NCBI RefSeq assembly: GCF_001194135.2
Contig: NC_068987.1
Coordinates: forward strand, 12,366,001 to 12,408,302
DNA from: Octopus bimaculoides
Lineage: Eukaryota
Reading direction: 5' to 3'
Length of the DNA: 42,302 nucleotides
In this document: positions 1 to 42,302 of the stretch, one piece after another
Layout of the letters: the number at the start of each line of letters is the position of its first letter
Position numbering within the stretch: position 1 is the stretch's first letter
Program-made: the position numbers and the translations under genes
Notes under the pieces: model-generated
Database searches by the model: none
The model's input: the letters and a program-made list of their open reading frames with translations, nothing else
Told to the model about the DNA's origin: nothing

Positions 1-64
1 ACTGATATACATATATATATGCATATACATATACATAAGTCCTGCGGAGGTGGGATCGATTAGT

Positions 65-166
65 TTGACTAAAGACGGTGCTTGACTAAAGGCGGTGCTT
101 GACTAAAGGCGGCGCTTGACTAAAGGCGGCGCTTGACTAAAGGCGGTGCTTGACTAAAGGCGGTGC
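65..166 (+). repeat. 17-bp minisatellite, 6 copies (TTGACTAAAGGCGGTGC), derived from the S1 SINE tail
   Basis: Units lie at 65, 82, 99, 116, 133 and 150. The unit matches TCGACTAAAGGCGGTGC in S1 tails (e.g. near 41505). Confidence 0.92.
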
Positions 167-194
167 TATCATTTAAACATTGCTATTCTTATAT

Positions 195-591
195 TCTTTT
201 AGTTAATTCAGTCATTTGACTGCGTCCATGCTGGAGCATCATCTTGAAGGGATTTTAAGTCGAACAAATCAACCTGAGGACTTATATCTTAAGCCTAGTA
301 CTTATTCTATCAGCCTCTTTTGCTGAACCGCTAAGTTACTGGGATTGTAAACACACCAGCACCGGTTGTCAAGCAGTGATGGGTAGACAAACACAGACAC
401 AAAGACATACACACACGTATATAAATGTGTGTGTGTGTGTGTGTGTGTGTATAGATATATGATTGGCTTCTTTCAGTTTCCGTCTACCAAATCCACTCAC
501 AAGGTTTTGGCTGGCCCAAGACTATAGCAGAAGACACTTACCCAAGGTACCACGCAGTGGGACTGAACCTGGAACCATGTGGTTGGGAAGC
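195..591 (-). mobile_element. S1 tRNA-derived CORE-like SINE, near full length, with internal microsatellite linker
   Basis: Reverse complement of the 41157-41570 copy: head, GCACCTTGGGCAAGTGTCTT CORE-like segment, (CA/TG/TA)n linker, tail. Confidence 0.85.
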
Positions 592-605
592 AATATATAT
601 ATATA

Positions 606-1527
606 NNNNNNNNNNNNNNNNNNNNNNNNNNNNNNNNNNNNNNNNNNNNNNNNNNNNNNNNNNNNNNNNNNNNNNNNNNNNNNNNNNNNNNNNNNNNNNN
701 NNNNNNNNNNNNNNNNNNNNNNNNNNNNNNNNNNNNNNNNNNNNNNNNNNNNNNNNNNNNNNNNNNNNNNNNNNNNNNNNNNNNNNNNNNNNNNNNNNNN
801 NNNNNNNNNNNNNNNNNNNNNNNNNNNNNNNNNNNNNNNNNNNNNNNNNNNNNNNNNNNNNNNNNNNNNNNNNNNNNNNNNNNNNNNNNNNNNNNNNNNN
901 NNNNNNNNNNNNNNNNNNNNNNNNNNNNNNNNNNNNNNNNNNNNNNNNNNNNNNNNNNNNNNNNNNNNNNNNNNNNNNNNNNNNNNNNNNNNNNNNNNNN
1001 NNNNNNNNNNNNNNNNNNNNNNNNNNNNNNNNNNNNNNNNNNNNNNNNNNNNNNNNNNNNNNNNNNNNNNNNNNNNNNNNNNNNNNNNNNNNNNNNNNNN
1101 NNNNNNNNNNNNNNNNNNNNNNNNNNNNNNNNNNNNNNNNNNNNNNNNNNNNNNNNNNNNNNNNNNNNNNNNNNNNNNNNNNNNNNNNNNNNNNNNNNNN
1201 NNNNNNNNNNNNNNNNNNNNNNNNNNNNNNNNNNNNNNNNNNNNNNNNNNNNNNNNNNNNNNNNNNNNNNNNNNNNNNNNNNNNNNNNNNNNNNNNNNNN
1301 NNNNNNNNNNNNNNNNNNNNNNNNNNNNNNNNNNNNNNNNNNNNNNNNNNNNNNNNNNNNNNNNNNNNNNNNNNNNNNNNNNNNNNNNNNNNNNNNNNNN
1401 NNNNNNNNNNNNNNNNNNNNNNNNNNNNNNNNNNNNNNNNNNNNNNNNNNNNNNNNNNNNNNNNNNNNNNNNNNNNNNNNNNNNNNNNNNNNNNNNNNNN
1501 NNNNNNNNNNNNNNNNNNNNNNNNNNN
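606..1527. other. Assembly gap (N). Further gaps: 2173-2874, 17812-18096, 19176-20003, 23414-23423, 24648-25114, 29425-29654
   Basis: N runs, each abutting (TA)n, (CA)n or (TG)n on at least one side. Confidence 0.98.
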
Positions 1528-1539
1528 GTATATATGATG

Positions 1540-1690
1540 GGCTACTTTTAGTTTCTGTCTACCAAATCCAGTCACAAGGCTTTGGTCGACCTGTGGCTAT
1601 AGCAGAAGACACTTGCCCAAGTTGCCATGCAGTGGGACTGAACCCGGAACCATATGGTTGGGATGCAAGCTTCTTGCCTCACAGCCATGC
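1540..1690 (-). mobile_element. S1 SINE head/CORE fragment
   Basis: Contains GAAGACACTTGCCCAAG...GGGACTGAACCC, the reverse complement of the S1 head. Confidence 0.8.
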
Positions 1691-2052
1691 TGATATCAAA
1701 AGATATCGCATTTACTCACAAAAATAATCACCGCACTAAATCAAACTGAAAATCACGAATCTCAATCAAAGTAATTTAAGATCAAAGAAACGAAGAAACA
1801 GACGATAATAATGGAAATAATGTCCATCAAAGCAGAAACCGTGACCCTCAATAAAAATGGTAACAAAGTGTAATGCCACTTGGGGGGTCTGTTGGAAGCG
1901 GTTTCTGAAAATGGTCACAAGGATACTCATCCTATAATGACAGATGTCTCAAGCCTCTTGGCATCACGTTAAGCATATTATCCATTCAGCCAATCATTGT
2001 TGTCTCTTCTATTGCACAAAATTTAGAGGATACTTTGCATTAACATATGCTA

Positions 2053-2094
<42 letters not shown>

Positions 2095-2896
2095 ATGTGT
2101 ACATATATGTATATATATATGTGTGTGTATATGTATATATATATATATAAATAAATATATATATATATATATNNNNNNNNNNNNNNNNNNNNNNNNNNNN
2201 NNNNNNNNNNNNNNNNNNNNNNNNNNNNNNNNNNNNNNNNNNNNNNNNNNNNNNNNNNNNNNNNNNNNNNNNNNNNNNNNNNNNNNNNNNNNNNNNNNNN
2301 NNNNNNNNNNNNNNNNNNNNNNNNNNNNNNNNNNNNNNNNNNNNNNNNNNNNNNNNNNNNNNNNNNNNNNNNNNNNNNNNNNNNNNNNNNNNNNNNNNNN
2401 NNNNNNNNNNNNNNNNNNNNNNNNNNNNNNNNNNNNNNNNNNNNNNNNNNNNNNNNNNNNNNNNNNNNNNNNNNNNNNNNNNNNNNNNNNNNNNNNNNNN
2501 NNNNNNNNNNNNNNNNNNNNNNNNNNNNNNNNNNNNNNNNNNNNNNNNNNNNNNNNNNNNNNNNNNNNNNNNNNNNNNNNNNNNNNNNNNNNNNNNNNNN
2601 NNNNNNNNNNNNNNNNNNNNNNNNNNNNNNNNNNNNNNNNNNNNNNNNNNNNNNNNNNNNNNNNNNNNNNNNNNNNNNNNNNNNNNNNNNNNNNNNNNNN
2701 NNNNNNNNNNNNNNNNNNNNNNNNNNNNNNNNNNNNNNNNNNNNNNNNNNNNNNNNNNNNNNNNNNNNNNNNNNNNNNNNNNNNNNNNNNNNNNNNNNNN
2801 NNNNNNNNNNNNNNNNNNNNNNNNNNNNNNNNNNNNNNNNNNNNNNNNNNNNNNNNNNNNNNNNNNNNNNNNNNTATATATATATGTATATATATA

Positions 2897-3085
2897 TCGA
2901 ACTTGAACCAAATTCGATGAATGGCACCCATGTCAACCTTCTTTCATTGGACACTAAATTCAGCTTGCGAAGACCTGTTGGAGCAAGTGAGATCGAAACT
3001 GAACCAAATTTGATGACTGGCACCAGTGCCAGTGGAGCGCTAGCAGCACCATCCGAGTGGGATCACTGCCAGAGCAGCGGTCTCA
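2897..3085 (+). mobile_element. Repeat fragment, probably RTE 3' UTR-related
   Basis: Shares GCGAAGACCTGTTG..GCAAGTGA with the RTE 3' UTR near 16840. Shares GAACCAAATTCGATGACTGGCACC with the minus-strand copy near 34900-34995. Confidence 0.55.
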
Positions 3086-3091
3086 CTCCCA

Positions 3092-3222
3092 TGCCTGAAA
3101 AGTTCCTGGTTTTGGGTAAAAGAAAGTACAGGAGGATCAGGTAATTATGCTTTTATTCAACATTAACACACTTATTGCTACGGTCCTTCAGTTTTTCGAA
3201 GCCCTGTAAAAGGAACTTTCCA
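3092..3222 (+). mobile_element. Mariner MITE family M1, partial
   Basis: CTGAAAAGTTCCTGGTTTTGGGTAAAAG matches the terminal inverted repeat (TIR) of the 40867-41083 copy. Confidence 0.7.
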
Positions 3223-3234
3223 GTACATGCATAT

Positions 3235-3405
3235 ACAGCAGGCTTCTACACAGTTTCAGCCTACCAAATTCACTCACATAGGCATGGGTTGGCCTGGAGC
3301 TATAGCAGAAGACATTTGTCCAAGGTGGAGCACAGCGGGACTGAACTTGAAATTGCATGGTTGCAAAGAAAACTTCTTCTTAATCACACAGCCATCCATG
3401 CCCAC
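3235..3405 (-). mobile_element. S1 SINE head/CORE fragment
   Basis: Diverged reverse complement of the S1 head and CORE-like segment. Confidence 0.75.
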
Positions 3406-3589
3406 ACCTACAAGTCATATACCATGCAATAAGTGGTACGAAATCTCAACAACCATATATTTCAAGCCACTTATCCGTCATTTGAGCTACAGACTTAATT
3501 TCCTTTATCAACACTATTACATTCAGCTTGTTCCAATCAATGCCAAAGTTATTTTACTAAGTTAAATGTTTACTAGTGTTCACTGATAT

Positions 3590-3712
3590 ATGCTGCTGCT
3601 ACTACTACAACTACTACTACTACTATTACTACCACCACCACCACCACCACCACCACCACCACCACCACTACCACCACTGCTGCTGCTGCTGCTACTGCTG
3701 CTGCTGCTATTA
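3590..3712. repeat. Compound trinucleotide microsatellite (CTG)n-(CTA)n-(CCA)n-(CTG)n
   Basis: Read directly from the sequence. Confidence 0.95.
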
Positions 3713-3804
3713 TTGGCAAGCTGACAAAGATGGTGTACTGACTGAATCACTATTGCATTGGGGAAAATGTTTAGTGGCATTTCTTCTGGCTGTTTATGTT
3801 CTAA

Positions 3805-4275
3805 GCTCAAATCCCATCAATGTCAGCTTTACCTTTTATCCTTTCAGGGTCAATAAAATAAGCACCAGACAAATACTGGGGGTGATGTAATAGACTTAGC
3901 CGCTCCTGTAAAATTGCTGGCCTTGTGCCAAAATTTGATATGTGTCGACTTTGCCTTTCATCCTTTTGGGATTGATGAAATAAAGAACCAGTCATGCACT
4001 GGGGTCAATGTTATTGACTAGCCCATTCTCCAAAATTTCAGGCCTTGTGACTACAGTAGAAAAATCTATTCTGGCAGAATTGTTAGCATGCCGGACAAAA
4101 TGCTTAGCAGTATTTCATTTGTCTTTACATTCTGAGTTCAAATTCCACTGAGGTCGACTTTGCCTTTCATCATTTTGGGGTTGATAAATTAAGTACCAGT
4201 TGAGTGATGGGGTCGATGTAATCGACTATCCTCCTCCCCCAAATTTCAGGCCTTGTGCCTTTAGTAGAAAGGATT
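3805..4275 (+). mobile_element. Tandem partial S2 SINE copies
   Basis: Repeated GCCTTTCATCCTTT.GGGGTC.ATAAA.TAAGTACCAG blocks, with B-box GAGTTCAAATTCC near 4135. Confidence 0.75.
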
Positions 4276-4323
4276 ATCATCATCATTATTATTAATATTC
4301 TTCTTCTTCTTCTTCTTCTTCTT

Positions 4324-4354
<31 letters not shown>

Positions 4355-4369
4355 TTATTATTATTATTA

Positions 4370-4885
4370 TGTTGTTTTTTTTCTTCTTTCTTCAAATTTT
4401 CTTCCATTTCTCATCAAGTGTTTTCCGTACACCTAGGGCAGAGAAGCTCATTGTATGCATTCCCAGTTTACACACGTAAATTCACAGGTAAAATATGTAT
4501 TTAAAAAAAAATTGATAAATAAATAAATTCATAAATGGAAGTTGTTTTCACAGCGATAATTCTCTTCTCAGTACATGAGTCGTTCCAGTTAACACAATTT
4601 TTTTCACTTCCTGCAGGGATAGTAAGTCTGGTATCATTTTCAAATAGGTTTCAGTACCTTTTTTTTTTTATCATTCTTAGAGATCCTACAATCACTGGTA
4701 CGGTAGTCGCCTTGAGGTGCCACATTTTCTCAATTTCTATTAGCAAGTCTTTATATTTACTGATCTTGTCAAATTCTTTCGCTGCTATATTATGATCGCA
4801 AGGAATACTCAAGACAATTAATAAACACATCTTTGTCTGATCTTTTATAATAATATCCGGTTTATTAGCTTTTATTTTTATTATT
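4370..4885 (-). mobile_element. 5'-truncated non-LTR retrotransposon, R4/Dong-like: C-terminal restriction-like endonuclease remnant (4548-4880), 3' UTR and (AAT)n tail
   Basis: Translates to ANKPDIIIKD..CLLIVLSIPCDHNIAAKEFDKISKYKDLLIEIEKMW..TTVPVIVGSL, then after a frameshift at a poly-T run EVKKIVLTGTTHVLRRELSL*. This fits the RLE PD..D motif and the K..KY motif. Confidence 0.85.
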
Positions 4886-4959
4886 ATTATCATCATCATC
4901 ATCATCATCATCATCATTATTATTATTATTACTATTATTATTACTGTTATTATTGTGAA

Positions 4960-5180
4960 AGATAGAGAGCTGGTAGAATAGTTAGAGTGTCATAAAAAAA
5001 TGTTTTACGTATTCCTTCCAGTTCGTTATGTGCTGAATTCAAATTCTGTTACGGTCAATGTTTATTTTTCATACTTTCAGGTCAATAAAATAAATACTTG
5101 TTAAGCATCAGCTTGTATGTAAACACCTTGCCTTCTCCACCCAAAATTGCTGGCCTTGTGCCAAAATTAGAAAGAATTAT
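4960..5180 (+). mobile_element. S2 SINE, diverged
   Basis: Starts GAGCTGGTAGAAT.GTTAG, contains GAATTCAAATT, and ends AGAAAGAATTATT. Confidence 0.7.
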
Positions 5181-5289
5181 TATTGTTATTCCTTATGTCT
5201 AAAAATTTATTGTATAAATCACCATTTTAAAGAGCAATATTCGGTTGTTTGTTAAAAATATCTCCTACCTATCTTTAATCGTTAATCTT

Positions 5290-5540
5290 TTATCTCCTAC
5301 TTGTTTTAGTCCTTAAACTGTGGCCATGCTGGAGCACCACTTTGAATTATTGTTAGTCGAATGAATCGACCCCAGGATTTATTTTTTTAAAGCCTGGTAC
5401 TTATTCTGTCAGTCTCTTTTGCTGAACTGCTAAGTTACAGGGACACAAACACACCAACACTGTTTCTCAAGCAGTCGTGGACAGACAAACACAGACAGAA
5501 AGACACACACATAAATATATATACATACATACATACATAC
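5290..5540 (-). mobile_element. S1 SINE tail with microsatellite linker
   Basis: Contains GGCCATGCTGGAGCACC...TACTTATTCT...GCTAAGTTAC. Confidence 0.75.
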
Positions 5541-5571
5541 ATATTTTTTTTTATTTATGCACCCTTTTAAA

Positions 5572-5862
5572 GCCTAGCCAGGCTCATGGGCCCAGTTTTC
5601 CCGTTTCTATGGCGTATGTCCCCCCCCCCCCAGCTGGACAGGACGCCAGTCCATCGCAGCATTACTCAAGAAACAGGAAGAAAGAGTGAGAGAAAGTTGG
5701 GGGTGAAAGAGTACAACAGGGGTCACCACCATCCCCTGCCAGAACCTCGTGGTGCTTTAGGTGTTTTCACTCAATAAACACACACAATACCCAGTCTGGG
5801 AACCGAAACCGCGATCCTCCGACCGCAAGTCCACTGCCCTAACCACTGGGCCATTGTGCCTC
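5572..5862 (-). mobile_element. S3 tRNA-derived SINE
   Basis: Minus-strand head has an A-box (TGGCCCAGTGG) and a B-box (GGTTTCGGTTCC). Body matches 30400-30572. Confidence 0.8.
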
Positions 5863-5894
<32 letters not shown>

Positions 5895-5952
5895 TCATCA
5901 TTATCATCATTGTTTACACACACACACACACACACACATATATGTACACAAC

Positions 5953-6110
5953 AGGCTTCTTTCAGTTTCTGTCTACCAAATCAACTCACAAGGCTTTGGT
6001 CAACCCGAGGCTATAGTAGAAGACACTTGCCCAAGATTCCACACAGTGGGGACTGAACCCAGAACCATGTGGTTGGGAAGCATGCTTTTTACCACACAGT
6101 CATGCCTGTA
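5953..6110 (-). mobile_element. S1 SINE head/CORE
   Basis: Reverse complement of the S1 head. Confidence 0.8.
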
Positions 6111-6659
6111 CCTATCTAGCACAGAAATATCATTAAGGTCTGTTACGATATTGGCAACTAAGACATGAGCAGAAGCTTTGGTAAGTGAATTCATATAGAC
6201 TACTTATATTAATTACTTTAGGGTAAATTTCCTTGCCAGAATGACTAATGTTACTAGACATAATAATAACATTCCTAATAGATAAGTTCCCTGAGCTGTG
6301 AGAAAATGTGGCAGATTCTGTTATTTTCAGCAGAACCTTTCTTTAGAAGAAATGAGGTCAAGTGTGTTGGAAGGCAAAAAGTGAAGTGAAGGAGGATAAA
6401 AATGGTAAATGGAATTACCAGGTATTTAGTAGAGAGGAGGGTAATGAATAGCCCCAAACTGTCAGAATTCACTTCACACAATGATATTATGAATGGTTAT
6501 CGCCAAGCCAACATGGCAGTCCAAAAAATAGGACGAATGATATTATTATTATGTCTTAATTTTTACCCATTTTATTACTTGTCATTGTTTTGTTCTTTTT
6601 TGCCAAGGCAGACCTTTTTCTCAGACTTAAGTATTGTTTCTTTAATGTTACATATTGGC

Positions 6660-7045
6660 AACGTGGCGAGCTGGCAGAACCGTTAGCACGCCGGGTGAAA
6701 TGCTTAGCGGTATTTCGTCTGCCATTATATTCTGAGTTCAAATTCCGCCGAGGTCCACTTTACCTTTCATCCTTTTGGGGTCGATGAATTAAGTACCAGC
6801 TGCTTACTGGGGTCGATCTAATCGGTTGGTCCCCTCCCCCAAAATTTTGAGCCTTGTGCCTAGAGTAGAAAAGAAGATTACATATTGGCTCAGGCATGTT
6901 GGCTCAAGTTTTCTTAACAACCATATGGTTAAATGTTCAGTTTCACTGCATGACACCTTGAGCAAGTTTCTTATACTATAACCCTGGACCAACCAAAGCC
7001 TTGTGAGTGGATCTGGTAGAGGGAAAGTGAAAGATGCCTTTTGCA
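6660..7045 (+). mobile_element. S2 SINE (6660-6875) followed by S1 head/CORE (6880-7045)
   Basis: GGCGAGCTGGCAGAACCGTTAGCACG with a B-box, then GACACCTTGAGCAAG and AAAGCCTTGTGAGTGGAT. Confidence 0.8.
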
Positions 7046-7722
7046 TATAATTGTATCAGGCATGTGCCATCAGTAATTACTCAGGGTAGGTAGTTGGTGA
7101 ATTTTATGTAGTAAAACACACAAAAATAAGCGAAACACAGGCACGCGACTGAGTTGTAGGCAGATTTACTTCTGCCTTTATAGCACGTAAAGAAAACATT
7201 TTTTGCAGGAATGTATGTGGAACGTGTACTACAGCAGTACATATATTACATATTGGAGGAGGCTCTCAGTAATAACAGTGTAGCAAAATGGTGGTGCATC
7301 AGCATGTCTATGGCTCTGAGCTGAAACTACAAAGAAGATATATATACATATGAATATTCTTCTGCATGTTTCAGTCATTTGATGCATTCATTTTGGGAAG
7401 CATTTTGAAGAATTTAATTAGGCTCTAGAGCTAATTATCTAAGTATGGTAATTAGTTTGACAGTTTCCTTTGGCTGGACCACTAAGTTACAGTGACATAA
7501 CAAAAACCAGCAGTGGCTGTCAAGTGCTGAAGGCAACAAACACAGACACAAACACACACACATACACATACACACATACACACAAACACGCACACACACA
7601 CACACACACATTGTTCTTCAGACCATTCTGCAGAGATTAATGAGCTGTTAACAGGCAGGCAAAACTGAATTGTTCAGAGGTTTCACTACAACACCTGCTT
7701 TCACAGTGAAGCAAAATACACT

Positions 7723-7883
7723 AGTGCAGCTAGAAGAGGTCAGAGGGGGTTGTACACCCTGGGTGGCACTTTCATGGGGGCAGCACCACTTTTGGGTCTG
7801 CTGTAGGCAACATGTTTTTATTGTGGGGGCCAGGGGTGGAAAACTGAAATGCCACCCTGGGCGGCACACACTCTAGTTACACT
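7723..7883. mobile_element. Degenerate GC-rich MITE relic
   Basis: Imperfect TIRs AGTGCAGCTAGA / TCTAGTTACACT (10/12 match), plus an internal inverted repeat GGGTGGCA / TGCCACCC. Confidence 0.45.
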
Positions 7884-7928
7884 AAAGGCAAAATATGTTA
7901 TTTACTGAATGCTTTATTTGCAATTTAC

Positions 7929-7949
7929 CTGTATTTCTGCTGCCATAGT
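7929..7949 (-). CDS. Candidate 21-nt exon (TMAAEIQ), gene unknown
   Basis: Acceptor ttccctaacag, donor CAG|gtaaat, open in phase 0-0 and phase-compatible with 8701-8735. No homology recognised. Confidence 0.3.
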
Positions 7950-8700
7950 CTGTTAGGGAATTAATAATATATTCTATCAGCATAAATGAATAAAGGTAAT
8001 GCCTGTTGTTGAACACATCTTTTTATATGTAGCTGTTACCAATAGTATTTGTTGGAAAGGTGGAAGTAAACCTTTGTGATGGTCGAGTAGAGACTATCTG
8101 AATCAAGTCAAGCTGCTCTTCAGTTCATTCTGGGAAGAAAGAAAGAAAGAAAGAGAGAAATAGCAAGAAAGACAAAGAGAGAAAGGGAGAGAGAGGGACA
8201 AGCAGAGAGGGGGGGAGAAGCAGTGAGAGAGAGAGAGAAGGCCCGGTGATTTAATCATGGAGTCTATTTGGATAGTGAGACTAAATTTATGTTTAATAAA
8301 ACCACAAATATATATAAATCTGCTTAAAACTTGTCCACACAGACTTGCTATCTCAGCATCTTGATTAATATAATATAATGCAGTATAATATACATAAACA
8401 TATATATATATATATATGTATACACACACACATACATACATACATACGTGTGTGTGTGTGTGAGTGAGTGAGTGAGTGTGTGTGTGTGTGCGTGTGTATT
8501 TGATGACATATATAAGATGCATAGGCATATAATATGCATTCCCATTTCAGCAGCAAATATTCAAAAGAGAAAAAAACTACAACAACAAAAATGTATTCAG
8601 TATATTTAGACATGTAAGGTTTATTGAAATGCTCTTCTGATAATATCCTGACCTTCTCATTCATTAACGTTTAAGAAGAAACGCTTCTTAAATACCTCAC

Positions 8701-8735
8701 ATCTGTCATTTTTTTTTTTAACTCTTCCTCAAATT
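8701..8735 (-). CDS. Candidate 35-nt exon (EFEEELKKKMTD), gene unknown
   Basis: Acceptor cctaacctcatattgttcag with a CTAAC branch-like motif, donor GAT|gtgagg, purine-rich open frame. No homology recognised. Confidence 0.33.
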
Positions 8736-8779
8736 CTGAACAATATGAGGTTAGGCAAAGGAGATCATGTGACATATTA

Positions 8780-8918
8780 GGAGATGCTGAAAAGTTCCTG
8801 CATGTAAGAGTATCGTGAAGGGCCTGGGTGGAGGCCCAACCTTCCAGGTTGTTTTACAGGGTTTAGAAAAACTGAAGGACCACTGCAATAAATGGGTGAA
8901 TCTGAGAGGAGAATACGT

Positions 8919-8970
<52 letters not shown>

Positions 8971-9020
8971 CGGTTGCTGAAGAGTTCCTGGTTTTAAGGG
9001 TATTGCCAAAGACCTGAGTC
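8780..9020. mobile_element. Mariner MITE M1 fragments separated by (TA)n
   Basis: TIR GCTGAAAAGTTCCTG. The plus strand encodes a mariner-like C-terminus, LQGLEKLKDHCNKWVNLRGEYV. A second TIR follows the (TA)n. Confidence 0.7.
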
Positions 9021-9774
9021 ACCATCTTGCCTTTGCATTGTAATCAATTACAAGTTTACCCATTTGCAGCTGAGTGAAGTGAAGCAATATGAAATGAAGT
9101 GTTTTGCTGAAGAGTGCAATGTGCAGCTGATCTGGGAGCTGAAACCAGAATGTCATGATTGTGAATGCCATGCCCTAACCACTGGGCCATGTACCTTCTC
9201 TGAGACACATCACCAAGAGGTTAAGGTATTGCTTAAAGCTCTTGTGGTCGATTTGATACCCTGCTATTCCATATTCTCAATCTCCTTTAGTTTGAAGCCA
9301 ACATTGCAGCTTAATCTCTTGTTCCCTGCAACTATATTTTTATGAGTAAAATGCTGTAAATTCTTGAACCAACTTGGATCCATCAGTGTTGTATCTACCA
9401 AGCAGACTAGTCTTAGGAGGCACAAGCACTTACACATTTACACACACAATGGAAACTTCTGCCTTCCAAATTTAATCCATTACCTACCAGTGATCTCATA
9501 TAAGATCACTTAAAAATTACAAATTTCGTAATTATCTGTCAATATTTACACATATCTAACCTTTTTGCTATATCTACTAGGTATATTTCTCTGATATTCA
9601 AATGAGGTTTGCTAATTTTTCACCCAATATCTTGCTTATTTCTATTTAAAATGTTATTTTGAAATGTTATTTTGATCATTCCAGCATGTTTCTAAGGTTG
9701 TTTTATGCTAGAAATCAAAGTTTCATTAGAAAAATTCCAGTTAATAGAAGTATGGGAGGTAATGGGTTAATTAC

Positions 9775-9897
9775 AATGCTTTGGTCAGCCTGAGGCTATA
9801 GCAGAAGACACTTGCCCAAGGTGCCACGGAGAGGGACTGAACTCAACACAATGTGGCTGGGAAGCAAGCTTTCTAACCACACAACCATTCCTGTGGC
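9775..9897 (-). mobile_element. S1 SINE head/CORE
   Basis: Contains GAAGACACTTGCCCAAGGTGCC...GGGACTGAAC. Confidence 0.8.
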
Positions 9898-10149
9898 TAC
9901 TAAGTGCTTGTCTCTCCTAACAGAGAGGAAGAAAATGAACTCATACTAAGCTACCCATACTATGCTTAATGTTCTAAATACATGAAAAGACGACTGATCG
10001 TGAATGTGAATACAAATTTTTTCGTGTGTACTGATAGATGGTGCTTATGCAGTGTAATCAGAATCAGATGGCATGACAAATGCTGCTATTACTCACTGTT
10101 ATAATTTCAAGTTTCTTACAAAAGCTCAGAATGTTTTTATATATTTAAA

Positions 10150-10600
10150 TAGGTGCAGAAGTGGCTGTGTGGTAAGAAGCTTGCTTACCAACCACATGGT
10201 TCTGGCTTCAGTCTCACTGCGTGGCACCTTAGGCATGTGTCTTCTACTATAGCCTCAGACCAACCAAAGCCTTGTGAGTGGATTTGGTAGACAGAAACTG
10301 AAAGAAGCCCATCATATATATATTTATATATATAAGTGCAGGCAGCGCGTAAAATACACCATTTTGAGCGTGGCCATTGCCAGTACCACCTGACTGGTCT
10401 TCATGCCGGTGGCACATAAAAGCACCCACTACACTCTCGGAGTGGTTGGCGTTAGGAAGGGCATCCAGCTGTAGAAACTCTGCCAGATCAGATTGGAACC
10501 TGGTGCAGCCATCTGGTTCGCCAGTCCTCAGTCAAATTGTCCAACCCATGCTAGCATGGAAAGCGGACGTTAAACGATGATGATGATGATGATGATGATA
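10150..10600 (+). mobile_element. S1-head SINE carrying an RTE-type 3' tail ending (GAT)n
   Basis: S1 head/CORE, (TA)n linker, then AAAAGCACC..GGAAGGGCATCCAGCTGTAGAAAC..GCATGGAAAGCGGACGTTAAACGATGATG. Confidence 0.85.
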
Positions 10601-10629
10601 TATATGTAAATCAATAAATAGAGTTAAAC

Positions 10630-22661: not shown

Positions 22662-23199
22662 GTTATTATTATTACTTGTTTTCAATTGTTTCTTGTCTTG
22701 GAACAAGAATTGGAGAACATGCATAGATGCATAGACAGGTTAACAAGAATTTTTGTTTAATAGAAAAACATGTACAGAAATGTTCAGGGTTAATGAAAAA
22801 AGAAAAAATGTTCAGGCAAACAAACGCTGTCAGAATGCTCTGATAATGCTATCAACGATAACATTGTTATACTCAAGTATTGCTATTTTCCTACTTTCGG
22901 TATGTTTATTTGTCAATGCCCTGACATTAATGGTTGTGTATCACTCTGGTGGTGGTGCCAACTACAAATAAGATGACAGATGCATTCATTAACTGCAATA
23001 ATGCTTTTAGTCCAACAGTCAGGTCAGTGGTATTTCTTAGCTTTCCTGCTTGTTTCTGCAGCTTGTTTCTGCACAATGTTTTAGTTATTTGGCATTTGCT
23101 GTGTCGATAATTTTAATGTTCTGTTTCCATTTTTACCAAAGATAATGATGTCATGTCTACTGCCTGCCATGTGTGGCCTGCCTGTTTGCAAAAGGTCCC

Positions 23200-23368
23200 A
23201 TATTTTTACAGTGATTGCATGGTTAAGAAGCATACTTTGTAACCACGTAGCTTCGTGTTCAGTCCCACTGTATGGTACCTTCGATGGACGTTTTCTACTA
23301 TAGCTTCAGGCTGACCATCACCTTGTGAGTGAATTGAGTAGATGGAAACACTGTGCCACATGTGTGTG

Positions 23369-23413
<45 letters not shown>

Positions 23414-23423
23414 NNNNNNNNNN

Positions 23424-23473
<50 letters not shown>

Positions 23474-23545
23474 TTCTGCTGTAGCCTCAGGCAGACCAAA
23501 GTCTTGTCAGTGAATTTGGTAGACGGAAACTGAACGAAGCCTGTT
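23200..23545 (+). mobile_element. Two S1 head/CORE fragments around (TG)n and a gap
   Basis: The CORE-like segment occurs twice, at about 23270-23350 and 23470-23545. Confidence 0.7.
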
Positions 23546-24004
23546 ATATATATGTATGTATGTATGTTGGTATGTATCTGAGTATGTGCGCATGTGCACG
23601 TAGCGTGTGTGTATGAATATGTATAACCCATGCCAGCATGGAAAGCAGACGTTAAACAATGATGATGATGATGTTTGTGTGTACCTTTCTAGTCTCAAGA
23701 TCACTTGATGGTTGTAAATGAGCATCACAATCATCACCATGATCATCATCATCATCATTAGGGTTAGAAAGAAGGCTGTTTGTTTCCAGACTCCCATGCA
23801 AAAACAAGTCAAACTAGCTACAGGAAAATATTTCCTTGCTTGGAAACATGTAAGCATCAACAATAAGAAGACCATCACCCCATAGAAACACCTGTCTCAA
23901 CAAATTCCGTCTGCCCCACGTGAGCATGGAGAAGTGAACATTAAATGACAATTTTTTCCGTTTTTTTTTTTTTAACAATCTTTGATTTCTTTCATCATCA
24001 TCAT

Positions 24005-24195
24005 CATCATCATCATCATCGTTTAACGTCCGCTTTCCATGCTAGCATGGGTTGGACAATTTGACTGAGGACTGGTGAAACCAGATGGCTACACCAGGCT
24101 CCAATCTGATTTGGCAGAGTTTCTACAGCTGGATGCCCTTCCTAACGCCAACCACTCTGAGAGTGTAGTGGGTGCTTTTACGTGTCACCCGCACG
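24005..24195 (-). mobile_element. RTE-type 3' tail fragment
   Basis: CATCATCGTTTAACGTCCGCTTTCCATGC...GGATGCCCTTCC; the same tail family as 10430-10600 and 34535-34995. Confidence 0.8.
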
Positions 24196-24526
24196 AAGGC
24201 CCAATTTCCATTGTTGTTTGTGCAGCTGGCATATGCAGAGTTACTCTCATCTACATTAAAATATCTTGAGAGCACAGAACTATCCAGCACTCATATTACC
24301 TTCTCTGCGGTTCAATTTTATATGTTTCAAGGGTCAATTCAGCTTCATTTTATTGTCATTTTATTGCATTTCTTCTGTCCAAAGCACATCTTAAAATCCT
24401 CCGCTAAACTGTTTGATGGTGTTCAGTAAACTCTCAAGCTGGTTGTCTGTGCACAGCATACAAGCTTAGGTTATCAGTGAAATGGCGATAATGGATGAAA
24501 TTGTGCCTTTCTCACTTCATGTAGTG

Positions 24527-24560
<34 letters not shown>

Positions 24561-26155
24561 ATCGTCATTGTCATCGTCACCACCATCACCACCACCACAA
24601 ACAATGTGTACACACACACATATATATGTATATATATATATATATATNNNNNNNNNNNNNNNNNNNNNNNNNNNNNNNNNNNNNNNNNNNNNNNNNNNNN
24701 NNNNNNNNNNNNNNNNNNNNNNNNNNNNNNNNNNNNNNNNNNNNNNNNNNNNNNNNNNNNNNNNNNNNNNNNNNNNNNNNNNNNNNNNNNNNNNNNNNNN
24801 NNNNNNNNNNNNNNNNNNNNNNNNNNNNNNNNNNNNNNNNNNNNNNNNNNNNNNNNNNNNNNNNNNNNNNNNNNNNNNNNNNNNNNNNNNNNNNNNNNNN
24901 NNNNNNNNNNNNNNNNNNNNNNNNNNNNNNNNNNNNNNNNNNNNNNNNNNNNNNNNNNNNNNNNNNNNNNNNNNNNNNNNNNNNNNNNNNNNNNNNNNNN
25001 NNNNNNNNNNNNNNNNNNNNNNNNNNNNNNNNNNNNNNNNNNNNNNNNNNNNNNNNNNNNNNNNNNNNNNNNNNNNNNNNNNNNNNNNNNNNNNNNNNNN
25101 NNNNNNNNNNNNNNGCATGCATGTTTGTTCCCCACCACTGCCTGACGACTGGTGTTGGTGTGTTTACATGGTTCGGCAAAAGAGAACGATGGAACAAGTA
25201 CTAGGCTTATTAAAAGAAGAAAAATAAGGGATCTTTCTGATTTGGTGGGCACCACTTGTTTTCTTAGTACTGCCGATAGTTGTTGTTGACAAGCAACGGC
25301 ACTAATTTTATTCAAGGGAAAAGATCCCATTACACCACTTTCAGTAGAAAACACACTAAATAAAACATGAATAAAAAGTGGCGCCCGCCAAATCAGAAGG
25401 ATCAAAATAAGTACCACGGGCAATTCTTTTGACTAAAATTTCCGCACAAGACAGTGTTCCAGCATGGCCACAGTCTAATGACTGAAACAAGTAAAAGATA
25501 AAAACTAAAAAATGAAAAATAGAAGATAAAAGACCATGTACTGATTGCACAGAAATACTAATGATCAATGTTTTGACATTGACTGAGGAGAAAACAAGTT
25601 GCCTATGACAAATATTAAATCTCTTAAGCTTGTCAATCAAATTGTAAAGCTTGACTCCTAGGCATTTCTGAGGAAGCAAACTCATAAATCTCAGAGAATA
25701 TATTCATTTTCTTCTTCTTAATCTCTCTTTTCCTTCTTCTTCTGTTTTTATTTGTATATTTGTTTGCATACCAGCACGTGTAGATGCATGTACTATTAAA
25801 TAATTCTTTGCTTCAGCTCATCTGAAGTATGCTGTCTGCATAACCATCTCCCTTAATTTAACCCCCCTTACCTGAACCATTATTCCTCCAGCTGTTATCC
25901 TTACAGTACCTCACTTTGCTTACCACAAACCTGGGATAGCAGACTTCTCCATAACTTCCATAGAGTAAGTCCTAGGGTCGATTTGCTCGACTACAGGCAG
26001 TGCTCCAGCATGGCCGCAGTCAAATGACTGAAACAAGTAAAAGAGTAAAAGAGTAATAGAGATATTAAATTATGCTGGCCACAATCTACTGATGCTGACT
26101 GGTGAACCAGTTTTTGGAGGATTCCATCAAGCTGTACCAATATTATGTTGGATAA

Positions 26156-26310
26156 ATATAGCAATAATAGCAATAAAAATTGTTGGATGGAATTTATAAA
26201 GATTTAATGCATTGCTATGTGCATTTCCAGAGACATTTGATTTGTGGAAATGCACGTAGCGATGCATTAAATGTTTGTAAATTCCATCCAACAATTTTTA
26301 TTGTTATTAT

Positions 26311-26318
<8 letters not shown>
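26156..26318. repeat. Long near-perfect inverted repeat (foldback)
   Basis: Core arms 26163-26229 and 26245-26311 are 67 nt each and 62/67 complementary, around a 15-nt spacer. They extend to 74 nt with one more mismatch. Confidence 0.97.
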
Positions 26319-26365
<47 letters not shown>

Positions 26366-26589
26366 TATATACATATGTATATGTACATACTTACATCTAT
26401 ACATACATATGCATATGTGGGCACAGGACGTCACAAAACATAAACAACAAAAAGTACAAAGTACGAGTACATGGAATATGAACTGTTTTTTCGAACAACG
26501 AAAGACACAAATGGAAAATAAGACTAACAGCATAAAGAACGATCCTTCATCAGTTGTTGGCTGTTTTTCTACTCCTGTATTTCGATCAG

Positions 26590-26745
26590 ATGAGCTTCTT
26601 TCAGTTTCCATCTGCCTAATTCATTCGCAAGGCTTTGGTTGGCCAGAGCCTTACTGGAATACATTTGCCCAAGGTGCCATGCAGAGAGACAAAGAACCCA
26701 AGACTACATGGTTGGGAAGCAAGCTCCTTAACCATACAGACACGT
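26590..26745 (-). mobile_element. S1 SINE head/CORE
   Basis: Contains CTTCTTTCAGTTTCC...TTGCCCAAGGTGCC...GGTTGGGAAGCAAG. Confidence 0.75.
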
Positions 26746-27094
26746 CTGGAAAAGTAAAATTGTCTGCAACAGTTTGAACCAAGAAAATAAGAAGATAAAA
26801 CTCAGACATTGCAAGTATTCAGCCCTGTAGTGTTTTAATGTTTCTGTAATTCTATTTCCTGCCCTTTACATTGTTCATTATATTGACAGAAATAAAGACA
26901 TTAAATGATATCTTTCTATTTATACATCAATATACAACAGACAGTCAGCATTGTGTGTGCTTATTTTTTTCTTCCTGTAGTTTACTTCCATTAATAGCTG
27001 AAGTAATCTAAATATAAAAGAAAATAGTTTTCCATTGACATTGAAATGGCAATATATATTATTGTCCTTTGTGTGTGTATGTATGTGTGTGTGT

Positions 27095-27131
<37 letters not shown>

Positions 27132-29019
27132 TGGCTGTGTGTGAGTGGTTGCATGTGTACTTTTGCCTTGACAACATATGATATTTGTAGATGGGCATCA
27201 CCATCATACAAGCGATGTTATATGTTTCTAAGGAAAAAATAAATAACCATGTCCTGGCCATGGTGAAATATCAGTTTGCTTGGAAGCAGGTGAGGGCTGG
27301 TGACTGGAAGAGCATCTGGTCATCTGGTCATAGAAAATCTGTCTCAACAAATTCCTCTTGACCTCTGCAAGAACTGAAAAGTTAGCAGTAAATGAAGATG
27401 GTGGTGGGGAGAAGGGTAGAGGGATAGAAGGAGGACGTGCCATTTAAAATGTGTTTACAAAATTGGAACGGTCAATATTTTGTCTCCAAGAAGCCTCCTA
27501 AAGAGGCTTATGTGTTCCAAAACATAGTGCTCCACTTAAAACTATAGGGATTGTCAGACAAAGACTCTCGAGTTGTCTTCTCACTGAAGAATATCCCAGA
27601 CAGTTTGAACTAAACCCAAAATACTTGTTCTGAAATAGAAACCAGGGAGCAAGCATTTAGTGATTTGTGTCAGAGGTTGCCAGGCTAGAATTAAATTAGA
27701 AGAGATTTAGATTAAATTATGCTGGTGTGTATAAAATTGATAATGTATATGCAAACATTGAACATCCCTGACCATTCTGGGCTCCTTTTGGGGGTCTTTT
27801 GGCAAGGGTCTGTCTGTTACAAACCCTAGGACTCATAAGGCCAGAGCTTAGATTGGTTTTCATAGTGTATAAGTGACTGAGATTAGAACCCTACCATATG
27901 AAAAGGAAGCTAGTCCCTCACAGGTTAACTTCCCAGCTATTGCTCAAGTTCGTTTATAGCTGATTGAACTGAAGGAACATGAAATGAAGTATTTTGCTTA
28001 CAAACACAATGCATCATCTGGTTTGGGTATTGAACCCATGACCTTACTTTCATGAGTGTAACATCTGAACCACTAGACTATACACCATTTCTACGAAGGG
28101 CCATTGTTGTAGCACAAGAATGAATCCTGTAAAATTTGTTCATTAATGGATAGGTGTGAGAACTTAAGGAATATGTACAGGAGAATGTAATTTAGGGATT
28201 AATTTGATTTGTGGAATAGGGAACACAGAGGTTTTTGGGCCCACAGTGACATCTAGGAAGTTAGTGTTTGTGAGATTAACATCTACAGGGATGACCACTT
28301 CACCAGCAATGTCCAAGGTTTTTAAAGAAAGAATGCAATGTGGATGTGTGTGAGGGGAATGGTATGTGTATGCACATACCATGTTAATTATGTATCAAAT
28401 TTTCCATTGCAATATTTGTCACTGGATGATAAAGATGACAAAGTTAAAAATAAGGAAACACTAAAGCAAGAGAATTCTGAACATTTAATCACACTTTCAT
28501 GGCATTTATTAGAAAAGTTAATTAGAAAAGTATAATGCCTCATCAAGAGGTTTGTGATAACCTTTAATGAACATTCAAGTACCAAATTATGTTGTGGAGC
28601 AGGTGATTGCAGCAAGAATATATTTGACTGTGGGTCTATTCAATCATAAAAAAACAGCATTATCTTTAGCAATAACTATAAGAGCAGCTGTCAAAGTGAA
28701 ATTTCTAAAACCTTTGAGCTGAAAAGAGAATACTGTTTAGTACAACACAGTAGTGCCAAAAACATTTGGCAACAACTAAACAGTAATATTTATCAAGCTG
28801 CCTCTGATTATTTGGTACAAATACTTTGGGTTACTAAGCCAGCATTAGAATCTTGCATCAGCACTGGTGGTGGCCTACAAAATTCCAGTGTTTCTAGTGT
28901 TTTAATTTGTCTAAAAAATTTGTCTGGAAAATTCTGTTGTAGCTTGTCAAAATGAATTTGTTTTTATGATGACATTTACAAATTATTTCTGATCTTGTGT
29001 TTAATATGTCTGTTGTTTG

Positions 29020-29330
29020 ATGTTTTCTACTATAGCCTCAGGTAGACCAAAACCTTGTGAGTGGATTTGGTAGATGGAAACTGAAAGAAGCCCATTGTAT
29101 ATATGTATGTGCTTGTGTATGTTTGTGCGTCTGTGTTTGTCCACCCAACATCGCTTGACAACCGATGCTGGTGTGATTACATCCCCATAACTTAGCGGTT
29201 CAGCAAAAGACCTCGATAAAATAAGTACTAGGCTTACAAAGAATAAATCCTGGTCGATTTGCTCGACTAAAGGTGGTGCTCCAGCATGGCCGCAGTCAAA
29301 TGACTGAAACAAGTAAAAGAATAAAAGAGA
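29020..29330 (+). mobile_element. S1 SINE, 5'-truncated; another copy lies at 29800-30185
   Basis: CORE end, short linker, tail GACTAAAGGTGGTGCTCCAGCATGGCC. Confidence 0.85.
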
Positions 29331-29355
29331 GTATACATACATAAATACATACATA

Positions 29356-29400
<45 letters not shown>

Positions 29401-29733
29401 ACACACACACACACACACACACACNNNNNNNNNNNNNNNNNNNNNNNNNNNNNNNNNNNNNNNNNNNNNNNNNNNNNNNNNNNNNNNNNNNNNNNNNNNN
29501 NNNNNNNNNNNNNNNNNNNNNNNNNNNNNNNNNNNNNNNNNNNNNNNNNNNNNNNNNNNNNNNNNNNNNNNNNNNNNNNNNNNNNNNNNNNNNNNNNNNN
29601 NNNNNNNNNNNNNNNNNNNNNNNNNNNNNNNNNNNNNNNNNNNNNNNNNNNNNNTGCCTTTCATTTATGTATGTGTAGACTCATATATATATGTATATAC
29701 ATTCATACTTAGACACACTGACACACACATACC

Positions 29734-29775
<42 letters not shown>

Positions 29776-30192
29776 TATGTATATATATATGTGTTGTGTG
29801 TTAAGCAAGTGTCTTCCATTATAGCCCCAGGACAATCAAAGTGTTGTGTGTGGATTTGGTAAACAAAAACTGAAAGAAGCCCATCTGCATGTGTGCATGT
29901 ATTTGTGCATGCATGTACATGCCCATGTGTGTACATGCCCATGTGTGTACATGCCCATGTGTATGTGTGTCTGCCTTCTCCCCACATCATTACTACTTGA
30001 CAACTGGTGTTGGTTTATTTATGTCCCTGCAACTCAGCAGTTTGACAACAGAGATTAACTGAATAAGTACCAGGCTTTACAAAAATAAAAAAGAAAAATG
30101 TACCAGATACTATTTATTTAACTGAAACCCTTCAAGGTAGTGCCCCAGTATGGCCACAGTCCAATGACTGAGACAAATATAAGATAAAGCAT

Positions 30193-30572
30193 ATCGTTGC
30201 ACTCCATCAGTTACGACGATAAGGGTTCCAGTTGATCCAATCAACGGAACAGCCTGCTCATGGAATTAACGTGCAAGTGGCTGAGCACTCCACAGACATG
30301 TGTACCCTTAATGTAGTTCTCGGGGAGATTCAGCGTGATGCAGAGAGTGACAAGGCTGGCCCTTTGAAATACAGGTACAACAGAAACAGGAAGTAAGAGT
30401 GAGAGAAAGTTGTGGTGAAAGAATACAGCAGGGTTCGCCACCACCCCCTGCTGGAGCCTCATAGAGATTTAGGTGTTTTAATTTAATAAACACTCACAAA
30501 GCCCGGTCTGGGAATCGAAACCGCGATCCTATGACCACGAGTCTGCTGCCCTAACCACTGGGCCATTGTGAC
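30193..30572 (-). mobile_element. Full-length S3 tRNA-derived SINE
   Basis: Head AATGGCCCAGTGGTTAGGGCAGCAGACTCGTGG...GGTTTCGATTCCC contains A and B boxes. Confidence 0.85.
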
Positions 30573-31849
30573 TCGACACAGAGCGTATAAGATACAGATA
30601 AATGAGATGCAAATAATTTGTATCTGGAATTCGTATTCTATTCTACAACAAATTGACAACAAATGTCCAAAACATGCTTTCATTTTCCCACATGCAAAGC
30701 TCATGCATATTTCTCAAGACCTACTTTAGATTCCTTCATTCATTTTCCTCTTCATCTTCTTAGTTTAAAAGTACACAACATAGGTTTTTGATTTTCGCTA
30801 TTCTGCCAGATGCAGTCTCATGTGAAAATCAGCATGTCAGGCAGATGTCAAAGGTTATACATTAGATAATTGCTCGTTATAAAACCTCAATTAGTGTTCT
30901 CCTTGTTGCCTGTCTATTGCTTTCTTTTTTTTTTCTTTCGGTTTGTGTATTCTCTTTGATTCAGAATAACTTCCATAGTCTTCATGCACTGCTATAATGG
31001 TAGAATCTAAATTAATCTTGTAACACACGCTTCAGACAGAGTTGGTATGTAGCTTATTAACAATTTTTTGGGTTATATTTTTTTGCTATAATAATTATGT
31101 AGTATTGTTGTTTACCATCACTTATTGTTGTGATAAATGAGATTCCTTCATAAGATTTGCTCTGATGATGTAGTACTGTGCACTCACTTCTTTGTCTGTG
31201 TTGTCCATGTAAACAAGCTGCTAATTTTAATGCGTATTTATACATATGTACGCATGGATGTGTGTGTCTATGTGTATGTGTGTGAGTATGCACGGGCATA
31301 TTTTGTAAGTATATGTATAAACATATACATACATAATACATACATACACACACAGAATCATTATCATCATCATTGTCATCATCATCATTACCATTATCAT
31401 CATCATCATCATTGTAGTCATCTTCATCATCAGCATCATCATCACAGCCATTTTAATATCCACTTTTCCATGCTTACATGACACGTAGAGTATTTGAGGC
31501 AAATTTTCTATGGCTCGATGCCTTTCCTGCTGCTAATCCTGGGGGGGGGGGTATGTACATGCATATTTTGTAAGTATATGTATAAACATATACATGCAAT
31601 ATATGCATACATACTTACATATATACAAACATACAAACATACATACATACATACATACACATACATACTCACATATCATCATCATTGTCATTGTCATCAT
31701 CACCATCATCTTCATCATCATTACCATCATCATCAGCGAGAGAACGATGAGTGATGAAATAGAAACAGGGGAAGAACAGCAGGTGGATGCAGTGAGAGCA
31801 TCCCAGCCAACAAAACTGTCCTTGTTAGTGTTTTCCCTGTTATGCTTTA

Positions 31850-32081
31850 TATTTGGTTGTCTGGAAAGTTCGTGCCGATTTATAGTAGCTTACCTTTCGA
31901 CTTATTTGCCATGAAACCACCTCAGTTCTGGGAAGAGGGTATTTTCAAGTTAAAGGAAAGATGGAGACACATTGTGCAACAAAATGGTTCATATTTGGTT
32001 GATTAAAAATGTAATGGCAAGTATTTATTGATCTTTTTCTTTCCTTTAAGAATTGACACAAACTTTCCGGACAATCCAATA
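31850..32081 (+). mobile_element. Mariner MITE family M2 (internally deleted, both TIRs)
   Basis: TIRs TATTTGGTTGTCTGGAAAGTT / AACTTTCCGGACAATCCAATA. The interior encodes a mariner C-terminus, AMKPPQFWEEGIFKLKERWRHIVQQNGSYLVD*. Confidence 0.88.
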
Positions 32082-32094
32082 CATACATAAAAAA

Positions 32095-32530
32095 GGCATA
32101 GGAGTAAGTATGGTTGTGTGGTAAGAAGTTTGCTTCCCTGCGGAAGGATAAGGATAAGGCGGTGAGATGGCAGAAACGTTAGCACGCCGGGCGAAATGCT
32201 TAGCAGTATTTTGTCTGCTGTTACGTTCTGAGTTCAAATTCCGCCAAGGTCGACTTTGCCTTTCATCCTTTCGGGGTCGATAAATTAAGTACCAGTTACG
32301 CACTGGAGATCAATGTAATCGACTTAATACCTTTGTCTGTCCTTGTTTGTCCCCTCTATGTTTAGTCCCTTGTGGACAATAATGAAATTAGAACTTTGCT
32401 TCCCAACTATATGGTTCTGAGTTCAGTCCCATGCTGTGGCACCTTGGACAAGTGTCTTTTACTATAGCCCCAGGCTAACTAAAGCCTTGTGAGTGGATTT
32501 GGTAGGTGGAAACTCAAAAAAGCCCATCAT
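32095..32530 (+). mobile_element. S1 SINE interrupted by an S2 insertion (32139-32389) with a 15-bp target-site duplication
   Basis: AGAAGTTTGCTTCCC (32124-32138) and AGAACTTTGCTTCCC (32390-32404) flank the insert. Confidence 0.85.
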
Positions 32531-33249
32531 GTATATATACATGTATATGTGTGTTTCTTCATTGAAAATCTTTAAATGTTTGAGACTAAGCATTGAGTTT
32601 CATCCTGCCGCTATGCTATTAAGAACTCGATACTCTCACTTTTCGTTCCTCAGCAATTTTACACAACTTCCCAACATATAACAAATGATATTTTGCTGTA
32701 TCAGATTTTACCATTTTTATATCATGATGCATTAGTAGTTTCATAATTGTTGTAAAACTATCTCCAACACACTGGTTTGCTTGCCTTGAAATTTATATTT
32801 TCTTTATAGAAATCATGCTTCTTTGTAGGCTCTGTTGACTGTGATTTACACAGTATTAATATACATAAGACTCTACGCATTAATAAATATTTAGAATGCA
32901 ATTGTAGAAGCATTTTAGAATAAATAAGCAAGTTTCTTTATATTATAAATGTCACATGTCAAAGTGGATTCTGTGATAAACAATAGTTTGTAATACATTA
33001 TGTTAAAAAAATCTTATTACATATTTCCCAATGCTTCTATATTTATGTTGTACATGTGAACAATTATTCTTTTCTGCTAAGATTAAGGCATCTAATTTGA
33101 TGGAAGAAAGACTGGATCTACTTCTGTGTAATAGTTAGCATGTCTGTTTGGGTTACAGAAAATCCATGGCTTGAGTCCTGCAGGCATATTTGTGCCATTT
33201 TCCATGTAAGGGATCTTAAACCCAATAAGTTATTAATTATAGCTGGGTG

Positions 33250-34115
33250 AGGCGGCAAACTGGCAGAATCCTTAGCACGCCAGGCAAAATGCTTAGCAGT
33301 ATTTTGTCTGCTGTGACATTCTGAGTTCAAATTCTGCCGAGGTCAACTTTGCCTTTCAGGGTCAATGAAATAAGTACCAGTTACAACAGAAAGGATTATT
33401 TATAGCTGGATTTTGCTTTGTGACACATAAAAACAAACATATTAGTTCAAATTTTTAGCACAAGGCCAGCAATTTCAGGGAAGGGATAAGTCAATTTATA
33501 TGAATCCCAGTGTTCAACTGGTACTTATTTCATCCACTCCGAAAGGATGGATGGCAAAATTGACCTCAGCAGAATTTGAACTCAGAATGTAGTGATGGAC
33601 AAACTGCCACTAAGCATTTTGTCTGGTGTGCTAATGATTCTACCAGCTCACCACCTTAATAAAGACTTACATATTTTCTACTCTAGGTACAAGGCCCTAA
33701 ATTTTGGGGGAGGAGGCCAGTCAATTAGATCGACCCCAGTACACAATTGGTACTTAATTTATCGATCCTGAAAGGATGAAAAGCAAAGTCGACCTTGGTG
33801 GAATTTGAACTCAGAACTAAAGACAGACGAAATACCACTAAGCATTTTGCCTGGCATGCTAACAACTCTGCCAGCTTACCACCTTAGAATATCTACATTA
33901 TTCTTTCCTATTGTAGGCACAAGGTTCAACATTTTGGGGGAGAGGGCTAGTCGATTAGATCAACCCCAGTACACAACTGGTACTTAATTTATCGACCCTG
34001 AAAGGATGAAAGGCAAAATCGACCTCAGCAGAATTTGAACTCAGAATGTAACGACAGACGAAATACCACTAGGCATCTTGCCCGGCGTGCTAACATTTCT
34101 GCCAGCTCACCGCCT
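33250..34115. mobile_element. S2 SINE cluster: one plus copy (33250-33400) and three head-to-tail minus copies (33450-33657, 33675-33885, 33905-34115)
   Basis: Repeated GGAATTTGAACTCAGAA (B-box reverse complement) and GCCAGCTCACCGCC heads. Confidence 0.85.
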
Positions 34116-34534
34116 TGACTCACATATTAATAAGTATATTCAGGTGAGAAGATAGTTAACTCTCCTTGTATAAATGACCATTCAGAGGACATCACACTTG
34201 CATATTTAAATAGATTATATAAAAACTGAAGCAGCCTTAAAGCTTTTCCTTGGTCAATATTAAATAGAAAAGAAACAACATCATCAAAACAATTTAGTCT
34301 CTTTATTGACAAGCATACATCGAAACAAGGCTAGTATATTCTCACAGTCAGATCTATGCTAATTATAGTAATGCTATAATTAGTTCTTGAAGCTCTTCAA
34401 ACTAATATAATTGAGGATATCCTGCTTCTTGTAGTTATATGAGACTCTTTGATAAAAACACCATTATGAATTATAAGTGGTTTGCAATGGATCATTTATA
34501 CATGCTTTTCGGTAGTTATTTCAATATTCCTATT

Positions 34535-34995
34535 TCATCATCATCATCATCATTTATCGTCCACTTTCCATGCTAGCATGGGCTGGACGATTTGACTGGG
34601 GACTGGCGAACCAGATGGCTGCACTAGACTTCAGTCTGATCTGGCAGAGTTTCTAAAGCTGGATGCCCTTCCTAACGCCAACCACTCCGAGAGTGTAGTG
34701 GGTGCTTTTTACGTGCCACTGGCACAAGAGCCAGTCCGGTGGTACTGGCAATGGCCATGCTCAAATGGTGTTTTTTACGTGCTACCTGCACAGGAGTCAG
34801 TCTAATGTTTTGTTCACATGCCACCAGCACAAGTGTCAGTAAGGCAAAGCTGGAAACGATTGTGCTCAAATGGTGCTATTTACATGACACCGGCACAGAA
34901 GCGAGACTGCTGCTCTGGCAGAGATCCCGCTCGGATCGTGATGTTAGCGATCCACTGGCACGGGTGCCAGTCATCGAATTTGGTTCGGTTTCGAT
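34535..34995 (-). mobile_element. RTE-type 3' UTR/tail
   Basis: Reverse complement of the tail at 10340-10600, extended by the segment also seen at 2990-3075. Confidence 0.75.
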
Positions 34996-35281
34996 AAGTT
35001 TCATGTTTTCTGTTTTAAAATTGAAGTTTCAAATGACTTATAATAATTTGTCGCACCGTTTTCTTGATAACAAAAAATCAAGAACAACAAAAATCTGATT
35101 ATCATCAACTGAAATAATAAAACTCTTATATCAGAAAAGCCTTGAAATGTATGTTGATCAAATTCTAAAGGCCTGTAGAGAAAACATCAAAAGGATTTAC
35201 ATTCTCTGAGATCATATGAAAATCTGAACATAGTACTGCAAGCTAATAAGACATCTGTTGACTGTACAATGTTTCCATGTC

Positions 35282-35425
35282 TTAACCCTTTTCATACCAA
35301 TCTGTCCAAGAACACTTCTACTCGATTTTAGAATACAAACTTCTTATTTTAAAGTGATCTAAATTAAAACCTTCCATTAAAATCGAATGTTAATTTGTTT
35401 CAAATACAGCTCAATAATAATTAAG
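35282..35425 (+). mobile_element. TTAA/piggyBac-like MITE family B, left part
   Basis: Starts TTAACCCTTTT. The interior is collinear with 40745-40823. Confidence 0.6.
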
Positions 35426-35439
35426 TTCATGACTATTCT

Positions 35440-35885
35440 TATTTCTTTATTGCCCACAAGGGGCTAAACATAGAGGGGACAAACAAGGACAGACAAAGGG
35501 TTTAAGTCGATTACATCGACCCCAGTGTGTAAGTGGTACTTAATTTATCGACCCCGAAAGAACGAAAGGCAAAGTCGACCTCGGTGGAATTTGAACTCAG
35601 AACGTAACGGCAGATGAAATACTGCTAAGCATTTCGCCCCGCGTGTAACGTTTTGTGCCAACTCACCACCTTTCATGACTATTCTGTTAAGAAGCTTGCT
35701 TTGCAACAAGCTGGTTTCCACAATGTGATCCCATTAATGGCACTATGAGCAAGTGGCTTCTTTTATATATAGGTCTGGGCCAATCAAGGCTTTGTGAGTG
35801 AATATGGGAGACAGAAACCGTGTGAAAGCCCATTGTGTGTCTATGTGTGTATATGTGCGTATGTATGCATGTATGTGCATGTGTG

Positions 35886-35930
<45 letters not shown>

Positions 35931-36130
35931 GTGTTTATGTTCCCACCTCCCACTCCTTGAAAACCAGTGTCAGTTTCTTTGTGTCCCTATAGCTCGGCAG
36001 TTTGGCAAGTGAACCTGATAGAATAAGTACCAGACACAAACAATATAAACATTGAGGTTGACTTGTTTGACTAAACTCTTTAAGGCAGCATCACAGTATG
36101 GCTGCAATCCAATGACTGAAACAAGCAGAA
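35440..36130. mobile_element. S2 SINE (minus, 35440-35672) and S1 SINE (plus, 35690-36130)
   Basis: Diagnostic S2 and S1 motifs as above. Confidence 0.8.
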
Positions 36131-36562
36131 TATTAATACATGATATCATCCCAAATTAATTGGAACACAGGCAGTGTATTTCAACAGGAAATGGATGGCA
36201 CTGAATTGTACATACTCTTATGTTGGGTAAAATCTCAGCATGTATGCTTATCAAATTCAGATGACCAATAGCTTTGAGAAGGATTTACCTTTCCAAAAAA
36301 CCTTAAAATGTATGTCTGTCAAATTGTTTTGACTTGTAGAGGGAACATCTAAATGATTTACCTTCCCAAAGCTACTAAGGAAATTTGAACAAGCTCCAAT
36401 TACTTAAAACAGTGAATTAACTGTACATTTTCTTTATCTAGTTTATTGATAGCTTAATCTAACCAGTCAGAGTCTTCAGTGTTTCTCATAGGGTGGCTGT
36501 GCTGCTGTTAGAACTGAAGAGCTGTCAGGCTCATTGTCATAGTTGATAAAATCAAAATGGTC

Positions 36563-36787
36563 TTAACTCTTTAGCATTCAGATTACTACAACAAATGTAA
36601 TACTTATTTATTCACATTGTTTTTAATTAATCATGCATCGTCTTGTAGCTTTGAGATTTCGATATGAATGGTTATTTTTAGAATAGCATTCTAGGGTAGA
36701 TGTGAGAGCCAGGAGCTAGCTGGTTTGAGCATAAGACAAGTAGAATAGTTAGGCCAGATATGGTCAGTTTAAATGCTAAAAGATTAA
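36563..36787 (+). mobile_element. TTAA/piggyBac-like MITE family A, complete; a further fragment lies at 38150-38247 (minus)
   Basis: TTAA-CTCTTTAGCATT ... AATGCTAAAAGA-TTAA: terminal inverted repeats bounded by TTAA. Confidence 0.75.
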
Positions 36788-38287
36788 ACTTCTCAAACTT
36801 GTGAAGAAAGAAAAATTTTTATAGCTGCAAACTCTATTATTTCGTTTTGGGATTTGGTTTGCAAGATTCTTTATGTGACTTTGTGTGTTGAAACATATTC
36901 TGTTGTGTCTGGGGAGAGTCATTTTCTTTTTGTGCCTTAAAATTTAACACACACACCGGTAAAATTTCCACTTATTCCTTATTTTTATTTTCCTAAAATT
37001 TTCGTTGTATCTTGCAACCGTTTCAATAGTCTTGACTCTCTATTATTTCATTTCCTTATTAATTGGAGGGGGCCACAAAAAAAAGAGCAAAAACATTTCA
37101 GTAATTTTTTGTGGTTGGAGGATGGCGCACTCTGTTTTAGTTTTGGGAATCTATTAGTAATGATGTATTAATAATGATGTATTAGTAAGGATGTATTAGT
37201 GATGATAATATAACATAGAGCTGGTGATAGTCTACAGACCATCAACCCTTTGGTGGCTTCACCTCAGCCAAGTGAAGGTTAATGGTTTTAGAACTATAAT
37301 TAATCCCATAATGTCTTCAATAGTAATGAGATTAATACCTCTGGGCCACTTGAATCAGTTCAACATGCTTAGTGTACATAATAGTTTAAAATTTTCATTT
37401 TATTTCTTTCTCTCTCTTTCTTTTTTTTTTTATTTTGTTTGCTTTTTGATAAGTGAAAGATAAAAGCTGTCTTATCCATTCTCAGTTGGAGACAATGAAT
37501 TTTGATTTCAAGAAGCAAAACTATGGTTGATTTTTGAAGTTATTAACCTGTGATGTTTCTTGACAATACAATAAGAAAGAGAAAGGAGGAAAATGAAAAG
37601 AGAGAAGATTGTGTGGGTAGGAGGGGAAATAAAGTACAAAGGCAAGGGAGTTTGGTAAAGTGCAAAGATAACAAACAGATAAAGAATGAAAGAAGGAAAA
37701 GCATAGTAAATGAAGGTGAAGAAGAGAGAGACACAGAGAGAGACAGAGAGAGACAGAGATGGAGACAGGGGGAAGGGGAACAAGAGAGAAAAAGAGGGAA
37801 TAAGCAAGTAAGGAAACAAGAAAGTGCAATATATTCCTCCTTTCAAATTTAGTTTTCAGTATTTGTCACATTTAATCAGATAATCAGTTTTATTTGCTAT
37901 TCAAGAACACTTACTTTGCCTTCTGGGAAAAAATCTTTTACAAGCGAATTGTCTATTGCCATTAGTTAGGAAATATAATCCTTTTGTGTTGTGTTATGTC
38001 AAAGATAAGACATCTTTCCACAAAATAAAAATAGCGCACTTTGGATTTTTGTACAGGCAAAACATATTTATTAAAGAAAAGAAAATATTTGTTAAGCTGT
38101 AGTTGGAAAAAAAAAAATCAGTCTGGATAAAGATTTGCACTACTAATTCAAAATCTCAAAGCTATGAGATAATGCATGATTAATTCCAAACAATGTAAAT
38201 AAACAAGCAAAACATTTAACAAAGTTATCTGAATGCAAAAGGGCTAAAGAACTAATTATATATAGCATGGAAAGCGGACGTTAAACG

Positions 38288-38430
<143 letters not shown>

Positions 38431-38779
38431 GACAATATAGTTCTACAAACACCATACAGGAAAAAGAAAACTAATCTAATTAAGACTGAAATATTTTTTA
38501 TCACAAGTATTTTCAGTTAGGTCTGACCTGGAATGATGACAACAACAACAAGCTTGCTATCTGCAAATAGTGTGCTGCGATATGCAAAAAAGAGCAATGT
38601 ATGCAAAAGAACAGCAACCATTTTAATCCAACCAATCTAGCTTAATAATCTAGCTTAATAATTTATCCAGTGTAATCTGGAATTGAACATAATCCAGTTG
38701 ACCAGATTGCAATATGTACCAGCAGTAACAATGCCATGAATGAAAGAAATATGACCAAAAACGTATATGGCATATAAAT

Positions 38780-39120
38780 GCAGGTGTAGGCATAGATTAG
38801 TGGTTAAGAAGCTTGATTTCCAACCCTAACCCTAATGATTCTGGGTTCAGTCCCCTCTGTATGGCACCTTGGGTAAGTGTCTTTTACTACAGCCTGGGTC
38901 CAACAATGCCATGTGAATTTGGAAGATGGTAATTGAGTGGATGCCCATTGTACATGTGTGTGTGTTTGCCATAACTTAGCAGTTGGCAAAAGAGACCGAT
39001 ATAATTAAGTTATAGACTTAGAAATAAATATTGGGGATCGATTCCTTTGATTAAAGCCTTCAAGGTGGTGCCTTAGCATGGTTGCAGTCCAATGACTGAA
39101 ACAAGCAAAAGATAAAAGTT
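38780..39120 (+). mobile_element. S1 SINE, diverged
   Basis: Head GTGGTTAAGAAGCTTG, B-box-like GGTTCAGTCCC, CORE segment, tail GACTGAAACAAG. Confidence 0.8.
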
Positions 39121-39233
39121 AGCTTCTTGTTCTGCTGAAAGGAAAGTGTATTTTATGTTTTGTGATTTGGTCAATGATTCTTTGATGGGAAAAGAGAGAG
39201 AGAGACACACACACACACAGGCACGCGCGCGTG

Positions 39234-39299
<66 letters not shown>

Positions 39300-39799
39300 A
39301 AGGCGTGCACACACAGACACACACAGAAAGAGAGAGTGAATTAAATTTTTAAAGGATTGTAAAACTTCCGCCATGTTAACTATTATTGATGTGATGTTTT
39401 CAGCACATAACACAACCGTTTATTGTAATTCAAATCATGCTAAGGTACACATTATTCCACCAAGGATAATAAAAAAAGGATTGCCAATGATATTTGATTT
39501 CCATATCATTCAATCAACAGTATTAAAAATAGTATTAGTGTCCATTCAAAAGATATCAATCTTTTAATTGTTCGAGACTCGTACGATCGATGATGACAGA
39601 ATCACTATGGAATAAATTCAGTCAGAGATATCTAGCATTTGCTATATATATATCATGTTCTATTGATAGAAGATGAGTTTTAAAAGGAATATCAATCTTG
39701 TAAGTATAAAAAAATAAACTGAAGTGCTTTTCTATTAACTAATTTGGGCTTCAGGCAGGATTTGCATTCAATTTTACAAGCTAATATAAAACAGTGTTT

Positions 39800-39997
39800 T
39801 ATTTGTTTTACTTGGTTTGGTCATTTGATTGTGGCTATGCTGGAGCACCGCCTTTAGTCAAGCAAATCGACCCAAGGACTTATTCTTTGTCAGCCTGAGG
39901 CTATAGAAGAAGACATTTGCCCATGGTGCCATATAGTGGGACTGAACCCAGAAGCACATGGCTGGAAAGCAAAGTTCTTACCAAACAGCCACGCTTA
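39800..39997 (-). mobile_element. S1 SINE with internal deletion (tail fused to CORE, linker absent)
   Basis: GGACTTATTCTTTGT is joined directly to CAGCCTGAGGCTATAG. Confidence 0.75.
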
Positions 39998-40222
39998 TAA
40001 ACAAAATCTTTAACCATTTAGATGAAACAATTTTTTTTATAAATTTCGCCATGTTTGTTAAGACACTTTTCCATGAACTCAGGTTAACTAAATTAAAATT
40101 TTCTGTTTCTGGAATTCTGGGAGAATTTACTGGAATGCTATTCACCATTGACTTCTTCCGAAGGTCATCTCTCAAGAAATGTAAAAAAATCTTCCATGCT
40201 GCCTTCCTGTTATAAATCTTAG

Positions 40223-40309
40223 AGATTTGCAGCTGGCAGAGATGAAGTTGAAAGGCAGTTTGTTGATATGAAGTTCAAGGTAGATAAAGTTCATTTCATA
40301 GAAATGCTG
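40223..40309 (+). CDS. Candidate 87-nt exon (RFAAGRDEVERQFVDMKFKVDKVHFIEML), gene unknown
   Basis: Acceptor aatcttag (or tttgcag at 40231), strong donor CTG|gtgagt, open frame. No homology recognised. Confidence 0.33.
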
Positions 40310-40432
40310 GTGAGTAGAATGTTAAGAATCTTGGTTTTTGCCCCCAAAAATTGATAGTCCATATTCCATCACCAGTAGCCAACAACACTACTTTACTGTA
40401 AACTGCCATTCATCACCACCACCACCACCACC

Positions 40433-40466
<34 letters not shown>

Positions 40467-40569
40467 TCATCATCATTATCATCATCATCATCATCGTCAT
40501 CTTCATCCTCATCATCATAATTGTTGTCATTTTAAAGTCCACTTTTTCAATGCTTGCATGGATCTTACC

Positions 40570-40740
40570 TACTTAGGAATGAGAACCCAGGTTCGAAATT
40601 TCCCCAAGACACCTGATGAAGGCTGGAGGGCATATCCACTGAAACGTTGTGTTCACAACTAACAAGATGAGGACAAATATCCGTCAAATGTAAATAATGT
40701 AAATAATGTACATAATTCCTCATCTCTTAAATATAGAACT
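40570..40740 (+). mobile_element. Short repeat carrying a hammerhead motif, resembling Penelope-like terminal repeats or ribozyme-bearing SINEs
   Basis: B-box-like GGTTCGAAAT (40590), hammerhead core, then a (TGTAAATAA)x3 tail. The family assignment is inference. Confidence 0.5.
40608..40653 (+). ncRNA. Minimal type-I hammerhead ribozyme motif
   Basis: Stem I GACAC/GTGTT, core CTGATGA (40613-40619), bulged stem II, GAAA (40641-40644), palindromic stem III AC-GT, cleavage triplet GUU ending at 40648. Confidence 0.7.
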
Positions 40741-40866
40741 ATAAATTTTCAGTTTTAAAATTATCTAAATTAGAACTTCCCATCAAAATTTCCTGTTAAT
40801 TTATTTTCCAAGCACCAGCTTAATCCATTAGTATTTACACTAGCTATATCCAACTCAAATTTTCTG

Positions 40867-41083
40867 CGAGGGGGTACTGAAAAGTTCCTGGCTTTGGGTA
40901 AAAGAAAATACAGGAGGATCAGTTAATTATGATTTTATCCAACATATTCCCCTCTCTGATTCACACTCTCATTGCAGTGGTCCTTCAGCTTTTCTAAGCC
41001 CTATAAAAGAACTCAGAAGGTTGGGCTTTCAACCAGGTCTTTTGCAATACCCGGAAAGCCAGGAACTTTTCAGCACCCCCTCA
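40867..41083 (+). mobile_element. Mariner MITE M1, complete
   Basis: TIRs CGAGGGGGTACTGAAAAGTTCCTGGCTTT / AAAGCCAGGAACTTTTCAGCACCCCCTCA, flanks TG/TA. The minus strand encodes GLEKLKDHCNESVNQRGEYVG*. Confidence 0.9.
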
Positions 41084-41156
41084 TACTTGTTTTATGTTCA
41101 AACTGACCTGATCTGGCCTCTCACACCTACCCTACAATGTTATTCTATAAATAATA

Positions 41157-41570
41157 GGCGTAGTAGTGGCTGTGTGGTAAGTAGCTTGCTTACCAACCAC
41201 ATGGTTCTGGGTTCAGTCCCATTGCGTGGCATCTTGGGCAAGTGTCTTCTACTATAGCCTCGGGCCGACCAAAGCTTTGTGAGTGGATTTGGTAGACAGA
41301 AACTAGAAGAAGCCCGTCATATATTTGTATATATATATATATATATGTATGTGTGTATGTGTTTGTGTGTCTGTGTTTGTCCCCCCAACATCGCTTGACA
41401 ACCGATGCTGGTGTGTTTCTGTGCCCGTAACTTAACGGTTCGGCAAAAGAAACCGATAGAATAAGTATTAGTCTTCCAAAGAATAAGTCCTGGGGTCGAT
41501 TTGCTCGACTAAAGGCGGTGCTCCAGCATGGCCACAGTCAAAAGACTGAAACAAGTAAAAGAGTAAAAAG
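41157..41570 (+). mobile_element. Full-length, well-preserved S1 SINE
   Basis: A-box-like TGGCTGTGTGG, B-box-like GGTTCAGTCCC, CORE-like GGCATCTTGGGCAAGTGTCTT, (TA/TG)n linker, tail ending GAGTAAAAAG. Confidence 0.9.
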
Positions 41571-42249
41571 TGTATATCCTGGTAATCTTGAAGCTTTGAC
41601 ATAAATGCATGATTGATTCAAAATGTAAATGAATAAGAATTGCGTTTGACAGAGTAATCCGAACGCTAAAGGGCTAATAATAACAGCAAAGTTATTATAA
41701 TAAATTCTTCATTATTTTTAAGGTAGTGTATTTCAACAGAAAATATGACAATGAAAGGATTAAACAATTTCAACACATTGGTTTAGAAAATAACTTCAAA
41801 TTCTCACATATAATTTGTTTCATCACAAGGCTTAAATATAAATATATTGGTTTATTTTATGGTTTGAAGATATTTATTATAATCGCTAAGATTGACAGGC
41901 ATCTTTATTACAAAACTCGATAGTATCACTTTCACAAAAATTCTTGCTGACTTGAGAGAATTTATGGGTTTAAGTTACCTAGTTTAGGCTAAGAGAGCGA
42001 AGGGGAGATAGAGAGAGGAGGAGAGAGAGAGAGAGAGAGAGAGAGAGCTGTAAAAGTTAACAGAAACTGACAGTTTGTTCCAAAGCCTGTTATATTCAGT
42101 GCGTGCGTGCTGTCATGGCAACCAGAGATTACTACCAAGTCTTCTAACACAAGCGAACATGACAAAAATCATAAATCTTGCGGACATGAAGTTATTTCAA
42201 TAAAATGGCATCACAAATAATAATGATAATAATGATAATAATGATGATA

Positions 42250-42302
<53 letters not shown>

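What the first reader, a model, noticed from the sequence alone, without database searches (positions are those of the whole stretch)
26156..26318. Near-perfect ~74-bp RNA hairpin in unique sequence, with G-U bias on the plus strand
Seen: in the 67-bp core, four of the five arm differences become G-U wobbles in a plus-strand transcript and one is G-G. The outer extension adds one C-A mismatch. The loop can close further to about 7 nt. The arms are not microsatellite and match no other repeat in the window. Inference: a candidate long hairpin/endo-siRNA or miRNA-type precursor or ADAR substrate, notable given coleoid RNA editing and miRNA expansion. Alternatives are a palindromic MITE or a replication fold-back. 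Two of the wobbles are also explained by CpG decay, so the strand bias alone is weak evidence.
Basis: partly seen in the sequence, partly recalled or inferred. Interest (0 to 1): 0.75.

Follow-up and report, generated by a model that had tools for sequence, protein, structure and literature searches.

The report
Decaying AT-rich palindrome in octopus DNA
The 74-bp-stem hairpin is really in the sequence, but it looks like an ordinary, slowly decaying inverted duplication (or small palindromic transposon) in repeat-rich non-coding octopus DNA, and nothing found here shows it is a small-RNA gene.

Summary
Arms 26156-26229 and 26245-26318 (74 nt, 6 mismatches; 78 nt at 91% if extended) flank a 15-nt spacer. 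The fold is far beyond chance (z about -19 on both strands). It is the only long inverted repeat in the window that is not low-complexity. The interpretation as a small-RNA gene is not supported:
- No Rfam family reaches its threshold. Dozens of miRNA models hit weakly on both strands through structure alone.
- The stem is about twice the length of a canonical miRNA precursor.
- A published survey finds no evidence of an endo-siRNA pathway in molluscs.
- The plus-strand G-U bias is not significant (exact test 6/32, p = 0.19).

The outer ~20 nt of each arm is degenerate (AAT)n/(ATT)n microsatellite, and the right arm runs into a (TA)34 tract. The locus lies between two SINE copies, with no coding exon found. 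The arms differ by about 9%, which suggests roughly 12-13 My of neutral decay.

My best reading is a one-step local inverted duplication (replication template switch or fold-back). A palindromic MITE is a close rival. Genome-wide copy number, orthologous loci and expression could not be checked with these tools. If transcribed, the element would be a passive ADAR substrate. Interest is low.

The parts
26156..26229 (.). Left arm of the inverted repeat. The outer 26160-26179 is (AAT)n-like; the inner 26176-26229 is unique sequence. It carries TG at the two sites where the right arm keeps CG.
26230..26244 (.). 15-nt spacer GAGACATTTGATTTG. In + strand RNA it can close further to a 4-nt loop through four weak pairs.
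26245..26318 (.). Right arm of the inverted repeat. The inner part is unique and has two retained CpGs (26255-56, 26260-61). The outer 26295-26315 is (ATT)n-like and contains a T5 run at 26295-26299.
26152..26155 (.). Outermost 4 nt of complementarity on the left (ATAA), pairing with 26319-26322 inside the TA tract. It is low complexity and has one A-A mismatch.
26314..26382 (.). (TA)34 microsatellite that abuts and overlaps the outer end of the right arm. This makes any TA or 8-bp target-site duplication uninformative.
25955..26056 (+). Context: 3' end of an octopus SINE copy, about 100 bp upstream of the hairpin. It is 88% identical to a SINE in O. bimaculoides locus L001. A T5 run at 26111-26115 lies between it and the hairpin.
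26590..26790 (-). Context: a second SINE copy downstream, recognised from the frame translation typical of the window's SINE copies and a weak blastn match to L001.
26146..26153 (+). TGTTGGAT, an 8-nt direct repeat of 26181-26188, lying exactly at the left edge of the inverted repeat. It may be microhomology at a switch point. This is unproven.
   Evidence: read directly from the sequence

Best explanation
This is a real, non-genic DNA palindrome in repeat-rich octopus sequence. I think it most likely arose in one step as a local inverted duplication. During replication the nascent strand switched template (fold-back or inter-strand) at the border of an (ATT)n-(TA)n microsatellite and copied about 75 nt of adjacent sequence in reverse complement, leaving 15 nt as a spacer. 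It has since decayed by ordinary point mutation, mostly transitions, two of them at CpG sites, for roughly 10-15 million years. It has no dedicated function. If the region is transcribed within a longer RNA, the + strand would fold into an A-U-rich duplex of about 74 bp. In a coleoid that duplex would mainly be a promiscuous ADAR target, not a Drosha/Dicer substrate.

Shown: the structure, its uniqueness in the window, its microsatellite-like outer ends, the mutation pattern, and the lack of any RNA-family match. Inferred: the template-switch origin, the age, neutrality, and the ADAR outcome.
For: - The palindrome is real and far beyond chance.
- Its inner ~54 bp has no second copy or fragment in the 42 kb window, while SINE families recur many times there. 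It is also absent from about 11 kb of non-N O. bimaculoides DNA.
- The outer ~20 nt of each arm is the same degenerate ATT microsatellite seen at 4.9, 13.8, 21.7 and 22.6 kb.
- Complementarity continues 8 nt (7/8) into the adjoining TA tract. This is expected if local sequence was copied and is more than a 2-nt TA duplication would give.
- The arm length lies within documented template-switch events: up to 83 nt, with perfect hairpins made in a single event (PMC10710096).
- Of the 7 arm differences, 5 are transitions, 2 of them at CpG. The G-U/A-C split is 4:1, rank 6 of 32 (p = 0.19). This is consistent with neutral decay.
- The JC distance between arms is 0.096. With JC 0.09 taken as about 25 My for octopus repeats (PMC13282606), that gives about 13 My.
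- No Rfam family reaches threshold.
- No coding exon was recognised in the window; I found only a mariner-type transposase remnant, plus fragments that read like LINE/retroelement pieces (my reading; no Pfam support).
- The ~9% arm divergence and the 1 kb distance to the nearest N gap argue against an assembly fold-back artefact.
Against: - Genome-wide copy number could not be measured, so a multi-copy MITE is not excluded.
- The flanks can be read as a TA/TA duplication (element 26161-26314). The size (154-171 bp) is close to the mean of about 196 bp for recently active MITE insertions in O. vulgaris.
- Tc1/mariner elements are abundant in octopus, and a remnant lies 10 kb away.
- An arm of 74-78 nt is at the long end of reported template-switch events.
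- An unconditional neutral simulation put the + strand folding advantage in the top 3.7%. Most of that comes from a baseline shift due to the loop and the two transversion pairs.
- Neutrality and lack of transcription are assumed, not shown.
Confidence: 0.42

Rival explanations
1. This is a solitary copy of a small, almost fully palindromic MITE or fold-back-type non-autonomous DNA transposon. It inserted at a TA within a TA-rich tract, was mobilised by a Tc1/mariner-type or hAT-type transposase, and is now decaying. The arm mismatches were partly inherited from the master copy.
For: - Long terminal inverted repeats, a short internal spacer, no coding capacity and a size of 154-171 bp.
- TA immediately outside 26161 and 26314.
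- Under a hAT-like reading (element 26159-26315) the 8-bp flanks match 6/8 and the ends read TAGCA / TAGTA.
- MITE and Tc1/mariner families are annotated in O. vulgaris, where recently active MITE insertions average about 196 bp.
- A decayed mariner-type transposase lies at 15.8-16.5 kb.
- Precedent: Made1, with 37-bp TIRs plus 6 bp, is a near-perfect palindrome (PMC1784062).
Against: - There is no second copy or fragment of the unique inner arm in the 42 kb window or in L001.
- The terminal ~20 nt are ATT-microsatellite-like, not a recognisable transposase-binding end, and resemble the local microsatellites.
- The putative duplications lie in a (TA)n tract, so they carry no information.
- There is no similarity to the nearby mariner remnant, which has no detectable TIRs.
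Confidence: 0.33
2. This is a transcribed hairpin RNA locus on the + strand with a function of its own. It could be a young lineage-specific miRNA-like or hairpin small-RNA precursor (possibly with a miR-33-type seed), or a long duplex that recruits ADAR within a neural transcript. Whichever way the palindrome arose, selection would now keep the + strand pairing.
For: - The + strand folds 18-20 kcal/mol better than the - strand.
- Four of the five transition differences are G-U on +.
- The + strand advantage fell in the top 3.7% of an unconditional neutral simulation.
- The best animal miRNA model hit is mir-33, at 31.9 bits on +. UGCAUUG lies at 26208-26214, so a 5p product starting at 26207, about 23 nt from the loop, would carry it as its seed.
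- Octopuses gained about 90 novel miRNA families of unknown source (PMC9699675).
- Palindromic repeats and template-switch hairpins are known sources of new miRNAs.
Against: - The exact conditional test gives 6/32, and the count-based binomial gives 0.19.
- Every Rfam hit is far below its gathering score. mir-33 also hits the - strand at 27.7 bits, and only 14 of 21 mature positions match in a family whose mature sequence is nearly invariant (my own knowledge).
- A 74-78-bp continuous stem lacks the single-stranded basal junction about 35 bp from the loop. The template-switch study accepted stems of 30-55 nt as miRNA-like.
- No evidence of an endo-siRNA pathway in molluscs.
- No exon or promoter evidence in the window.
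- Conservation and expression are untested.
Confidence: 0.12
3. This is an assembly or library artefact: a chimeric fold-back read or a palindromic contig end, in a draft short-read scaffold.
For: The window is a draft scaffold with seven N gaps. Fold-back chimeras are a known artefact class (my own knowledge).
Against: The arms differ at 7 of 78 positions in a transition-rich, CpG-biased pattern, whereas an artefact would be a perfect palindrome. The hairpin sits inside a contiguous 4.3 kb block (25115-29424), about 1 kb from the nearest gap.
Confidence: 0.03

Closest known systems
Template-switch mutation (TSM) hairpins, as described for primate and rodent de novo miRNA loci (PMC10710096)
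   Same: An inverted copy lies next to its source with a short spacer. Pairing was created in one event and then eroded by point mutations. The arm length is within the reported range (up to 83 nt). The locus-specific, non-repeat core also fits.
   Different: No outgroup sequence is available to show the state before the event. The stem (74-78 bp) is longer than the 30-55 nt that study accepted as miRNA-like. Part of each arm is microsatellite, a class that study filtered out. No expression evidence exists.
Made1 / hsa-mir-548 palindromic MITE (PMC1784062)
   Same: A near-perfect palindrome made of two long terminal inverted repeats around a few unpaired bases. The flanks are compatible with TA duplications. 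It forms a very stable RNA hairpin if transcribed.
   Different: Made1 has 37-bp arms and 7,850 annotated copies in the human genome. Here the arms are twice as long, only one copy is seen, and there is no recognisable Tc1/mariner end sequence.
Drosophila-type hairpin RNA (hpRNA) endo-siRNA loci
   Same: A long, nearly perfect intramolecular duplex much longer than a miRNA precursor.
   Different: hpRNA loci depend on a dedicated siRNA Dicer/Argonaute pathway (my own knowledge). A survey of 32 molluscs found no evidence of endo-siRNAs (PMC12479628). No reads could be tested here.
Inverted-repeat ADAR substrates in introns and 3' UTRs of coleoids (PMC9699675) and other animals
   Same: If transcribed, a 74-bp A-U-rich duplex would meet the structural requirement for promiscuous A-to-I editing.
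   Different: Transcription and editing are unknown. This would be a passive property and not evidence of function.
mir-33 (RF00667)
   Same: The 5p arm contains UGCAUUG followed by UGCAUU, at the right distance from the loop. mir-33 is the best-scoring animal miRNA model on the inner hairpin (31.9 bits).
   Different: The score is below the gathering score of 50. The reverse strand scores 27.7. Only 14 of 21 mature positions match, with an indel. The stem continues about 45 bp beyond the model.

Membership tests
Canonical animal miRNA precursor | Match to a curated miRNA family at or above its gathering score | tested here: not met
   There are 0 hits at gathering thresholds in the whole window. 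In E-value mode 48 models hit at 16-60 bits against gathering scores of 40-249, many on both strands.
Canonical animal miRNA precursor | Stem of about 35 bp with a single-stranded basal junction and imperfect pairing | tested here: not met
   The stem is continuous over 74-78 bp, with only isolated mismatches or wobbles and no basal junction near 35 bp. MFEI is 2.35 at 26% GC.
Canonical animal miRNA precursor | Small-RNA reads from both arms with 2-nt 3' overhangs and homogeneous 5' ends | not testable with these tools
   No read data are available. The supplements of the octopus miRNA paper do not hold sequences as text: a let-7 control search also returned nothing.
Canonical animal miRNA precursor | Presence in a second species | not testable with these tools
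   No cephalopod genome could be searched by nucleotide. The routes through the protein database failed.
mir-33 (RF00667) | Near-identical mature 5p sequence and a score at or above 50 bits | tested here: not met
   The score is 31.9 bits on + and 27.7 on -, and 14 of 21 mature positions match with one insertion.
hpRNA / endo-siRNA locus | Long, near-perfect intramolecular duplex | tested here: met
   74-bp stem, -105.8 kcal/mol, z -18.8.
hpRNA / endo-siRNA locus | The host has a siRNA-generating pathway, and 21-22-nt reads map to the duplex | not testable with these tools
   Literature only: there is no evidence of endo-siRNAs in 32 molluscs, with O. bimaculoides small-RNA libraries among the data (PMC12479628). 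This argues against membership.
MITE | Terminal inverted repeats, small size, no coding capacity | tested here: met
   The ORFs that cross it have no Pfam or protein-database match.
MITE | Target-site duplication flanking the element | tested here: inconclusive
   TA/TA around 26161-26314, or 6/8 for an 8-bp duplication around 26159-26315. Both lie in TA-rich low complexity next to (TA)34.
MITE | Many dispersed copies in the genome | tested here: inconclusive
   One copy in 42 kb and none in about 11 kb of O. bimaculoides DNA. The sample is far too small to bound copy number. There were no related matches in the metagenome, prokaryote or viral collections.
MITE | Ends related to an autonomous transposon | tested here: not met
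   No similarity to the mariner remnant at 15.8-16.5 kb, which has no detectable TIRs. The ends are ATT-microsatellite-like. This covers only the one element in the window.
Template-switch inverted duplication | Reverse-complement copy adjacent to its source with a short spacer, and a length within the documented range | tested here: met
   15-nt spacer and 74-78-nt arms. Events up to 83 nt are reported.
Template-switch inverted duplication | Outgroup or ancestral sequence that has only one arm | not testable with these tools
   No orthologous locus could be obtained.
ADAR substrate | Transcribed duplex of tens of bp with clustered A-to-G mismatches in RNA-seq | not testable with these tools
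   The duplex is predicted. Transcription and editing could not be examined.

The most novel reading that the evidence does not exclude
The palindrome is a young, octopus-lineage-specific hairpin RNA gene caught early. It would be transcribed on the + strand, with pairing kept through G-U wobbles. It would be processed non-canonically into small RNAs, possibly with a miR-33-type seed, or it would act as an ADAR-recruiting duplex. That would give a concrete example of how the coleoid miRNA expansion draws on template-switch or MITE palindromes.
Probability: 0.08. Interest if true: 0.55.

Novelty: new member of a known kind. Interest (0 to 1): 0.2.

Why it matters
As it stands it matters little. 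Near-perfect short-spacer palindromes arise routinely from template switching or MITE insertion, and most are neutral. It would matter only if it proved to be expressed and processed. The source of the ~90 novel octopus miRNA families is explicitly unknown (PMC9699675), and a dated, locus-specific palindrome producing small RNAs would be a worked example of that source. The locus also shows that plus-strand G-U enrichment in a decaying palindrome has to be tested against the 50:50 expectation for transitions before it is read as selection.

Tried and rejected
1. Exact and degenerate arm patterns against metagenome, prokaryote-genome and viral contigs. The 28-nt pattern gave nothing. The looser 10+N+10 apex pattern gave 114 + 33 loci, but none extended beyond the pattern on blastn, so they are chance matches in microbes.

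2. Using the protein database as a proxy for octopus DNA.
- The ORF across the hairpin found no candidate.
- The flank ORF found only low-complexity YIYI hits and not even the SINE part.
- Exact look-up of 8 window ORFs found none.
- Conclusion: that database does not hold this genome's non-coding ORFs, so the negatives say nothing about copy number.

3. A mariner fragment search did reach O. bimaculoides (P0112) and produced locus L001. L001 holds only about 11 kb of non-N sequence. It confirmed the host genus through SINE and mariner similarity but is useless for counting copies.

4. Literature sequence searches.
- No paper text holds the arm sequences.
- The octopus miRNA paper's supplements hold no sequences as text, since the let-7 control also failed, so that negative is void.
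- The O. vulgaris repeat paper's supplement holds no library.

5. The mir-33 lead was rejected on score, strand symmetry and 14/21 identity.

6. Read-through from the upstream SINE by Pol III was considered and rejected. A T5 run at 26111-26115 lies between the SINE and the hairpin, and each arm carries a T5 on its transcribed strand.

7. The large 'inverted repeats' at the top are N-gap against N-gap artefacts and were ignored.

8. I prepared a Pfam scan of all ORFs in the window but ran it only on ten selected ORFs, because by eye every long ORF was SINE-, LINE-, mariner- or microsatellite-derived.

Full report
**What is there**

The window is a draft eukaryotic scaffold with seven N gaps. 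It is dense with microsatellites (80 TRF rows) and has many copies of tRNA-derived SINEs. One SINE family is 87% identical to a SINE in Octopus bimaculoides chromosome record CM046625.1. A decayed mariner-type transposase is about 80% identical to DNA in the same record.

At 26152-26322 there is an inverted repeat with 78-nt arms at 91% complementarity around a 15-nt spacer. It also shows that this is the longest such structure in the window. Five of the seven other hits are plain dinucleotide or near-dinucleotide tracts; the 43-nt runner-up is built from ATAC/ATAG microsatellite, and the last is a 23-nt-arm hit with 3 mismatches.

Folding energies:

| Molecule | Energy (kcal/mol) | z-score |
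|---|---|---|
| + strand RNA | -105.8 | -18.8 |
| - strand RNA | -85.9 | -18.3 |
| Single-stranded DNA | -64 | -20.7 |

**Two corrections to the observation**

First, the arms are not entirely unique sequence. blastn at low stringency shows that the outer ~20 nt of each arm is degenerate ATT microsatellite: AGCAATAATAGCAATAAAAA on the left and TTTTTATTGTTATTATTACT on the right. It is the same kind of sequence, with the same GTT and ACT interruptions, as the arrays at 4.9, 13.8, 21.7 and 22.6 kb. The right arm then runs straight into (TA)34. Complementarity continues 8 nt into that tract with one mismatch. Only the inner ~54 bp is unique, and it has no second copy or fragment in the window.

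Second, the plus-strand G-U bias is not significant.
- Any transition in one arm of a palindrome gives G-U on one strand and A-C on the other with equal probability. That includes CpG decay, which can strike either strand of either arm.
- The observed split is four against one, a binomial 0.19 one-sided.
- I enumerated all 32 ways of assigning the five transition sites to the two strands. The observed arrangement ranks 6th for + strand stability.
- An unconditional simulation of seven neutral substitutions put the + strand advantage in the top 3.7%. Much of that is a baseline shift. A perfect version of the palindrome already favours the + strand by 3.6 kcal/mol through the loop. With the two transversion pairs included, the mean offset is 6.3 kcal/mol.
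- The same pattern can be described as four C-to-T changes on the + strand against one on the - strand. A strand-asymmetric mutation process would also produce that.

**Is it a known RNA?**

No Rfam family reaches its gathering score anywhere in the window. With permissive thresholds the hairpin hits 48 miRNA models at 16-60 bits against gathering scores of 40-249, often on both strands. The top hits are long plant hairpin families. That is the signature of structure without family-specific sequence.

The best animal model on the inner hairpin is mir-33, at 31.9 bits on + and 27.7 on -, against a gathering score of 50. The 5p arm contains UGCAUUG and UGCAUU at a plausible distance from the loop. 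Only 14 of 21 mature positions match, with an insertion. From my own knowledge, the mature miR-33 sequence is almost invariant across bilaterians. I treat the resemblance as chance and record it as a curiosity.

The stem is about twice as long as a Drosha substrate and has no basal junction. MFEI is 2.35. The study of template-switch-born miRNAs accepted stems of 30-55 nt as miRNA-like.

For the endo-siRNA reading, a survey of 32 molluscs that included O. bimaculoides small-RNA libraries reports no evidence of a dedicated endo-siRNA pathway (PMC12479628).

'ADAR substrate' is a structural truism for a 74-bp duplex. Most octopus A-to-I editing lies in introns and 3' UTRs, where such hairpins occur (PMC9699675). 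That editing requires transcription, which I could not test.

**Context**

The hairpin lies in about 530 bp of otherwise unique sequence.
- Upstream is the 3' end of a + oriented SINE, ending near 26056.
- Downstream is a - oriented SINE at about 26590-26790.
- A T5 run at 26111-26115 would stop Pol III read-through from the upstream SINE before it reached the hairpin. Each arm also carries a T5 on its own transcribed strand.
- No ORF in the window looks like a host exon. The long ones are SINE-, mariner- or microsatellite-derived, or (by my reading, without Pfam support) LINE-like, and ten tested ORFs gave no Pfam hit above threshold.

**Origin**

Two one-step mechanisms make such a structure.

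(a) A replication template switch or fold-back copies adjacent sequence in reverse complement. Events up to 83 nt that create perfect hairpins in a single step are documented (PMC10710096).

(b) A small palindromic MITE inserts, like Made1 with its 37-bp TIRs plus 6 bp (PMC1784062). MITEs and many Tc1/mariner families are annotated in O. vulgaris, where recently active MITE insertions average about 196 bp (PMC13282606).

In favour of (a):
- The arm ends are made of the local type of microsatellite and not of a recognisable transposon end.
- The pairing runs 8 nt into the neighbouring TA tract.
- No other copy or fragment is visible.
- An 8-nt direct repeat (TGTTGGAT, 26146-26153 and 26181-26188) sits exactly at the left boundary, where a switch-point microhomology would be. 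The chance expectation for that repeat is not negligible.

In favour of (b):
- The size fits.
- The flanks can be read as TA/TA, or as 6/8 for an 8-bp duplication.
- DNA transposons are abundant in octopus.

The flanking duplications lie in TA-rich low complexity and carry no information. I lean to (a) at about 0.42 against 0.33.

In either case the arms differ by JC 0.096. The published octopus calibration is JC 0.09 for about 25 My and 0.2 for about 56 My, measured as copy against consensus. Half the arm-to-arm distance then gives roughly 13 My. The Poisson range on 7 differences gives about 5-27 My. This assumes a perfect palindrome at birth followed by neutral decay. That age is near or below published O. 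vulgaris / O. bimaculoides split estimates (13-34 My; about 50 My). The hairpin may therefore be lineage-specific, which is directly testable.

An assembly artefact is unlikely. A chimeric fold-back would be a perfect palindrome, whereas these arms differ at 7 sites in a transition- and CpG-biased pattern. The locus also sits 1 kb from the nearest gap.

**What could not be done**

No tool here searches a cephalopod genome by nucleotide.
- Arm patterns against the metagenome, prokaryote and viral collections found nothing related.
- The protein database does not contain this genome's non-coding ORFs.
- The one octopus locus I could fetch holds about 11 kb of real sequence.
- Paper supplements held neither miRNA sequences nor a repeat library.

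Copy number, orthologous loci, small-RNA reads and editing all remain open. They are exactly the tests that would separate the hypotheses.

**Verdict**

This is a real and statistically overwhelming palindrome of an ordinary kind. It is best read as a neutral inverted duplication of local, partly microsatellite sequence, with a palindromic MITE as a close rival. About one chance in ten remains that it is also a transcribed, selected hairpin RNA. Interest is low unless expression data say otherwise.

Noticed in passing
window 26207-26229 (+): The 5p arm reads AUGCAUUGCUAUGUGCAUUUCCA, so a product starting at 26207 would carry the miR-33 seed UGCAUUG. The mir-33 model scores 31.9 bits (gathering score 50) and also 27.7 on the opposite strand. 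This is probably chance.
   Followed up: yes
window 26146-26153 and 26181-26188: An 8-nt direct repeat TGTTGGAT brackets the AAT-like outer part of the left arm, exactly at the boundary of the inverted repeat. It may be switch-point microhomology or coincidence.
   Followed up: partly
window 26351-26423: Rfam E-value hits to mir-297, mir-466 and mir-1277 (26-46 bits against gathering scores of 81-90) fall on the TA/CA-rich microsatellite next to the hairpin. These are low-complexity false positives.
   Followed up: no
window 15823-16532 (-): A frameshifted mariner-type transposase remnant with a weak DDE_3 hit (E 0.038). Its best database relatives are 48-56% identical. One is 'uncharacterized protein LOC128250757' of Octopus bimaculoides (66% identity over 54% of the query). 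No terminal inverted repeats were found around it.
   Followed up: partly
window 65-167: A 17-bp minisatellite (TTGACTAAAGGCGGTGC x 6, 96% matches). The unit appears to be an internal segment of the 3' region of the octopus SINE, so this would be a tandem array born inside a SINE.
   Followed up: no
window 33489-34116: 2.7 tandem copies of a 230-bp unit (79% matches) made of SINE sequence. It is either a tandemly amplified SINE or head-to-tail insertions.
   Followed up: no
window 606-1527, 2173-2874, 17812-18096, 19176-20003, 23414-23423, 24648-25114, 29425-29654: There are seven N gaps (3,444 N in all). The top 'repeats' and many long 'ORFs' are N-run artefacts. L001 from O. bimaculoides GCA_001194135.2 is likewise 45% N.
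   Followed up: yes
window 26111-26115, 26175-26179 (- strand), 26295-26299: T5 runs, which are Pol III terminator-like. One lies between the upstream SINE and the hairpin. One lies in each arm on its transcribed strand, so a Pol III transcript could not span the full hairpin.
   Followed up: no
window 10760-11002 (+) and 4654-4989 (-): Two ORF fragments read like the Cys-rich tail and the C-terminal end of LINE/retroelement proteins. This is my reading; there is no Pfam support.
   Followed up: partly
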